DNA from: Clostridia bacterium
Lineage (GTDB): Bacteria; Bacillota; Clostridia; Oscillospirales; Acutalibacteraceae
NCBI GenBank assembly: GCA_017503785.1
Contig: JAFVSK010000018.1
Coordinates: 106,079 to 170,078, forward strand
Length of the DNA: 64,000 nt
Direction of reading: 5' to 3'
Below the pieces are notes generated by a model. It was given only the letters and a program-made list of their open reading frames with translations, searched no databases and was not told the origin of the DNA. A program made the translations under genes and the position numbers. Of this stretch, positions 1-64,000 are shown piece after piece; the stretch's first letter is position 1; the number at the start of each line of letters is the position of its first letter.

Positions 1-8
1 ACTCCCAT

Positions 9-238
9 GAGGCACCCTCCGTAAGGAAGGTGCCTCAGTTATATTCGCCTTGCGGCGAGTGATATTGCTTCGCAGTGATATTATGCTACGCATAGTGATA
101 TTGTCCTTCGGACAGTTTATAGGGCGAATATAATATCACTGAAACCGCAAGGTTTCAATATAACTTTGCCGTTAGGCAAAATATAACTGTGAGACCTGCC
201 TCACAATATCACTTAATACATTTATCTTTGAGATAGGT
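9..238 (+). repeat. Multi-hairpin intergenic element, copy A (possible structured RNA or miniature mobile element)
   Basis: Hairpin GAGGCACCCTCC-GTAA-GGAAGGTGCCTC lies at 9-36. AGT[T/G]ATATT occurs at 37-45, 58-66, 74-82 and 94-102, each followed by a short GC-rich hairpin. AATAT[C/A]ACT occurs at 132-140, 157-165, 180-188 and 205-213, each preceded by a hairpin. Nearly identical by eye to 8602-8830. The left edge is close to the window start. Confidence 0.7.
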
Positions 239-249
239 AGTATTTGAAA

Positions 250-322
250 GTAGGGGACGATGCCCACATCGTCCCGCCAAGGCTTGTACCAACGCGGGGG
301 GAACTCCCTCAACGAGGGAGCC
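250..322. repeat. REP-like GTAGGG-hairpin element
   Basis: GTAGGGGACGATG-CCCA-CATCGTCCCGCC hairpin plus a conserved tail (AAGGcTTGTACCAAcGCG..GGAACTCCCTC). The same family recurs at about 10 other sites in the window. Confidence 0.8.
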
Positions 323-349
323 TATGTTTGCCGATATGTGAAAAGGCTC

Positions 350-378
350 TTGAAAAAACGGAGATCATGTCGTATACT
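350..378 (+). promoter_or_regulatory. Putative sigma-A promoter of ychF
   Basis: TTGAAA (350-355), 17-nt spacer, TATACT (373-378), about 40 nt upstream of the ychF ATG. Confidence 0.5.
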
Positions 379-416
379 TATAAGGTATACATTGCACAGC
401 AAGGAGATTCAACGCT

Positions 417-1514
417 ATGAAATTAGGTATCGTTGGTTTGCCCAACGTGGGTAAATCCACCCTGTTTAACGCCATTACCAACGCGGGGGCGCAAAGCGCC
501 AACTATCCGTTTTGCACCATCGACCCCAACGTGGGCGTGGTGGCGGTGCCCGACGAACGGCTCGACCGCTTGACCGAAATGTATTCCTCGGCCAAAACCA
601 CCCCCGCCGTGATCGAATTTGTGGACATTGCCGGTTTGGTAAAGGGTGCCAGCCGCGGCGAAGGCTTGGGCAACAAGTTTTTGGCAAACATCCGCGAGGT
701 GGACGCCATCGTGCACGTGGTTCGCTGCTTTGAGGACGACGATATCATCCACGTGGACGGTTCGGTGGACCCTGCGCGCGATATGGAAACCATCAATCTG
801 GAGCTCATCTTTGCCGACATGGAGGCTGTGGAGCGCCGCTTGCAGCGCACCGTAAAAGCCCTCAAGGGCGATAAATCGCTGCAGGCCGAGGTTGATCTGC
901 TCAACCGCATCTACGCCGCGCTGGAAAGCGGCCTGCCTGCCCGCTCGGTGGAGTGCACGCCCGAAGAGGAGGCCGTGCTGGATGCTTCTCCCCTGCTCAC
1001 GAGAAAACCCGTGATCTACGCCGCCAACCTGAGCGAAAGCGATTTCGCCGACGGCGCGGCCGACAGCAATCCGCACTACCGCACGGTGTGCGCCGCCGCC
1101 GAGGCCGAGCACGCCGAAGTGCTGCCCATCTGCGCGCAGATGGAAGCCGATATTGCCGACATGGACGAGGAGGAAAAGGCGCTGTTCCTTTCGGAGCTGG
1201 GGCTCACCCATTCGGGTCTCGACCGCCTCATTCAAAAAAGCTACAGCCTGTTGGGGCTGATCTCGTATCTCACCGCCGGTCCCACCGAAAGCCGTGCCTG
1301 GACCATCGTGAAGGGCACCAAGGCTCCCGGTGCGGCAGGAAAGATCCACACCGATTTCGAGCGCGGCTTCATTCGCGCCGAGGTGGTGGCCTACACCGAT
1401 CTGATGGCCTGCGGCAGCATGACCGCCGCCAAGGAAAAGGGCTTGGTGCGTTCGGAGGGTAAGGAATACGTGGTGCAGGACGGCGACGTGGTTCTGTTCC
1501 GCTTTAACGTGTAA
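417..1514 (+). CDS. ychF: Ribosome-binding ATPase YchF (Obg-family GTPase)
   Basis: N-terminal MKLGIVGLPNVGKSTLFNAIT P-loop, a 365-aa length typical of YchF, and a C-terminal TGS-like EYVVQDGDVVLFRFNV. AAGGAG RBS at 403-408. Confidence 0.95.
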   Translation: MKLGIVGLPNVGKSTLFNAITNAGAQSANYPFCTIDPNVGVVAVPDERLDRLTEMYSSAKTTPAVIEFVDIAGLVKGASRGEGLGNKFLANIREVDAIVHVVRCFEDDDIIHVDGSVDPARDMETINLELIFADMEAVERRLQRTVKALKGDKSLQAEVDLLNRIYAALESGLPARSVECTPEEEAVLDASPLLTRKPVIYAANLSESDFADGAADSNPHYRTVCAAAEAEHAEVLPICAQMEADIADMDEEEKALFLSELGLTHSGLDRLIQKSYSLLGLISYLTAGPTESRAWTIVKGTKAPGAAGKIHTDFERGFIRAEVVAYTDLMACGSMTAAKEKGLVRSEGKEYVVQDGDVVLFRFNV

Positions 1515-1524
1515 GGAGGATATT

Positions 1525-2205
1525 ATGAAACGTGTAATTGCCATACTGCTGGTGCTGGTGCTGGCACTGGGAATGACCGCCTGCAGCGGCGGCAAAAACA
1601 GCGATAACACCCTAAAGCCCCTGCGCCCCGTGGGTACCTACAAGGCAGGCACCGACGGATTTTATGACATTCAAAACGAGTTTTACGAGTATTTCCTGCA
1701 TCTCATCGGGTTCGGGCACATATCGTTCACCGACGAAAGCGGCGATTTTTCCGATACCGAGCTGATCCAGTTTGCGGTGCTGCAGCTGTCGTACGAGGGC
1801 AAGGATATCGACGCCGGCCTTACCCAGCGCGAGATCGACCGCACCACCAAGCGGCATCTCGGCCAAAAGGCCGCCAAGCTGGATGGCTATTATCTGGAAT
1901 ACGATAAGGACGACGATCTGTACTTCCCGAAAAACGTGAGCTACGAGATCGGACAGCTCATGTCGCTGGAAACGCTTACCGTGCAGGAGGACGGCTTGTG
2001 TGTGGCCGAGTTCCGCCGCTCGAAGTGGCCCAACGGCTACGGCGAGGGCCGCACCGACGAGGAGATCAAGCAGGATTTCCTGAACGGCTGGTACGACGGA
2101 CTGGACGACGTGCAGCGCATTAAAATGACCTTCCGCGAGCGCGACACCGCCGCCTACGGCTATTACGTTGAAATTCTCACCATTGAACAGCTTCCCGTTA
2201 TGTAA
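1525..2205 (+). CDS. Hypothetical lipoprotein
   Basis: Signal peptide with lipobox (LVLALGMTAC). AAGGAGG RBS directly upstream. No family recognised. Confidence 0.6.
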   Translation: MKRVIAILLVLVLALGMTACSGGKNSDNTLKPLRPVGTYKAGTDGFYDIQNEFYEYFLHLIGFGHISFTDESGDFSDTELIQFAVLQLSYEGKDIDAGLTQREIDRTTKRHLGQKAAKLDGYYLEYDKDDDLYFPKNVSYEIGQLMSLETLTVQEDGLCVAEFRRSKWPNGYGEGRTDEEIKQDFLNGWYDGLDDVQRIKMTFRERDTAAYGYYVEILTIEQLPVM

Positions 2206-2208
2206 ACA

Positions 2209-2240
2209 AAAACCACCCGCTCTCGCGGGTGTTTTTTTTG
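2209..2240 (+). terminator. Rho-independent terminator
   Basis: CACCCGC-TCTC-GCGGGTG stem-loop followed by T8. Confidence 0.8.
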
Positions 2241-2280
2241 GTTGTGCGTCCCTTGTCCTCATCCGTCTTTTTGCTTTGCA

Positions 2281-2316
2281 AAAATACTCCCCCCGCATAG
2301 CGGGGGGAGTATTTTT
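2281..2316. terminator. Bidirectional terminator after aspS
   Basis: 11-bp stem ACTCCCCCCGC/GCGGGGGGAGT flanked by an A-run and a T-run. Sits immediately after the aspS stop codon. Confidence 0.75.
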
Positions 2317-4096
2317 ATTCTTCGGTTTTCAGCAGACCGATGCCGAGATCGGTGAGCTGTTCGGCATCCACCGCCGAGGGGCACTGTGTCATGAGCTCGG
2401 TCATGTTTTGCACCTTCGGGTAGGCCACCACGTCGCGCAGGGTGGGCGCGCCCAGCATCTGCATGACCAAGCGGTCGAGCCCCAGCGCCATGCCGCCGTG
2501 CGGCGGTGCGCCGTAGCGGAAGGCATCGGTGAGGTAGCCGAACTTGGCGTGAGATTCCTCATCCGACAAGCCGAGCGCGCGGAACATACGCTGCTGCAGC
2601 TCGGGGTTGGTGATACGAATGGAGCCGCTCGCCAGCTCGATGCCGCCGAGCACCAAGTCGTAGGCCTTGGCGAACACCTTGGACGGATCGTTATCCAGAT
2701 ACGGAATACACTCATCCAGCGGCGAGGTGAAGGGGTGGTGCATGGCCACCCAGGTTTGGCTCTCCTCGTCCCACTCGAAGAACGGGAACTCGGTGATCCA
2801 CAAAAGGCCCAGGCCTTGCTTTTCAATGTTCAGCTTGTCGGCCACCACCAGGCGCAGCGCGCCCAGCACCGACAGCACCAGCGATTTCTTCGCATCGGCT
2901 ACCACCAGCACCACGTCGCCCTGCTCGGCACCCGTGGCGGCAAGAACGGCGGCAAACTCCTCTTCGGTGAGGAACTTGCCAAACGACGAGGTAACGCCGT
3001 CGGGAGTCCAGCGCACCCACGCGAGGCCCTTGGCACCAATGCCGCGAGCGTGCTCGGTGAGCTTGTCGATCTCCTTGCGGGACAGCGTGGCCGCCGCCCC
3101 CTTGGCGGTGATGGCGCGCACCGTGCCGCCCGCCTCCAGCGCACCGGAGAACACGCCGAAGCCACAGCCGCGCACGGCATCGCTGATATCGCACAGCTCC
3201 ATGCCGAAGCGGATGTCGGGCTTATCGGAACCAAAGCGATCCATCGCTTCGGTGTAGGTCAGGCGCGGCAGCGGCGTGGGAACGTCGACATCCAGCACGG
3301 TTTTGAACACGTGCTTCATGAAGCCCTCGCCGATGGCGAGCACGTCCTCCACGTCGACAAACGACATTTCGAGGTCGATCTGCGTGAATTCGGGCTGACG
3401 GTCGGCGCGCAGGTCTTCGTCGCGGAAGCAGCGAGCCAGCTGGAAGTAGCGGTCGAATCCGGCCACCATGGACAGCTGCTTATACAGCTGCGGCGATTGC
3501 GGCAGCGCATAGAACTCGCCCTTGTGCACGCGGGACGGCACCAAGAAATCGCGGGCACCCTCGGGCGTGGAACGAATGAGCATGGGGGTTTCGATCTCAA
3601 TGAAGCCCTGCGAGTCAAAATAATCACGCGTGGCCTTCGCAATGCGATGGCGCAGCAGAATGTTCTTTTGCAGATCGGGGCGGCGCAGGTCTAAATAGCG
3701 GTACTTCAGACGCGTAGCCTCGGCGGTGGTGCTGTTTTCCGTGATCTCAAACGGGGGCGTTTCCGCCTTGTTGAGAATACGCAGCTCGGTAACGGCGATC
3801 TCCACCTCGCCGGTGGGGATCTCGGTGTTCACGGCGGAACGCACGCGCACCTCACCCGTGACGGCCAGCACGTATTCACTGCGCACGGTGCTCGCTTTTT
3901 CGAACACGTCGCGGGCGGTGGCATCGTCGAACGCGAGCTGCACGATGCCCGTGCGGTCGCGCAGGTCGATGAAAATGAGCTGACCCAGGTCGCGCTGACG
4001 CTGTGCCCAGCCGAACACCGTTACGGTATCGCCCGCGTGCTCACGGCGAAATTCGCCGCAGTAGCGCGTGCGCTTCATTCCTTGAATGGTTTCCAT
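2315..4096 (-). CDS. aspS: Aspartate--tRNA ligase
   Basis: 593 aa. The N-terminal OB-fold region (RYCGEFR..VTVFGWAQRQRDLGQLIFIDLRDRTG), class II motifs (FRDEDLRADRQPEFTQID, GGIELASGSIRI) and the C-terminal GMALGLDRLVM are recognisable. Confidence 0.95.
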   Translation of the reverse strand: METIQGMKRTRYCGEFRREHAGDTVTVFGWAQRQRDLGQLIFIDLRDRTGIVQLAFDDATARDVFEKASTVRSEYVLAVTGEVRVRSAVNTEIPTGEVEIAVTELRILNKAETPPFEITENSTTAEATRLKYRYLDLRRPDLQKNILLRHRIAKATRDYFDSQGFIEIETPMLIRSTPEGARDFLVPSRVHKGEFYALPQSPQLYKQLSMVAGFDRYFQLARCFRDEDLRADRQPEFTQIDLEMSFVDVEDVLAIGEGFMKHVFKTVLDVDVPTPLPRLTYTEAMDRFGSDKPDIRFGMELCDISDAVRGCGFGVFSGALEAGGTVRAITAKGAAATLSRKEIDKLTEHARGIGAKGLAWVRWTPDGVTSSFGKFLTEEEFAAVLAATGAEQGDVVLVVADAKKSLVLSVLGALRLVVADKLNIEKQGLGLLWITEFPFFEWDEESQTWVAMHHPFTSPLDECIPYLDNDPSKVFAKAYDLVLGGIELASGSIRITNPELQQRMFRALGLSDEESHAKFGYLTDAFRYGAPPHGGMALGLDRLVMQMLGAPTLRDVVAYPKVQNMTELMTQCPSAVDAEQLTDLGIGLLKTEE

Positions 4097-4098
4097 AC

Positions 4099-5412
4099 TT
4101 ACCCCTCCAGCAGGTTGGCGACCGCGGCAAAATGGCGGTCGAGCTCTTTGTTGTACAAATCGTTATACAGGGCGCCCTCATCCAGCACCACAGGCGTGGC
4201 TTCGCCCGTTTTCATATCCTTCAGCGTGGCTTCGCCGCTCTCAATTTCGGAGTCGCCCACCACCACGGTGTACAGAGCACCCAGCTTATCGGCATATTTC
4301 ATTTGCGCCTTTAAGCCGCGACCCACGGTGTCGCACTCGGCGGCGATGCCGCCGGCGCGCAGCGCGTTGGCCAGCTTGAAGCAATGCGTGGCTGCCGCCT
4401 CACCCAGCGAAGCAAAATACACGGTGCAGCGGGTGGGCTCGGGCAGCGCCGCCTCTTGTGCCTTGAGCACCATCAGCAGGCGTTCAAGACCCATGGCAAA
4501 GCCCAACGCAGGCAGCTTGGGACCGCCCATTTCCTCGCACAAGCCGTCGTAACGGCCGCCGCCGCACAGCACGGCCTGCGCACCCAGCGCATCCGACACA
4601 AATTCAAATACGGTGCGGGTGTAATAATCCAATCCGCGCACAATGTGCGGGTCGAGCTCGAACGCAATGTCGGCCGCGGTGAGGTATTCCTGCACCTTGG
4701 CAAAGTGCGCGGCGCAATCGTCGCACAAATAGTCGGTGATCACCGGTGCTTCGGCCGCAATGGCGCTGCACACGGGGGATTTACAGTCTAAAATGCGCAT
4801 GGGGTTACGGTCGAGTCGGTCGAGGCAGGTGCCGCACAGCTCGTCCTTCTTCCCCTCAAAGTATGCCTTGAGCGCTTTGTGATATTCGGCGCGGCAGGTG
4901 GGGCAGCCAATGGAATTCAGCCGCAACGTGACCCCCGTGACCGACAGCGCCTTCAGCACGGCATCGGCCAGTGCGATGGTTTCGGCATCGGCCAAGGGCG
5001 AAGCGGCGCCGTAGCTTTCCACGCCGAACTGATGAAACTCACGCAGGCGGCCTGCCTGCGGCTTTTCGTAGCGGTAGCAGGAGGTGACGTAGGCCACCTT
5101 TACCGGCAGAGCCTCGTTGTGCAGGCCGTGCTCGAGCAGCATACGCATGGCACCTGCGGTGCCCTCGGGGCGCAGGGTGATGGAACGCCCGCCCTTATCG
5201 TCGAACGTGTACATTTCTTTTTGCACCACGTCGGTGGTTTCGCCCACCGAGCGGGTGAACAGCTCCGTGTGCTCAAACACGGGGGTGCGCACCTCGCGGA
5301 AGCCGTAGTCGTGGGCTACCTGCAGGGCGGTGCGCTCCATGTGCTGCCAGGCAGCGCTGTCCGACGGCAGTACGTCTTGCGTGCCGCGGATCGCTTTGGT
5401 AATGAGTGCCAT
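4099..5412 (-). CDS. hisS: Histidine--tRNA ligase
   Basis: 437 aa. Recognisable RGTQDVLP, MYTFDDKGGRSITLRPEGTA, YRYEKPQAGRLREFHQFG and GGGRYDGL motifs. The stop lies 2 nt before the aspS start. Confidence 0.95.
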   Translation of the reverse strand: MALITKAIRGTQDVLPSDSAAWQHMERTALQVAHDYGFREVRTPVFEHTELFTRSVGETTDVVQKEMYTFDDKGGRSITLRPEGTAGAMRMLLEHGLHNEALPVKVAYVTSCYRYEKPQAGRLREFHQFGVESYGAASPLADAETIALADAVLKALSVTGVTLRLNSIGCPTCRAEYHKALKAYFEGKKDELCGTCLDRLDRNPMRILDCKSPVCSAIAAEAPVITDYLCDDCAAHFAKVQEYLTAADIAFELDPHIVRGLDYYTRTVFEFVSDALGAQAVLCGGGRYDGLCEEMGGPKLPALGFAMGLERLLMVLKAQEAALPEPTRCTVYFASLGEAAATHCFKLANALRAGGIAAECDTVGRGLKAQMKYADKLGALYTVVVGDSEIESGEATLKDMKTGEATPVVLDEGALYNDLYNKELDRHFAAVANLLEG

Positions 5413-5435
5413 AGTTGTTAAACTTCTTTCTGTAA

Positions 5436-5846
5436 TTAATATGCCAACGTGGGATTAACGATGGTGCGCCAGTCGAGGTCGCCGCGCTCGAGGCCGTGAA
5501 TGAGCACCTCGGCGGTGGCGATGTTGGTGGCGATGGGAATGTTGCGAATGTCGCACATACGGAGCATTTCCAGCTCGTTGGGCTCGTTTTCCTTAGCGCC
5601 TTGCGGATCGCGGAACAACAGCACCAAGTCGATCTCGTCGCAGGCGATGCGCGCCGAGATCTGCTGAGCACCGCCCTGCAAGCCGCTCATATAGCGGGTG
5701 ATCTGCAAGCCGGTGGCTTCGGACACCAAACGCCCCGTGGTGCCGGTGGCGCACAGGTTGTGACGGCTTAAAATGCCGCAATAGGCAATGCAAAACTGGA
5801 CCATCAATTCTTTTTTTGCATCGTGAGCGATCAAGGCAATGTTCAT
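5436..5846 (-). CDS. mgsA: Methylglyoxal synthase
   Basis: 136 aa. IALIAHDAKK...ATGTTG...GGAQQI...DLVLLFRDP...NIPIATN matches the MgsA family pattern. Confidence 0.9.
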   Translation of the reverse strand: MNIALIAHDAKKELMVQFCIAYCGILSRHNLCATGTTGRLVSEATGLQITRYMSGLQGGAQQISARIACDEIDLVLLFRDPQGAKENEPNELEMLRMCDIRNIPIATNIATAEVLIHGLERGDLDWRTIVNPTLAY

Positions 5847-5867
5847 GTGTTGTTCAGTCCTTTCTGT

Positions 5868-6596
5868 TTAATACAAGTCGGCCAGGGGGACGGTTTTCCC
5901 CAGATACCGCGCAGCCAAATTGGCAAAGCATTGCGCGGCCGCCGAGTCCATGGGCAGCGGCTTGCCGTAGGCATTGGCCACGGCCACCGCTTCGTCTTCG
6001 GGAATCACGCCGATAAGCTGCAGGCTGGCGGTGTCGATCAGTTCGTCGATATCCGGCATTTTACCGCGCAAAATGGGCTTTACACGCAGCCGATTGATGA
6101 CGAGCCGCGCCGGCACGTTCCGCTCGCGCAGCAGGCGCGCCATGATTTGTGCATCGCGGGCACACACCATGTCGGGTGTGGACACCACGAACGCACGCTC
6201 CGCGCCTGCCACCGCCGTTTCGAAGCCGCCGCCGATGCCTGCCGGGCAGTCGATGATGACTTCGTCGTAATACTTGGTGAGGCCGCGGCACAAGCGCGCC
6301 ATATCCTCGGGCTTGGCCAGCCGTTCGAGGCTGACGGGTGCGGGCATGACGTACACGCCCGGGCAAATGGGCGACGGATATACCGCTTCGGCGGGGGCAC
6401 AGTCGCCGGCGATAACGTCGGCCAAGTCGTACACCGCCGTGCCGGCAATGCCGAGCATGACGTCGAGGCTGCGCAGACCGGCATCGCCATCGACCAGCAG
6501 AACGCGACGGTCGCGCCGTGCCAAGGCACACGCAAGCCCACCCGACACGGTGGATTTTCCTGCTCCGCCCTTGCCGGAGGTGATTACGGTGATCAT
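5868..6596 (-). CDS. MinD/ParA-family P-loop ATPase
   Basis: Deviant Walker A ITVITSGKGGAGKST and LLVDGDAGLRSLDV. The ATG at 6596 is preferred over the TTG at 6602 because GAAGGGGG lies 8-9 nt upstream. Confidence 0.8.
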   Translation of the reverse strand: MITVITSGKGGAGKSTVSGGLACALARRDRRVLLVDGDAGLRSLDVMLGIAGTAVYDLADVIAGDCAPAEAVYPSPICPGVYVMPAPVSLERLAKPEDMARLCRGLTKYYDEVIIDCPAGIGGGFETAVAGAERAFVVSTPDMVCARDAQIMARLLRERNVPARLVINRLRVKPILRGKMPDIDELIDTASLQLIGVIPEDEAVAVANAYGKPLPMDSAAAQCFANLAARYLGKTVPLADLY

Positions 6597-6637
6597 GCGC
6601 AAGCCCCCTTCCCTTTTACAAACCTATAGATAACGAA

Positions 6638-6666
6638 AGTATATCATAATTTTGCACCGTTGTAAA
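6638..6666 (-). promoter_or_regulatory. Putative promoter of the minD-like/mgsA/hisS/aspS operon
   Basis: On the minus strand: TTTACA, 17 nt, then TGaTATACT (extended -10). Confidence 0.5.
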
Positions 6667-6708
6667 TGATTTTATCGAATTTTCGCGGCGCTTTTTTCAC
6701 GCTTGCGC

Positions 6709-6736
6709 TTGCTTTTTCGGGGAAGTATGCTATACT
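6709..6736 (+). promoter_or_regulatory. Putative promoter of ireB
   Basis: TTGCTT, 16 nt, then TATACT preceded by TGc. Confidence 0.4.
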
Positions 6737-6834
6737 GATAACCGTATACATTGGCACTTCGCACAAACTACTTGCATTTTGCGCGAAAATCACTTATACT
6801 ATATAGTGAACCCAGTGATAGGAGGTATCCGCTT

Positions 6835-7080
6835 ATGTTGGATAAAACAATGACGTTTTCCCTCGGCAACGATAAGGATCAGGAGATGAAGAAGATCCTC
6901 ACCACCGTGTACGATGCGTTAAAGGAAAAGGGCTATAATCCCATCAACCAAATTGTGGGCTATATCCTGTCGGAGGATCCCACCTATATCACCACTCACA
7001 ACAACGCCCGCAGTCTGGTCCGCAAGGTCGACCGCGACGAACTGCTGCGCGCTATGGTGAGAACCTATTTGAACGATTAA
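6835..7080 (+). CDS. ireB: IreB-family regulatory phosphoprotein (UPF0297)
   Basis: The ~80-aa product has VYDALKEKGYNPINQIVGYILSEDPTYITTHNNARSLVRKVDRDELL, typical of UPF0297/IreB. The start at 6835 follows GGAGG at 6821-6825; the track ORF from 6751 is an upstream extension. Confidence 0.85.
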   Translation: MLDKTMTFSLGNDKDQEMKKILTTVYDALKEKGYNPINQIVGYILSEDPTYITTHNNARSLVRKVDRDELLRAMVRTYLND

Positions 7081-7093
7081 GGGGAGTAACACG

Positions 7094-7387
7094 ATGGCAG
7101 AAAAAAAGGAGACGCTGCTCGTTTACAAGGAGCGTCCGTTGGTTCGCTGCGGCAACACGCTGTATTACGGCGATCCCGCCGAAAAGTGCGTGATCGTGCT
7201 GCAGGTGCTCACCACCAAAACCGTGGGCGACTTAACCGTGGCCGATAAGGTGCAGGTGCAGCTGCTGCTCACCGACCCCGAGGTGCGCATGAAGGATCGC
7301 CTGCTCAAAAAGAGCGAAAAGGTGGGCCTGTACAACGCCATGGACATTGGCCGCATTTGGTTGGAGCGCGAATTGAAGGAAGCGTAA
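7094..7387 (+). CDS. Hypothetical protein (co-transcribed with ireB)
   Basis: 97-aa ORF with an AAGGGGAG RBS and a terminator directly after it. No family recognised. Confidence 0.55.
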   Translation: MAEKKETLLVYKERPLVRCGNTLYYGDPAEKCVIVLQVLTTKTVGDLTVADKVQVQLLLTDPEVRMKDRLLKKSEKVGLYNAMDIGRIWLERELKEA

Positions 7388-7395
7388 GCACAACG

Positions 7396-7421
7396 AAAAC
7401 CGCCGTAAGGCGGTTTTTTTG
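7396..7421 (+). terminator. Rho-independent terminator
   Basis: AAAACCGCC-GTAA-GGCGGTTTTTTT. Confidence 0.85.
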
Positions 7422-7542
7422 TTGTGTTTGTACTCATGCGTGACAGCCCCCCTACCCAATTGTACAAAAAACGGCAGGTTTTGTCGGGGTTGCATCGCAG
7501 GTGATCTTTATGGTATAGTATCGTGGTAAAGGAGGCGTTACC

Positions 7543-8586
7543 ATGACTTGTAAACGCTGGTTAGCGGCGGCTCTGTGCTTTTGCCTGCTGCTGACGTTAG
7601 GCGCCTGCGGCAGCGAGCCCGCAAGCAGCACGACCACCACGGTGGCTACCACTACCACCACGGCCGCCACGGCCGAAAACACCACCACCACGGCGACGGA
7701 AGCCACGGTCACCACCACAACCACCACAACCACCACCGCTGCGGTCACCACCACGGTGACTACGGTGAAAAAGCCCGGTATCTCCACCGGCAGGGTCACC
7801 ACCACCACGGTGACCACCACCACAACCACCACCGTGCCCGCCGGACCCTACGAGGGGCCGCTCAAATATCGGCACAACGCGGGCAAGGCCGTCATCATCG
7901 GCTGCGATGAAACGAGCGAGCCCGTGGTGATCCCGAGCAGCATCGACGGAAATCCCGTTACCAACATTGAAAACGGCGCGTTTGAGGGGTGCACGTGGCT
8001 TGTCGGCATCACCCTTCCCGATACGGTGAAGCGCCTTGGCGGTTTTGCTTTTAAGGGCTGTACCGCGCTCACCGCGGTGGATATCCCGAACAGTGTTACC
8101 GAAATCGGCGACGAAGCGTTCCGCGGCTGCACCGAGCTGGCAACCGTGACCTTTCCGCGCAGCTTAAAAGAACTGGGCGAATATGCGTTTTACGGTTGCG
8201 CCAAGCTGACGGCCGCCAACCTACCGAACGGCATCACGAGCATTGGCCGTGCCGCATTTTGCGATTGCAAGGCGCTTGCCGAGCTTACGCTGCCGAGCAG
8301 CCTCACCCACTTCGGCAATTCGGTGTTTTACGGCTGCAAGAGCCTCACCGTGGTGATCTTCCCGAGCAAGGCCACCACCATCAGCGGCGAAATGTTCCGC
8401 GGCTGCTCGGGGCTGACCACCGTGACCATTCCGGCGGGAATTACCAGCATTGGTAAAAACGCATTTTTCAATTGCAAGGCCCTCACCACCGTGCATTACG
8501 GCGGCAGCGAGGCCGACCGCAACAGCATCACGGTGTACGACGGCAATGATGCGCTGTCCTCCGCCGCGTGGAATTACGCGAAATAA
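7543..8586 (+). CDS. Lipoprotein with Thr-rich linker and BspA-type leucine-rich repeats
   Basis: Lipobox LLLTLGAC. About 70 aa of poly-Thr/Ala/Val linker. About 9 repeats of the pattern L..v.iP.sVt.IG..AF..C..L (about 23 aa each). Confidence 0.8.
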   Translation: MTCKRWLAAALCFCLLLTLGACGSEPASSTTTTVATTTTTAATAENTTTTATEATVTTTTTTTTTAAVTTTVTTVKKPGISTGRVTTTTVTTTTTTTVPAGPYEGPLKYRHNAGKAVIIGCDETSEPVVIPSSIDGNPVTNIENGAFEGCTWLVGITLPDTVKRLGGFAFKGCTALTAVDIPNSVTEIGDEAFRGCTELATVTFPRSLKELGEYAFYGCAKLTAANLPNGITSIGRAAFCDCKALAELTLPSSLTHFGNSVFYGCKSLTVVIFPSKATTISGEMFRGCSGLTTVTIPAGITSIGKNAFFNCKALTTVHYGGSEADRNSITVYDGNDALSSAAWNYAK

Positions 8587-8601
8587 CGAAAAACCGCCGT
8601 A

Positions 8602-8830
8602 GAGGCACCCTCCGTAAGGAAGGTGCCTCAGTTATATTCGCCAAAGGCGAGTTATATTGCTTCGCAGTTATATTATGCTACGCATAGTTATATTGCCCTT
8701 CGGGCAGTTTTAAGGGCGGATATAATATCACGAAAACCGATAGGTTTTCATATCACTTTGCCGAAAGGCAAAATATCACTGTGAGACCTGTCTCACAATA
8801 TCACTTATTATTCTTATCTTTGAGATAGGT
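8602..8830 (+). repeat. Multi-hairpin intergenic element, copy B
   Basis: Collinear with 9-238: same first hairpin, AGTTATATT x4, then AATATCAC[T/G]-type 9-mers x4, and the same terminal TTATCTTTGAGATAGGT. Hairpin loops differ from copy A (TTGC to AAA, GCAA to GATA, GTTA to GAAA) while stems are kept. Confidence 0.75.
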
Positions 8831-8952
8831 TAATTTTAAAGTATGTAACCCACTATGACACTTTCAAACCGAAAGTGTCAATTTTTATATAAAAAGAAAG
8901 TAGGGAGAACACTTCTTTACGAAGTGTCTCCCTAAGGCGGTTTTTTTGTTGT

Positions 8953-9066
8953 GTAGGGGCAAGGGTTTGCCCTGTAGGGACCGACGTCCTCGGCGGTCCG
9001 CCATGGATTGTACAAATGCGTGGGAAACTTCCCCCGTCATCGGCGTTGCCGTGACAGCCCCCTGCA
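8953..9066. repeat. REP-like GTAGGG-hairpin elements (cluster)
   Basis: GTAGGGGCAAGGGTTTGCCCTGTAGGGACCGACGTCCTCGGCGGTCCGCC, then the conserved tail ..TTGTACAAATGCGTGGGAAACTTCCCCC, then GTTGCCGTGACAGCCCCC. Confidence 0.75.
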
Positions 9067-9104
9067 TACGGACTCCCCGGCGAAATTTGTCGGCAAATCC
9101 CCTC

Positions 9105-9133
9105 TTGACTAACGATGGCATATCCTATATAAT
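9105..9133 (+). promoter_or_regulatory. Putative sigma-A promoter of the capsule (wzz) operon
   Basis: TTGACT (9105-9110), 17 nt, TATAAT (9128-9133). The leader contains hairpin GTCGG-CTTGT-CCGAC. Confidence 0.6.
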
Positions 9134-9188
9134 ATTGGTAGGTGTCGGCTTGTCCGACCGCTACTAGGAAAGAGAGGAGGATCGGCTC

Positions 9189-9899
9189 ATGCAAGAGATC
9201 GATCTCAAATCCGTATTTGCACTGCTGCTGGCCAAGGTGAAATGGATCATCATCAGCGTAGCAGTGGGTATTTTGGTGTTCGGCGTGTACGCCTTCGCCT
9301 TCGTGCCCGAACAGTACACCGCCACGGCGTTCGTGTACGTGCGCAACACCAAAGACGATTTCGACAATACCAGCAACGGCACCACCGCCGGTAACCTTTC
9401 GGCTGCTCAGCAGTTGGTGGCCAACTATTCCATCCACATGAAAACCGAACCGGTGCTGCAGGCCGCTGCCCAAAAAATGAACGGCCGCGTCACGGCCAAG
9501 CAGATCAAAAGCGCTGCCTCGGCCGCCGGCATGGAGGAAACCTCTTGGCTGAAAATTTCGGTCACCATGCCCACCGCCGAGCTGGCTGTGGACACCTGCG
9601 CCGCCATTGCCGACGCTTCGGCCGAAACGTTCGTGGAGCTGGAGGCTTCGTCGGCCTCGGTGCGGGAACATCCCACCAAGGCTACCAAAACGGCTCCCAA
9701 CATCGCCAAAACGGCGCTGCTCGGTGCGCTGCTGGGCTTCGTGGCTTCGGTGGCGGTGATCCTGCTGCGTCAGTTTATGGATAACACCATTCACGACAAG
9801 CACGACCTGCAAATGCATATCGACATTCCGGTGTTGGGCGAGATCCCCAGCTTTGAGCTGGCCACCGGTAAAAAGAAGGGGGGCCGCACCCATGCGTAA
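9189..9899 (+). CDS. Wzz/CpsC-type polysaccharide chain-length determinant (tyrosine-kinase modulator)
   Basis: 236 aa. N-terminal TM (WIIISVAVGILVFGVYAFAF), a YTATAFVYV motif region and a C-terminal TM. Directly followed by its kinase partner. Confidence 0.8.
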   Translation: MQEIDLKSVFALLLAKVKWIIISVAVGILVFGVYAFAFVPEQYTATAFVYVRNTKDDFDNTSNGTTAGNLSAAQQLVANYSIHMKTEPVLQAAAQKMNGRVTAKQIKSAASAAGMEETSWLKISVTMPTAELAVDTCAAIADASAETFVELEASSASVREHPTKATKTAPNIAKTALLGALLGFVASVAVILLRQFMDNTIHDKHDLQMHIDIPVLGEIPSFELATGKKKGGRTHA

Positions 9900-10623
9900 C
9901 ACAAAAAGTGCCAACGGGCAGCGTCCCATTGCCTCCACGTTCCAAATCGTTGAGGCCTACAAAACCATTCGCACCAACCTGCTGTTCACGCTGGCCAACA
10001 CCGACAACAAGATCGTTGCCATTTCCAGCGCCGAGCCCAACGCGGGCAAATCCACCGTGTCGTGCAACCTGTCCATCACCATGGCCCAAACCGGCGCCAA
10101 GGTGCTGCTCATTGATGCCGACATGCGCAAGCCCTCTCAGCACAAAACCTTCCGCGTGAAGAAAGCCAACGGCTTGTCCCGCGTTCTCAGTGGCCAGGCC
10201 GAGCTGGAGGAGTGCATTTGCCACGACGTGGCCCGCGGGCTGGATCTGCTTCCCAGCGGCTCGCTGCCGCCCAACCCGTCGGAGCTGCTCAGTTCCGATA
10301 CCATGAAGGAGCTGCTGGAGCGCTTGGCGCTGCAGTACGATTACATTTTCATTGACACGCCGCCGCTGGGCGTGGTGTCCGACACGCTGGTGCTCTCGGA
10401 GCTGACGGCCGGCACCGTGCTGGTGGCGCGTCAGGGTCAAACCACCTACGACGAGCTGCAAACGGCTATCGACAGCGTGAAAAACGTGAACGGCACCCTG
10501 CTGGGCGTGGTGATCTCGGATATGCGTGAAAATCCGCGCAGCTACGGCCGCTACGAACGCTTCCAGTATTACAAGGCCTACGATTACAGCTACACCACCA
10601 GTCCCGAGGAAGCGGAAAAATAA
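9892..10623 (+). CDS. CpsD/CapB-type protein-tyrosine kinase
   Basis: EAYKTIRTNLLF, Walker A SSAEPNAGKSTVSCNLS, LLIDADMRKP, IFIDTPPLGVVSD and a C-terminal Tyr-rich tail (YGRYERFQYYKAYDYSY). The ATG at 9892 overlaps the upstream stop codon. Confidence 0.9.
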   Translation: MRNTKSANGQRPIASTFQIVEAYKTIRTNLLFTLANTDNKIVAISSAEPNAGKSTVSCNLSITMAQTGAKVLLIDADMRKPSQHKTFRVKKANGLSRVLSGQAELEECICHDVARGLDLLPSGSLPPNPSELLSSDTMKELLERLALQYDYIFIDTPPLGVVSDTLVLSELTAGTVLVARQGQTTYDELQTAIDSVKNVNGTLLGVVISDMRENPRSYGRYERFQYYKAYDYSYTTSPEEAEK

Positions 10624-10640
10624 CCTTTGCCAACAATACC

Positions 10641-10671
10641 AAAAAGCCGCACCTCCCCGTGCGGCTTTTTC
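10641..10671 (+). terminator. Terminator/attenuator between the tyrosine kinase and the CapD-like gene
   Basis: AAAAAGCCGCAC-CTCCCC-GTGCGGCTTTTT. Confidence 0.6.
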
Positions 10672-10692
10672 GTCCATCGAGGTGGATACGTT

Positions 10693-12642
10693 TTGAGTAA
10701 GAAGAAAAAATTCAGATCCTTTATCTTCAACACGCTGGCCGGCGTGCGCGAACTGGTGGTGGCCGTTATGGACCTCATCATCCTCACCGGTTGCTGCACC
10801 CTGCTGTATTGGTTGATCCAATTCGGTCAGCGCGATTCGCTGTTCTTCATGCAGGGCAGCGTGGAAAATCCCCATTTTTGGGTGGCGCAGTTTGCGTTGC
10901 TCATTCTGTCGGTGTTTATGTTCCTGCTGCTGTTTCGCGCCTATGCCAGCCTGTGGCAATACGCGTCCGGCCGCGAATATCTCACCGTCATTGCTTCGGG
11001 CTCCTGCGGCTACGTGCTGTACCTGCTGTTCAGCCGCTTGGTGCTGCAGCGTTCGCTGGCACCGGTGTTTGCGCTGCTCATCGTCACGCTGGCCATTGCC
11101 ATCATGCTGGCAGCGCGCATGCTGTACCGTCACTACCGTGAGCTGGGTCTGGCCCAAACTCTCGCAAAGCAGCGCACCCCCATCATCGTGGTGGGTGCGG
11201 GCGGCGCCGGCGTGATGGTGCTGGATGAAATGGTGCGCAGCACGAACACCGCCTATCGCCCCGTGTGCCTGGTGGACGACGATCCGAAAAAAATCGGGCG
11301 TATGATCCACGGCATTCACATTGAGGGCCCTGTGGCGCGCATGTCGGAGATCATTGCCCGCTACGGCACCAAAGAGGTGCTGGTGGCGATGCCGTCGGTG
11401 GATCGGCACCGTATTCGCGAGATCTTTGAGCTGTGCTCGGCACTGAAATGCCGCGTGCGCATACTGCCCGACGTGCTGAATCTTTCCACCGGCTCGTCAC
11501 TGACAAAGCAAATGCGCGAGGTCTCCATTGACGACCTCTTAGGCCGCGAGCCCGTGGTACTGGAGGACGATCGACTCGACGACCTGCTGCGCGACAAGGT
11601 GGTTATGGTAACCGGCGGCGGTGGGTCCATCGGCTCGGAGCTGTGCCGCCAGATCGCCAAGCACGCGCCTCGGCGGCTCGTGGTGGTGGATATTTACGAA
11701 AACAACGCCTACGATATTCAGCAGGAGCTGCTGTTTAAGTACAAGGATTCACTCGATCTGTGCGTGGAGATCGCCTCGGTGCGCGATGCACATAAGATCG
11801 ACCGCTTGTTCGACCGCTATCGCCCGCAGGTGGTGCTGCACGCCGCCGCGCACAAGCACGTGCCGCTGATGGAGCATTGCCCCGAGGAGGCGGTGCGCAA
11901 CAACGTGTTCGGCACGTACAACGTGGCCTCGGCTGCCGACCGCTTCGGTGTCGATCGGTTCATTCTCATCTCCACCGACAAGGCGGTGAACCCCACCAAC
12001 GTGATGGGCGCCTCCAAGCGGCTGTGCGAGATGATCGTGCAGAGCTTTGCGCACAGCAAAACGCAGTTTGCCGCCGTGCGCTTCGGCAACGTGCTGGGCT
12101 CCAATGGTTCGGTTATTCCGCTGTTTAAACGGCAAATTCAAAACGGCGGCCCTGTCACCATTACCGATAAACGCATCATTCGCTATTTTATGACCATTCC
12201 CGAAGCCGCACAGCTGGTGCTGCTGGCCGGTGCCATGGCCGAGCGCAGCGAGATCTTCGTGCTGGACATGGGCTCCCCCGTGAGCATTCTGGAGCTGGCG
12301 GAAAATTTGATTCGTCTGTCGGGCTTTACGCCGTATGAGGATATCGAAATTAAAGAAACCGGCCTGCGCCCGGGCGAGAAGCTGTATGAGGAGCTGCTTA
12401 CCCGCAGCGAGAATTTGACGGAAACGTCGTCGGCCAAGATCTTTATTGAACGGCAAAAGCAGCCCATCACCCCGAGCGAGCTGCAGGAGAAGTTCCGTGC
12501 GCTGAACGCGGCGCTGGCCAAAGACGATGCCGCCGCGCTGGTGGAAACCATGCACGCCATTGTGCCCACGTTCCGTCCGGCCGAGGTGGTTAACGCCGAA
12601 GCCATTGCCGACCTCGACTACAAGCACGCCGTACATAAATAA
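10693..12642 (+). CDS. CapD/EpsC-type membrane-anchored UDP-sugar 4,6-dehydratase (polysaccharide biosynthesis protein)
   Basis: Four N-terminal TM helices, two Rossmann motifs (VVGAGGAG; VTGGGGSIGSEL), and YENNAYD...HAAAHKHVP...STDKAVNPTNVMGASKR. A TTG start at 10693 after GAGGTGGA is preferred because the terminator lies inside the track ORF's 5' extension. Confidence 0.85.
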   Translation: MSKKKKFRSFIFNTLAGVRELVVAVMDLIILTGCCTLLYWLIQFGQRDSLFFMQGSVENPHFWVAQFALLILSVFMFLLLFRAYASLWQYASGREYLTVIASGSCGYVLYLLFSRLVLQRSLAPVFALLIVTLAIAIMLAARMLYRHYRELGLAQTLAKQRTPIIVVGAGGAGVMVLDEMVRSTNTAYRPVCLVDDDPKKIGRMIHGIHIEGPVARMSEIIARYGTKEVLVAMPSVDRHRIREIFELCSALKCRVRILPDVLNLSTGSSLTKQMREVSIDDLLGREPVVLEDDRLDDLLRDKVVMVTGGGGSIGSELCRQIAKHAPRRLVVVDIYENNAYDIQQELLFKYKDSLDLCVEIASVRDAHKIDRLFDRYRPQVVLHAAAHKHVPLMEHCPEEAVRNNVFGTYNVASAADRFGVDRFILISTDKAVNPTNVMGASKRLCEMIVQSFAHSKTQFAAVRFGNVLGSNGSVIPLFKRQIQNGGPVTITDKRIIRYFMTIPEAAQLVLLAGAMAERSEIFVLDMGSPVSILELAENLIRLSGFTPYEDIEIKETGLRPGEKLYEELLTRSENLTETSSAKIFIERQKQPITPSELQEKFRALNAALAKDDAAALVETMHAIVPTFRPAEVVNAEAIADLDYKHAVHK

Positions 12643-12645
12643 AAC

Positions 12646-12678
12646 GAAAAACGGAGGCACCGTGCCTCCGTTTTTTTA
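12646..12678. terminator. Bidirectional terminator
   Basis: AAAAACGGAGGCA-CCG-TGCCTCCGTTTTTTT. Confidence 0.85.
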
Positions 12679-12924
12679 TTCGCCCCATTCGGCTTTTATG
12701 CGTTCGTTGACCCCGGCATCCATCTTTTGAATGCGTTTTAAATCCTCTTTAGCAATCGAAATTTCCGCAATGTCTGCTTTTTCACCGCGCTGTGGAAAGT
12801 TAACAAGAACCGTAGCGGTCGTATCGGGCTCTATACAAATCCAGCCTTGCATACCCTTGTGTACGCCTTCTTTGGCGTACTTTTCTTTTTCTGTAATAAC
12901 CTCTACACGATCCATCATGTTCAT
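12676..12924 (-). CDS. Hypothetical small protein
   Basis: 82-aa ORF starting MNMMDRVEV with GGGAGG 8 nt upstream. No family recognised with confidence. Confidence 0.5.
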   Translation of the reverse strand: MNMMDRVEVITEKEKYAKEGVHKGMQGWICIEPDTTATVLVNFPQRGEKADIAEISIAKEDLKRIQKMDAGVNERIKAEWGE

Positions 12925-13099
12925 AGTACTTGCCTCCCATGGGGGGTGCTTTTCCCTTTTCAAACCGGCAGTCGTCAAGTTTCAAACATACCGCACAGTG
13001 ATTATCACTCAAATTTTGATGATTCCACGCAACCCAGTGCGGGGTTTGCTGATAGCGTCCCCACACACCTGCAGCAAACGCTTCGCTTATGTAACCCAA
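12800..13099 (-). CDS. Hypothetical ORF overlapping the next gene out of frame
   Basis: TTG start with a strong AAAGGAGGG RBS. The first ~53 aa look protein-like (..HWVAWNHQNLSDNHCAVCLKLDDCRFEKGKAPP). After a C6 run (G6 at 12941-12946 on the plus strand) the frame becomes Arg-rich and overlaps 12676-12924. Confidence 0.3.
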   Translation of the reverse strand: MGYISEAFAAGVWGRYQQTPHWVAWNHQNLSDNHCAVCLKLDDCRFEKGKAPPMGGKYYEHDGSCRGYYRKRKVRQRRRTQGYARLDLYRARYDRYGSC

Positions 13100-13151
13100 A
13101 AGAAAAGCCCTCCTTTACAGTATATCATCTTTTACTGCCAAATACAAGACT

Positions 13152-13343
13152 TCAGATGCCGGTTTTGTCGGTGGGGTTGTTAACGATGCCGAACGATACC
13201 AGCACCGGCAGCAGCACGTTTAACAGGCCGTCCACGGTGGTGCTGATGTCGATGCCGACAAATTCCTTTACGCAAAACGCCGTGAGCGCACCGAGCGAAA
13301 GCCACAGCGCCCACGAGCGAAAGCGGGATAAAAAGCGTTTCAT
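13152..13343 (-). CDS. Phage holin (phi LC3-like)
   Basis: 63 aa, MKRFLSRFRSWALWLSLGAL...LLPVLVSFGIVNNPTDKTGI. Two TM segments and the GIVxxPT tail typical of this holin family. The track ORF's upstream extension is REP sequence. Confidence 0.6.
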   Translation of the reverse strand: MKRFLSRFRSWALWLSLGALTAFCVKEFVGIDISTTVDGLLNVLLPVLVSFGIVNNPTDKTGI

Positions 13344-13384
13344 ACGTCGTTCTCCTTTTTTGTTGATGTGAAATAGGTCATTCT

Positions 13385-13450
13385 GCGATGCCCACATCGT
13401 CCCGCCGAGGGTGGTACCAAGGCGTGACAGCCCCCTCAAAGAGGGGGCCT
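13385..13450. repeat. REP-like GTAGGG-hairpin element
   Basis: GATGCCCACATCGTCCCGCC..GGTACCAAGGCGTGACAGCCCCCTCAAAGAGGGGGCC. Confidence 0.75.
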
Positions 13451-13472
13451 TTTCGCGCAGCGGCACGCTCCA

Positions 13473-13778
13473 TCATTTGAGCAGGAGGGCGGCAAGGGCG
13501 CCTGCCAGCGCCCCCGCCGTCCCTTTCACCAGCCATTCCACGGCGGCGTTCCACCGCTTATTCGGCACGGCCAAAAGGCCCTTAACGTCCTGCTTGATCT
13601 CCTGCACGTCGCCGTCCATGTCCACCTGCTTTTGCGCAATGGTGGCCACACTCTGCACCAGCTCGGTCATTTCGCCGTGCTTTTTCTCCACGTCATCCAA
13701 GCGGTGCGTATTGGATTTGGCGCGGTTCTCCACGGCCGACAGCCGATGCTCCAGCTTTACCTCGTCCACGCTACGCAC
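13473..13778 (-). CDS. XhlA-like phage lysis accessory protein
   Basis: About 100 aa. Coiled-coil N-terminus (LEHRLSAVENRAKSNTHRLDDVEKKH) and a C-terminal TM (GTAGALAGALAALLL). Sits between the endolysin and the holin. Confidence 0.55.
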   Translation of the reverse strand: MRSVDEVKLEHRLSAVENRAKSNTHRLDDVEKKHGEMTELVQSVATIAQKQVDMDGDVQEIKQDVKGLLAVPNKRWNAAVEWLVKGTAGALAGALAALLLK

Positions 13779-14604
13779 CTGCCTTTACGATCTCGATCTG
13801 CACACCGTCGATGGCGTAGCCCAGCACGCCGGCGTAGCCGTCGCCCGTGGGGTCGGCGGTGCCCTCGCACCACTGATGCCAATCGGCGGTTTTGAGCGAG
13901 GTCACGCGGTAGCAGATGGTGTAGTCGGGCAGATCGGTAAGCCTCATCTGCAGCGCGTCGATCGCCTTGCCGCGCACGCCCGCCCAGCTTTTTTGGCTGG
14001 TCACCCACGGCAGCCAGTCGCCGCCCAGCTGATGCACGCGGTACTCCACGGTGCCGCGCTCGGGACGCACCTGAAGCGCCGACGTTGCCTGTCCGAACAC
14101 GCCCGCATAGCCGCTCGCGCCGGCGCCGCAGTTTTGCACCCACGGCAGCCAACGGCGGCCGCTGTAGGCGCGGTAGCGCACGTCGATCCGCTCGGTGATG
14201 GGCAGATCGGCCTCCAGATACGGCGTGGGATCCACGCGCACACCGTCACGCCGCACCTCAAAATGCAGGTGAATACCGTAGCTGTTGCCGGTGTTGCCCA
14301 TGGTGCCCAGCATCTCACCGCGCGAAACGGCTTGCCCTTTTTTCACGTTCACTGAGGCGAGATGGGCATACAGCGTTTCGTAGCCGTCGCCGTGGTCCAC
14401 CTTCACAAAATTGCCGTAGCTGGCAGTACCCTTACTGCCCTTGTTGTTTTTCTGTCCTGTTTGCACCAGCGTGACCACGCCCGCGGAGTGCGCGATGATC
14501 GGCTCGCCGATTGCGTGCACGCGGCCGAGGTCCACCCCTTTATGGGTGACCTTGTAGCCCTGTGTGATGCGATTGGTTCCTTTTTGTAAAATTCTGCTTG
14601 CCAT
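13771..14604 (-). CDS. Phage endolysin: M23 peptidase with three ChW-like wall-binding repeats
   Basis: HKGVDL...GNFVKVDHGDGYETLYAHL...GNTGNSYGIHLHFEV (M23 HxxxD/HxH). Three C-terminal repeats of the type YR.....WLPWV....AGV.G.AIDALQ. Confidence 0.85.
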   Translation of the reverse strand: MASRILQKGTNRITQGYKVTHKGVDLGRVHAIGEPIIAHSAGVVTLVQTGQKNNKGSKGTASYGNFVKVDHGDGYETLYAHLASVNVKKGQAVSRGEMLGTMGNTGNSYGIHLHFEVRRDGVRVDPTPYLEADLPITERIDVRYRAYSGRRWLPWVQNCGAGASGYAGVFGQATSALQVRPERGTVEYRVHQLGGDWLPWVTSQKSWAGVRGKAIDALQMRLTDLPDYTICYRVTSLKTADWHQWCEGTADPTGDGYAGVLGYAIDGVQIEIVKAGA

Positions 14605-14614
14605 AGCGCCCTCC

Positions 14615-15415
14615 TTACGTTAACGTGAAGGTCCAGTTCGGCTTGGTGGCAACCTGTGCGCCCCATTCCTCGGGGGCAAAGGCGGCTTCCACCGCCGCAT
14701 ACGACAGCGTGAGCGTTTTATCTGCCACGGTATCGGACAGCGCCGCCACAAGGCTCGCAATGCTCTCGCGTGAGAGCAGTGTCGATTGCGACACGTCCAC
14801 GCTCGACACCAGCTCGCCCTCCAAACGGATCTCGACGAGATTGGGGATGTTTTGAAAGCTGTCACCCACGTTGCCGCCGTGCAGATACACCTTTTCAATG
14901 CGCGTCAGATACGGCATTCCGTAAAAGACCGATTGCTGCTTGGTGGTACTCGGCGCACCGCGCATATCCACAACGGGAAGCTCGGTAAAGCCCGAGGAGC
15001 AAAACGCATAGTTCCAGTCGGTGCATTGCGAGCCGTCGAACTCCACGGGCAACCGCGAGAGGGATCGGTTGCCGTAGAACGTCATGTACATGCTCGTCGG
15101 TACGAGGGGGTAGGTTGGCGTAAAGGTCTCGTCGTTCCAAAGGCGGGACAGCCTGAAAAGATTGCTGTAACTCGTGGGCTGTCCGTGGTTGGTGATGATA
15201 TCCCACCATGCATCCTGCGCGTTGCCGTAGCCCAGATCGTAACCGATGCTGTGGCCTGCCTGCTCACCCTCGTGGTAGGACGCGTCGCGTGTTTCTTCGA
15301 TACACGGCGGCACTTCCGTCAGTGTTGCGACAGGGCGCCGTAAAACACCGTTACAGCCGTCCAGCACGGCGCTGACGTTGTTGCTGATATTGATAAGATC
15401 GTCGCGCAGGCTCAT
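14615..15415 (-). CDS. Phage structural protein, possible receptor-binding/fibre protein
   Basis: 266 aa from MSLRDD (AAAGGTGG RBS). Position is between the structural genes and the endolysin. Irregular LRR-like C-terminal half. Confidence 0.4.
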   Translation of the reverse strand: MSLRDDLINISNNVSAVLDGCNGVLRRPVATLTEVPPCIEETRDASYHEGEQAGHSIGYDLGYGNAQDAWWDIITNHGQPTSYSNLFRLSRLWNDETFTPTYPLVPTSMYMTFYGNRSLSRLPVEFDGSQCTDWNYAFCSSGFTELPVVDMRGAPSTTKQQSVFYGMPYLTRIEKVYLHGGNVGDSFQNIPNLVEIRLEGELVSSVDVSQSTLLSRESIASLVAALSDTVADKTLTLSYAAVEAAFAPEEWGAQVATKPNWTFTLT

Positions 15416-16035
15416 CCGCTCACCACCTTTATAACGGAAGCGGTGATGCCGCAAAGCTCCTCCACGGCGGCGAGCGTTTCGCCGCACTCTGCGGCAGCGG
15501 CCTCGGCGCGGTCGGCGTGGTGATTGGCCTCCGAAGCCGACTCGGCGGCCGCCTGTGAAAAGGGCCTTGCCATGGTGGCGGCGGCTTCGGCGCGCAGCGT
15601 AAGCTCAGCCTGCTCATCCATGGCCTGCTCGGCGCGGGTGAGATATTCCTGCCACAGCGGTGCCGCCGTGACCCCGCCGCTGCCCTCGTCGCGGTAGTCG
15701 AACCGCAGCAGCACCGGCGGATAATAAAAGCGCGACACCTCATTGCCGCTATCGATCTCCAAGCGGATCAAGCGCAACGCCGCGGTGCCTGCGGCTGTCC
15801 ACGCGGTGGGAATGTCCCACGTGGCGGTGCCGTCTGCCACTGCCAGCGGCGCGGTGATATCGTATTGCCCTGCACCGGTCACCAGCTCCAAACGGTAGGT
15901 GTAGCCCTCGGCAAGCCCGGCGAACGTGAGCTGTGCCACCTTGTCGTCGCCCTCGGTGCCGCACGGCAGTGGACCGCGCGGCGTGATGGCCGTGTCCTGC
16001 ACCGTTAAGTGATACTTAATACAATGCTTGTCCAT
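15412..16035 (-). CDS. Phage structural protein (hypothetical)
   Basis: 207 aa from MDKHC after GGAGGAGG. ATGA overlap with the next gene. Ala-rich helical C-terminus. Confidence 0.4.
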   Translation of the reverse strand: MDKHCIKYHLTVQDTAITPRGPLPCGTEGDDKVAQLTFAGLAEGYTYRLELVTGAGQYDITAPLAVADGTATWDIPTAWTAAGTAALRLIRLEIDSGNEVSRFYYPPVLLRFDYRDEGSGGVTAAPLWQEYLTRAEQAMDEQAELTLRAEAAATMARPFSQAAAESASEANHHADRAEAAAAECGETLAAVEELCGITASVIKVVSG

Positions 16036-17020
16036 ACGGTACCTCCTCCTCGAACAATCCCAAGACCTCCTGCACCTTGGGGTTGCCGTCAATAAACGTT
16101 TGATAGCCGTTTAGCCACTCATCAATGCGGACGCGCGGCACACCTAACGCCTTGCACAGCACGCTGCGCTGCTCGTCGTTCAGCTGATAGGGCGCCACGG
16201 AGCGCATGGCGGCCTCGAAGCCGTCCTTCGTGAAGATCTCCACCGCGCGGTTCACGATGGTGTTGGTGCGCACGTATTCCTCCTTGCGCTGCAGCGTTTC
16301 CTCCACCGACCAGCCCTGGTCTAACGCCAGGGTGTACATGGTCAGGGGAATAGCGCCTTCCTCGTACAGCGTGAGCAGACCCTTGCGGCGGTTTTCCTCG
16401 GCCCTGCCGGCATTGATGCCGTTGCCGCTACCGCTGCTGCCGCTGCCACCGCTGCTGCTACCGCTGCTACCGCTGCTACCGCTGCCGCTGCCACCGCCGC
16501 CACCGCTGCCGCCGCCGCTTTGTGCCTTGGCATCGGCGGCGTAGGCGGCCTTCATCAGGGCGGCGCGGTTGTCGGCGCTGTCCTTTTCGGCGGCGTTTTC
16601 TTCCTTCAGCACCGCGGCGGCGCGCTTGCTTTCCAGCGCGGCCTCTTCGCGTGCAAGAGCTTCGGTGAGCTTGCGCACCGCCTCGTCACGCGTGTTTTCC
16701 GCCGCTTGCGTGCGGCGCTGTGCCGTGACGGCGGCCGCCTGCTCGCCTGCGTGCTCGTAGCCCGAGGCCGTGAGCCCTTGATTGGCCACCCGTTCGCGCA
16801 CCTGCTTCATGGTGATCTGCTTTTGCACCGCGGCCATATCCTGCTGCGACAGCGCCGTGCGCTGCTCGTCACGAATGGCATCGGCCGTGACGTCCACCGC
16901 CGCCTGCCGTTCCTGCTCGTAGGCGGCGTTGATTTGCTCCACGTTCGCCGCCGCCTGCTGCTTACGTTGCTTTTCATACGCATCCGCCTCGGCGGCAGCC
17001 TGCGTAATATACTTACTCAT
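16016..17020 (-). CDS. Phage structural protein with coiled-coil N-terminal half and Gly/Ser linker
   Basis: 334 aa. Ala/Gln/Glu-rich helical N-terminal half, a 35-aa G/S tract (nt ~16420-16520, simple GCT/GCC repeats), and a globular C-terminus. Confidence 0.45.
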   Translation of the reverse strand: MSKYITQAAAEADAYEKQRKQQAAANVEQINAAYEQERQAAVDVTADAIRDEQRTALSQQDMAAVQKQITMKQVRERVANQGLTASGYEHAGEQAAAVTAQRRTQAAENTRDEAVRKLTEALAREEAALESKRAAAVLKEENAAEKDSADNRAALMKAAYAADAKAQSGGGSGGGGGSGSGSSGSSGSSSGGSGSSGSGNGINAGRAEENRRKGLLTLYEEGAIPLTMYTLALDQGWSVEETLQRKEEYVRTNTIVNRAVEIFTKDGFEAAMRSVAPYQLNDEQRSVLCKALGVPRVRIDEWLNGYQTFIDGNPKVQEVLGLFEEEVPYGQALY

Positions 17021-19056
17021 TCGCGTATCTCCCCCATTCTGTGATAACCGATCTCCAGCCGATCCACCGTCATGCGCCCGGTACAGGTGAGTGCCACCGC
17101 CGCATAACGGGCACGGGCCGTACCCAGCGGCACCAGCCGCACCGCCGCTTCAGAAAGCGGAGCACCGTTCAGGCGAAGCACCGCCACGTCGCGACGATCA
17201 CCGTCGCACAACGACACCGTCACCTGCTCGTCGGCATCTCCCGTGAGCCACAGCCGCAAAAACGACAGCCGCTTATACTGCTCGGGCGCACCCAGCTCGT
17301 ACCACTTGGTACTCAGCCGCGTGGTAAGGGGGTACTGCACTCCCAGCACCGTATCCTGCGCCGCCTCACCAAAGGTGTGGGCGACGAGTGTTTGCCCCGA
17401 CGGCACCAAAAACAGCGGTACGCCGCCTGCATCGGTGAGCATACCGCGCAGCGGCAGCTCCCAGCGATACCACGCCATAGCCGCCTGCGCACCCTCGGCG
17501 GTGGCGAAGCTGCCGTAATGCGCAAGGCCGGTGGAGCTGCCGTCGAGCACGTAGGCCGTGCCGTCGAGCCACAACAGATACCACCCCTCCCAGCTCACCG
17601 CGGTCGCGGTGCGCAGGGCGAACTCGGTACAATCGGCAAGCGCCGCTTCGATGGGCTGCGACACCGCGCGCACGCTGCGCACGTCGTAGGCGCCGCTGCT
17701 GTACAGGGCATAGGCGCGCCCATTGCTGCACAGCCACACCAGACGATCGCCGCACAGGCGCACGGTGTTCGGGCAGTCGCACCCGATCTCGGGGTGGATG
17801 AGCTGCATGGGAAACACCGCCGCTGCGGTCTCGGTGTCGGTAACGGTGCCGTTCATCAGCGCTTCGGCGGTGACCGTGCCGCCAAGGCGGTACTGCGTGG
17901 CGTACACCTCGCGCTCCTTGAAGATCACCAGCATATCGCTCTGCTTGCCGAAGGCGGTGACCGCCGACGACGAATCGCCCACGTAGGCGTAGTTGTTTTC
18001 GGGAAGATACAACGGATCGTTGAGGGCGCTCCACTGCACCAGATTGGGGTGCTTTGTGTTGCCGCTCAAAAACAGGCGCGTACCGCCCACGGTGCCGTCG
18101 GCACCGCCGCCGAACCACGTGCCGAAGCGCATGCCGCACACCAGCGCCAGGTTGCCGCTGTCGGTGCGTGAGGCAAACAGCGTTACGTTGTTTGCCACGG
18201 TGATCTCCAGCGGAGCCGGGCCGCCGCTGTGAGCGTATTCGAACCAAAAGCAGCCGCGCACGGTATCCACGTGCAGCGAAAGCTCGTCCACGGGGATCTC
18301 CTCGTCCGTGGCGTATTTCTCATACCACACGCCGTCGCCCTTGTAGGTGTTCACGGTGTGCAGAAGCTCGCCGCCCAGCATATCCACGTAGGTTACCGAT
18401 AAGGCGGCGTTCATGTCGAGCGTTACGCCCTGCGGCAGCCAGTAGTATAAGCCCTCGCCGTCGGACGTGTAGCGACAGCGAAACATCTCGGTAAGCCGAT
18501 TAAACGGCTCCAGATAGGCACCGCTGTCTTGATGATGCTTCGGCACGGTAGGCCGTGCGGCCGACAGCACGGTAGGCACGTGCGGCAGCTGCTGCACAAG
18601 TGAGCCATCGACCGTCAGCTCGTAGGCACCGCGCATATCGGTGTCGTCGCTGTCGAGATACACCACCGCCTCGCGGCCGTCATCGCTCACGATATCCCCG
18701 CGTGAGGGCACCGCCGTGAGCGCGCGATAGCCCGGCAGATCGGCAAATTTGCCGCGCAGCGTGCCGTTTTGATCGGCCAGCGCCAGCAGGTGCTGCTGCG
18801 GCCCCTTGCCGTGCACGAACGCGTAGCGCCCGAGCGGCGTGACCGTATACGCCGTGCGCGGATCGGTGGTAAAGGTGCCTGCCTCGCACACGGCGGGGCG
18901 GGTGGTGAGCACGCCGTTTTTGCGCCACAGGTTGCACGCCTCACTCAGGCGATCATCGGCAATGCGGTGCGGCGGAAGCGTTACGTCGATACCGCCCGTC
19001 AGCTCCCCCACCGTCATTACGCGACGCGCGCGGCGCCCCAGGGTGGGATGCTTCAT
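17017..19056 (-). CDS. Large phage structural protein (putative tail/adaptor-complex component)
   Basis: 679 aa. Translationally coupled on both sides in the structural module. No family recognised by eye. Confidence 0.4.
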   Translation of the reverse strand: MKHPTLGRRARRVMTVGELTGGIDVTLPPHRIADDRLSEACNLWRKNGVLTTRPAVCEAGTFTTDPRTAYTVTPLGRYAFVHGKGPQQHLLALADQNGTLRGKFADLPGYRALTAVPSRGDIVSDDGREAVVYLDSDDTDMRGAYELTVDGSLVQQLPHVPTVLSAARPTVPKHHQDSGAYLEPFNRLTEMFRCRYTSDGEGLYYWLPQGVTLDMNAALSVTYVDMLGGELLHTVNTYKGDGVWYEKYATDEEIPVDELSLHVDTVRGCFWFEYAHSGGPAPLEITVANNVTLFASRTDSGNLALVCGMRFGTWFGGGADGTVGGTRLFLSGNTKHPNLVQWSALNDPLYLPENNYAYVGDSSSAVTAFGKQSDMLVIFKEREVYATQYRLGGTVTAEALMNGTVTDTETAAAVFPMQLIHPEIGCDCPNTVRLCGDRLVWLCSNGRAYALYSSGAYDVRSVRAVSQPIEAALADCTEFALRTATAVSWEGWYLLWLDGTAYVLDGSSTGLAHYGSFATAEGAQAAMAWYRWELPLRGMLTDAGGVPLFLVPSGQTLVAHTFGEAAQDTVLGVQYPLTTRLSTKWYELGAPEQYKRLSFLRLWLTGDADEQVTVSLCDGDRRDVAVLRLNGAPLSEAAVRLVPLGTARARYAAVALTCTGRMTVDRLEIGYHRMGEIRE

Positions 19057-19427
19057 CCTCTCACCCCCGGTAAGCCGTCGTGTATGCGGCGCGGCGCCTG
19101 CCGCACCGCCGAGCGCCGCTGATCGTATAAGGCGGCGTACACGGTTTGATTATCCGCATCGCCCTGCAGCTGTGCCAGCAGCATTGCCACGCCGTAGGGC
19201 AGCACGGTCTGCGCCGTGCGGTCGGACAAGGGGATCTCGTCCGACAAGGCGATAAACGGCGTGTAGGGCGTGTCGTTTTCCACGTACCACAGCTCGGCCG
19301 TGATCTGATCCACCACCGCCAACCCCTGCTTGTACACCCCATCGCCGGCAGGTACGCTGCCGGCGGCGTGGGGATCGGGATAATTGAGCAGGCGCATCGC
19401 CTGCCGCAAACAGTCTTTTACCGTCAT
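19053..19427 (-). CDS. Small phage protein downstream of portal (possible head-tail adaptor)
   Basis: 124 aa with ATGA overlaps on both sides. Function assigned from position only. Confidence 0.35.
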   Translation of the reverse strand: MTVKDCLRQAMRLLNYPDPHAAGSVPAGDGVYKQGLAVVDQITAELWYVENDTPYTPFIALSDEIPLSDRTAQTVLPYGVAMLLAQLQGDADNQTVYAALYDQRRSAVRQAPRRIHDGLPGVRG

Positions 19428-21196
19428 ACGCCGCCTCCTAACGCTTCGCGCAGCAATGCGGCACGCCGTTCCTCGGGGAGGGCGTCGTACACCGCGCGGC
19501 TGTGCTCGTCTAAGCCGTCAAGCACCGTGCCCTCATCGGGCGGGGGTGCGGCTTGCTCCAGATCGCGAATGAGTCCGTTCACCTCGGGCACCGTGCCGCG
19601 CGGCAGGCGCTTTAGGTACTGCACGGGGGTGATGACCTGCCGTTCAAACAGGTTATCCAACGTGCGGATCGACTCGCTTTCGCTCCACAGGGTAGAGGCT
19701 CCCACCTCCACGCGTGCGCTGATGAGCAGCTCGCGGTAGCGGCGGCCGTCGAACGGCAGATACCACACGCCCTCGGCGGTTTCCACCTTGAGGCTGCGCT
19801 CGCCGTACATGCTCACCCAGAACTCGGCCCAAATGCGCGCCACGTCCTCCAAGAACGCATAAAAGCGGTTTTGCACGGTCTGCATCGGCATCATGGCCGC
19901 CTCACGCACCGCAATGATGGCGGAGGTGTTGTGCGGGTCCACGTCGCCGAGCGCGCTGTCGTTGGCACCGCTTTGGGTGAGCGTGTTCTGAATGAGCGAG
20001 GCAATGTTGTTGTCGAACGCCGGCGCAAACGCGGGCGGATCGACATAGCGCATGGCATTTTGCACGTCGGTGGCGCCGCCGTACACCTGCACCACCTGTC
20101 CCGGCTCGTTGGAGATGGGCTGCTGCACCAGATCGCCGTTGACCACCAGCATGGGCATGCCCATCATCATGACCGCCCACACCGAGGCGGTGAGCATGCG
20201 GTTGATGGCAATTTGATTGGGAATGAGGTAGGTAACCTCGCTTTCCCCGTAGGCGCAGTTTTTGCGGCGTTCCCACGTGAACTTGGCCAGCGGATACAGC
20301 CGCACGCCGAGATCCCAGTCGCGGCGCACCGTGACACCGCGGCACACCTGCACCGCGCGAATGTGGGTGCGGCCGTCGTCGCCGTGGTGGCGGCAGAGCT
20401 TGGTGAGCAGCAGCGCACGGCGGTTGCCGTCCTGCTCCACCGTGCCGTAATCGCCCGATTGATAGCCGTTTTCGTTGTCGGCGCGCACGGTCTCAATGTC
20501 GGCCGCAGGGCGGTGGTGGCGCTTCATCAGCCGCTGAATATCCTCCACGCGGCGGCGCTGCGCCAGAATAATGTAGGGCTGCTTTTGGATATCGTCGCAC
20601 GACGGATCACCGAAATAGACGTTTTCCACGTCCAGCACCTCGCACTGCAGATCGCCGCAAATGGGCACGCGGCGGGCGGAGTCGGCGTACAAGCCGGTCT
20701 GCACGCTTTCGTCCCAGTAGGTGTACAGCAGCCCCGTGCCGGTCACGTAGGCGTCACGCAGAGCCGCTTCACGCAGGGAGTCGAAGCCCACGCGCTCGGC
20801 GGTAACGCGGAAATAGTCGGTGAGTGCCGACATCACGAGCGCCAGCTCCTCGTCGCCGGACACCGAGGGCAGCTCGCCGCGCAAAAACTGCTCGCGCAGC
20901 TCGCCTACACGGTGCTTGAGCTCCAGCGTGTTGGGCACGCCCTCGGCGGAGTAGTTCACGGTGACAGGACCGGCACCCACCACCGCCATTTTGTAGTCGC
21001 CGATGCGCTTGATGACGTTGTGGCGCACCAGCGGCCGATCGTTACCACAGCGGGCACCGTGCCATTGGTCGCCCACCATAAACCGCTCGTTCACGCGGTT
21101 TTGTTCGTATAATCCCCGAGCACCCAGTCCCGCCTTGTACGAAACACCCTGTTCGTACTCGGCGAACACCTGCTTGGGATCGCACCAATTGTTCAT
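19424..21196 (-). CDS. Putative phage portal protein
   Basis: 590 aa, a size and position consistent with a portal in a packaging/capsid module. The NERFMVGDQW-type N-terminal region resembles portals. Not verified by search. Confidence 0.5.
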   Translation of the reverse strand: MNNWCDPKQVFAEYEQGVSYKAGLGARGLYEQNRVNERFMVGDQWHGARCGNDRPLVRHNVIKRIGDYKMAVVGAGPVTVNYSAEGVPNTLELKHRVGELREQFLRGELPSVSGDEELALVMSALTDYFRVTAERVGFDSLREAALRDAYVTGTGLLYTYWDESVQTGLYADSARRVPICGDLQCEVLDVENVYFGDPSCDDIQKQPYIILAQRRRVEDIQRLMKRHHRPAADIETVRADNENGYQSGDYGTVEQDGNRRALLLTKLCRHHGDDGRTHIRAVQVCRGVTVRRDWDLGVRLYPLAKFTWERRKNCAYGESEVTYLIPNQIAINRMLTASVWAVMMMGMPMLVVNGDLVQQPISNEPGQVVQVYGGATDVQNAMRYVDPPAFAPAFDNNIASLIQNTLTQSGANDSALGDVDPHNTSAIIAVREAAMMPMQTVQNRFYAFLEDVARIWAEFWVSMYGERSLKVETAEGVWYLPFDGRRYRELLISARVEVGASTLWSESESIRTLDNLFERQVITPVQYLKRLPRGTVPEVNGLIRDLEQAAPPPDEGTVLDGLDEHSRAVYDALPEERRAALLREALGGGV

Positions 21197-21226
21197 GTCT
21201 TACCTCCTGTATATCGTTCCGTCGCG

Positions 21227-21509
21227 AAAAGGCCCCTCCCCGAGGGGGCTGTCACGGCAACGCCGTGACGGAGGGAGTTTCCCACGCGTTTGTGCAGCCC
21301 CCGGCGGGACGATGTGGGCATCGTCCCCTACGATGCGGATTGCCGGCCACGTAGGGAACGACCCACACGACCCCAAACCAACACCGTAGGGGGCAATGTA
21401 GCGAAAAGGCCCCCTCCCCGAGGGGGCTGTCACGGCAACGCCGTGACGGAGGGAGTTCCCCACGCGTTTGTGCAGCCCCCGGCGGGACGATGTGGGCATC
21501 GTCCCCTAC
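21227..21509. repeat. Two tandem composite REP-like units between the portal and capsid genes
   Basis: Units at 21227-21336 and 21403-21509. Each has CCCTCCCCGAGGGGGCTGTCACGGCAACGCCGTGACGGAGGGAG, a spacer, and CGGCGGGACGATG-TGGG-CATCGTCCCCTAC. Confidence 0.85.
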
Positions 21510-21559
21510 TGCAATTTCAATAGGAATCCCGCCACAGCGGCACGTATTAACGCACGGCG

Positions 21560-22474
21560 TTAATACGTATACACGAACACGCCGTCCTGCTGGCTCTTTT
21601 TCACGAGCAGGTCGTAGTACAAGCGGTAGTCGAACTTGTAGGCATCGGCCTTTTGGTTCTGGTCGGGGCTGAACGCACGCAGCTTTTCGGTTTTGCGAAT
21701 AAGCGAAGCGCCCTTCTTGGGCATCACCAACGCACCGATAGACGCGGCATCCCCCGCTTCGGCAAAGCCACCCTCGGGAGCGGAAACGCCGTCCTTAAAG
21801 GTGTAGGCCGTCTTCATGCGGGACGACGGCACCGGCAAAATGGCCACGTTGTCAATGTGCTGCACGCAGGTGGACAGCTCGCCCTTTTTGAACTCGTCCA
21901 TGCGCACGTAGCGCGTGATCTCGGGCGTGGCCATCAGCGCATCGTACACGGTCTGGTCCACGAACGCCACCAGCGCCTCGTCGTAGCCCACGGCATCGCG
22001 CACACGGCTGATGAGGCGGCGCATCAGCGCCAGCACGTTGTTGTCCAGCGTTTCGCCGCTTTCCAGCGAGGCCGTCTGACCCTCGTCAGTAGCCAGCTTT
22101 GCCAGCTTAGACAAACAGTAAGCGTCCACCTCGGGCACCACCTTGGTGCGCACGAACTCGCCCAGCACCTGGCCGGCGAGGTTGGCCACGCCGCTTTCGT
22201 CCTCATCCTGGGCATCCAGCATAAAGGAACGGCCGCGGTCCTGCGTGAGCTCAAACGCGGTGTTGGACACGTTCACCGAGCCCTCGGCGAAGCCGGTGGT
22301 ACGGTCGTAGTTGCCCAAGCCCGACAGCTCCATATCGGGAACCAGTACGGTGTGTGCGCCCACGAATTTGGCGCGCAGCGCGTTATCGGTCAAAAAGCCG
22401 GTAACGGCGCTCTGTACGAAGAGCTTGTCCAGCTCCTCGGTCATTTTGGTTGCATAAGAAATCGAATTTGCCAT
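21560..22474 (-). CDS. Phage major capsid protein
   Basis: 304 aa with a strong AAAGGAG RBS. The N-terminal ..KMTEELDKLFVQSAVTGFL..GAHTVLVPDMELSGLGNYDRTTGF pattern resembles HK97-fold capsid proteins. Lies next to a scaffold-like gene. Confidence 0.6.
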   Translation of the reverse strand: MANSISYATKMTEELDKLFVQSAVTGFLTDNALRAKFVGAHTVLVPDMELSGLGNYDRTTGFAEGSVNVSNTAFELTQDRGRSFMLDAQDEDESGVANLAGQVLGEFVRTKVVPEVDAYCLSKLAKLATDEGQTASLESGETLDNNVLALMRRLISRVRDAVGYDEALVAFVDQTVYDALMATPEITRYVRMDEFKKGELSTCVQHIDNVAILPVPSSRMKTAYTFKDGVSAPEGGFAEAGDAASIGALVMPKKGASLIRKTEKLRAFSPDQNQKADAYKFDYRLYYDLLVKKSQQDGVFVYTY

Positions 22475-22497
22475 AGTTGTTTACTCCTTTTTTGTTG

Positions 22498-22575
22498 TAG
22501 GGGGCGATACTCACATCGCCCCGTTCCTCGCATTGGTACAAGACTCGGCGGACCGCCGAGGATGTCGGTCCCTAC
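22498..22575. repeat. REP-like GTAGGG-hairpin elements between the capsid and scaffold genes
   Basis: GTAGGGGGCGAT-ACTCAC-ATCGCCCC, then GGCGGACCGCCGAGGATGTCGGTCCCTAC. Confidence 0.75.
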
Positions 22576-22611
22576 ACGCCACTCCGTCCGACATAGGACG
22601 GCAAAGGCGTG

Positions 22612-23193
22612 TCAGCCTCTCCCCCAAATGCCGCGCAGCATGGCGCTTTCACTGGCCGTTGCTGTGCTCACCGCCTCGCCTGCCAGCGAGCCGGTGGTGG
22701 CTGCCGCTGCTGTGCGTGCCGCTTCGTGTTCTGCCTCGGTACGGCAGCGCTCGCGGTACTCCCAGCGCAAATAGGCATCCAACAGGGGCACGCCGTCGGC
22801 CACCGCCGTGTGCAACACGGCCTCGGGCAACGCGGCGAACGCACCCACGGTGGGCACCTCGCGGCACAAAGCCTCGTATTCGTCGGCAAGGCGCTGTGTC
22901 AGTGCCTCGTCGGCCGTGGGCGCAGGGCGGCTTTTAAGACCCTCCACCCACTCGTTCAGCGGTTTTCCCTCGGCAGCGGCAAGCGCCTTGAGCGTTTTAA
23001 ACAGCGGCTCCACCGAATCGTACTTCATGCCCATCTGGGCATAGCGCACGGCATCCTCCCGTGATAAGCGGTGTGTCTGCTTGTTAAATTTCACCTCAAG
23101 ACCCTCGTCGGCCGCAGGGGCCGCTGTATCCGCGGCAGCCTCGGTTGACACGTCGGGTTGCGTGTCGGGCGCCGTTGTTACCGGTTCATCCAT
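22612..23193 (-). CDS. Putative phage scaffolding protein
   Basis: 193 aa, acidic/Ala-rich and helical, immediately upstream of the capsid gene. Inferred from position and composition. Confidence 0.4.
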   Translation of the reverse strand: MDEPVTTAPDTQPDVSTEAAADTAAPAADEGLEVKFNKQTHRLSREDAVRYAQMGMKYDSVEPLFKTLKALAAAEGKPLNEWVEGLKSRPAPTADEALTQRLADEYEALCREVPTVGAFAALPEAVLHTAVADGVPLLDAYLRWEYRERCRTEAEHEAARTAAAATTGSLAGEAVSTATASESAMLRGIWGRG

Positions 23194-23196
23194 CGT

Positions 23197-23370
23197 TTAG
23201 TCCTCCTGCTCGGTATAGCCGTCGTAGTTCATGAAATTGCGATACTCGCGCAGCGCCTGCTGACGGCGGCGCTGCTCGGCCTCGTTCGGCGGCGGTGTCG
23301 CGGGCTTGCGCAGCCGCTGCAGCACTGCCATGGCCAAACAGCCAACGATCACTCCCAAAATAAACGTCAT
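23197..23370 (-). CDS. Small membrane protein (57 aa; not in the ORF track)
   Basis: Hand-translated MTFILGVIVGCLAMAVLQRLRKPATPPPNEAEQRRRQQALREYRNFMNYDGYTEQED. AAAGGAG RBS. Fills the gap between TerL and the scaffold gene. Confidence 0.45.
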   Translation of the reverse strand: MTFILGVIVGCLAMAVLQRLRKPATPPPNEAEQRRRQQALREYRNFMNYDGYTEQED

Positions 23371-23385
23371 GTTGTACTCCTTTCG

Positions 23386-24690
23386 TCATTCCCAGTGCCC
23401 CTGCACGTCCTCGGCGCGGATGCCGCGATACGCTTTGCGCGGCGGCGGCGCGGGCGGCACGGGGCGAAAATAGGTGATATCCTCCATCGCATACCGCAGC
23501 GCATCCAGCAAATGATCGTTCCCGCCGCGCGGGCGGCTGCGGAGACCGCCGGTATCGCGTTCCCACGCGTAGCTCGACAGTTCCGCCGCCGTGTGCCTGC
23601 ATTTCGGGTGCACGATGATGCGATATTCCTGCAGCCGCGCAATGCCATAGAGCAGCGACCCGGGACCCTTGTCGGCCGACAGTACGCGGTGCACTCCCTC
23701 GCGGCGCAGCTCCTCGGTGGATTTCGGCTCGGCGCTGTCGGCGCGAATACGCTCGCCGGCATAGCCCAGCCGATGCAGGCGGTCGGCAATGTCACGGTTC
23801 AGCAGGCCTTGCTGCAAAAACTCGTCGAACACGTACAACCGCCGTCCCAACGGATCCACCGCCGCCGCGATAAACGCGGTGGGATCGTTGGCGTAGCCGT
23901 AGTCCAGCCCATACACGCGCTTGTAGCGCCACGGCTCGGGCAGGGTGTCGGGGTCGAACTCGGCAACCTCCCAGTTCTCGTAGATCAACCCCTCGGTGAC
24001 ACCCCATTCCCCCAGCCCCGCCACCGCATAGCGGCGCGGATTGTCGCGGCGCATACGCTCAAACACCGCCCTGTCGGCATCGTCTAAAAACTCGTTGCAG
24101 CGGTAGGTGGTGGTGAACACATCGGCGTTATCGGGCGGACGGTCGAAGAAGCGCTTTTTCAGCCAATGCCGATCGCTCCACGGGTTAAAGGTGAGCGTCG
24201 TCTGCTTAAACAGCGGCGGCGGCACCTCACCGCGGGGCACCGACAGATCGAACGTGTCGAACTCCTCCTCGTCGGCTATTTCGAACGCTTCCTCCACCCA
24301 CACCCAGCACAAATAGCCGTGTGTCACGGTGGTGGAGGCGATCTTATACACGTTATCAAAGCCGCGGAACAAGATCTTTTGCCCCGTGGGCAGGTAGGTC
24401 AGCTCCAGCGGACTGGTGGTGGCGCGCCACAAATGCGACACACCCAGCCGTTCCACCGCCCAGCGCAGCTGTGCAAAGGTGGAGGTGCGGTGCGTGTCCA
24501 TCACGGCGCGAATGACCAATAAATTGGCCTCGGGATATTGCATCAGCCGCACAATGAAATTCAGCGCGGCGGTGGTGGATTTTTTGGAGGCCTTGCCGCC
24601 CTTGAGCACGCGATAGCGACGGCGGCTGTTCCAAAATTCGCGGTATCCGCCGCCCACCACGGCGGCTAGATCGACGGTTTTGCTGCTCAA
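23386..24690 (-). CDS. Phage terminase large subunit (PBSX/Terminase_3-like)
   Basis: 434 aa with GGKASKKSTTAAL Walker A, LLVIRAV, CWVWVEEAFE (Walker B-like) and a C-terminal nuclease-like region with GLDYGYANDPTAF. The TTG start overlaps the TerS stop codon. Confidence 0.85.
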   Translation of the reverse strand: MSSKTVDLAAVVGGGYREFWNSRRRYRVLKGGKASKKSTTAALNFIVRLMQYPEANLLVIRAVMDTHRTSTFAQLRWAVERLGVSHLWRATTSPLELTYLPTGQKILFRGFDNVYKIASTTVTHGYLCWVWVEEAFEIADEEEFDTFDLSVPRGEVPPPLFKQTTLTFNPWSDRHWLKKRFFDRPPDNADVFTTTYRCNEFLDDADRAVFERMRRDNPRRYAVAGLGEWGVTEGLIYENWEVAEFDPDTLPEPWRYKRVYGLDYGYANDPTAFIAAAVDPLGRRLYVFDEFLQQGLLNRDIADRLHRLGYAGERIRADSAEPKSTEELRREGVHRVLSADKGPGSLLYGIARLQEYRIIVHPKCRHTAAELSSYAWERDTGGLRSRPRGGNDHLLDALRYAMEDITYFRPVPPAPPPRKAYRGIRAEDVQGHWE

Positions 24691-25043
24691 ATGCGCTCCT
24701 CCCCCACAAACGTCACGCCGCCCGCCTCGGTTTTAAGCTCGGGCTTTTCGCCCTTATCGGCAAAGCCGGCGCGGTTGCGCAGGTAAAACATCCACAGTCC
24801 GTGGGCCTTCGGGTCGGCCTGCAGGGCGCGGTCGATCACCGAGGCGGTACATTCCTGCAGCGCGCTTTTAAGCAGTGCCGCCATGCTGCCGCGACCCTCG
24901 GCGTAGCGCAGCAGCGTTTCGTAGGAAATGCCCAGCGCCGCCGCCAGCGCATCGGCGTGAAACGGCGTATTTGCCGCGGCACACGCCTCCCGACACGCCG
25001 CCACCGCGTGTTCAATGTCCTTTAACGTTCCCAGTTGTTTCAT
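24687..25043 (-). CDS. Putative terminase small subunit
   Basis: 118 aa from MKQLGTL with an HTH-like ALGISYETLLRYAEG. Directly upstream of TerL and overlapping it. Confidence 0.55.
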   Translation of the reverse strand: MKQLGTLKDIEHAVAACREACAAANTPFHADALAAALGISYETLLRYAEGRGSMAALLKSALQECTASVIDRALQADPKAHGLWMFYLRNRAGFADKGEKPELKTEAGGVTFVGEERI

Positions 25044-25247
25044 ACCCCACCCCAAACAAATCAAGATCAACGCAAGCCCCTCTCCGAGGGGCTTGTCGCT
25101 GCGGCGAGATTCCGCTCGCTTCGCTCGCTCTACGCGCAGGGAACCCCTGACGGTTCCCCCGCACACACCCCCTCCCTCCGAAGTGGCAAAGCCCCTCTCC
25201 GTCCGAAGTGTCCACAGTATAGCACAGGGGGGCTAGTCACCTTCAAG

Positions 25248-25658
25248 TCACTTTTCCAAACTTTTTTTGGCGTTTTGAAACACCTGCTCAGCCAGCTTTT
25301 CCAAAGCCTTATTGTGCTCTCGCAGGAGGTACTGCTTGGCCTTTTTTTGCCGTGCCACAATGTCACCCCACGTGCACCCTTGCACGTATCGCTGCCCCAA
25401 AATGCGGTTTTGCAGCGGTGTCAGCCGCCCTGCGCGCACGCGCGCCCAGTTTTTCAGCTGCTGCCGCGTAAACGCCCGCCGCAGCGCCATTCGTTCGCGG
25501 TTAACACTCTCGGCCAGCGCCAGCCCTTCGTCGTCGATCACGCTGTTCTCCAGCGCCTCCAGCAGGTCGCGCCATTCCTGTTCCAGCGCTTCCAGCTCGC
25601 GCCGCAGCGTTACCGCCGTCATCATCTCCCGTTTTACGGCCTCTGCCGTTTTACTCAT
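25248..25658 (-). CDS. Phage late transcriptional regulator (sigma-70 region-4-like, RinA/ArpU/DUF1492 type)
   Basis: 136 aa. The C-terminal LTPLQNRILGQRYVQGCTWGDIVARQKKAKQYLLREHNKALEKL resembles a sigma region-4 HTH. Sits upstream of the packaging genes. Confidence 0.5.
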   Translation of the reverse strand: MSKTAEAVKREMMTAVTLRRELEALEQEWRDLLEALENSVIDDEGLALAESVNRERMALRRAFTRQQLKNWARVRAGRLTPLQNRILGQRYVQGCTWGDIVARQKKAKQYLLREHNKALEKLAEQVFQNAKKSLEK

Positions 25659-25815
25659 CGCCATACATGCCCTCCTTGCACAACACACAATACACTTCAT
25701 CCTCGTCAACGGCCTCGCCACACAGCGGGCACACCGCCATCACCAGCGGATCCTCGGCAGCCCGATAATTCGGACACCCCTCCGCACACCACAACAATCC
25801 GCACAAGTCACACAT
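25651..25815 (-). CDS. Small Cys-rich zinc-ribbon protein (54 aa; not in the ORF track)
   Basis: Hand-translated MCDLCGLLWCAEGCPNYRAAEDPLVMAVCPLCGEAVDEDEVYCVLCKEGMYGDE. The stop overlaps the start of the next gene (ATGAGTAA). Confidence 0.4.
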   Translation of the reverse strand: MCDLCGLLWCAEGCPNYRAAEDPLVMAVCPLCGEAVDEDEVYCVLCKEGMYGDE

Positions 25816-25857
25816 TCCTTCGCCTTTCTTTCGTGTTTGTCCACCGATTGTGAAAAG

Positions 25858-26011
25858 TTTTCCACAGCCGCTTTGCAGTTGGATTCGGATTCAAAATAAG
25901 ATTGGATTACGATTGGATTGGATTGGAAACACCATTTGCAACCGCTTGCTGCAAACAGTTGTCAACATAGTTATTCACATTTTTCCACATAATTCCACCG
26001 TTTTTTCCACA
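25858..26011. promoter_or_regulatory. Origin-like region: DnaA-box-like 9-mers plus GGATT iterons
   Basis: TTTTCCACA at 25858-25866, 25981-25989 and 26003-26011. TTATTCACA at 25971-25979. AATTCCACC at 25991-25999. All have the same orientation. GGATTC x2 and GATTG x5 lie between 25881 and 25925. Confidence 0.5.
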
Positions 26012-26019
26012 CGCACACG

Positions 26020-26358
26020 CTAAAACAACGTGCGCGGCGGCGGAAATTTCACGCGCGGCGCCCGGATCCGCTGGTGCTTGTCCCACGTGCACAGCTGCAG
26101 ATAGGGCTGTCCGTCCACGGTGTAGCGCTCGATCAGCCCCACCGCCTCCAGCTGATCCATGGCCGCCTCCACGGCGGCAACGTCCACGTCGTCCCGCAGC
26201 GGAAACAGCCGCGCACGCAGCAGCTGCGGACGAGCATCGTACCGCCCGAAATCGTCGCACTGCACCAGCAGTCGATAAAAACACACCTCCTCAAACCACC
26301 CCAGCAGCTCAATGTTGGGACTGGTGCACACACTTTCACAGATAATGCGATTGGGCAT
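26020..26358 (-). CDS. Phage replication-initiator/replisome-organizer-like winged-helix protein (short, possibly truncated)
   Basis: 112 aa. The pattern ..FYRLLVQCDDFGRYDARPQLLRARLFPLR..VEAAMDQLEAVGLIERY..LQLCTWDKHQ resembles the N-terminal domain of phage DnaD-like/replisome organizers. There is no C-terminal domain. Confidence 0.4.
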   Translation of the reverse strand: MPNRIICESVCTSPNIELLGWFEEVCFYRLLVQCDDFGRYDARPQLLRARLFPLRDDVDVAAVEAAMDQLEAVGLIERYTVDGQPYLQLCTWDKHQRIRAPRVKFPPPRTLF

Positions 26359-26372
26359 ACTCTCCTCCTTTC

Positions 26373-26534
26373 TCTACTTTTAGTAGACAATAGGCGCAAA
26401 AAATACACCCGACAGCATGCGCCTCCGTTGCCTATCAGGTGACTCCCATTATACTCTACTTTTGGTAGAAAGTCAAGCCGTTTTGCAAAATAATGCTTGC
26501 AATTTCTCTACTTATGCGATACAATAAGTAGAGA
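26373..26534. promoter_or_regulatory. Three operator-like palindromes in the divergent repressor/early region, with a putative cI promoter
   Basis: TCTACT-TTT-AGTAGA (26373-26387). TCTACT-TTT-GGTAGA (26455-26469). TCTCTACTTAT-N8-ATAAGTAGAGA (26505-26534). TTGCAA-N17-TACAAT (26497-26525) overlaps the third palindrome. Confidence 0.6.
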
Positions 26535-26585
26535 ACAGGAGAAAAAGCGGGGGTTTTGCGGTCACCTTTGGGGCACCTTGGCATA

Positions 26586-26624
26586 CCCTCGGCGGGACGA
26601 TGTGGGCATCGTCCCCTACGATGC
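26586..26624. repeat. REP-like GTAGGG-hairpin element inside the repressor leader
   Basis: CCCTCGGCGGGACGATG-TGGG-CATCGTCCCCTACGATGC. Confidence 0.8.
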
Positions 26625-26662
26625 ACCGCACACACCCCAAAACCAACACAGGAGATGATTGC

Positions 26663-27517
26663 ATGTCCATCGCCGAGAATATTAAGCGCCTGCGCGAACA
26701 GCACGGGCTCACCCAACGCGAGCTGGGCGACGTGGCCGGCGTGTCCGACAAGGCCGTTTCCACGTGGGAAAACGGCACCAAGGAGCCGCGCATGGGCGCG
26801 GTGTCCCGCATGGCAGCGCATTTTGGCATTCCCAAAAGCGCCATTTTGGACGATACACCCGCCGCCGCGGGCTTCCCTGCCGCCATTGATCGCCTGTGCG
26901 CCGCTTGGGGGCGCACGCCCGAGCGTGTGGAACGCGAGCTGCCGCTGCCGCACGGCCGTATGCTGCTCTTGCGCCGCGGTCAGGCCACCCCCACCGATGC
27001 CGAGCTGGATGCGTTTGCCGCCTATTTCCGCGTGCCGCGCACCGTGCTGCTGGGCGAAGAGGTGCCCACCGAAGCCGCCAACGTAACACCGCTCCCCGTG
27101 TCGGTACCTGCCGAGGTGCGCCGCATTCCCGTGCTGGGGCGCGTGCCTGCCGGCGTGCCGCTGGAGGCGGTCACCGATATTATTGACGAGATCGAGCTCG
27201 ACAGCCGCCTCACCGACAGCGGCTACGACTATTTCGGCCTGCTGGTCACGGGCGACAGCATGTTCCCCGAATACCGCGAGGGCGACGTGGTGATCCTGCG
27301 CGCCCAAAACACCGCCGAAACCGGCGACGACGTGGTGGCCTATATCGGCGGCTCCGATGCCACGCTCAAGCGCATTGCCGTGCTGGACGACGGTATTCAG
27401 CTTCGCCCCATCAACCCCGCCTACCCTGTGCGCAGCTTCACGCAGCAGGAGGTGGTGTCGCTGCCGGTCACGGTGGGCGGCATCGTGGTGGAGCAGCGGC
27501 GTATCAGGAGGCGATAA
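26663..27517 (+). CDS. CI/LexA-type phage repressor (XRE HTH + S24 peptidase)
   Basis: IKRLREQHGLTQRELGDVAGVSDKAVSTWENG HTH. The C-terminal ...VTGDSMFPEYREGDVVIL...ATLKRI carries the Ser/Lys dyad context of S24 peptidases. Start at MSIAENIK; the upstream track extension is REP sequence. Confidence 0.85.
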   Translation: MSIAENIKRLREQHGLTQRELGDVAGVSDKAVSTWENGTKEPRMGAVSRMAAHFGIPKSAILDDTPAAAGFPAAIDRLCAAWGRTPERVERELPLPHGRMLLLRRGQATPTDAELDAFAAYFRVPRTVLLGEEVPTEAANVTPLPVSVPAEVRRIPVLGRVPAGVPLEAVTDIIDEIELDSRLTDSGYDYFGLLVTGDSMFPEYREGDVVILRAQNTAETGDDVVAYIGGSDATLKRIAVLDDGIQLRPINPAYPVRSFTQQEVVSLPVTVGGIVVEQRRIRRR

Positions 27518-27518
27518 C

Positions 27519-28073
27519 ATGGCAGATTTCGGTTGTCGCAATTATTACGTGGTGATCGCGTGCGAGCATAAAGGAAAGCTGCTCATGCTGCACCGCAACC
27601 GCCGCAAGCACTACACCGGCTTTCAGGGTCGCTGGATGGGCATCGTGGGCAACAAAACCGAAAAAGTCCATCCTCACCTGGAGGCCATGCGCATTTTCCA
27701 CGAGGAAACCGGCCTCACCGCCACCAAGGTGCGCTACCGCGGGCTCATTCAAATGTGGCCGTATCCGGAGCTCATCGACGGTAAGTGGCACTTTTTCGTG
27801 GACGGCGTGGTCATGTTTGACATCATGAAATGGGAAGGCGAGCTGCAGCCCGAAACCTACCTCGGCACCTACGAATGGGTGCCCAAGGAGCGGGTGTACG
27901 AAAAGCTGTACAAAAAGCTGTGGCGACCCGACCGCGTGCTGCTCAAATGCCTGCGCGATAACATTAAGCTCACCCACCTGCGCTACAGCATCTACCCCGA
28001 CGACACCGTGCACCGCGCCGATCTGTTTGAAAAACGCATTGAGGGCGAGGCTTTTGAGGAGTGGAACGTATGA
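27519..28073 (+). CDS. NUDIX hydrolase
   Basis: 184 aa after an AGGAGG RBS. The G(x5)E(x7)REUxEExGU-like region is GNKTEKVHPHLEAMRIFHEETGL. The start is 1 nt after the repressor stop. Confidence 0.7.
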   Translation: MADFGCRNYYVVIACEHKGKLLMLHRNRRKHYTGFQGRWMGIVGNKTEKVHPHLEAMRIFHEETGLTATKVRYRGLIQMWPYPELIDGKWHFFVDGVVMFDIMKWEGELQPETYLGTYEWVPKERVYEKLYKKLWRPDRVLLKCLRDNIKLTHLRYSIYPDDTVHRADLFEKRIEGEAFEEWNV

Positions 28074-28747
28074 TACGGTATTTGCTGTTTGATATTGACG
28101 ATACGCTGCTGAATTTCCGCGACCAATCCGAGGCGGTCATTCAAGACACGCTGGCCGAGTTCGGCCTGCACTTTTCCGACGAGCAATTCGCGGTGTACCA
28201 CCGCATCAACAACGACCTGTGGAACCAAGTCAGCAACGGCACGCTCAGCCGCGAGGGGCTGTACGCCATTCGCTGGACGCGTGTGCTCGAGGCACTGAAC
28301 CTGCCGGGCGACGGCCCCGCCGTGGAGGCGCAGTTTCGCCGGCTGCTCAATTTGAGCGCCGTGCCCGAACAGGGCGCCGCCGAAACACTGCAGGCGCTGG
28401 CCTCGCGCTATACGCTGTGCACCGCCAGCAACGCCCCGCAGCGCCAGCAGGAGCTGCGGCTGGAAAAGGCCGATCTAAGCCGTTATTTTGCGCATATCTT
28501 CACGTCGGAGGGGTTGGGTGTCGATAAGCCCTCGCCGCTGTTTTTCGAGCGTATTTTAGAGGCACTCGGCAACCCCGCCCGTGACACGGTGATGATGCTG
28601 GGCGACTCGCCGCAGGCCGACGTGCTGGGCGCCGCCGCCGTGGGGCTGCGCACGTGCTTCGTCAATCTCCGCGGCGTGACCCTGCCGCCCGATTGCACCC
28701 CCGACCACACCGTAACCACCCTCCCCGACTTGCGTAAGTTCCTATAG
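28070..28747 (+). CDS. HAD-superfamily hydrolase (YjjG-like nucleotidase type)
   Basis: LLFDIDDTLL motif I, a TASNAP motif II region and MLGDSPQADVLGA motif IV. ATGA overlap with the NUDIX gene. Confidence 0.8.
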   Translation: MIRYLLFDIDDTLLNFRDQSEAVIQDTLAEFGLHFSDEQFAVYHRINNDLWNQVSNGTLSREGLYAIRWTRVLEALNLPGDGPAVEAQFRRLLNLSAVPEQGAAETLQALASRYTLCTASNAPQRQQELRLEKADLSRYFAHIFTSEGLGVDKPSPLFFERILEALGNPARDTVMMLGDSPQADVLGAAAVGLRTCFVNLRGVTLPPDCTPDHTVTTLPDLRKFL

Positions 28748-28893
28748 ACCCTCCCCGAGGGGGCTGGCACGGCAACGCCGTGACCGGGGGAGTTTTCACG
28801 CATTTGCACGACCCTCGGCGGGACGATGTGGGCATCGTCCCCTACGGTCGCTCAACCCTTGGCGGACCGTCAAGGACGCCGGTCCCTACGATG
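28748..28893. repeat. Composite REP-like elements
   Basis: CCCTCCCCGAGGGGGCTGGCACGGCAACGCCGTGACCGGGGGAG, then CGGCGGGACGATGTGGGCATCGTCCCCTAC, then GGCGGACCGTCAAGGACGCCGGTCCCTAC. Confidence 0.8.
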
Positions 28894-28923
28894 CTGATTG
28901 CGACACCGCACCCCCTCCCCGAA

Positions 28924-28962
28924 ACAAAAAAACACCGTCCGTCCGGACGGTGTTTTTTTATT
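28924..28962. terminator. Bidirectional terminator; also the left copy of a 38/39-bp direct repeat (see 47157-47194)
   Basis: ACAAAAAAACACCGTCCGTCCGGACGGTGTTTTTTTATT. Confidence 0.8.
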
Positions 28963-28963
28963 G

Positions 28964-29409
28964 TTAAAACTCGTTGGGGTTTTCCTCGTAGCTTTGAATG
29001 AGCGCTTCAATATCAAAATTATAGGTAGCAAAATACCGCGTGCCCGCGGCCTCGGCCGCCACCTTGCTGTCGAAGGCCATCGTCACGTTCACGATCCCCT
29101 CCTCACGCGCTTTCTGCAAATACTCCTTGAACTTTATCGGCGTGTCAAACTTCAGCAGACCCATGCTCTCCGTCAGCCGTTCCGCAAACTCCTCTGTGTG
29201 CGACACGGTGATCGACCCGTTATACTCCGGACTGTAGATCGCCTCGGTGCCGGCGCCCACGCCACGGCAGAAAGCACTCGCACGCCGGCCTTCCTGCGCC
29301 GTTTTCGACGGTTCGGCTTCGCCTTAGCGGCAACTATCGCACCGCAGCAGGAGCACAAAACAGCGTTGTCCTCCAGGGCGCTTCCGCATTTCGGGCAGTT
29401 CATAGACAT
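28964..29409 (-). pseudogene. Zinc-ribbon protein with a split reading frame (frameshift or sequencing error near 29321-29330)
   Basis: The N-terminal frame (29409 downwards) reads MSMNCPKCGSALEDNAVLCSCCGAIVAAKAKP and then turns Arg-rich. The second frame is open from 29323 (GEAEPSKTAQEG...) to 28964 and looks like a normal protein (..EYLQKAREEGIVNVTMAFD..). Confidence 0.45.
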
Positions 29410-29492
29410 TCCTCCGCTGTGATTTCAAAATGAGGGGATGCATCACACATCCCCTCATGACTTGTTCGTTTACAAAGCCGTTACGCTTCTGC

Positions 29493-30440
29493 TCAATCGC
29501 AGCAGGGATCGGCCTTTTTGGCTGCCGCGGGAGCATCGGGTGCCGACGGCGTGGTATCGCCCAGGCCGGAGGTCTCCGAGAAGAGCACGTTGGCCTTGGT
29601 CATATCCACCACGTCGCTGGGAACGATGATCTTCGAGGCCTTACCGTCGGCCATGGCCACCAGCGCCTCATACTTTTTCAGCTCCAGCACCGCCGTGTCC
29701 ACGCCCGCCTCTTTCAGCGCACGCAAGCCGTCGGCTTCGGCCTTTTTGGACAGGAAGATCGCGCGGGCCTCACCCTCGGCGCGAGCAATGCGGGCATCGC
29801 GTTCACCCTCGGCGGCCAAGATCATGGCCTGCTTGTCACCCTCGGCGCGGGTGATCGCCGCCGCCTTGTGGCCCTCGGCCTGCAGCAGCGTTTCACGGCG
29901 ATCGCGTTCGGCCTTCATCTGCTTTTCCATGGCGTTTTGGATCTCCGTGGGCGGAATGATATTCTTCAGCTCCACACGGTTTACCTTAATGCCCCACTTA
30001 TCGGTGGCTTCGTCCAAGATCTCGGTCATTTTGGCGTTGATGGTATCACGTGAGGTAAGCGTGCCGTCAAGCTCCAGCTCACCCACGATATTACGCAGCG
30101 TGGTTGCCGCCAGATTGGACAGTGCCGAAATGGGATTCACGGCACCGTAGGCGTACAGCTTGGCATCGTACACCGAATAGTAGATGACGGTGTCGATCTG
30201 CATGGTCACGTTATCCTTGGTGATCACCGGCTGCGGAGGGGAATCCAGCACCTGCTCCTTCAGCGTTACCTTTTTGGAAATACGCTCAAGCAGCGGCACC
30301 TTTACGTGGAAGCCGGCCGACCACGTAGTCTTATACTTACCCAAAAACTCCACCACGTACTCGTGCGCCTGCGGCACGATCTTGGCGTTTGCCAGCACAA
30401 ACACGATCGCAACGACCGCTAAAGCAACGATCCATCCCAT
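29493..30440 (-). CDS. SPFH/Band-7 (stomatin/prohibitin-like) membrane protein
   Basis: N-terminal TM, then KIVPQAHEYVVEFLGKY...QVLDSPPQPVITKDNVTMQIDTVIYY and an EA-rich coiled-coil. The ATG at 30440 follows AAGGAG. Confidence 0.9.
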   Translation of the reverse strand: MGWIVALAVVAIVFVLANAKIVPQAHEYVVEFLGKYKTTWSAGFHVKVPLLERISKKVTLKEQVLDSPPQPVITKDNVTMQIDTVIYYSVYDAKLYAYGAVNPISALSNLAATTLRNIVGELELDGTLTSRDTINAKMTEILDEATDKWGIKVNRVELKNIIPPTEIQNAMEKQMKAERDRRETLLQAEGHKAAAITRAEGDKQAMILAAEGERDARIARAEGEARAIFLSKKAEADGLRALKEAGVDTAVLELKKYEALVAMADGKASKIIVPSDVVDMTKANVLFSETSGLGDTTPSAPDAPAAAKKADPCCD

Positions 30441-30461
30441 AGTTAACACTCCTTACCTTAC

Positions 30462-32108
30462 TTATTTTACGGCGTACACGTCCACGGTACCATCCTCGTT
30501 GTAGGCATACACGTACATCATCTTACCGGGAACCTCCACGCACGAAAAGCTGGAATACCCGTCGAGTATGGTGGTGCCGGAGATCACATCCACCAGTGCG
30601 TACTCGTAGTCGGGCTTATTCACCTTCACGATCCACGGACAGAAGCTGCTGCCCTCGATCGTGAAATCCTTATCCTTCAGCGAGTAGTACGTTGTTTTAT
30701 CGTCCACCTTCTTGCTCATCAGGAACGTAGAATAGGTGTCGAAATCGCAGTCCTCGGTTTCGGTGCCCTGATACAGCACGGTGCCGTCCTTTTTGATCAG
30801 CGTATAGTTGTCGTCGTTTTTCAGGAACCACGCGTTGTTCGTCAGCTTATCCACATACGCGTACTCGTAGGTACCCTCGATGACCACGTTACCCGACAGG
30901 TCGTACAACTTTTGGTCGGCCAGCACCAGCTCGCCGTACAGATTGGGCATCGCGGTAAATTCGGCGCTGACCACTTTGCCCGTGGTATCCATATATACAT
31001 AGGCTCTCACGTCGCCATATTTGGAGGCCAGAATGTAGTCATCTTCGCTTTCCAACGGCACGAAGCCGTCTTCGGTATACGTAAACAGCGTATTGCCGTC
31101 GGAATCGTATACTGCACCGTTCAGCGCATACATACCGTTTTCAAAAAGATCGGCACCCTCCGGCAACGCGGCGCCCTTGTCGTTCACCGTCTTCTGCTGC
31201 TCATCGTCGGTGACGTACCGCACGAAGTTGCCGTACCCCGAAACCGTATACGGCGTGGTGCCCGTCACACCGTCCAGCAGCTTGCCGGCAACCGTGTCGA
31301 ACACGTACCAGTTGCCCTTGAACAGAATATCGCCTTCCTTGGCAGACAGCGAGAACATCGAATCGGTGTAATACATCAGCATTTCGTCTTTGTTCTCGGT
31401 TTGCTCGGTCAGCTCGATCACACGCACGTAGCGGTCGTTGATCTTTTTGATTTCGGCGTACTTGGCAGGAATGATCTCGCGGCCGTTCACGTCCACCAGG
31501 CCGTAGCAGTTGAGCGTGGCCAGGTTATTCATATCGTACGTCACGGGCGCCGTGGTCACCTTAAAGAAGTTCCCCACCACATCGCAGGTGGTGTACAGGC
31601 CACCGGTATCGGATTTGCCGTCAAGCGACACGATATGGTACTTGCCGGAATCATCCTTGTAAAACACACCCACTTTTGACGTGGTGCTCACCGAATCGGC
31701 GATGGTACCGATCTTGGTGGCTGTAAAGCCCGTGGGGAACGCCGTGTAGGCCTCGCCCGACACCGCACCGCCCTGCTGGACGCTCGATTGATCGTTTTGG
31801 TCGTTATCCTGAACGTTGTTTTCTTCATCGTTCAAGCCGCTGTTGGTATCGGTTTGGCCGTAGCCCTCGCTCTGGAACAGTTTTTCGGCCGTAAAGCCAA
31901 TACCCGCCAGCACCAGCAGCACCACCGCAACGATGGCAATGATCAGCCCTGTCTTCTTTTTTTGGGGCGTTTGCTGCACAGGCGGCTGCTGATACACCGG
32001 CGCCGCCGGCTGCGAGGGGGCCTCCTGAACGATAAATTGCGTGCCGCAGTTGGGGCAAAACGCATCGGTTTCCTTTACCTCGGCGTTACAAATAGGACAA
32101 ACCATCAT
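30462..32108 (-). CDS. Zinc-ribbon / single-TM protein with extracytoplasmic WG-type repeats
   Basis: MMVCPICNAEVKETDAFCPNCG, a Pro/Gln linker, a TM helix, then repeats of the YGLVDVNGREIIPAKYAEI type. Confidence 0.75.
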   Translation of the reverse strand: MMVCPICNAEVKETDAFCPNCGTQFIVQEAPSQPAAPVYQQPPVQQTPQKKKTGLIIAIVAVVLLVLAGIGFTAEKLFQSEGYGQTDTNSGLNDEENNVQDNDQNDQSSVQQGGAVSGEAYTAFPTGFTATKIGTIADSVSTTSKVGVFYKDDSGKYHIVSLDGKSDTGGLYTTCDVVGNFFKVTTAPVTYDMNNLATLNCYGLVDVNGREIIPAKYAEIKKINDRYVRVIELTEQTENKDEMLMYYTDSMFSLSAKEGDILFKGNWYVFDTVAGKLLDGVTGTTPYTVSGYGNFVRYVTDDEQQKTVNDKGAALPEGADLFENGMYALNGAVYDSDGNTLFTYTEDGFVPLESEDDYILASKYGDVRAYVYMDTTGKVVSAEFTAMPNLYGELVLADQKLYDLSGNVVIEGTYEYAYVDKLTNNAWFLKNDDNYTLIKKDGTVLYQGTETEDCDFDTYSTFLMSKKVDDKTTYYSLKDKDFTIEGSSFCPWIVKVNKPDYEYALVDVISGTTILDGYSSFSCVEVPGKMMYVYAYNEDGTVDVYAVK

Positions 32109-32129
32109 GGGATATTCCTCCTTGTCAAA

Positions 32130-32747
32130 TCAGTTAACAAACAGTGCGCTGCGCTTTTGGAAGTAGGTGCGATTCAAGAGGATCATGGCAATCGAAACAA
32201 CCACCGACGGCACAACGGTTGCCAGATCATTCACACCCGACACCACCGCCACGGCGAGGGTGTACAGCAGCGAAACAGCGGCACCGGCCGCATACAGCAC
32301 GTACAAGCAGGTGGGGCCGTTCTTCTTGTATTTCGCCAAGCGGAAGCGGGTGTACACACCAAAAGCCGACATAGCCAACAGCACCACACCGTAAAACACG
32401 TCCACCGCCTTCAGAGCAGCACCGTACAGACTATACACCTGCTCCGCCGAAACCTGACCGTTGGTTTGCACAAAATAGATGCCGCCGCTAATGTAGTTGA
32501 ACCCGTTCACCACGTTCAACACCGCACCGAGAAACAGCGCAAAGTAGATCAAGAACTTAAACCACGACATCGGCTGCTCCGCCACAGGAGGTGTGGGCGC
32601 TGCCTGCTGCGGCATCGGCTGCACGTAAACCGGAGCCTGCGGCGCCGCGGGCGCCTGCTCCCCTTCCGTAACAAACGGCGTACCGCAGGCGGTGCAAAAC
32701 CGCGCAGCATCCTCCACCACGGCGTTGCAATTGGGACATTGCTTCAT
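32130..32747 (-). CDS. Zinc-ribbon multi-pass membrane protein
   Basis: MKQCPNCNAVVEDAARFCTACG, a Pro/Ala/Gln linker and four predicted TM helices. Confidence 0.7.
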   Translation of the reverse strand: MKQCPNCNAVVEDAARFCTACGTPFVTEGEQAPAAPQAPVYVQPMPQQAAPTPPVAEQPMSWFKFLIYFALFLGAVLNVVNGFNYISGGIYFVQTNGQVSAEQVYSLYGAALKAVDVFYGVVLLAMSAFGVYTRFRLAKYKKNGPTCLYVLYAAGAAVSLLYTLAVAVVSGVNDLATVVPSVVVSIAMILLNRTYFQKRSALFVN

Positions 32748-32824
32748 AATACTTCCTCCTTAAATTAGACAAAAGGCTCCCCATAAAGTGCCTTTATGGG
32801 GAGCCTTCAAGATCCGTTTACGCG

Positions 32825-35800
32825 TTATGCGTTCTTCTTGCGTTTCTTGTAGATCACGAAGAAGATGATGGCCGCCGTCAGCAGCAGCACGCCGCCAATG
32901 ACACCCCAACGCAGGGTCTTGTTCGCCCAGAACTGTACGATAAAGGCGTTTGAGTTGATCGAAACGTTGCCAATCGTTACAGTGTATTCATTCGCCTTAC
33001 CATCGTTGCCGCTGGCACGGTCAGTACACTCGATGCGCACGTTCTGATACAAGCCCTTGTCGATGGTAAAGGTGATTGCACCGTTACCCACAGTCAGCTC
33101 ATCAGCCAGCTTATCATCAACCAGATTGACCAATTCCTTCAGCTTATTACCGTCCTCATCCACTAAGTATACCAACAGCGAATACAGCGCACCGCCGTCG
33201 TCAGTGGGGATCAGCGTAACAACCTGCTTATCGGTCTGATATCTACCGTCTTCGGTAATACCCGACACCGTTACCACAGGCGGGGTACGGTCAACAACGA
33301 AGTTGATGGCCGCATCCTTTACGTCGCTGAACGCGTCGTTCTTTGCCTTATCGGTAGACGACACCACCAGGATGTATTCGCCCTCGGCCTCAAACAGTTC
33401 CTTCTTCACCGTGTAGGTGTAGCGCTTCCACTGGCCCACACCGCCGGTGGACTCAACCGTGTAATCGGTATCCTTCACCAGCTCCACGCCGTTGAGCGTA
33501 ACGTTGTACTCTGTCAGCACGTCGGTGTTGATCTCGTGGATCACCACGTCGCTCGTTACGTTCTTCACGTAGTACTGCTTCAGCAGCTCCTGAACGTCCT
33601 CAGACAGCTCGTAGGTGGAGCCGAAGCGGTTCACCGAGAAGAGAATAGACTTTTGGGTGGTTCTGCCTGCCATGTCGGTCAAGCTGACCGACAGCGTGTA
33701 GATATCGTCGATCTCCTTCTTCTCCGCAAAGTTGTCGAAGGTGAAGGTCTGACCGAAGGTGCGGCCGGCGCGGATATCGTCAACGGACTTACCGGAGATC
33801 TTCACGCCCTTGCGGTTTACGCCGGTCAGCGTAATGGTTACGTTGTTCTCGTCCCAGTTGGTATCCGAGTAGGTCACCACGGGGATCACGTCGCCGGCAT
33901 TGGCCGACTTGTCGGCCACACCGGTGATCTCCAACGCGGGATCAATGTTATCTACAACGAAGTTCTGCTTCGCAAAGTCAGCAGCATCGTTGCCCGCCAG
34001 ATCCTTCATCGCAATATCGAAGGTGTACTCCGCATCGGCGCTGTAGGTGATAGTGGCGGTATGCGTATCGCCGTTGGATACCCAAGCAGTGGGCGCAGGA
34101 GCTGCAACCGTTGTCAGGGGATCCTGGGCCGTGATATCAAAGGTCACGCGATCAGCGGCGAAGTTGTGCTCCGTGATGGTCACAGTTGCCACACGCGTTC
34201 TCTGATAATACTTGCCGTTGTACACGTCGTTGTTATCGTAAGTAACCACGATCACCGGCAACGTCTTATCAATGGTGAACTCATACGGCTGCACCGAATT
34301 ACCGGTTTCAACCTCTTCGTTCGCATTACCGGCTTCGTCGGTGTACTTCACACTAAACGTGTAGTCGCCGTCTGCAACGTAGTCAATGGTAGCAGTCCAA
34401 GTGGTATCGTCCAAATTGCCGGTACCCTCCGTCTTGGTCCAGCCAACCACGGCAGGAATCACGCCATCGGTATTGGTAATGTCAATTTCCACCTTTTCCT
34501 GGTTGAAATTGCGCTCGGTAATCGTGATAGTAGCCTTTCTGTCGGCCTTGAAGTACTTAACGCTGCCAACGTCGGCCTGGTTGTTATCATACGATACGTT
34601 GATCTTCGGCTTCGTGATATCGATCTGGATATCCTTATATGTGGTAATCGTCGTGTTACCGGCGTTATCGGTAGCAGTTACCGTTACACAAACGTGGTTG
34701 CTATTGAAATTGCTTGCAGGGATCACGATTTCGCCGTTCCAAGAATGGATCAACTTGTCGTACTCGCCACGCACCACTTCGCCATCAACATCGGCTTGCA
34801 GTTCAGCGTTTTCCATCAACGCCGCCGTATATTCAGCATTAATATCGGCAGCAACAATCTGGTAACTAATCTCTTTCAAACCGGAATAATATCCGTTCAG
34901 ATCAGCCGTGGCACCCACATATTTAGGATCCTGCACAAACAGCTTCACAGTTACGTCGCTGTTGTTGAAACCTAGAGCATTAGCGCCTTGAGGTGCAATG
35001 GTGATTTTCGGCGGTTGCTGTTCTTCCGAGCCATCGGGAGCCTTATCGTCCACCACGATACCACGCGAATGGATAATGGTGGTATTAGTCGACTTGTCCT
35101 CCACGCGCACATACACGATCACACGCGTGTTCGGCTCAATTCGGAAGCCGTTTTCAGCATCGTATTCCACCCAGTTTTCCTCTAATTTAAACGCCTCGTC
35201 GTGGTTGACGATCTGATACTTAACGGAAGCTACACCACTGGTCTTGTCAAAGGCCGACAGCTTCACCGTAATCGTTGTTTGCGAGAAGACGTTAAACGCG
35301 ATTTCGTTCAGATCCTCCGGCTTCACCGATTTATCGCCAACAAAGATATCCAAATCGCCGGTCAACGGAGCGGTCTTATCCACCGTAAAGGTATCGACAA
35401 CCTCGTCCTTCTGTGCATTGCCGGCCAAATCCTCGCCGGTGATCTTAATGCTGTAGTTTGCTTCGGTCTCAAACGGAATTTCGGTAACAAAAACATTCGT
35501 CGCTTCTTCCGTCCAAGTGGCTTCCTGCAAATATTCCGCATAATTAAGCACGGTTTCGCCCTGCTTAAACTCGGTAATCTTCACCTCGTCGCCGGTCGTC
35601 TTATCATATTCGAAACCGGTCACTTCCAGGTTCATCAGCGTAGCATTAAAGTTGTGCTCCTTCACCGTTACCTTAACGGTCTTGTTCTTATCGTAGAAAG
35701 CACCGTTAGCCGGCTCAATCGAAATTTCCGGCTTCGTTGTATCCACCGTAAACTCCTTCTTGTAACTGGATGCGTTACCCGAACGATCGGTATATTCAAT

Positions 35801-38800
35801 TGTCAAGGTATAATCAGCATCCTCGTTGAACGTGGGAAGAACAGCCTCGTATACATCCGCACTGCCCTCGACCTTATTAAACGTCAGATCCTTCAACAAA
35901 GTCGGCGTTTCCGGATTCTTGGTCTCGTCATCATACACCTTTGTCAGATATACCTTCAGCTTTTCCTCCACTAGATCCGCAGCTCCAAAGAAGTTGGCTT
36001 CCTCAATAACGATGGTAGCCACGGTGTCGTGGTTAGCCAAGTAAAGCTTGTTATCCACATTATTGGTGTAGAACTCATTGGTGTATTTCACGCTCACTTC
36101 GGGAGCAATGTTGTCCACCACAATAGTTTTTTCGACTCCGTCGATGTCGTCATCAACAAATTCCGTTGAGTTCTGCGATTTGTCGGTAGCCACGAACGAC
36201 ACCTTACCACGGAACTGAGCAGGAATCGTAAACACAACCTCATCCGTTACGCCGTTCACCGTCACGGAAGTATCGTCTTTGCCCGTGTTACCGGAATTGA
36301 TAGCATCTGCATCTACCGTATACTTATAGGTAAAGGTATCCAGACGGGAGGTCGTATCAGTAGCCTTCAGCGTTACCGTTACTTCATCCTTGTAGAACCC
36401 AAACACCTTACCCAAACCAAAAGTAACCGCATTCCACAGCACATTCTCAAATTTGGGCGTATACGTAATGCTCAAATCGGTAGGAGCGGTCTCATCCACC
36501 GTAAAGGTGTCAACAACCTCGTCCTTCTGTGCATTGCCGGCCAAATCCTCGCCGGTGATCTTAATGCTGTAGTTCGCTTCGGTCTCAAACGGAATTTCGG
36601 CAACCCAAACATTCGTTGCTTCTTCCGTCCAAGTGGCTTTCTGCAAATACTCCGCATAATTAAGCACGGTTTCGCCCTGCTTAAACTCGGTAATCTCCAC
36701 CTTGTCGCCGGTCGTCTTATCATATTCGAAACCGGTCACTTCCAGGTTCATCAGCTCAGCAACAAAGTTGTGCTCCTTCACCGTTACCTTAACGGTCTTG
36801 TTCTTGTCGTAGAAAGCACCGTTAGCCGGCTCAATCGAAATTTCCGGCTTCACCGTATCCACCGTAATGATCTTAGAAGTGTATTGCGCCGTACTGGCTT
36901 CCAAAGCATCGTCAGCCTTAATCGTCGAGTCGTTGGTGGAGAAATCCGCATAGTTAACCGTAATCACATAGTCGGCATCATCTTCAAGCGGAATAACCAA
37001 CGTATGCTTGTCGCCCTCGTGCTTCCACTCAAACACCGTGGTTTCGTTTACATCGGCAAAACGCTGCTCCGCATCTTCTGCAGGAAGATACTCAATCTTC
37101 GTCACCTTGCCTTGGTCGTCTGTCTTTGTTACTAAAATACCAACTTCATGAACGCTCTTACCGATAGGTGCTCCCTGCTCATCGGTGTACTTATAGCCCT
37201 CGAAGAAGTTCACCTCTTCAATGGAGATCTTAGCGTCAACACTGCCATCGTAATACGCCTGCGTTGCCGCGTTGAAATCCATCACGAACGAGTCGGCATT
37301 TCTAAAGAACACGGTGGTGTTCTCATCCTTCGGCTTATAGGCAATGTCGATCTTGGGCCCTAAGGAATCTACCACAAGAACCTTATCGCCCACCATCACA
37401 TTGCTCAACCCGGCTTTGTTGGTGGCCGTAAAGGTTATCGCCTTTTGATTCAGTTCAGCCGGAATCGTAAACGTTTTGCTTACGGTTGCATCATCCGTTG
37501 CTTCAATTGCAATCTCGCCTTCAATATCTTCGCCAATCTTATAGCTAAATTTATCCAGCTTGGAAATATCATCTGTAGCAGTAAGAGTTACCTCCATCGA
37601 AGGCTTATAGAAGCCAAACGTAACTGCTTCGATTATTTTCTCAACGATCGGCTGAGAATACTCGATCTTCAATTCCGTCGGAGCGGTCTTGTCGATCCAA
37701 ATCTCGCCAACATTCACCGCTTCACTGATATATCCGGTTTCCTCGTGCTTCAGATAGATAGCCGCCGGTGTGTTTTTGCCTTCGGTCGCTATGGTGATCT
37801 TGTCCATCCAAGTGGCATCAAACAAATCGGAATTCGAAATCTTATACCCTTCAGCAGGAGTAATATCTACGTCGATCGTATACCAGCCGCTCGCCGGAAC
37901 ATCAGGGACAGAATACTTATCCTCGAAATCGTTGGTGTTCACTTTCACAGTAGCTTCGGCAGTAATATCATTATAGTTATTGCCGCCGGCAAGCGTTGCC
38001 TTTACAGTAAAGGGGCCCGTTTTGCCGCTGTTAAATGTGAGCGCACCACTCGTATTGTTAATGGAAGCAATATCGCCATCTACTACTTCATAGGTGACCG
38101 TGCCACCGGACTGACCACCCAAGGCTGTAACCGTCAGCGTGGTTTTCGAGCCATACTGCACGCTGTATTCGCTTTGGGTAAAAGCAAAACCGGTTTGATC
38201 AGCCTTAATGGTATTGATCACATAGGTGGTAGAAATAGCTTTATAGTTATTATCCCCCGCACGGGTAGCCGTGACAGTTGCCGTACCGCCGGCCTTGATG
38301 GCTTTGACGTTACCGTTTTCGTCAACTTCCACATACTCCTGACCCGCGGTCACTTCATACGTGACCTCACCGGTGGATTGCCCACCGGTAGCCTGATTGA
38401 TTACGGTGCTGTTGTAGGGCAGATCAGGCATGGTTGCATTTTCAAAAACAAAGCCGGTTTGTTCCTCTTTGGCAATGTATACGTTGAACGGGACCGCAGC
38501 CGACTGGGCCGGCGCAACCTCAACGTCTTTATCTTCATAGTTGGCCTTGGTCACCTTGACAAACACAGTGTACGAGCCTGCGTCGACAACTGTGGGGATT
38601 TCCTCTTGCCATGCGCCATCCACGCCAAGCTTATACTTAATCGTGTAGTCAGCACCTTCGTTGCCGCTTACCGTTACCACCTTTTGCGGATTACCGGTAT
38701 AGATACCCTCAAGACCCTCAACCTTGAGACTGCCGAGGACCAATTCGCCCAAAGCGATCTCTGAGGTTACCGTTTGAACGTAAGGACGATAATTGTCACC

Positions 38801-39787
38801 TCTATCAACGGTAATCGTCACCTCATAGCTACGCACTTCAGCAAACTTCGGAATGGCCGAATACTCATTTTCGTCACCCGTGATCGTATACGTAACCTTG
38901 TCATCGGGCAGAAGTGTACCCTTCAAGATTGCCACGGGGAATTTCTCTCCCGTGTACTTGTTGATGGTTTTCTCAATGGAGATACCGGTGATTTCCGCAA
39001 GAGTCACGGACAACTTAACTTCCTTTGTCAGCGCCACGTAACCGGCTTTCGAAAGCTGGACATACACCGTTTTCTCACCAACGTCGGTAATCGAAACAGG
39101 CGTCTCCGTGAAATCAATGTTGTTTTCGCTGTACTTAACAGTATAGCCCTCTGCAGTTACCAAAGCCGTGTGCGCCTCACCGTCGTACACGCCGGTATAG
39201 CCCTCAACACTAACGGAATCCTCCAGCGGATATACCTGCACGCCGTCCTTCATCAGAACGATCTTCTCGCTGGGCGTCACCGCGAAGGTAACTTCTTGCT
39301 CGTACACAGCATCGCCGTCCCAGTCGAACTCATACACTCTGGTGGGCTTGAGTCCCTGAGCGGCAAACGTTTCCAGATCCTCGGGCGAAACAGGGAACCA
39401 CAGCTCAACGTAGCTGCCGTCGCCGTCGGCAGTGTCCGAAAAATCATACGGCGTGCCGTACTCTGCATCGAGCCCCTTCTTAATTCTAAAGCCCGCATTG
39501 TCGGCAATCTCAGTGGGAGCAGTCATCTTAATACCGACCCACCAGCCGGCAGCACGGTTCAAGCCCGCGTCAGCATCGACCCACTGTAACGTAGTCTCTT
39601 CCACCAGCACCGAAACCTTCGAGGGATCCTCGTCAGCCACCGTACCGCCGGTAAAGGTCGTTACCGTGCCGTAGTCCGTGCTTGTCGATGCAAACACGTT
39701 TGCCGGGATCATCGCGATCACCAGCAAAATCGCCAAAGCGATAGCTACCAGGCGGTCGAACGATCGTCTCTTCGCGTAATTTTTCAT
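32825..39787 (-). CDS. Giant (2,320 aa) surface protein with many Ig-like repeat modules, N-terminal signal peptide and C-terminal TM anchor
   Basis: Signal peptide ..IAMIPANVFAST. Recurrent module boundaries of the type (V/I)D.T.P....(V/I) occur at least 12 times. C-terminal WGVIGGVLLLTAAIIFFVIYKKRKKNA. No LPXTG motif seen. Confidence 0.85.
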   Translation of the reverse strand: MKNYAKRRSFDRLVAIALAILLVIAMIPANVFASTSTDYGTVTTFTGGTVADEDPSKVSVLVEETTLQWVDADAGLNRAAGWWVGIKMTAPTEIADNAGFRIKKGLDAEYGTPYDFSDTADGDGSYVELWFPVSPEDLETFAAQGLKPTRVYEFDWDGDAVYEQEVTFAVTPSEKIVLMKDGVQVYPLEDSVSVEGYTGVYDGEAHTALVTAEGYTVKYSENNIDFTETPVSITDVGEKTVYVQLSKAGYVALTKEVKLSVTLAEITGISIEKTINKYTGEKFPVAILKGTLLPDDKVTYTITGDENEYSAIPKFAEVRSYEVTITVDRGDNYRPYVQTVTSEIALGELVLGSLKVEGLEGIYTGNPQKVVTVSGNEGADYTIKYKLGVDGAWQEEIPTVVDAGSYTVFVKVTKANYEDKDVEVAPAQSAAVPFNVYIAKEEQTGFVFENATMPDLPYNSTVINQATGGQSTGEVTYEVTAGQEYVEVDENGNVKAIKAGGTATVTATRAGDNNYKAISTTYVINTIKADQTGFAFTQSEYSVQYGSKTTLTVTALGGQSGGTVTYEVVDGDIASINNTSGALTFNSGKTGPFTVKATLAGGNNYNDITAEATVKVNTNDFEDKYSVPDVPASGWYTIDVDITPAEGYKISNSDLFDATWMDKITIATEGKNTPAAIYLKHEETGYISEAVNVGEIWIDKTAPTELKIEYSQPIVEKIIEAVTFGFYKPSMEVTLTATDDISKLDKFSYKIGEDIEGEIAIEATDDATVSKTFTIPAELNQKAITFTATNKAGLSNVMVGDKVLVVDSLGPKIDIAYKPKDENTTVFFRNADSFVMDFNAATQAYYDGSVDAKISIEEVNFFEGYKYTDEQGAPIGKSVHEVGILVTKTDDQGKVTKIEYLPAEDAEQRFADVNETTVFEWKHEGDKHTLVIPLEDDADYVITVNYADFSTNDSTIKADDALEASTAQYTSKIITVDTVKPEISIEPANGAFYDKNKTVKVTVKEHNFVAELMNLEVTGFEYDKTTGDKVEITEFKQGETVLNYAEYLQKATWTEEATNVWVAEIPFETEANYSIKITGEDLAGNAQKDEVVDTFTVDETAPTDLSITYTPKFENVLWNAVTFGLGKVFGFYKDEVTVTLKATDTTSRLDTFTYKYTVDADAINSGNTGKDDTSVTVNGVTDEVVFTIPAQFRGKVSFVATDKSQNSTEFVDDDIDGVEKTIVVDNIAPEVSVKYTNEFYTNNVDNKLYLANHDTVATIVIEEANFFGAADLVEEKLKVYLTKVYDDETKNPETPTLLKDLTFNKVEGSADVYEAVLPTFNEDADYTLTIEYTDRSGNASSYKKEFTVDTTKPEISIEPANGAFYDKNKTVKVTVKEHNFNATLMNLEVTGFEYDKTTGDEVKITEFKQGETVLNYAEYLQEATWTEEATNVFVTEIPFETEANYSIKITGEDLAGNAQKDEVVDTFTVDKTAPLTGDLDIFVGDKSVKPEDLNEIAFNVFSQTTITVKLSAFDKTSGVASVKYQIVNHDEAFKLEENWVEYDAENGFRIEPNTRVIVYVRVEDKSTNTTIIHSRGIVVDDKAPDGSEEQQPPKITIAPQGANALGFNNSDVTVKLFVQDPKYVGATADLNGYYSGLKEISYQIVAADINAEYTAALMENAELQADVDGEVVRGEYDKLIHSWNGEIVIPASNFNSNHVCVTVTATDNAGNTTITTYKDIQIDITKPKINVSYDNNQADVGSVKYFKADRKATITITERNFNQEKVEIDITNTDGVIPAVVGWTKTEGTGNLDDTTWTATIDYVADGDYTFSVKYTDEAGNANEEVETGNSVQPYEFTIDKTLPVIVVTYDNNDVYNGKYYQRTRVATVTITEHNFAADRVTFDITAQDPLTTVAAPAPTAWVSNGDTHTATITYSADAEYTFDIAMKDLAGNDAADFAKQNFVVDNIDPALEITGVADKSANAGDVIPVVTYSDTNWDENNVTITLTGVNRKGVKISGKSVDDIRAGRTFGQTFTFDNFAEKKEIDDIYTLSVSLTDMAGRTTQKSILFSVNRFGSTYELSEDVQELLKQYYVKNVTSDVVIHEINTDVLTEYNVTLNGVELVKDTDYTVESTGGVGQWKRYTYTVKKELFEAEGEYILVVSSTDKAKNDAFSDVKDAAINFVVDRTPPVVTVSGITEDGRYQTDKQVVTLIPTDDGGALYSLLVYLVDEDGNKLKELVNLVDDKLADELTVGNGAITFTIDKGLYQNVRIECTDRASGNDGKANEYTVTIGNVSINSNAFIVQFWANKTLRWGVIGGVLLLTAAIIFFVIYKKRKKNA
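35367..35750. repeat. Internal 384-bp duplication in the giant gene, copy 2
   Basis: Near-identical to 36483-36866, exactly 1,116 bp away. The encoded 128 aa differ at about 10 positions. Confidence 0.9.
36483..36866. repeat. Internal 384-bp duplication in the giant gene, copy 1
   Basis: See 35367-35750. Encodes TVDTVKPEISIEPANGAFYDKNKTVKVTVKEHNF...DTFTVDETAP. Confidence 0.9.
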
Positions 39788-40203
39788 TCCGCATCTCTCC
39801 TTACTTCTTTAAACTCTGTATAAAAACGTCCGTTTAACAAACAATGCAGCCCCAACGAAAGGATCCACAGGGCCATCAGCGAAAACAGCACCCACAGATG
39901 CCACTGACAGGCTCGACCGATAATAAACACGATCAGCAAACACAACAGGGCACCGTCGGCAACAGCTGCCGGTTGGTTCTTGAAAAACCTCAAAAACCCA
40001 AAGGCTTGGGGCGTGCTTCGATGGATCAGGATCGCCCACAGCACAGTGGTGATCAATCCAAGCCAAAACAAGGCGCCCGAAATGTACAAGAATGCCGGTA
40101 CGGTATCGGCAAGCGGCATCAGCAGCACCGCTGCTGCCACCACCAAAACGCCTGCCAGATACCCACACAACAACCGCTTTTTGTAACGTAAATTACGACT
40201 CAT
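39784..40203 (-). CDS. Small multi-pass membrane protein
   Basis: 139 aa with 4 hydrophobic segments and a GAGGTGA RBS. The stop overlaps the start of the giant gene. Confidence 0.65.
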   Translation of the reverse strand: MSRNLRYKKRLLCGYLAGVLVVAAAVLLMPLADTVPAFLYISGALFWLGLITTVLWAILIHRSTPQAFGFLRFFKNQPAAVADGALLCLLIVFIIGRACQWHLWVLFSLMALWILSLGLHCLLNGRFYTEFKEVRRDAE

Positions 40204-40216
40204 AGCTTACGTCACC

Positions 40217-40675
40217 TCAAACGATGATCTCACTAGAATGTGTATAGGTAATATCACACTCAACCTGGAACGTTCCATCCGCCACAGCGGGCGCAGCCTG
40301 TACAGCTGCCATCGCCTCAGCGGCGCTCAACACCGTGGTTTCGGAAGCGGTTGCATTCAGCGTTGTCGTTTCGGAAGCTTCCATGCTATCGTAGCGGTCT
40401 TGAGCACTGATCTTGGTAGTTTCCTTTGTTTCGTAATCCAACCGCGCCGACGTGGTTTTGTTCGAATAGTCCACCTTGGTAGCGTGCTTTTTGTTATTGC
40501 CCGCTATCGAGCTCTTATTATGGATGTTTTCAACAGCTCTTCGCTTGTTCGTACCCGTAATATCACCGATCACACCGCGAATGTTCAACAGAAAGAAGAT
40601 CAACACCGTGGCGATCAGCATCACGATGGCGAGGACGAGTCCGCCTATGAAAATATAGTTGTATATCTCTTGCAT
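40217..40675 (-). CDS. Single-TM protein with a cytoplasmic tail carrying three ETT motifs
   Basis: 152 aa. N-terminal TM followed by basic residues (positive-inside). KETTKI, SETTTL and SETTVL at aa 84-116. AAGGAGGGG RBS. Confidence 0.65.
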   Translation of the reverse strand: MQEIYNYIFIGGLVLAIVMLIATVLIFFLLNIRGVIGDITGTNKRRAVENIHNKSSIAGNNKKHATKVDYSNKTTSARLDYETKETTKISAQDRYDSMEASETTTLNATASETTVLSAAEAMAAVQAAPAVADGTFQVECDITYTHSSEIIV

Positions 40676-40688
40676 AGCCGACCCCTCC

Positions 40689-42410
40689 TTATTCCTCTTT
40701 TATTGAATTGTACTTATCCAATGCACTGGTAATCTGACTCTGCAACGCCTCAATGTCTTCTTTCAGTGCCGGGATATTCACGGTTCCGGTTTTGGCATAA
40801 ACGTCATTCATCATAGCCGTAACATCGTCTTTTGAAATGTATTTAAAGGTAGTTTTCGGGTCGTTTGACAACAAATAGATTATCTGACTCCAAACACGAA
40901 TCTTTAGATCATTTTCTTTATCTTCCTTGTTGCTCACTTCATCTCGCAGGATCACCAAGGTGTTCCAAAGAGTTTGGTAGGCCTCACTCAACTTTTCGGT
41001 TTGTTTTCCTCTTCCATATTTATTGATTTGGCCTAATGCGGTAGAAATATCATCGTAGTGCTTTGCCATGGCAAGCGACTCATCGGAACTATCAAGAACC
41101 TCTTTAAACCATGTTGACGCCGCACTGTATCGATCACTCGGTACGTTCACATTGCTGTAGAAAAGAATATGCTCGCCGATTTCAAAGCAAACCTTTTGGT
41201 ATTTTGCAAGATCGGCCGTCTTCAGTTCCTCCAGAGGCTTTACGGTAGTGGTATACCCGTTTTTACCGGTTTTGTCGATACCTCGGCGCAGTTTTTCCAG
41301 CAAGCCGCTTTCGCTCGCGTCGTTTTCCAGTACGCCATCTTCAACCAAGCAGTCTAAAAGGCCGTCATAGCCGCTGCCACCCTCGTCATGGTCGCCGATA
41401 TAGGCCTCAGTGCGTGTGGGATCAATCAAAATCGCCTCTACATAATCATCCACGGTTTCAGCGGTATACCACGAAAACTCATAGTTATCCGCCTGAGCAG
41501 CCTGGGCCGAAAAATACCCAAACACCGACGTGGCAGCGAATACCAAGGTTAACGCCGCACTGGTGGCAAACAGCGACAACTTTTTCTTCTGCTGCTTAAT
41601 ATACTCGTCTTCAAAGTCCTTATAATGCTCCAGATCGTACATTAACTCCGCGCACGACTGATAGCGGTCGGCAGGGTTGTTTTGCGTACATTTTAAGATG
41701 ATCTTCTCCAAGCCGGTGGACAGCGCCGGATTGATCTCGGTGATCGGCCGGATCTCATACGGCGGCTGGCTCGGGTTCATGCCCGTCACCAAGTGGTAGA
41801 TCGTGGCACCCAAGCAATAAATATCGGTGCGGGCATCGGTTTGCCCCATGCCGCCGTATTGCTCCGGAGCCGCATAGCCACGCGTACCCAAGCAGGTGGT
41901 ATCCTCCACCTTCGAAGCCTTATGCTCGCGAGCGGTACCGAAGTCGATCAGCGAAATGGTGCCGTCAGGCTTGAGCATCACGTTAGCCGGCTTCATATCA
42001 CGGTAGATGATGGCCGGCTCGCGGGTGTGCAGATACCCCAGCACGTCGCACAGCTGCTTCGACCATTCAATAACGTCTTCCTGCGGCTGCGCGCCGAAAT
42101 CGCGCAGAGCCTTGTCCAGCGAGTTACCCTGAACGTAGTCCATAATAATAATGAACGAATCCGCAGTATCAATAACGTCAACGATACTGGGCAAATGCTT
42201 ATGACTCAGTTTTTTCAGAATATCGGTTTCGGCCACCAAGCCTTGCTTCACCGCTTCAAAATCCAAAACGCCGTCCTTACGCACTTCCTTAACGGCCCAT
42301 TGTTTATTCGCTCTTTCGTTCATGGCGAGGTACACAACGCTCATACCGCCCTGACCGACTTTATTTAATATTTTATATTTTCCGTCGACAAGCGAACCTA
42401 CTTCTAACAT
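40689..42410 (-). CDS. Hanks-type Ser/Thr protein kinase with TM helix and ~270-aa extracytoplasmic domain (not PASTA-like)
   Basis: GQGGMSVVY, WAVKEV, YRDMKPANVML, DFGTAR and GTRGYAAPEQ. TM LSLFATSAALTLVFAATSVFGYF. C-terminal domain unrecognised. Confidence 0.9.
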   Translation of the reverse strand: MLEVGSLVDGKYKILNKVGQGGMSVVYLAMNERANKQWAVKEVRKDGVLDFEAVKQGLVAETDILKKLSHKHLPSIVDVIDTADSFIIIMDYVQGNSLDKALRDFGAQPQEDVIEWSKQLCDVLGYLHTREPAIIYRDMKPANVMLKPDGTISLIDFGTAREHKASKVEDTTCLGTRGYAAPEQYGGMGQTDARTDIYCLGATIYHLVTGMNPSQPPYEIRPITEINPALSTGLEKIILKCTQNNPADRYQSCAELMYDLEHYKDFEDEYIKQQKKKLSLFATSAALTLVFAATSVFGYFSAQAAQADNYEFSWYTAETVDDYVEAILIDPTRTEAYIGDHDEGGSGYDGLLDCLVEDGVLENDASESGLLEKLRRGIDKTGKNGYTTTVKPLEELKTADLAKYQKVCFEIGEHILFYSNVNVPSDRYSAASTWFKEVLDSSDESLAMAKHYDDISTALGQINKYGRGKQTEKLSEAYQTLWNTLVILRDEVSNKEDKENDLKIRVWSQIIYLLSNDPKTTFKYISKDDVTAMMNDVYAKTGTVNIPALKEDIEALQSQITSALDKYNSIKEE

Positions 42411-42421
42411 TGTGTCACCCC

Positions 42422-43189
42422 TTAATATGTTCTCACGAGAACGACCGAAATGTTATCGCGCTCTTCCCGCTGCTTGTTCAGATCAATAAGAAATCTGCCG
42501 TTATTCTCCATAGTCGCAGAGTCGGTTAACGCAGCAGGTTGAAATTTCTCATAAATCTCATCAGGAGTAATCTCGTGCCGGAAGCCGTCTGAACACAGCA
42601 TATACACCGCATCGCTTTTGACATCGCCAAAAAACATATCGGGATATACCTCGTCCGATGCGCCAACGCACTGAAGTAACACACTTCTGCGGGGATCCAC
42701 CTTTGCCTCCTCGGCAGTCATTCTACCCAACTGGACCTCGCGGGCCACAAAGGTTTGATCCTCGGTTACCTGATGAAGTGTATCAGAAATCTCATAGGCA
42801 CGGGAGTCACCAACGTTTAAAATGTAATATCGGGTTTGGGTAAGGAGCATTACCACCACGGTGGTACCCAAACGGATGCCCTGACTGGCACCGTAGGCAC
42901 CGATGGTGCTGTTCTGCTTCACCACAATGCTCTCCCACTGACTGCGAATGGTGGCATCCTCAATGGGGGCGGAGCACAAGGCGGGCAGTTCGTTATACAC
43001 CCAATCGTTAAAGGCCGACACCACCGTCGTGCTTGCAACCTCACCCTTGGCAAGGCCGCCCATACCATCGCAAAGAATGGCAAACACCATTTTTCCCTGC
43101 TGCGTATTCAGCACTTTTACCGACAAACCGTCTTGGTTGGTGTCCTTAACATTGCCGATATCCGTATTTGCAGAAATCAAAAATTCCAT
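42422..43189 (-). CDS. PP2C-family Ser/Thr phosphatase
   Basis: TDIGNVKDTNQDG, AILCDGMGG, LNVGDSRAY, LCSDGF and NISVVLV motifs. Confidence 0.9.
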   Translation of the reverse strand: MEFLISANTDIGNVKDTNQDGLSVKVLNTQQGKMVFAILCDGMGGLAKGEVASTTVVSAFNDWVYNELPALCSAPIEDATIRSQWESIVVKQNSTIGAYGASQGIRLGTTVVVMLLTQTRYYILNVGDSRAYEISDTLHQVTEDQTFVAREVQLGRMTAEEAKVDPRRSVLLQCVGASDEVYPDMFFGDVKSDAVYMLCSDGFRHEITPDEIYEKFQPAALTDSATMENNGRFLIDLNKQREERDNISVVLVRTY

Positions 43190-43238
43190 ATTGGTAACCC
43201 CTTAGGCAAGAAAATTATAAAGCTCTAAAACGACCAAT

Positions 43239-43278
43239 AGATAGGGTACAGGCGGCGGTCTCACCGCCTGTACCCTAT
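43239..43278 (-). terminator. Strong hairpin between the FHA-protease and PP2C genes (attenuator/processing site or weak terminator)
   Basis: Perfect 16-bp stem GATAGGGTACAGGCGG / CCGCCTGTACCCTATC with an 8-nt loop. Only a short, interrupted T-tract follows on the minus strand. Confidence 0.35.
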
Positions 43279-43307
43279 CCGTATTCAACAAATTCTACGC
43301 GTTGGTC

Positions 43308-45044
43308 TTATTTCTTGTACTCAAACTTCTCGTCGGCCAACAGGATCTTGTCGCCATCTTTCAGTTCAACTTCCTGACCGGCGCGCGCCTTCACACCGTT
43401 AACGAAGGTGCCGTTGGCAGCCTTATTGTCAACAATGTAGGTAACACCGTCACGAACCACAAAGCGAGCATGCACACGGCTGATATTCGTATTGCCGCCC
43501 ACGCAGTAATCAACACTGCTGCGCTCTCTGCCCACCGTGAACTCGGCCGAGCAGATCGGAATACGCTCGTTGTTGCTGGAACGCACCAACGCACCGCCGT
43601 TCACGTTCTGCGACAGAACGGTGGTTTCACCGGCGCTCTGCGACAAAACGGTGGTTTCGCCGGCGCTCTGCGACAGAACGGTGGTTTCACCGGCAGAGGG
43701 GGCTGCAGGCTTCGCAGGAGCAGCCACAGGCTTCACGGCAGCCACCGGAGCGGGAGCAGCCACAGGCTTCGCGGCAACCGGAGCCACGGGAGCAACCGGA
43801 GCAGCCACCGGAGCGGGCTGAGCCTTTTTCTTGTTCATCGAAACGATCAGAATGATAACAACAACGATCACAGCAATCGCCACAACCGCGATGATACCGA
43901 TCATCACGTACTGATTCATAGCAGATTTCTGCTCTTCCTTCGCCAGCGCGTCGATAGCCTCATCCAAAGCCTCGGCAGCATTGTCGATGGTAGCCTGCGA
44001 ATCGGCAGTCAAAGCAGCCTTCGCATCCTTCAGAGCAGCCTTCATCGCCTTATAGGACTCTTCGGTGTAATCCTGAGCGGCATAGCCCTCAGCCTTGGTG
44101 ATCAGGCTCGACAGCTCGCTGGTGTTCAGCGTAGCACCGGTGGTCGTCGTAGTAGTATCGGCGGTCGTCGTTTTGATGGGACCGGGGCCAGCGAACGAAA
44201 TGTTCAGCGCAGTCAGGTAGGTAATCAGCTCTTTACTACTAATAGCCATGAAACGGCTTCCGTCTCCTGCGGCGTTCACGCCCACCACGTTACCGTCTTT
44301 GTCTACCAGCGGGCCGCCGGAGTTGCCACCGGTGATCAGCGCGCTGTTCACTACGCAGTTAACATCTTTGTATTCATGAACTTCATAGTTGTCATCGTAT
44401 GCATCAAACTCTACGTCACCGACCTTGTTCACATTACCACTACTAATGGTAATATCGTCAATGTCGTAGGTGTTTTTAGAATCAATACTTACCAAATCCG
44501 AAGGATAACCGATAGCAAACACCTCGTCGGTCTGCTTCAATTCGTCGCTGTTGCGGATGGCCAGAGGGGTGCGAGCAATCTGCTGGCTCAGTGTCAGCAC
44601 GGCCAGGTCGAGCTCGGGGTTAGCGTTGGTGAGCTTCGCCTTCACGTAAGTACCACGATACAGCATTACGCGCAGCTCCAGCATATCCTTGATCTGAGCC
44701 GCCGTACGGTTGGTGCTGTTTTCGGCGTTGGTGAGCTTTGCCCAGTTAACATACCACTCATCCGGGAAACCGTTCGCCACGTGCTGGCAGGTTACCACGG
44801 TGGTGTCGTTCACCAGGAAGCCGGTGCCATAGTGAAGCGGCACTTCGGTAGCAGTTTCAGGGTCTTTAAACCACACCTGCACCTGTACAACGCCGTTCTT
44901 GGCCTCGGTGACAGCCTGGCCCACTTCGGCAGCATTGGCGCTGAACGCCATACCGAACACCAAGCACATCATCATGCTTACTGCGAGAATCAAGCTAACG
45001 AGCTTTGTTCTCTTTGCTTCGGGATTCTTTGTTTTGAAGAACAT
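43308..45044 (-). CDS. Fusion protein: signal peptide, trypsin-like (S1/HtrA-type) protease, helical stalk, TM helix, Pro/Ala linker, 3x GETTVLSQSA repeat, FHA domain
   Basis: Protease triad context: TCQHVANG, DLAVLTL, GNSGGPLVDKDGNVVGV. TM MIGIIAVVAIAVIVVVIILIV followed by KKK. FHA domain: FTVGRE...ISRVHARF...NGTFVNG. Confidence 0.85.
   Translation of the reverse strand: MFFKTKNPEAKRTKLVSLILAVSMMMCLVFGMAFSANAAEVGQAVTEAKNGVVQVQVWFKDPETATEVPLHYGTGFLVNDTTVVTCQHVANGFPDEWYVNWAKLTNAENSTNRTAAQIKDMLELRVMLYRGTYVKAKLTNANPELDLAVLTLSQQIARTPLAIRNSDELKQTDEVFAIGYPSDLVSIDSKNTYDIDDITISSGNVNKVGDVEFDAYDDNYEVHEYKDVNCVVNSALITGGNSGGPLVDKDGNVVGVNAAGDGSRFMAISSKELITYLTALNISFAGPGPIKTTTADTTTTTTGATLNTSELSSLITKAEGYAAQDYTEESYKAMKAALKDAKAALTADSQATIDNAAEALDEAIDALAKEEQKSAMNQYVMIGIIAVVAIAVIVVVIILIVSMNKKKAQPAPVAAPVAPVAPVAAKPVAAPAPVAAVKPVAAPAKPAAPSAGETTVLSQSAGETTVLSQSAGETTVLSQNVNGGALVRSSNNERIPICSAEFTVGRERSSVDYCVGGNTNISRVHARFVVRDGVTYIVDNKAANGTFVNGVKARAGQEVELKDGDKILLADEKFEYKK
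43608..43697. repeat. 3 x 30-nt tandem repeat encoding (SA)GETTVLSQ
   Basis: CTGCGACAGAACGGTGGTTTCACCGGCGCT repeated three times with 2-3 substitutions. Confidence 0.9.
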
Positions 45045-45145
45045 TTTCTACTCCTCCACGTTGAATTTGTTTATGTAATCGGTAATAGTACCGTTCACAT
45101 CGTCGTCACAAAAAATTTCAAATTGTGATACACTGGTCTTAATCC

Positions 45146-45165
45146 TTCGTAGAACTGATACTTCT
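45146..45165. repeat. Inverted repeat, left arm (IRL)
   Basis: TTCGTAGAACTGATACTTCT, the exact reverse complement of 46585-46604. Confidence 0.95.
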
Positions 45166-45394
45166 AAAAATGAATATATATTCCAAAAAAAGGTATAATA
45201 CACCTACTATTGCGGTTATTATATCACTCGGAACAGGGTTTGTCAATTATTCCCTGCCGGTTTTTGTCGAAAATATTAAGAATTTGTAAATTTTTGCCGT
45301 GTGAGATTTTATGCAGTTAGTATTATTCGCCGTTTGTGGTCAGCGCTGTGGTCGGAGAACTTCTCAATCTATAATCAAGAAAGGATGATTACTT

Positions 45395-46513
45395 ATGTCA
45401 AGGCGCGGGGATCATATTCATAAGCGAAAGGACGGACGTTGGGAGGGCCGCTATCGTATAGGGACCAACATGGACGGAACGGCTCATTATCGCTCAGTAT
45501 ATGCGCACACCTATGCTGACTGTAAAGCCAAACTGACCGAAGCAACCGCCCGGCGACACAGCGAACCGCCTTCGTCAGCAAAGCAACTGCGTTTTCGTGA
45601 AGCCATATATCAGTGGCTTTCTGTCAAGCAAATGCAACTAAAGAGCTCCACCAAGCTAAAATATCGTGACATGATTGAAAAACATATTTTACCGGAACTG
45701 GGAGAACTTCCCTTATCCACTCTTAATGCCGTTGTAATCAGCTCTTTTTTAGAGCGAAAGCTACATTGCGGGGGTGTCAAAAGCAGTACTCCCTTAGCAT
45801 CTTCCTATGTAAGAACCATGGCGATTCTCATCACTTCAGCACTGGAGTTTGCCGCCTCTCTCGGCTGGTGCGTCCCTCTGAAAATTCCACCGTGTCTGCC
45901 AAGCGTTCCTAAGAAAGAACCAACCGTATTAACAAAAATCGAAGAAGAAACTTTGACGGACTTTTTGTTGCAAGAGCATTCTCTAACCGTATTGGGAACT
46001 CTGCTGGCTCTACAAGCAGGCCTGCGCATCGGTGAGGTCTGTGCCCTGCGTTGGTGTGATATTGACCTTGAAAAACGCTTACTACACGTTCGGCATACGC
46101 TATCCCGAACCGTATCAGAAGAAACTTCTAAAACCGTTTTCATTTTAGATCGACCGAAATCACGTTCATCCCACCGTGACGTTCCGTTAACTGCAGCCTT
46201 GCTGCAAAAGCTACATGCAGCGCGCGAAATTCGCCTTTCCGATTACGTTATTTCTGAAACCTCATCGTTTGTTGGTACACGAACATTTGAATACCGCTAT
46301 AAAGCCCTGCTCAAAAGAGCAGGTGTTCGGCCAATTAATTTCCATGCGTTGCGACACACCTACGCTACCCGCTGTGCCGAAGCCGGAATGGATGCCAAGA
46401 TGCTAAGCATGCTGTTGGGGCACGCTTCCGCGACAACAACGTTAAATGTGTATGTACATCCCTCTATGGAAAGTGCATCACAGCAGGTAGAAGCTATTTA
46501 CCGTCTTGCCTGA
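45395..46513 (+). CDS. Tyrosine site-specific recombinase (phage-integrase family)
   Basis: 372 aa. N-terminal KRKDGRWEGRYRIG arm-type motif, GLRIGEVCALRW, HALRHTYATRCAEAG and LGHASATTTLNVYVH (R..H-x-x-R..H..Y). Confidence 0.9.
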   Translation: MSRRGDHIHKRKDGRWEGRYRIGTNMDGTAHYRSVYAHTYADCKAKLTEATARRHSEPPSSAKQLRFREAIYQWLSVKQMQLKSSTKLKYRDMIEKHILPELGELPLSTLNAVVISSFLERKLHCGGVKSSTPLASSYVRTMAILITSALEFAASLGWCVPLKIPPCLPSVPKKEPTVLTKIEEETLTDFLLQEHSLTVLGTLLALQAGLRIGEVCALRWCDIDLEKRLLHVRHTLSRTVSEETSKTVFILDRPKSRSSHRDVPLTAALLQKLHAAREIRLSDYVISETSSFVGTRTFEYRYKALLKRAGVRPINFHALRHTYATRCAEAGMDAKMLSMLLGHASATTTLNVYVHPSMESASQQVEAIYRLA

Positions 46514-46530
46514 ACGGGGTCAAAATAAGG

Positions 46531-46560
46531 GTCACAAAACGGCACAGATCCTTATATAAT
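46531..46560 (+). promoter_or_regulatory. Putative outward-facing promoter just inside IRR
   Basis: GTCACA, 18 nt, TATAAT (46555-46560). It points out of the segment through IRR. Confidence 0.4.
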
Positions 46561-46584
46561 GCAAGGCTCTGCGCTGTTCTTTAC

Positions 46585-46604
46585 AGAAGTATCAGTTCTA
46601 CGAA
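46585..46604. repeat. Inverted repeat, right arm (IRR)
   Basis: AGAAGTATCAGTTCTACGAA. Confidence 0.95.
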
Positions 46605-46616
46605 AGCAAGATGCGC

Positions 46617-47123
46617 TTACACCCCAAAAAAGCAAGCACATCTCCTAAACGGCTGCTCGCGCACGATCTGTATGAGCAGCAGCGTTGCCACGGCGCTAAG
46701 CCCCCAAAAACAAACAGCAATCCCCTCCGGCCACCATTGCAATAATTGCGTCATATCGTCGCTTGGCAGCGGCACTCCTCCGGCAAAGCATACCACCGAT
46801 ACTACCGAAAGCACAAGAGCCACCAGTGCCGTTATCTTAACCAACAGCGAAAGATACCATCCCCAAAACCACCGGCAGCTCAACAGACTGAGCGCAGCCG
46901 GAAACAGCACCCCTGCCAGAGAAATCACGATCCGCCCCTCTTGCGTAACAGCGGCAAGATCACACACCACGTACGGCAGCGGCAGCACGTGCACCTCCTT
47001 CACCGTGGCGCCTGTCAACAGCGCTGCCAGCGCGTGCCCGGTCTCGTGCAGTGCCGGATACAGCACCAACGCAACAGCCATTCCCAAGGCAGTGATTCCC
47101 ACCATTTTCCCTAACAGTTTCAC
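46617..47123 (-). CDS. Membrane protein with HExxH motif (DUF3267-like putative zincin)
   Basis: LYPALHETGHALAALLTG plus about 5 TM segments. A GTG start at 47123 after AAGGGG is preferred because the longer ORF starts inside the terminator hairpin. Confidence 0.6.
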   Translation of the reverse strand: MKLLGKMVGITALGMAVALVLYPALHETGHALAALLTGATVKEVHVLPLPYVVCDLAAVTQEGRIVISLAGVLFPAALSLLSCRWFWGWYLSLLVKITALVALVLSVVSVVCFAGGVPLPSDDMTQLLQWWPEGIAVCFWGLSAVATLLLIQIVREQPFRRCACFFGV

Positions 47124-47156
47124 AAGAACACCCCTTACGAGTGTTCCCGCAACACA

Positions 47157-47194
47157 ACAAAAAAACACCGTCCATCCGGACGGTGTTTTTTATT
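47157..47194. terminator. Bidirectional terminator; right copy of the 38/39-bp direct repeat
   Basis: ACAAAAAAACACCGTCCATCCGGACGGTGTTTTTTATT. Differs from 28924-28962 by one loop base and one T. Confidence 0.8.
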
Positions 47195-47203
47195 CAGTCA
47201 CGT

Positions 47204-48088
47204 TTAATGCGCCTGTACCGATTGCGTGTACTCACGCGGGGTCATGCCAGTGGCCTGCTTGAAGTGCCGCGAAAAATAGTGCACCGAGGTGTAGCCCAGC
47301 CGATCGGCGATCTGCGTAATGTTGCCGCAGCCCTCGCGCAGCAGCTGCTTGGCGCGCTCGATCTTCAAATGGCGGTAATATTCCATAACGCCCATGCCCG
47401 TTACCGATTTGAACACGGTTTTCAGGTTGGTGGCGCTTTGTGCCGAGAACACGCAAATGGTGGAGAACGACAAATTCTCGCACAGGTGCTCCTCCATGTA
47501 GCGGATCACACGCTCGGTCATTTCGTTGTCGGCGCGCTGCTTCACGCTGGAGGCCACACGCGGGCGCTCCACCACGGGGGCGGCACTGCGCACAATGTCG
47601 ATCAGCAGCTGCTCCAGCACCAAGCCCACCATCTGCTGCGAGCCGAACGGCGCTGCTTCGTCGCAAGTCAGCTGCGGCACCATCGGGTCGCCCAGAGGGC
47701 AGGAAAACGCCTGGCGCGCCTCGTTGATGATATTGGACAACAGCTTCCGCTGCTGCTGCGTGGCGTACATGACCTTGTTCTCAAAGAACGCCATGGCAGG
47801 CGAATGCGACACAAACGACACGATCACCACATTGGGTGCCACCGTTCCGTTGGCCATGAGATTGTGATATTCGTTGGGCTTGTGGAAGATCATTTGACCC
47901 TGCAGCATTTCGTAGGTCACGTCCTCGGCGACCTCGCGCACCTGGCCCTTGTCCACGTACACCAGTTCCCAGAAATCGTGCGATTCGCCCTTAAACGCGT
48001 AATTTTTGGCGTGCTCCAGGTAGTGCACCGACACCACCGACTCCACCGTAATTTCGCGTTTGAGCACGGTAGGAATATAGTCCGTCAT
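47204..48088 (-). CDS. AraC-family transcriptional regulator (cupin + HTH)
   Basis: The C-terminal ..FSTICVFSAQSATNLKTVFKSVTGMGVMEYYRHLKIERAKQLL..ITQIADRLGYTSVHYFSRHFKQATGMTPREY is a classic AraC HTH pair. Start at MTDYIP after AAGGGGA. Confidence 0.85.
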   Translation of the reverse strand: MTDYIPTVLKREITVESVVSVHYLEHAKNYAFKGESHDFWELVYVDKGQVREVAEDVTYEMLQGQMIFHKPNEYHNLMANGTVAPNVVIVSFVSHSPAMAFFENKVMYATQQQRKLLSNIINEARQAFSCPLGDPMVPQLTCDEAAPFGSQQMVGLVLEQLLIDIVRSAAPVVERPRVASSVKQRADNEMTERVIRYMEEHLCENLSFSTICVFSAQSATNLKTVFKSVTGMGVMEYYRHLKIERAKQLLREGCGNITQIADRLGYTSVHYFSRHFKQATGMTPREYTQSVQAH

Positions 48089-48105
48089 TCCAACATCCCC
48101 TTGCT

Positions 48106-49275
48106 TTATAAGTACACGCGCGGCACTCGCTGCCCCACGCGGCATAGGATCTCGTACACAATGGTTCCCGCCGACTCCGCCAGCGCATCGGCCGGCAGGC
48201 CGTTACCGAACACAACCACCTCGTCGCCGGGCTGTACCTGCAGTCCGGTCACGTCCAGCACGCATTGGTCCATACACACGCGACCCACGATGGTGGCGCG
48301 TTCACCGTTCACCAGCATGGTTGCCGTGTTGGAGCAGGCGCGCGGCAAGCCGTCGGCATAGCCGATGGGCACCGTGGCCAATTGCGTTTCGCGGGTGGTC
48401 ACGCCCATGCCGCCGTAGCTGACAGCCGTGCCCGCAGGCACAGTTTTCACCTGCGCCACCACGGTTTTGAGCGACATGGCGGGGGTAAGCTCCTCCCACG
48501 AAAGCGACGCATCCGGCACGCCGCCGTACAGCAGCAGCCCCGGGCGCACCATATCGAGATGCATTTCGGGGAACCGCAGGGTGGCAGCGCTGTTGCAGCA
48601 ATGCCGTAGCGCCACGGTGATGCCGGCTTCGCGCAGGCGGTTGGTAACTTCCTCGAACAACGCAAACTGATGCCGCGTTTTCGCTTCGTCGGGATCGTCG
48701 GCAAAGGCAAAATGGGTAAACAGCCCCTCGGCTTGCAAATGCGGCAGCGTGCAGGCGGCGGCGATCTCGTCGATCGCGGCACCGTGCTGCTGATACACAA
48801 AGCCCAAGCGGGACATACCCGTATCAATTTTAATATGTACCGGCAACACCACACCCGCGTGGGCCGCTTCGGCCTCCAGCGCTTCGGCGTAGGCCGCGTC
48901 GGACACGGTTTGCGTAATGTGCAGCCGCGCCAGCTCCGCCGCCTCCTCGGGAGGGGTGTAGCCTAAGATCAGTATCGCTTGTGTGAGGCCTGCCTCGCGC
49001 AGCTCGGCGGCTTCGCACAGGTTGGACACCGCCAACCAATCGGCGCCCGCCTCCACCAACGCCTTGGCCGTGGGCACCGCGCCGTGACCGTAGCCATCGG
49101 CCTTGACGATCGCCATAACGCGGCAATCCTCACCCACCAAGCGGCGCACCGCGCGGTAGTTGGCCGCGATCGCCTCGGTGGACACCGCCGCCCAGGTACG
49201 CTTCAGCACCGCAACGTCGCCCCTCTCACACTTTGACATTAATTTAACAAGCATGTTCAGTATACCCCAATTCAC
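48106..49275 (-). CDS. alr: Alanine racemase
   Basis: AIVKADGYGHG (PLP lysine), VAQVKTVPAGTAVSYGG, ATVPIGYADG and VCMDQCVLDV. Start uncertain (GTG 49275, ATG 49254 or ATG 49239). Confidence 0.85.
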   Translation of the reverse strand: MNWGILNMLVKLMSKCERGDVAVLKRTWAAVSTEAIAANYRAVRRLVGEDCRVMAIVKADGYGHGAVPTAKALVEAGADWLAVSNLCEAAELREAGLTQAILILGYTPPEEAAELARLHITQTVSDAAYAEALEAEAAHAGVVLPVHIKIDTGMSRLGFVYQQHGAAIDEIAAACTLPHLQAEGLFTHFAFADDPDEAKTRHQFALFEEVTNRLREAGITVALRHCCNSAATLRFPEMHLDMVRPGLLLYGGVPDASLSWEELTPAMSLKTVVAQVKTVPAGTAVSYGGMGVTTRETQLATVPIGYADGLPRACSNTATMLVNGERATIVGRVCMDQCVLDVTGLQVQPGDEVVVFGNGLPADALAESAGTIVYEILCRVGQRVPRVYL

Positions 49276-49440
49276 CTATTTAATCAAGAAAAATGACAAG
49301 GAATGACAAAAAATACCAATCAGCCGCCCAAAAAGATAAATTTGCACATTTCGGCTCGCAAATGACAAACCGCTCGCCCATCTGTGCACAAGCAAGAGGA
49401 TTTACGCAGAACACTTACCCAGCGAAAATCCGACTGCGCT

Positions 49441-49495
49441 GTAGGGACCGACATCCTCGGCGGTCCGCCAAGGATCGTGCTAATGCGTGGGAAGC
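49441..49495. repeat. REP-like GTAGGG-hairpin element
   Basis: GTAGGGACCGACATCCTCGGCGGTCCGCC followed by AAGGATCGTGCTAATGCGTGGGAAGC. Confidence 0.8.
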
Positions 49496-50380
49496 TTATC
49501 GACACACGCCGGTGAGGTCGAACGCCGGGATCATGGCCTCGCCCGCCGCCTCGCGGCTTTGCACGTAACCGTCGGTGAGCCCCAAATCTATCATACGCTG
49601 CCACACCTTGTCACATTCCCGCGCGGTCACACGGCGAGACAGCTCAGGATGCCCCGCCACCTCGTCCATGGGCGTGTACTGAAACATGAGGCTCACGTAG
49701 CAGCCCTGCGGCAGCACCGCGGCCAGCGTTTCCAGGCAGCGGAGCGAATCGTTGGTGTGCCCCGGCAGCACCAAATGCCGCACCACCGTGCCGCGCTGAA
49801 TAAGGCCGTGCTCATCCAGCACCACGGGCCCTGTTTGCCGTGCCATCTCACGAATGGCTGCCGCCGCAACGGCGGGATAGTCCTCGGCCCCCGACAACGC
49901 CTGCCCCAGCGCCGCCGAAGCGTATTTGTAGTCGGGCAGATACACGTCCACCAAGCCCTCCAAGGCACGCAGCGTTTCCACACGCTCCCATCCGGAGGAA
50001 TTGTACACCACCGGCACGGGCGGCCGATACTGCCGCAGCGCTTCACGCACGGCGGGCACGTAGGGCGTGGGGCTTACCAGATTGATATTGTGCGCCCCTG
50101 CCTGCACCAGCTCGCGAAAAATTTCCGCCAACCGCGCGGGCGATACGGGCGCACCTGCAGCGGTGCGACTGATGGCGCGATTTTGGCAAAACGCGCACGC
50201 CAGCGTGCAGCCGCCGAAAAACACCGTGCCCGAACCGCGCTCGCCGCTGATGCACGGCTCTTCACCGAAATGCAGCGCCGCTCGCGCCACCATGGCCGTG
50301 TTCGGCAAACGGCAACGCCCCGCCCCCTCCGTTTCTGTACGGACGGCGCGGCAGCGGTGTGGACACAACGAGCACAGCAT
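49496..50380 (-). CDS. Radical SAM protein (PflX-like activase family)
   Basis: CSLCPHRC..., then GGCTLACAFCQN (CxxxCxxC cluster) and an ..INLVSPTPY.. TIM-barrel pattern. Start at MLCSLC after GGAGGAGG. Confidence 0.7.
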   Translation of the reverse strand: MLCSLCPHRCRAVRTETEGAGRCRLPNTAMVARAALHFGEEPCISGERGSGTVFFGGCTLACAFCQNRAISRTAAGAPVSPARLAEIFRELVQAGAHNINLVSPTPYVPAVREALRQYRPPVPVVYNSSGWERVETLRALEGLVDVYLPDYKYASAALGQALSGAEDYPAVAAAAIREMARQTGPVVLDEHGLIQRGTVVRHLVLPGHTNDSLRCLETLAAVLPQGCYVSLMFQYTPMDEVAGHPELSRRVTARECDKVWQRMIDLGLTDGYVQSREAAGEAMIPAFDLTGVCR

Positions 50381-50466
50381 AGCGGTCACCTCCTCCACAG
50401 TATACACCGTTTGTGCAACAAAAACAAGCATTTGTGCACCGTTTGTGCAAAAAAAAGCGCTGCGTA

Positions 50467-50667
50467 GGGAGACTTCTCTAAGGGAAGTCTCCCAGTTTTA
50501 TTCGCCAAAGGCGAGTTCTATTGCTGCGCAGTGATATTCGGCTAACGCCGAGTGGTATTCGCTTCGCGAGTTTTGGTGGCGAATAAAATAACACTGAAAC
50601 CGAAAGGTTTCAATAACACTATTGCCGTAAGGCAATAATATCACTCCGACAAAGTCGGAATATAACT
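50467..50667 (+). repeat. Multi-hairpin intergenic element, divergent copy C
   Basis: Same order of parts as copies A and B: a long first hairpin (GGGAGACTTC..GAAGTCTCCC); AGTTTTATT, AGTTCTATT, AGTGATATT and AGTGGTATT each followed by a hairpin; then AATAACACT x2, AATATCACT and AATATAACT each flanked by hairpins. Several stems have different sequence with pairing kept. Confidence 0.7.
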
Positions 50668-50713
50668 TGAAAGACTACCGGTTTTTATGTATAATAATTT
50701 TGAGGTGATAACA

Positions 50714-51064
50714 TTGGCTGATAGCATTTTAAGAGATAAAGCAAAAGAATTTGCAAAGACTATTGTTTTTCTCTGTCGTGATATGAAAGAAAATTGTAAG
50801 GAATCAGTTTTAATAAACCAATTACTTCGTTCTGCTACTTCAATCGGTGCGAATTTACACGAAGCACAATACGCACAAGGAACAAAGGATTTTATTTCTA
50901 AACTTGAAATAGCACAAAAAGAATGCTACGAAACTGAATATTGGCTTGAACTTCTATTTGAAACAAATTGCATGAATGAAGAAAATTATAAAGCATTACA
51001 AAACGATTGCGGTGCTATCCGCAGAATGTTAATTTCTTCTCTTAAAACAATAAAATCGAAATAG
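50714..51064 (+). CDS. Four-helix-bundle protein (23S rRNA intervening-sequence protein / Avd-like family)
   Basis: ..RDKAKEFAKTIVFLCRDM...LINQLLRSATSIGANLHEAQYAQGTKDFISKLEIAQKECYETEYWLELL is the recognisable family pattern. A TTG start at 50714 after GAGGTGA is preferred (the track ORF starts at 50687). Strongly A/T-rich relative to its surroundings. Confidence 0.75.
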   Translation: MADSILRDKAKEFAKTIVFLCRDMKENCKESVLINQLLRSATSIGANLHEAQYAQGTKDFISKLEIAQKECYETEYWLELLFETNCMNEENYKALQNDCGAIRRMLISSLKTIKSK

Positions 51065-51199
51065 GGGTTTGGGCTTACCTACAAACTCTTATGAAATAAA
51101 AAAACGCACCGGAAATATCGGTTTATCATTGGTTTCCTAAGTATGCTAAGGAAAAAAGATATATCGAAATATGGTTGCCTATAGAAAAAGCAAGATAAC

Positions 51200-51240
51200 A
51201 AAAAGTTCCAGACAGAGATTTTTCTGCCTGGAACTTTTTG
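51200..51240. terminator. Bidirectional terminator
   Basis: AAAAAGTTCCAGACAG-AGATTTTT-CTGCCTGGAACTTTTT. Confidence 0.75.
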
Positions 51241-53109
51241 TTATCCGATCTCTTTTCCGTCTTTCCAATAGCCGGCATTCACGCGGCCGTCGGCAAAGAT
51301 ATACCGCCCGGGGCCGTTACGCTCACCGTTTTCCCATTGTCCCTCAAAGCGGTCGCCGCTCTTCCAGTAATAGGTGCCACTGCCCTCGCGTTTACCGTTC
51401 ACCCACATGCCGTCGTACACGTCGCCGTCGGCATAGGTCATTTTCCCGCGGCCGTGGCGCCTACCGTTCTTCCAGTCGCCCGTGTACACCTCGCCATCCG
51501 TCCACGTGTACGTGCCATGTCCGCACTTTTGATCATTCACCCACGCGCCGCTATACACGTCGCCGTTCTTCCACGTGTACGTGCCGTGTCCGCTCACTTG
51601 ATCGTTCACCCACTCGCCGTCGTACGCGTCACCGCTTTTATAGGTCATTTTTCCGCGACCGTGACAGCGAAGTCTGCCGTGCTCGGCTTCGTGCAACGCT
51701 CCCTCGTACACACTGCCGGTGCTGTAGCGCACCCGCACGTGGTCCAGCTGCAGCACACCGTTTTGCCAGGTGCCCTCGTAGGTATCCTCACCCTCGTCCA
51801 CGTACACACCGCGGCCGTGGCGCTTACCGTCCTTCCATTCGCCCTCGTAGGTGCAATCGTCGCTCTCCTCCAGCCGTCCAAAGCCGTTGTACGCACCGTT
51901 CTTATAGCTGCCAATGTACGTTGTGCCATCGTCGTATTCCACGCGCGCATGCCCGCACGGCTCATCGTCGCGCCAATCACCGTCGTACACCACTTCACTC
52001 TCGTTACCGTATTGGTCTTTCGTTTTTTTCACGAGCTTGCCCTTGCCGTGGCGCTTATCACTTTTCCAGTCGCCCTCGTAGGTGCTGCTGTCGGCATAGG
52101 TCATCACGCCGCGACCGTGGCGCTCACCATCCTTCCAGTTGCCCTCGTACGCCGCACCGTCATTGTACACCAACCGGCCGAAGCCGTTGCGCTTGCCATT
52201 CTCTGCCATGCCGTCGTAGACAAAGCCGTCGCAAAATACCGCATGTATGTGACCGTGCGCTTTCCACTGCTTCCACTCGCCGTCCACAGAGGCGCCGTTA
52301 TCGTATGTCAGGCGGCCGCGGCCCTCGATCATGTCGTCGCACCAGTCGCCAACGTACGTGCGGTTGCTCCAGCGATACTCGCCGTGGCCGTGGCGCTTGC
52401 CGTCACGCCAGCTGCCGCGGTACACCGAGCCGTCCTTATACGTCATGGTGCCCACGCCGTGCGGCACGTCGCCCACGCGGTCGCCGCTATATTCGCCCGC
52501 CTCGGTAAACACCTGCTCGTCGGACTCCACCACCCCGAACACCTCGCCGATCTGGCGCAGCAGGGTTTCGGTGTGACCCGCCGCTTGATACTTCACGTAG
52601 GTGTGGCTTTGCGGGAACATTTCGGCCAGCACCGTCATTTTTTCCAGATCCACGCAGCCCTCGGCAAACGCTTCGCCCAGCATCTGTTGCGGGCTCTTTT
52701 GGGCCAGCTTCACGCAAAAATACGTTTTCGGCTCGGCGCCCTCCACCGGCTTGCCGTGTTCGTCGCACCCGCGGGTAAACTGCACCTCGCGGTAAATGGC
52801 ACTGCTGCGCAGCATGCTTTCACTCAAATAAAAAATTACGCCGCGGCAGTTGGGATGCTGGATCCACGCCTGCGCATCGTCGTCCCACGCTTCGCCGGCC
52901 GTGAAATGCCGATCGTAGAAAAACCGCACGTTTTGATCGTACAGATCGGCCAAGTCGGCGTACACCTGCTTGTAATCCACGCGCGCATAGCTGATGAACA
53001 CAAAGGTCTTTTTTTCGCGGTCAAACTCGGGCAGGGGCACCTTGTCGCACACATCCAGACTGCTTGCCGCCGCCAGTTGTTTTTTGTATTCTTCGCTGTT
53101 AAACGCCAT
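51241..53109 (-). CDS. TIR-domain protein with a long MORN-repeat array
   Basis: N-terminal [38 protein letters not shown]...[20 protein letters not shown] (TIR_2-like). The C-terminal ~400 aa hold about 16-17 repeats of the type Y.G.W.dGkrHG.G. The ATG at 53109 follows GAGGAGG. Confidence 0.8.
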
Positions 53110-53140
53110 GCTTCGCGCCTCCTCGCAGGGTACTGTATTC

Positions 53141-53169
53141 ATTATAAACGTCCGCTACAGGCTTGTCAA
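53141..53169 (-). promoter_or_regulatory. Consensus sigma-70/sigma-A promoter of the TIR-MORN gene
   Basis: On the minus strand: TTGACA (53169-53164), exactly 17 nt, TATAAT (53146-53141), about 30 nt upstream of the start codon. Confidence 0.7.
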
Positions 53170-53299
53170 GAACAGGGAACCCCCCATATCTTGTGGTATT
53201 TCGCCGCATTTCGCGCGTTTTGTCACAATTTGTTTACAAAAAAGGCTTGCACTTTGCCGAAGTATTGTGTTAAACTATAGCGGTAAAGGAGCTGATCCT

Positions 53300-53752
53300 A
53301 TGAAATGTCCGTTCTGCGGCCAACCTGAAAGCAAGGTTATCGACTCCCGCCCCACCGATGAGGGCACCCGCATTCGCCGTCGGCGCGAATGCTTGGAATG
53401 TGCGCGCCGCTTCACCACGTACGAAATTGTGGAAAGCCTGCCCATCGTGGTGGTCAAGAAGGATTCTTCCCGCGAATTGTTCGACCGTCAAAAGCTGTTC
53501 AACGGCATGCTGCGCGCCTGTCAAAAGCGCCCCGTACCGCTGGAGGTGCTGGAGCGCGCGGTAGACGAAATCGAAGCCCAGCTGCAAAATTCGCTGGAGC
53601 GCGAGGTTCCCGCCACCAAAATCGGCGAATACGCCATGGAAAAGCTCCGCAATATCGACGAGATCGCCTACGTGCGCTTCGCCTCGGTGTACCGCCAGTT
53701 TAAGGATATCAGCTCGTTCCACGACGAGATCAGCAAGCTGCTCGATAAATAA
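53300..53752 (+). CDS. nrdR: Transcriptional repressor NrdR
   Basis: [42 protein letters not shown] zinc ribbon plus an ATP-cone. AAAGGAG RBS. Confidence 0.95.
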
Positions 53753-53759
53753 ATAAATA

Positions 53760-53793
53760 AAAAGCAGAGAACACCTGTTCTCTGCTTTTTTTA
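53760..53793. terminator. Bidirectional terminator
   Basis: AAAAGCAGAGAAC-ACCT-GTTCTCTGCTTTTTTT. Confidence 0.85.
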
Positions 53794-55128
53794 TTCCCGC
53801 AAGGCACCGCGTCGCCGCGCATGCACCAAAAACGCCGCCGTCATCACAAGGCACAGCAGCTCCGAGGCCGGCCCCGCCAGCCAAATGCCGTCCAGTCCCC
53901 ACCACAGCGGCAGCAGGTACAAGGCCGCCAGCTGGAACACCAGCGTGCGCGAAAACGACAGCAACGCCGAAACCAAGCCGTTGTTGAGCGCCGTGTAATA
54001 CGACGAGCCGAAAATATTGATGCCCGACACCAAAAACGACAGCGAGCACAGCTGAAACGCGCGCAGGGTCATTTGGTACAGCTCGCGGTCGTACCCCACG
54101 AACACACCGCTGAGCGCAGGGGCTAACAGCAGCGCCAACGCCGTGAGCAGCACGCCTGCCACTGCAAGCAGCAGCACGCTTTTGCGCAAAAGGCTGCGCA
54201 GCTCGGGGCGATTGCCCGCACCGAAATGAAAGCTCACGGGTGGGGCACTGCCCACCGCGTAGCCGATAAACACCGAAACGAAAATGAAATTGACATACAT
54301 GACCACGCCGTAGGCGGCAATGCCGTTTTCGCCCGCCAAGCGCAGCAGCTGCACGTTGTACAGCATCGACACCAGCGACATCGACAGATTGTTCATCAGC
54401 TCCGACGAGCCGTTGGTGCACACCCGCAACAGGGCACCGCCGTCGAACGTGAAGCGGCACAGCCGCAGCAAGCTGCTGTTGCGGCGGCCGAAATAGAACA
54501 GCGGCAGCACGCCGCCCACCGTTTGGCTGAGCGCCGTAGCCCACGCCGCGCCCTCTAAGCCCCAGCGAAACACCGCCACGAACAAGGCGTCCAGCACAAT
54601 GTTGGTCACGCCCGCCGCCACCGTTACCGCCAGTCCCAAGCGCGGCTTACCGGCCGTAACGAAAAAGCTTTGAAATTCGTTTTGCAGCACGAACGCAGGC
54701 AGCACGATCATGAGAATACGCCCATAGGTCACGCAGCACTCCAGCATCTCGCCCTCGGCGCCCAGCAGCGCCGCAATGGGGCGCAAAAACAACAGCCCCA
54801 GCACCGTGAGCACCACAGCGCCCACCAGCGATACGCCGAGCAGCATGGAAAAGAGCCGATTGGCGCGGTCGTTCTCACCCTCGCCCAGCGTTTTTCCCAC
54901 CAGCGCGCTGCCGCCGGTGCCGATCATAAAGCCCAGAGCGGAAAACACCATTAGAAAAGGGAAAATGAGGTTCACCGCCGCAAACGGCGTTTTCCCCACG
55001 AAGTTCGACACGAATATTCCGTCGATCACGCCGTAGATGGACACAAAGATCATCATCACCACCGACGGCACGGTAAACCGCAGCAGCCGCCCGTAAGAAA
55101 AATGCCCGTCCAACGGACTGTTCTTCAT
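53791..55128 (-). CDS. MATE-family efflux transporter
   Basis: 445 aa with 12 hydrophobic segments. The N-terminal LLRFTVPSVVMMIFVSIYGVIDGIFVSNFVGKTPFAAV is typical of the MATE family. Confidence 0.85.
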   Translation of the reverse strand: MKNSPLDGHFSYGRLLRFTVPSVVMMIFVSIYGVIDGIFVSNFVGKTPFAAVNLIFPFLMVFSALGFMIGTGGSALVGKTLGEGENDRANRLFSMLLGVSLVGAVVLTVLGLLFLRPIAALLGAEGEMLECCVTYGRILMIVLPAFVLQNEFQSFFVTAGKPRLGLAVTVAAGVTNIVLDALFVAVFRWGLEGAAWATALSQTVGGVLPLFYFGRRNSSLLRLCRFTFDGGALLRVCTNGSSELMNNLSMSLVSMLYNVQLLRLAGENGIAAYGVVMYVNFIFVSVFIGYAVGSAPPVSFHFGAGNRPELRSLLRKSVLLLAVAGVLLTALALLLAPALSGVFVGYDRELYQMTLRAFQLCSLSFLVSGINIFGSSYYTALNNGLVSALLSFSRTLVFQLAALYLLPLWWGLDGIWLAGPASELLCLVMTAAFLVHARRRGALRE

Positions 55129-55270
55129 GGCTCTCTCCCCTTCCTTAACGCAATTAGGCCTATTATATCACACCGATCGTAAAATACAATCCTTTTCCGC
55201 CGCGGGTCTGTACTTTTTTAAAAAACTATGCTACACTTATAGCCGAAGACACCACCAAAGGAGGTTTCCC

Positions 55271-57661
55271 ATGCGTTGTTTGCAAATTTTCGTATCCAGC
55301 ACCTTCAGTGATATGCACCGCGAGCGGGATCTTCTTCATCAGGTCGCGGGGCTTATCAACCGCGATATCGTTCACACCGGCTACCAAATCGTGCTGCGCG
55401 ACCTGCGCTACGGCATCAACACCGCCGACCTGCAAAGCGAACGCGACGTTGAGCGCACCATTCTGTCGGAATGCTTCGACGTTATTGACGACTGCGCGCT
55501 GTTCGTGCTGCTGCTCGGCAACCGCTACGGCACCGTCTTTCACGATATGGACACACCGCAGCGCTACCTGCCGCACGTAGATCTCGAGGGCAAAAGCGTA
55601 ACGCACCTCGAGGTGGACTACGGCCGCGTTCGCATCGACAAGCAGCGGCTACTGGTGTTTGAGCGTGCGCTTGAGGGCGCCGTCACCGGGCTGTCGCTGC
55701 CCTACCGCGAAACCGAAGAGGGCGCCGCCAAGGTGCGCTTGCTGCGCGATGCTCTGCTGCGCGAGGGCTACACCATCGACCGCTACACCGCCACCGCCGA
55801 GGGCGGCGCGCTGTGCATCGACGAGCACTATTTCATCAAGCACACGCAAGGGCTTTTGGAGCAACGCGTGCTGGAATACATTGCCGCGCAGCCTGCCACG
55901 GCTGCCGCCGCCACCGAGGCCTTACACCCCGCGCTGCAGCAGGCGCTGGAGCAAAAGCTCGCCGTCTATCCCGCGCCGTACCGCGCGTGCGCCGAAGCGC
56001 TGCTCCGCTTGCGTATGCAAGACCTTTTGCACCAAGCCGACTACGACGCCGTGCGCCGCTTCGGCCGCGGCGGCAAAGCATTGTTAGATTATCGCTGCGC
56101 GCTCGTTGCCTCACAGCCCGACGATATTCTCGAGCTACTGCAAGCCGTGTGCGCCTGTCTGGCCGAGGTAACCGCCCCCACGTCCGACGTATTTCGTGCC
56201 CTGCAGCTGCTGGCGTGCGCACAAACCACGGCGCTGGCCCAAACGGGCGGTATCAGCCTGCACGAGCTTACCTGCTTGTTGGAGAACACCCCCCTACCTC
56301 ATGGGCAGGATTACGATGCATGGCAAGCATGGCGCAGCGAAGCGGGCGGCATGCAGCACGCACAAACGCCGCTGCAGCGCGCCTTCTCCTGCCTGCTCGA
56401 CTCCCTGCTCACCCACACCGAGGCCGGCTACGCCTTTGTGGACGAAGCGGTGGCCTCGCTGCTGGCCGCCACCGCTCCTGCCGCCGTGCGCGAACGGCTG
56501 CAGCACTACGTAGCCGCGGTGTTTTGGTATCTGCCGAAACCCGCCAAAGCGTGGCTGTCGCTGCTGCGCGAGGGCCGCTATGCTCTGTGCGTGGCCTGCG
56601 TGGAGCAGCTGCATTACGACGAACGCTTCACCAACGCCCTGTGCACCTATCTTGAAGACGAACATGTCCCCGTGGGCGAGCTGCTTTCGCTGCTGGAGGA
56701 GCTACTCAAAAACGCCATCGAGCTGCCTGCTGCCCCCACCACGCTGTATTATCTGCTCACGGTGGCCGCCGCGCTGGTGGAGTTCGCCTCCTACGATGAC
56801 GACATCGACGGCGACGAGCTGTTTGCCAACCGCATGGTACCGCTGTATCAAACGGTGCATCAGCGGTTTTACGAAACGCACAAGGATGCGCTCACCCTCG
56901 AAAAGCGGTATTTTCTCCATCAGGTGTACAACCGCTTTGAGCTCGAGCTCGATGCTACTCCGCCGCCGCTGCTCACACCGCCGCAGCAGGATGAGGCCGA
57001 AGCCCTGTATGGGGCGATCCTCCAATTCCTCTACCCCACCCTGCCGCCCGAGCTGGAGGGGGACTCCCTGTTAGAAACGCTGGGCGCACTGCTTCAGCAG
57101 AATGCTCCGCCCACCTTCGCATTCCCCGAGGAATTTGAAGAGGCACTCAACCTGCTGCACTCGTACCTGCCGCAGGAAGCCGCGCTCACCGCCGTGTTTC
57201 AGTTGTATATGCTCAACTGCGGTTCACAGCCGCTGGCGATGCTGGAAAGCCTGGCCGTTGCGGTGCTGAAGGGGGCGTTCAGCACGGCGTTTGCGCAAAC
57301 GCTGGCAGAGAACTGCCTATACATTCATCCCACCGCCTACGACCTCGAAACCACCATTGCCGCAACCGTGCTGTTTCTGGCCATTCCCGCCCTTGCTAAG
57401 AAAGAACTTGCGCATTGCTTGGCAGCGCTGCACACCGTGTACGCGCTGGTGCGCACCGAAACGAAGCTGCTTCGCTGCGATTGGTTCCGCTGGAGCACCC
57501 TCGTTTCGTGCGATCTCATCGACAAGCTGCGCGACACCGACGATGCCGTGGTTGCCGAGATCGCCTTGGTGCAAGACGACTTTTTCGGCGCCGACTACGA
57601 CGAGTTGGCCGCCATCGACGCAAATCTCGTCAAAGCCGCTCGGCAGCACCACCCACAGTAA
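55271..57661 (+). CDS. DUF4062-type N-terminal domain fused to a ~650-aa alpha-helical region (no P-loop seen)
   Basis: MRCLQIFVSSTFSDMHRERDLLHQVAGLI...ECFDVIDDCALFVLLLGNRYGTVF matches the DUF4062 pattern (FISStf.Dl..eR...i....d.fvlllG.rYG). The remainder is Leu/Ala-rich and helical. AAAGGAGG RBS. Confidence 0.65.
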   Translation: MRCLQIFVSSTFSDMHRERDLLHQVAGLINRDIVHTGYQIVLRDLRYGINTADLQSERDVERTILSECFDVIDDCALFVLLLGNRYGTVFHDMDTPQRYLPHVDLEGKSVTHLEVDYGRVRIDKQRLLVFERALEGAVTGLSLPYRETEEGAAKVRLLRDALLREGYTIDRYTATAEGGALCIDEHYFIKHTQGLLEQRVLEYIAAQPATAAAATEALHPALQQALEQKLAVYPAPYRACAEALLRLRMQDLLHQADYDAVRRFGRGGKALLDYRCALVASQPDDILELLQAVCACLAEVTAPTSDVFRALQLLACAQTTALAQTGGISLHELTCLLENTPLPHGQDYDAWQAWRSEAGGMQHAQTPLQRAFSCLLDSLLTHTEAGYAFVDEAVASLLAATAPAAVRERLQHYVAAVFWYLPKPAKAWLSLLREGRYALCVACVEQLHYDERFTNALCTYLEDEHVPVGELLSLLEELLKNAIELPAAPTTLYYLLTVAAALVEFASYDDDIDGDELFANRMVPLYQTVHQRFYETHKDALTLEKRYFLHQVYNRFELELDATPPPLLTPPQQDEAEALYGAILQFLYPTLPPELEGDSLLETLGALLQQNAPPTFAFPEEFEEALNLLHSYLPQEAALTAVFQLYMLNCGSQPLAMLESLAVAVLKGAFSTAFAQTLAENCLYIHPTAYDLETTIAATVLFLAIPALAKKELAHCLAALHTVYALVRTETKLLRCDWFRWSTLVSCDLIDKLRDTDDAVVAEIALVQDDFFGADYDELAAIDANLVKAARQHHPQ

Positions 57662-57667
57662 CGCAAC

Positions 57668-57704
57668 AAAAAAGCACGCAACCCTCGGTTGCGTGCTTTT
57701 TTTA
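57668..57704. terminator. Bidirectional terminator
   Basis: AAAAAAGCACGCAACC-CTC-GGTTGCGTGCTTTTTTT. Confidence 0.85.
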
Positions 57705-58493
57705 AGTCTTCTTCCGTTTCAGCCATGCCGGCAAATACGGCAGCGCGTGAATCAGCAAATAGATGGCATACACCAACATCACCGACAGCCAGTCGGGCGT
57801 GGCCGCGCCCAGCGGCGCAAAGAAAAAGGAATTGAGCTTAAAAAACATGTAATCGGACTGAACGGGCGAAAAATTCACGAGATTGGCCACCACCGACACG
57901 CACAGCGCCGGCACGGCAGGCAGCAGCAGCTCGTAGCCCTTGGTCACGCGCGTGTAGCTGTGATAGCCCGATACCAACATCAGTAGTGCACACAGCACCA
58001 GCGTGCCGTGATAAAACAGCGTGTGGAACCCTGCAAAGGACACGCAGGAATAGTTGCTCAGAACGTTGGCGGGATACACGAAATTGATCACTCCGCCCAA
58101 CAGTCCCAGGCTGCACACGTAGCCGCAGGCGGCGTAGCGCACGCGGCCCTTGCCCCAAACGGCAAACGGCATGGCATACATAAAAATGCTGCAGGGATAC
58201 AGCGGCAAAATGCCGCCCCACTCAAAGCTCACGGTCGCGCCGCAGCAGGTCTCCCACGTAATTTTGGCGATCTCCAGCACCACCGTGGCGATCCACAGCC
58301 CCGCAAACACGCGCTGCAGCACGCGCTCGCTTTGGTGCTTCAGCCGCACACACAGCAGCACGATCACCGCCACCCAGCAAGCCGAAGTCAAAAAATGCAG
58401 CGGCGTAAACAGCGTGCCCGGCAGCTGCTCGGCGGCGGGCAAAAAATCCTTATGCGTAAAGAAATTGCGAAGCAGCTCTCCCATCGTCCACAT
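57702..58493 (-). CDS. Integral membrane protein (YwaF/TMEM164-like)
   Basis: 263 aa with about 7 TM segments. The family assignment is tentative. Confidence 0.45.
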   Translation of the reverse strand: MWTMGELLRNFFTHKDFLPAAEQLPGTLFTPLHFLTSACWVAVIVLLCVRLKHQSERVLQRVFAGLWIATVVLEIAKITWETCCGATVSFEWGGILPLYPCSIFMYAMPFAVWGKGRVRYAACGYVCSLGLLGGVINFVYPANVLSNYSCVSFAGFHTLFYHGTLVLCALLMLVSGYHSYTRVTKGYELLLPAVPALCVSVVANLVNFSPVQSDYMFFKLNSFFFAPLGAATPDWLSVMLVYAIYLLIHALPYLPAWLKRKKT

Positions 58494-58523
58494 TTAAAAC
58501 GCACCCTTTCTCATCCGTGCTTT

Positions 58524-58558
58524 AAAAAAACCGCCGCAATAGTGCGGCGGTTTTTTTA
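58524..58558. terminator. Bidirectional terminator
   Basis: AAAAAAACCGCCGCA-ATAG-TGCGGCGGTTTTTTT. Confidence 0.85.
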
Positions 58559-58559
58559 T

Positions 58560-61500
58560 TTAGTCCTTGTCCTCCACGTCGCTGATCACACGATGGAAGC
58601 CCTCGAACACGAGCTTGTGTTCGTCCTTTTCCATGCAACGACCCGAGCAACGCACTGTTACCGTGTCTTTCTTAGGATGGTGCCATCGGTATTCCACCTG
58701 CACCACCTTATCGCTGTTTGTCATCGCATCGATCATAGCCTCCACCGCCGCGCGGTCGCTCCTATGTATCCGCTTTAGCCAGTACGCAAAGCAGTCCTTC
58801 GGCGTGATCGCATCGTCAACATCCAGCAGCGCGCGCATGGTTTCGTCGGTATACAATTCGCCCTTGCCGGTGGCCTTATCTATGCGAACGATCCACAAAC
58901 CGATACGAATACCGCTCAAGATCGTTTTCATTTCCATGTTCACGACCGGCGCGTGGCGCTTCACCTTGTTCAGCCGTTCGGTCAGCTCGAGCCGTTCGGC
59001 GTATTCCTTGGTGTTTTCGCTCAAATACTTAGCCTCAAGCAGCTCGACCGTCATCGGCTTGTCGAACAGATAACCCTGGAAAATATCCGGCTGCAGGCCC
59101 GAAACCACGGCAAATTCGTCGGTGGTCTCCACACCCTCCAGACACACCTTCAGTTCATTGGAGCGCGCAAACTCGATCACGTTGTAGATCAAATTGTAAT
59201 TGTAGCCGTTTTCCTTAATACCGCGAATGAACACGCGGTCCACTTTAAGAATGTTGGCGTGGATATGCTTCAAGTTACCCAGGTTGGAATAGCCGGTACC
59301 GAAATCGTCAATGGCGATCTGCACGCCTGCCTGCCGCAGCTTTGCCAAAATGGCAAACGTGTCTTCGCTTTCGTCCAGCGGTGTCGATTCGGTGATCTCC
59401 AAGATCAAGGCCTCACCGGGCAAGCCGTGCTTGGTGAGCAGCCGTGTGATCTGCGCGGCAAAGCGCTTCTTTTCCAACTGCTTGGGCGAAACGTTTACAC
59501 TGATCTTAAACTCGGGGAACCGCTCGCGCCACGCCTTGCATTGGCCGAGCGCCTCGTTCACCACCCAAGCGCCCACCTCGTTAATAAGACCGGCCTGCTC
59601 CAGCAGCGGAATGAATTGGTCGGGATATACCAGACCCTTGGTTTTTGACTCAAAGCGCAGCAGCGCCTCGGCCGACACCAGCGAAAGATCCTCGGCGGCA
59701 ATTTGCGGCTGATACATCAGCGAAAATCCGCGGCACTTATGCTTTACGCTGTCCTCCAGCTCCTCCAGCAGTTCCACGGCCGACAACCGCTCCATCAAGC
59801 TGTCTTTCGAGAAGAACACCAGTTTCCCAACGCCGTCTTTTTTGGCGCTGTTGAGGATCTGCACGGCGTAATCGTAAATGTTTTCGGCGCTGACGTACAA
59901 GGAGCGATCGTTGGGAACGACCGATGCGGAAATGGTGCATTGCCCTTCCATGGCCGCTTTGATCTCCTCGAACCGTGCTTCGGCCTCTCTGCTCGACTCC
60001 ACGTTGAGCAGCACCACAAAGCGGTCTTTTTCCGCGTGGTAAAGCTGCTGCAGTGAAAAGCGGTTTTCCAGTTCCTCGGCAAGCATCTTGAGCAGCTTGT
60101 CGCCGTACACGGAGCCGTGCTTCAGGTTGATCTCCGAAAGATTATCAATGTCAAGGAGCATCAGGCAGCTGAACGAGTTTTCCGTTTGCTTGAGCAGATC
60201 GGCTTTCAGCTTGGTCTTGTTAAACAGCGTGGTAATGGGGTTGTACAGATGCTTCACCGCGTTTTGCGAAATGCGCCCGATCACCACGAAATGGCTGTCG
60301 GTCTCGTCTTTGATCACGCTGCCGCGGCAGTTGACCCAACGTGCGCTGTTGTTGATATTCATGCGGAAGTTGATATCAATGGTTTCGGTGTCGTGTTGGA
60401 TCACCGCCGTAACGGCATTTTTCACCAGCGCATGATCGTTCACGTGCACAAAGCGGAGCATATCCAGTATGCCGCCTGCCAGCTCGCGGCCGTCGGCAAT
60501 GTCAAAGGCGTTCGGATCATCACCGAAGAAGCGGATCACACCCGTTTCGGTGTTCATGAGGAACAAATAGTCGTCGGTGCTGGAGGTGAGTGTCTGCAGC
60601 AGCTGGCAATACTTTTCCACCTGCAGCTGCTTAATGCCCTTCATGCCCTCCTGCCACGGGAAGGTCTCGCGCTTGGTGAGCGATTTGTTGTTGTACATTT
60701 CCTTATCGGCGCGGCGCAGCACGTCGGCAAGGCGATGGTCGGTCTCGGCATCAAAATGCGCCACACCGTAGGCACACGACACGCGACACTCGGGAAAGTC
60801 CTCCAGCCACAGGTCCTGCATACCGTCGATGCAATCGCTGATTCTGCGGGTGCGATCCTCATCGTCCTTTTCGTCCAAGATCACCACGAATTCGTCGCCG
60901 CCCATGCGGTACACGTTGGGCAGGCCAAAGCACGACATCAGGAAATTCGACACTGTCCACAGCAGCTTATCGCCCGCCATGTGTCCGAACACGTCGTTGG
61001 TGATCTTCAGTTTATTCACGTCGAACACCGCCACGGAAAAATCGGCCGTGCCGGCAAAGATCTCGTCGTTGATCACGGCCTCGCGATCCATGAAGGCCGA
61101 TTTGTTACCCACGCCGGTCAAGCCGTCGCGGTGTGCTTCGGCATCCAGCAAATGAATTTGATTTTTCAAGATCTTGCGCGTTTCAATGAAGGTGGAGGTC
61201 AGTTCACCGATCTCATCGCGCGATTTGGTATTAATATCGTAATCAAACTCGCCGTCCGTCAAGTGCTTGGCGGCCTCGTTGAGCTGTTTAATGGGGCGCG
61301 CCATTTCGCGGCTGACGAAGAACGCGATGAGCAGCGCACCGGCGATGACCACCAAAATGATGGAGCCGGTAAACAAGATCAGCTCGCGCTGCTCGCGGTA
61401 GATTTCCGACACGGGCGCAAAGCACACCATCAGCATACCGTTGCGCAGCTTGTAGCTGGCAAGGCGTTTTTCCACGCCGTCCAGCTCGTAGGCGATGAGC

Positions 61501-62303
61501 TCGTCGGTGTGATCGGAAGCGGTAAGCGCATCCACCACGCCGGCGAAGCCGGGGTCGCCCTCGCCGATCAAATGCCCTTTTGCAAAGTTCGGGTGATACA
61601 CGACCGTGCCGTCGCTCTTGAGCACCGCCGCCTTACCCGAATTGTAAATGGACATCTTCTTAGCCAGATCTTCCACGTAATCGGTGGAAATATCGGCACC
61701 GATCACACCCACCAGCAGCCCCTCTTTGTAGATCGGCACCGCGTAGGAAATAATATGGCGCTGCATGTTGGCGTTGTAATAGGCCTCCAGCCACGTGGCC
61801 CTGCCGTTTTCCACGGTGGTATACCACCAGCCCACGTGTTCCGTATCGTCCTTGTTATACGCCGAGATCACCGTCAGGGGATGACTTTCAAACGTTTGCG
61901 TGCCTTGTTTCTTCACGTAAAAGAAGCCGTCGGTCTTGCCGATATACGCTTCGTCGTAATGCATCCACACCGCCTCGGCACCCTCGGCGCTTTCAATGTG
62001 ATGCAGCGCACTTTTCTCCAGACTGGCCGAAAACGCCGCGCGCATTTCGTCGTTTTGCAGGAGCTTCACGTCGATCAGCTCCGCTTCGGCGTAGTGCGCC
62101 AGCGTGTCCACAGAATCCTCGATCTTCGCCAAGGAGATATCCATATCATCGGCGTTGCTTTTGCACAGCAGATTCATGTTTTCGGTTGAACTTTTTTGAA
62201 TAACACTGGCCGTCAGCGTAATGCTCATCATACCGATAATGAGCGACGCGATCAGCACGCTACCGAAAAGCAACCACATAATTTTTCCGCGAATCGATCT
62301 CAT
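58560..62303 (-). CDS. Multidomain c-di-GMP signalling protein (TM, Cache-like sensor, HAMP, GGDEF, PAS, degenerate GGDEF, EAL, C-terminal PAS-like)
   Basis: HAMP ..ARPIKQLNEAAKHLTDGEFDY... Active-looking GGDEF (RDGLTGVGNKSAF...YRMGGDEFVVIL). Second module with EKDRFVVLL. EAL motifs EALLRF, AIDDFGTGYSNL, LKVDRVFI and EGVET. Confidence 0.85.
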   Translation of the reverse strand: MRSIRGKIMWLLFGSVLIASLIIGMMSITLTASVIQKSSTENMNLLCKSNADDMDISLAKIEDSVDTLAHYAEAELIDVKLLQNDEMRAAFSASLEKSALHHIESAEGAEAVWMHYDEAYIGKTDGFFYVKKQGTQTFESHPLTVISAYNKDDTEHVGWWYTTVENGRATWLEAYYNANMQRHIISYAVPIYKEGLLVGVIGADISTDYVEDLAKKMSIYNSGKAAVLKSDGTVVYHPNFAKGHLIGEGDPGFAGVVDALTASDHTDELIAYELDGVEKRLASYKLRNGMLMVCFAPVSEIYREQRELILFTGSIILVVIAGALLIAFFVSREMARPIKQLNEAAKHLTDGEFDYDINTKSRDEIGELTSTFIETRKILKNQIHLLDAEAHRDGLTGVGNKSAFMDREAVINDEIFAGTADFSVAVFDVNKLKITNDVFGHMAGDKLLWTVSNFLMSCFGLPNVYRMGGDEFVVILDEKDDEDRTRRISDCIDGMQDLWLEDFPECRVSCAYGVAHFDAETDHRLADVLRRADKEMYNNKSLTKRETFPWQEGMKGIKQLQVEKYCQLLQTLTSSTDDYLFLMNTETGVIRFFGDDPNAFDIADGRELAGGILDMLRFVHVNDHALVKNAVTAVIQHDTETIDINFRMNINNSARWVNCRGSVIKDETDSHFVVIGRISQNAVKHLYNPITTLFNKTKLKADLLKQTENSFSCLMLLDIDNLSEINLKHGSVYGDKLLKMLAEELENRFSLQQLYHAEKDRFVVLLNVESSREAEARFEEIKAAMEGQCTISASVVPNDRSLYVSAENIYDYAVQILNSAKKDGVGKLVFFSKDSLMERLSAVELLEELEDSVKHKCRGFSLMYQPQIAAEDLSLVSAEALLRFESKTKGLVYPDQFIPLLEQAGLINEVGAWVVNEALGQCKAWRERFPEFKISVNVSPKQLEKKRFAAQITRLLTKHGLPGEALILEITESTPLDESEDTFAILAKLRQAGVQIAIDDFGTGYSNLGNLKHIHANILKVDRVFIRGIKENGYNYNLIYNVIEFARSNELKVCLEGVETTDEFAVVSGLQPDIFQGYLFDKPMTVELLEAKYLSENTKEYAERLELTERLNKVKRHAPVVNMEMKTILSGIRIGLWIVRIDKATGKGELYTDETMRALLDVDDAITPKDCFAYWLKRIHRSDRAAVEAMIDAMTNSDKVVQVEYRWHHPKKDTVTVRCSGRCMEKDEHKLVFEGFHRVISDVEDKD

Positions 62304-62382
62304 TGTTTTATATCACCAGAATTGTATTTATAATATCTCACTTTCTACTATAGCACACTCCTTTTAAAATAGCAAGTACCAC

Positions 62383-62421
62383 AAAAAAAGAAAAGCCGCG
62401 GCAAGCTTGCCGCGGCTTTCG
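62383..62421 (-). terminator. Terminator after the EAL gene
   Basis: Palindrome AAAGCCGCGGCAAGCTTGCCGCGGCTTT, followed on the minus strand by T7. Confidence 0.7.
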
Positions 62422-62483
62422 TTATTGGTATTTCAAGTGAGTATAACGCTGTTGCTGTGAAAAATTGTTGTTTTGACCGATTG

Positions 62484-64000
62484 CTATTGCTTGGTTTTGT
62501 AAAATTCCAGTGCGTTTTCCACCGGTAACACGCGGGAATAGAGGAAGCCTTGAATAAAATCGCACTCGGCCTCGGTCACCTTATGATTTTCCGACTCGGT
62601 TTCCACACCCTCGCACAGCACGCGAATGTCCAGTGCGTGCGCCATGCGGATAATGCCCGTCAGCACGGCGTAGCCGCGGCTGTCGGAGGCCTTGATAACG
62701 ATGTGGCGGTCGATCTTGATCACGTCGATGGGATAATCGCACAGGTCGCTGAACGAGGTGTAGCCGCTGCCGAAATCGTCCAACGCAATGCGGCAGCCCA
62801 GCTTTTTAATGGCCAAAATGTTTTTGTACGCCACCGCGCTGTCGCTCACCAGCGAATCCTCGGTCAGTTCCACCAGAAGCTTTTCGCGGTCGAACGCATA
62901 GCGCGACAACACCGCCTCGAACTGCTCGGCAAAATCCGCTTTGGAAAGCGTGGTGCGTGTGAAGTTGCACGACAGATACAGCCCTTCGTATGCCGTTCCC
63001 CGCCATGCCTGCAGCAGCGCGCAGGTCTTTTCAAAAACGTACAGATCCAGCTTGTCGATCATGCCCGCCACTTTCATGTCCTCAATATAATTGGCAGGCG
63101 ACAGCACCCCCTCCTCGGGGCTGTGCCAGCGCGACAGCACCTCCGCACCGCACAGCGTGCGGTTATCGGTGTCGAAGATAAACTGCAAATACAGCTGAAA
63201 CTCCTCCTGCTCAATGGCGGCGGAGATCTTCTTTTGCAGGCGGCTTTTCATCGCCACGCGGCCCAGCATCTGCTTATCGCACAGGCACACGTTCTGCCCC
63301 TCGTTTTCTGCATACAAATACCCCTGCCGCGCGTTGTACAGCACCGTTTCGGCAGGCAGCTGTTGCTTGTCGAGCGGGAACACACCGCAGCGGAACGCCG
63401 CATCGTTTTCGCCCGCGTGGCCGTCCTTATACTCGTTCAGCGTGCGCACCAGTTCTGCCGCCTTGGCAAGTGCCCGCTCGGTGTCGGGACACAGGAAGCA
63501 CGCCGCAAACACGCCGTTGTCGATGCGCGCCGCAAAATCCGTATCGCCCATGGCGCTCACCAGCGTGCTCGCCGCATAGCGCTGCAGCTCCTCCGACTCG
63601 GCCTGTCCGAAATAGGTTTCAATTTTTTTAATATCCAGCGCCACGTAGGCCACGTAATACAACGAGCGCATATCCGCAGGCAGATGATGCGCGTAGCAAT
63701 CCTCAAAATAGGCAATGTTGCCAATACCCGTTAACGGATCGTTAAGCTTTTGCGCCTGCTGCTCGTTGCCGCGGCGGCGGTGCTTTACCAATCGCACCGT
63801 CAGCACGACCACCGCCACGAGCAACACTCCCACAGCCGCAGCCAGCCACAGCGCCGCGTCGGGCACCTGCGGACGGCCCTCGAGCTTCATGGCGGCCGCC
63901 AGCCACGTGTGCTTATCGGCCGCCTGCACGGCAGCCTCCACCTCGGCCACCAGCTGCGGGGCGGCGATCTTCGTAAACCCGATGCACACGGTCACCGTTT
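62484..64000 (-). CDS. Membrane-anchored degenerate-GGDEF / EAL protein (5' end runs off the window)
   Basis: TM LWLAAAVGVLLVAVVVLTV, a GGDEF-like region lacking GG[DE]EF, and EAL motifs EVLSRW, ALDDFGSGYTSF, IKIDRHIV and EGVETE. The frame is still open at 64000. Confidence 0.8.
   Translation of the reverse strand, partial: TVTVCIGFTKIAAPQLVAEVEAAVQAADKHTWLAAAMKLEGRPQVPDAALWLAAAVGVLLVAVVVLTVRLVKHRRRGNEQQAQKLNDPLTGIGNIAYFEDCYAHHLPADMRSLYYVAYVALDIKKIETYFGQAESEELQRYAASTLVSAMGDTDFAARIDNGVFAACFLCPDTERALAKAAELVRTLNEYKDGHAGENDAAFRCGVFPLDKQQLPAETVLYNARQGYLYAENEGQNVCLCDKQMLGRVAMKSRLQKKISAAIEQEEFQLYLQFIFDTDNRTLCGAEVLSRWHSPEEGVLSPANYIEDMKVAGMIDKLDLYVFEKTCALLQAWRGTAYEGLYLSCNFTRTTLSKADFAEQFEAVLSRYAFDREKLLVELTEDSLVSDSAVAYKNILAIKKLGCRIALDDFGSGYTSFSDLCDYPIDVIKIDRHIVIKASDSRGYAVLTGIIRMAHALDIRVLCEGVETESENHKVTEAECDFIQGFLYSRVLPVENALEFYKTKQ

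Follow-up and report, generated by a model that had tools for sequence, protein, structure and literature searches.

Gene anatomy and transcription unit

The window, i.e., the whole 64-kb stretch of Clostridia DNA that was analysed, has a GC content of 57%. On its minus strand it carries a gene for a protein that joins an N-terminal TIR domain to a C-terminal array of MORN repeats (Table 1), and the same 622-aa gene, identical to the window copy, was called on 10 metagenome contigs. The true start codon is the ATG at 53109, located 8 nt past a GAGGAGG Shine-Dalgarno sequence; the ATG at 53142 given as the start in the ORF list was rejected because it sits within the -10 box. The gene is a monocistronic, autonomous transcription unit. 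Its minus-strand TTGACA-N17-TATAAT promoter, which had been pointed out in an earlier sequence-only reading of this DNA, was confirmed, with the -10 box ending 31 nt upstream of the start codon. Perfect copies of this consensus occur twice in the window, compared with 0.00 expected from 100 shuffles, and such a promoter suggests a predicted steady, high expression of the constitutive type. At the other end of the gene lies an intrinsic-terminator-like hairpin, the downstream part of which is derived from a low-GC insertion.

Table 1. Coordinates of the TIR-MORN gene, its signals and the segments of its product (window positions)
Feature	Position	Strand	Basis or remark
Intrinsic-terminator-like hairpin	51196..51243	(-)	20-bp stem and T-rich tail; overlaps the stop codon
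TIR-MORN protein CDS	51241..53109	(-)	622 aa and stop codon
MORN array, aa 207-619	51253..52491	(-)	18 units of ~23 aa; Pfam, HMM of own repeats, structure model
Tandem duplication at the DNA level	51485..51619	(.)	69 bp x 2, 84% identity; covers MORN units at ~aa 497-541; the only one in the gene
Inter-domain linker, aa 193-206 (~14 aa)	52492..52533	(-)	low pLDDT
Complete TIR domain, aa 35-192 (beta-A to alpha-E)	52534..53007	(-)	AF2, Foldseek, Pfam TIR_2
Codon of E108, candidate catalytic glutamate	52786..52788	(-)	helix alpha-C; invariant in alignments
N-terminal helix before the TIR core, aa 5-14, conserved in the family	53068..53097	(-)	high pLDDT in AF2; motif kept in the alignment
Shine-Dalgarno sequence GAGGAGG	53118..53124	(-)	read from the sequence
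-10 hexamer TATAAT	53141..53146	(-)	17-nt spacer to the -35 hexamer; shares bases with the spurious ATG 53142
-35 hexamer TTGACA	53164..53169	(-)	read from the sequence

The TIR head and the MORN array

Against the Pfam TIR_2 profile the window protein scores 26.8 bits (E=8e-6) at a cut-off of 28 bits, and relatives with the same TIR head reach 34–47 bits. The N-terminal TIR_2-like domain proposed by the sequence-only reading is borne out by structure. The AF2 model of this part (pLDDT 89, pTM 0.83) shows a flavodoxin-like fold of five parallel strands and helices alpha-A to alpha-E, arranged in the order from beta-A to alpha-E. Its best PDB matches in Foldseek are the plant NLR TIRs RUN1, RPP1 and RPS4 (TM 0.63–0.67), followed by SPARTA TIR-APAZ and SARM1. 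These plant TIRs cleave NAD+, and the RUN1 structure has NAD bound. The Foldseek probability is 1.00 for RUN1, RPP1, RPS4, TLR1/6, SARM1 and SPARTA TIRs. The same model disposes of a presumed ~90-aa linker between head and repeats, since aa 119–192 form beta-D, alpha-D, beta-E and alpha-E of one TIR domain. The actual linker is confined to about aa 193–206, where residues 195–203 have pLDDT <50 in both models.

A candidate catalytic glutamate, the presence of which had been left for an alignment to decide, is found at E108. This residue is located in helix alpha-C of the AF2 model, is invariant among 28 aligned relatives as well as in a second alignment of 20, and shares its column with the glutamates of ThsB (9uv0, 'REEI') and TLR6 ('HYEL'), and likewise of TLR1. 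Moreover, the S102-x5-E108 spacing equals that of the TIR motif SxWCxxE. The window protein deviates from its family at two near-invariant positions (H43R and W64F). Judging by E108, its TIR domain is probably of the NAD+-cleaving enzyme type.

The C-terminal part of the protein consists of tandem units of ~23 aa with the YxGxWxxGxxxGxG pattern by which MORN repeat proteins are recognised. Pfam MORN matched 13 stretches (E=2.2e-79), and an HMM made from the repeats of the protein itself resolved 18 units at aa 207–619, 14 of them full and four partial or degenerate, in good agreement with the previous estimate of about 17 repeats in the C-terminal ~400 aa. The modelled array is a continuous antiparallel sheet, its fold matches MORN1 and junctophilin (Foldseek 1.9e-22), and its degenerate, poorly modelled part is restricted to aa 250–293. 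Neither a signal peptide nor a TM segment was found in the window protein; it lacks any hydrophobic segment (maximum Kyte-Doolittle value 0.75) and is therefore soluble and cytoplasmic. Pfam and NCBIfam gave no STAND (NACHT/NB-ARC) NTPase domain in this protein, where only 14 aa separate TIR from MORN.

Genomic context, relatives and strain variation

The TIR-MORN gene is flanked by housekeeping genes, namely nrdR, a MATE gene, alr and a radical SAM gene, and a TIR-like DUF4062 gene lies 2.1 kb away. The named alanine racemases nearest to the alr product, with 54–57% identity, come from Oscillospiraceae and Anaeromassilibacillus. No secretion-system gene adjoins the TIR-MORN gene. The absence of an adjacent ThsA-like, SLOG or SIR2 partner, as had been read from the sequence, was upheld: SIR2, SLOG, Macro or any other known Thoeris effector was not found in the part of the window that runs from ~30.4 kb to 64 kb. 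PADLOC, to which the sequence-only reading had looked for a defence assignment, gave none for the window protein (no match at E≤1 and no match to the ThsB model) and nothing specific for the neighbours or for the partners of clade-A relatives (see below). Elsewhere in the window, a kinase encoded at 40689–42410 has strong PD-T4-6 matches in PADLOC, which most likely reflect generic kinase-domain similarity.

The window protein belongs to an uncharacterised TIR-MORN family that is widespread in gut Oscillospirales and has more than 388 members in GTDB. Many genomes of these bacteria encode a conserved TIR head followed by 6 to >40 MORN repeats. The description of the protein as an orphan thus holds for its lack of an adjacent partner gene but not for its architecture, which homologue searches showed to be common. 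Only two matches were obtained in a k-mer-indexed search with the N-terminal 210 aa; exhaustive HMMER and full-length searches identified the orphan status suggested by that result as a sensitivity artefact. No relevant literature was found on the combination of TIR and MORN in bacteria. The same TIR head is joined elsewhere to BspA-type LRRs or FHA and, in more distant relatives, to HAD phosphatase and PfkB sugar/nucleoside kinase domains, and MORN arrays are found behind kinase, caspase and trypsin heads. Such head/tail swapping of TIR and MORN modules would be typical of conflict proteins. Large serine recombinases near five out of 33 clustered related MORN-array loci, together with tandem TIR paralogues in some family loci, point to an accessory, mobile behaviour of the family. 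Phage origin of the gene was rejected, as no family relatives were present in IMG/VR, GenBank phages or the plasmid collection.

Comparison of homologue neighbourhoods, which had been proposed as a check, gave a divided answer. Among the solo relatives, the neighbours are mixed housekeeping genes with sparse generic PADLOC matches and no clear enrichment in defence genes; no conserved partner was found around them, the commonest neighbouring family being another TIR. The locus is not syntenic between species, and almost every genome has different genes beside it. The clade-A members of the family tree, on the other hand, have the TIR-MORN gene in an operon with two further genes, one for a membrane/Rossmann/RyR-domain protein and one for a small RyR-domain protein. 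The former gene is present in 12 of ~15 clade-A loci with enough flanking sequence and occurs in three arrangements (co-directional and 12–16 nt apart; upstream and overlapping by 4 nt; or convergent), which argues for a functional link to TIR-MORN. The C-terminus of its product is a RyR domain (PDB profile match 2e-9; hhalign probability 90%). Eight of those loci also encode the 92-aa RyR protein (Pfam RyR 1.8e-37), in which H, W and D are spaced like H75, W78 and D117 of RyDEP, and six clade-A loci contain a metallophosphoesterase gene. Overall, the RyR-domain membrane partner is conserved in about a third of TIR-MORN relatives, so the family may be signal-generating rather than purely self-contained. 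A general link of small RyR proteins to TIR was rejected, since a family TIR accompanies them in only 4 of 49 long loci, most RyR genes occurring in other contexts; the linkage is specific to clade A. The 11 loci of clade B are solo as well, the window protein lies on a long branch outside clade A, and tblastn found no homologues of the clade-A partners in the 64-kb window.

Within the species, the gene occupies the same site in every contig that reaches this site, like a core gene, and its two halves differ in their variation between strains. The TIR half is strongly constrained, with 0–3 amino acid changes and dN/dS of 0–0.2. The MORN half has 22–55 changes (up to 13% of residues), which leave the consensus G, Y and W positions untouched, and one whole-repeat indel: strain L087 has one additional 23-aa unit after aa 520, inside the tandem duplication of Table 1. 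Positive selection on the array was not demonstrated, as its dN/dS of 0.37–0.45 is below 1 and its dS is 3–9 times that of the TIR half. Since synonymous divergence is raised as well, the variation is ascribed to recombination or gene conversion with relaxed constraint. In its variation between strains, the array resembles a recognition surface.

Models for the function of the TIR-MORN protein

TIR enzymes are a shared immune currency of bacteria, plants and animals, and the systems that use them differ in how the TIR is switched on. In plant TNLs and SARM1, sensing or auto-inhibition falls to a repeat module, and the active site is assembled when the proteins oligomerise. The window protein resembles these systems in joining a TIR to a repeat domain (LRR in TNLs, ARM in SARM1) and in its structure, with RUN1, RPP1, RPS4 and SARM1 among the best matches and a long alpha-D region as in plant TIRs; it differs in being bacterial, in sharing only 13–19% identity and in lacking an NB-ARC/STAND NTPase or a SAM oligomerisation module. 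MORN arrays are known to bind partners along their sheet and to dimerise via their ends (structures 6t4r/6t6q and 6jle). The repeat fold of the eukaryotic MORN proteins (MORN1, junctophilins, RSP1/RSP10 and MORN4) is the same, with 33–37% identity to MORN1 over ~200 aa, whereas those proteins have no enzymatic TIR heads and the window protein has all 18 units in one uninterrupted array.

Two bacterial systems are close in design. Similar to ThsB of Thoeris, the window protein is a TIR of the cytoplasm that has the catalytic glutamate in the matching column and a presumed phage-protein trigger, and in clade-A relatives the TIR gene likewise adjoins a putative signal-binding effector. In contrast, ThsB is essentially TIR-only, whereas the window protein has a 413-aa MORN array, does not match the PADLOC ThsB model and has no adjacent effector; the defining arrangement of Thoeris, thsB next to a SLOG, Macro or similar effector, is absent from ~30.4–64 kb of the window. 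A Thoeris survey (doi 10.64898/2025.12.03.692087) predicts 29 types and validates 11; its passages considered here contain no RyR/TrkA effector like that of clade A. Swarozyc (DUF4062/NIR) combines a TIR-like NADase head and a C-terminal auxiliary domain in one protein, auto-inhibited until a phage portal activates or assembles it (doi 10.64898/2026.05.01.722283). This tested precedent supports a one-protein design of TIR head and sensor tail for TIR-MORN: both are single-gene proteins with an N-terminal TIR-type head and a large C-terminal recognition module, and a DUF4062 gene of the Swarozyc family is found nearby in the window. The head of Swarozyc is DUF4062, in contrast to the canonical TIR_2-like head here, and the tail of TIR-MORN is an array of MORN beta-hairpins.

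Our tentative best explanation, held with somewhat less than even confidence, is that the window protein acts as a sensor-effector in the cytoplasm, its variable MORN array governing how the TIR assembles and NAD+ is cleaved. We infer an immune role for it, as well as an enzyme activity and its activation by clustering. In this scheme, aa 1–192 would provide a complete enzyme-type TIR that cleaves NAD+ via E108 once TIR domains are brought together, and aa 207–619 would form an elongated sheet of 18 MORN beta-hairpins that holds the heads apart or inactive. The array would either self-associate or recognise a multimeric ligand, most probably a protein of an invader (phage) and, with lower probability, a cue from the membrane or envelope. 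Once bound, the ligand would draw the TIR heads together and so start NAD+ cleavage, leading to NAD+ depletion and/or a cyclic ADP-ribose-type product and then to growth arrest. The strong constitutive-type promoter would let the cell stock the protein in auto-inhibited form before it is needed. The single-gene sensor-effector suggested by the sequence-only reading thus keeps its footing in the retained E108, the monocistronic gene and the variable array, and loses ground with the PADLOC result, the housekeeping flanks, the absence from phage and plasmid collections and the clade-A RyR partner, which may make the family signal-generating. Our explanation gains further from the TIR fold with its NAD+-cleaving plant counterparts, the constrained TIR half beside the variable array, the swapping of heads and tails, the gene's own promoter and terminator, the clade-A operon as a sign of NAD+ turnover, the Swarozyc precedent and the signs of mobility. 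It is weakened by the core-like presence of the gene in the species, the mixed surroundings of solo relatives, the raised dS and low dN/dS of the array, the H43R and W64F departures, the long branch and the TIR_2 score just below its cut-off.

Such signal generation defines an unlikely alternative, a Thoeris-like system in which MORN senses infection, the TIR makes a cADPR isomer, and an unlinked receptor, e.g., a Rossmann and RyR membrane protein like that of clade A, acts in trans. It draws on the recurrent membrane/Rossmann/RyR gene of clade A with its three arrangements and RyR C-terminus, and on the small RyR protein and metallophosphoesterase of the same clade; against it stand the position of the window protein outside this clade, the lack of either partner in the window, solo clade B, the rarity of TIR-linked RyR genes and the adjacency of TIR and effector genes in known Thoeris systems (doi 10.64898/2025.12.03.692087). 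A non-immune role is similarly improbable. In that case the protein would be expressed constitutively and serve NAD+/nucleotide metabolism or envelope/sporulation physiology as a regulator or enzyme, MORN would be a localisation or scaffold module, and the repeat variability would be ordinary instability. The housekeeping context and the locus fixed across the species agree with this role, as do the promoter with its suggested steady high expression, the metabolic-looking fusions to HAD phosphatase and PfkB, the lack of a clear defence-gene enrichment around solo relatives and the array dN/dS below 1 with raised dS, as gene conversion would give. However, the locus is not syntenic between species, repeat number varies from 6 to >40, the modules are swapped with LRR, FHA, kinase, caspase and trypsin, recombinases lie near five loci, clade A is linked to cADPR-binding RyR domains, and no housekeeping pathway is known to use a TIR enzyme.

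The MORN motif was first put forward as one that binds membranes, a view that is disputed. On this basis, and given the gut-dwelling organism and the weak sequence and structure matches of the head to TLR1, TLR6 and MyD88 TIRs and to TcpB/BtpA, the TIR might be a non-catalytic adaptor or a host-directed mimic (like TcpB, TcpC and TirS), with MORN binding host or bacterial membranes. We consider this highly improbable in view of the invariant catalytic glutamate, the enzymatic plant TIRs as best structural matches and the lack of a signal peptide, TM segment or secretion-system neighbour; nor is any route known by which commensal Clostridia could deliver such a protein into host cells.

The RyR-linked relatives allow a broader proposal. 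RyR/R12 domains bind 2'cADPR as well as 3'cADPR at affinities in the nanomolar range (PMC13232231), and their operonic occurrence in clade A argues that family TIRs turn over NAD+. In clade A, though not in the window, where homologues of these proteins are absent, the small RyR protein and the RyR C-terminus of the membrane partner share the H-x2-W...D ligand and catalytic residues with RyDEP and bacterial RyR (R12) proteins (PMC13232231); RyDEP is a phage anti-defence enzyme, in contrast to the chromosomal RyR partners of the TIR gene. The family may, although we regard this as rather unlikely, represent a new TIR signalling system, where a cADPR-type nucleotide made in clade A is read by the membrane Rossmann (TrkA_N/RCK-like) and RyR/R12 protein and tuned by the small RyR protein and the metallophosphoesterase; the solo copy of the window would be an NAD+-depletion-only killer or a sensor feeding an unlinked receptor. 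By analogy, the clade-A system would parallel in bacteria the route that leads from cADPR to the ryanodine receptor in animals, with MORN paired with RyR as in junctophilin.

A MORN array acting as a TIR switch was not found described in the literature searched, and the TIR-MORN family abounds in gut Clostridia that are hard to culture and in which defence biology has hardly been explored. If the array is a ligand sensor, it would extend bacterial pattern recognition by a new class of repeats, and the strain variation would be the trace of an arms race under way in the guts of humans and animals. If the protein is instead a housekeeping one, it would be the first bacterial TIR enzyme with a routine physiological job. 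Finally, the clade-A operon, if its proposed role is true, would give RyR-domain proteins a host-side function in cADPR signalling, which bears on the old question of how cADPR acts on ryanodine receptors.

Domain architecture and allelic variation of the TIR-MORN protein

The 622-aa product of the TIR-MORN gene matches the Pfam MORN family at 2.2e-79, while its TIR_2 match (8e-6, 26.8 bits) is slightly below the 28-bit cut-off. An AF2 model of aa 1–224, generated from a 28-sequence alignment (pLDDT 89, pTM 0.83), predicts a single complete TIR domain, beta-A through alpha-E. Against the PDB, the model scores best with RUN1, RPP1 and RPS4, all plant TIRs (TM 0.63–0.67, E as low as 7.5e-5), and next with SPARTA, TLR1/6, SARM1 and BtTir. 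The N-terminal TIR_2-like domain of the sequence-only reading is thereby supported as a complete fold, and what had been taken for a ~90-aa linker is therefore predicted to be the C-terminal half of that domain, the actual linker being confined to aa 193–206. An HMM trained on repeats taken from the protein itself identified 18 MORN units (14 of them full, 4 degenerate) at aa 207–619, in line with the earlier estimate of about 17. In the full-length model (pLDDT 86.5) they form a beta-hairpin sheet without interruption that matches MORN1 (1.9e-22) and junctophilins. The predicted folds of both modules, TIR and MORN sheet, are directly shown by these models. The protein is cytoplasmic, and no hydrophobic segment was found in it.

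Invariant positions of the 28-sequence alignment include S40, Y41, D45, V49, F63, D66, G72 and W75, as well as C88, G90, F93, S96, S102, E108 and F131. In profile-to-PDB alignments, E108 lies opposite the glutamate of ThsB (9uv0, "REEI") and of TLR1/TLR6 ("HYEL"). The S102-x5-E108 spacing agrees with the TIR motif SxWCxxE, as judged by sequence spacing without superposition. Thus, the glutamate whose presence the sequence-only reading had left to a TIR alignment is directly seen there as a conserved residue of the family at the putative catalytic position. The window protein departs from the family at two near-invariant positions (H43R and W64F).

The TIR-MORN gene lies between nrdR and the radical-SAM gene in every same-species contig reaching the site, and the identical gene was called on 10 metagenome contigs. 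Across its alleles, the head is constrained and the tail variable. Compared with the window, the TIR half (aa 1–205) is identical in L087 and differs by two and three changes in L089 and L091, whereas the MORN half differs by 55 changes in L089, by 27 in L091, and in L087 by 22 substitutions and an additional 23-aa repeat. Among these same-species alleles, dN/dS (Nei-Gojobori) is 0–0.2 for the TIR half and 0.37–0.45 for the MORN half, and dS is 3–9 times higher in the array. The raised dS and dN/dS point to recombination or gene conversion together with relaxed constraint, positive selection not being proven. Only three of the 64 variable array positions fall on the repeat consensus Y1, G3, W5, G12, G14 and G21, with no variation at G3, W5 and G12.

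Transcription unit and genomic neighbourhood

The perfect consensus promoter noted earlier is present in all its parts (TTGACA, 17-nt spacer, TATAAT); two such perfect matches occur in the window against 0.00 expected from shuffles. The second precedes a trypsin-FHA gene, which heads a minus-strand cluster comprising PP2C, a Ser/Thr kinase, two small ORFs of unknown type, a 2320-aa Ig-repeat protein and zinc-ribbon/WG-repeat proteins. ATG 53142, the TIR-MORN start in the ORF list, was rejected since it sits within the -10 hexamer. With its own promoter, Shine-Dalgarno sequence and terminator hairpin, the TIR-MORN gene is a self-contained transcription unit with autonomous expression signals.

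Features of the TIR-MORN locus (nucleotide positions refer to the window)
Feature	Position	Strand	Remark
TIR-MORN, start ATG to stop end	53109–51241	-	622 aa
-35 TTGACA	53169–53164	-	read in sequence
-10 TATAAT	53146–53141	-	17-nt spacer from -35
GAGGAGG	53124–53118	-	8 nt ahead of start
Hairpin, 20-bp, T-rich tail	51243–51196	-	overlaps TIR-MORN stop codon
Integrase	45395–46513		start of gene order around TIR-MORN
DUF4062 protein	55271–57661	+	796 aa; N-terminal DUF4062, E=1.8e-12
Second TTGACA-N17-TATAAT	45218–45246	-	~170 nt upstream of trypsin-FHA gene
Trypsin-FHA gene	43308–45044	-	
Trypsin-FHA cluster	45044–30462	-	
Low-GC insertion	50467–51233		about 767 nt; 34% GC vs 57% in window
23S_rRNA_IVP four-helix-bundle gene	50687–51064	+	inside low-GC insertion
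Its near-consensus promoter	50667–50695		TTGAAA-17-TATAAT
Repeat of 77 nt of insertion	114–188		85% identity
Strain-variable spot	45395–47168		beside AraC gene, about 4 kb from TIR-MORN
TIR strands (AF2), aa	36–40, about 61–64, 88–95, 129–134, 171–173		beta-A to beta-E
TIR helices (AF2), aa	43–58, 73–83, 103–112, 140–164, 179–191		alpha-A to alpha-E

From the integrase onwards, the gene order is a 183-aa ORF, AraC, alanine racemase, radical SAM, 23S_rRNA_IVP and TIR-MORN, followed by nrdR, MATE, the DUF4062 protein, TMEM164 and GGDEF-EAL genes. No SIR2, SLOG or Macro genes were found between about 30.4 and 64 kb, and the window contains no partner gene for TIR-MORN, as the sequence-only reading had stated for adjacent known partners such as SIR2 and SLOG. 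The DUF4062 gene is located 2.1 kb from TIR-MORN. PADLOC gave no hit on it, and the remaining ~680 aa of its product match no Pfam family at E<=0.001. TIR-like NADases make up the DUF4062 family, for which a role in single-gene defence has been tested (Swarozyc; doi 10.64898/2026.05.01.722283), and the nrdR-MATE pair is therefore flanked by two TIR-type genes.

Two further spots vary between strains. The low-GC insertion looks like a small mobile element, and its site is the break point of many metagenome contigs. In strain L087, which lacks it, a single bidirectional terminator serves both radical-SAM and TIR-MORN; in the window the insertion splits this terminator. At the AraC-side spot, the window strain carries a tyrosine integrase and the 183-aa ORF, which matches no Pfam family at E<=0.0001, while L087 (132–2216) has an HTH/S24 repressor, a NUDIX hydrolase and a HAD hydrolase.

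Family distribution and RyR-linked relatives

An exhaustive HMMER search with the N-terminal profile yielded 6820 cluster representatives at a cut-off of E<=1e-3, of which 77 also pass E<=1e-30; for most of the best hits the alignment spans about 200 aa of the profile. Among the best 120 matches of a full-length search, about 30 are TIR_2+MORN proteins; MORN arrays with kinase, caspase or trypsin heads also occur there. At least 388 loci in GTDB species representatives encode relatives, and almost all of the best 80 belong to gut Clostridia MAGs (Acutalibacteraceae, Oscillospiraceae, Eubacteriales, Christensenellaceae). The window itself comes from an Oscillospirales-like bacterium that is uncultured. 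MORN arrays of 6 to 42 repeats (regex count) are present in nearly all of L006–L041. The architecture, described earlier as orphan, thus recurs across many Clostridia genomes. In more distant relatives from other Clostridia, the family TIR head is fused to BspA-type leucine-rich repeats (LRR_5; L042, L044, L049, L052), a HAD phosphatase + PfkB kinase pair (L043, L048, L051) or an FHA domain (L019). No relatives were found in IMG/VR, GenBank phages or plasmids, and no papers describing bacterial TIR-MORN proteins in the literature searched. Tandem TIR paralogues adjoin the gene in some genomes (L040:4396–10480, with two consecutive TIR-MORN genes; L031:8383–9075; L025:4512–7431), and in MAG JAZPYF01 the gene occurs twice, at unlinked loci (L009 and L041).

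The ORFs flanking 33 related loci were clustered together with those of the window (34 loci in total). A gene for a 585–735-aa protein adjoins TIR-MORN in 12 of the 33 relatives (L006, L010, L012, L014, L017, L018, L024, L026, L028, L033, L034 and L038; e.g., L014:657–6445 and L017:10001–15794), in three different arrangements. This partner carries an RyR domain at its C terminus (PDB profile hit 2e-9; hhalign probability 90%), about three TM segments at its N terminus and a Rossmann region with the GxGxxG pattern, which matches TrkA_N weakly. It is accompanied in eight loci by a 92-aa RyR-domain protein (1.8e-37), whose H43, W46 and D85 have the same spacing as H75, W78 and D117 of RyDEP, a phage anti-defence enzyme. 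A metallophosphoesterase was found in six loci and a large serine recombinase in 5/33. A 2026 preprint documents binding or cleavage of 2'cADPR and 3'cADPR by RyR/R12 domains (PMC13232231).

In the NJ tree of TIR heads, RyR-linked loci fall into one clade (clade A; 12 of the ~15 loci whose flanks were long enough); the 11 loci of a second clade are solo, and so are two deep branches, the window protein and L027. The window encodes no homologues of either RyR protein. The commonest family next to solo relatives is another TIR; no conserved neighbour was found for them, their flanks being mixed housekeeping genes. Small RyR proteins sharing 55–72% identity with the clade-A partner occur commonly in metagenomes from gut and rumen (L095–L174). 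Of 49 long loci among these, one has a membrane/RyR neighbour and only four contain a family TIR, and the RyR-TIR linkage is therefore clade-specific.

Possible modes of action

The active site of TIR enzymes forms on self-association, TIR domains are gated by repeat modules such as LRR in plant TNLs and ARM in SARM1, and MORN sheets mediate partner-protein binding and dimerisation. We tentatively favour a reading in which the MORN array would gate the clustering of TIR heads and thereby control putative NAD+ cleavage, the trigger most likely being an invader. TIR-MORN would work most like ThsB or single-gene TIR-type sensors, e.g., Swarozyc, and it has no STAND module. Thoeris membership requires an adjacent effector gene, whereas TIR-MORN in the window has none. 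Stand-alone TIRs were discarded in a systematic Thoeris survey (doi 10.64898/2025.12.03.692087); this survey, which predicts 29 effector types, mentions "ryanodine" once, and no RyR effector was found in the portion of its text covered here.

The RyR linkage of clade A brings up a protein that generates a signal for an unlinked RyR-type receptor; given the deep solo position of the window protein, we consider this rather unlikely. A non-immune role, metabolic or regulatory, for which the housekeeping genes around solo relatives speak, is credited with a similarly low probability. Finally, a non-catalytic adaptor or host mimic would recall the weak matches to TLR1/6; set beside the invariance of E108 and the better structural matches to plant TIRs, it appears very improbable.

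Gated clustering of TIR heads remains our preferred, tentative reading for the solo protein. In clade A, a bacterial signalling axis that links TIR to an RyR domain by way of cADPR, and that is not encoded in the window, is conceivable though doubtful, and the TIR-MORN and RyR operon of this clade may represent an undescribed TIR signalling system.
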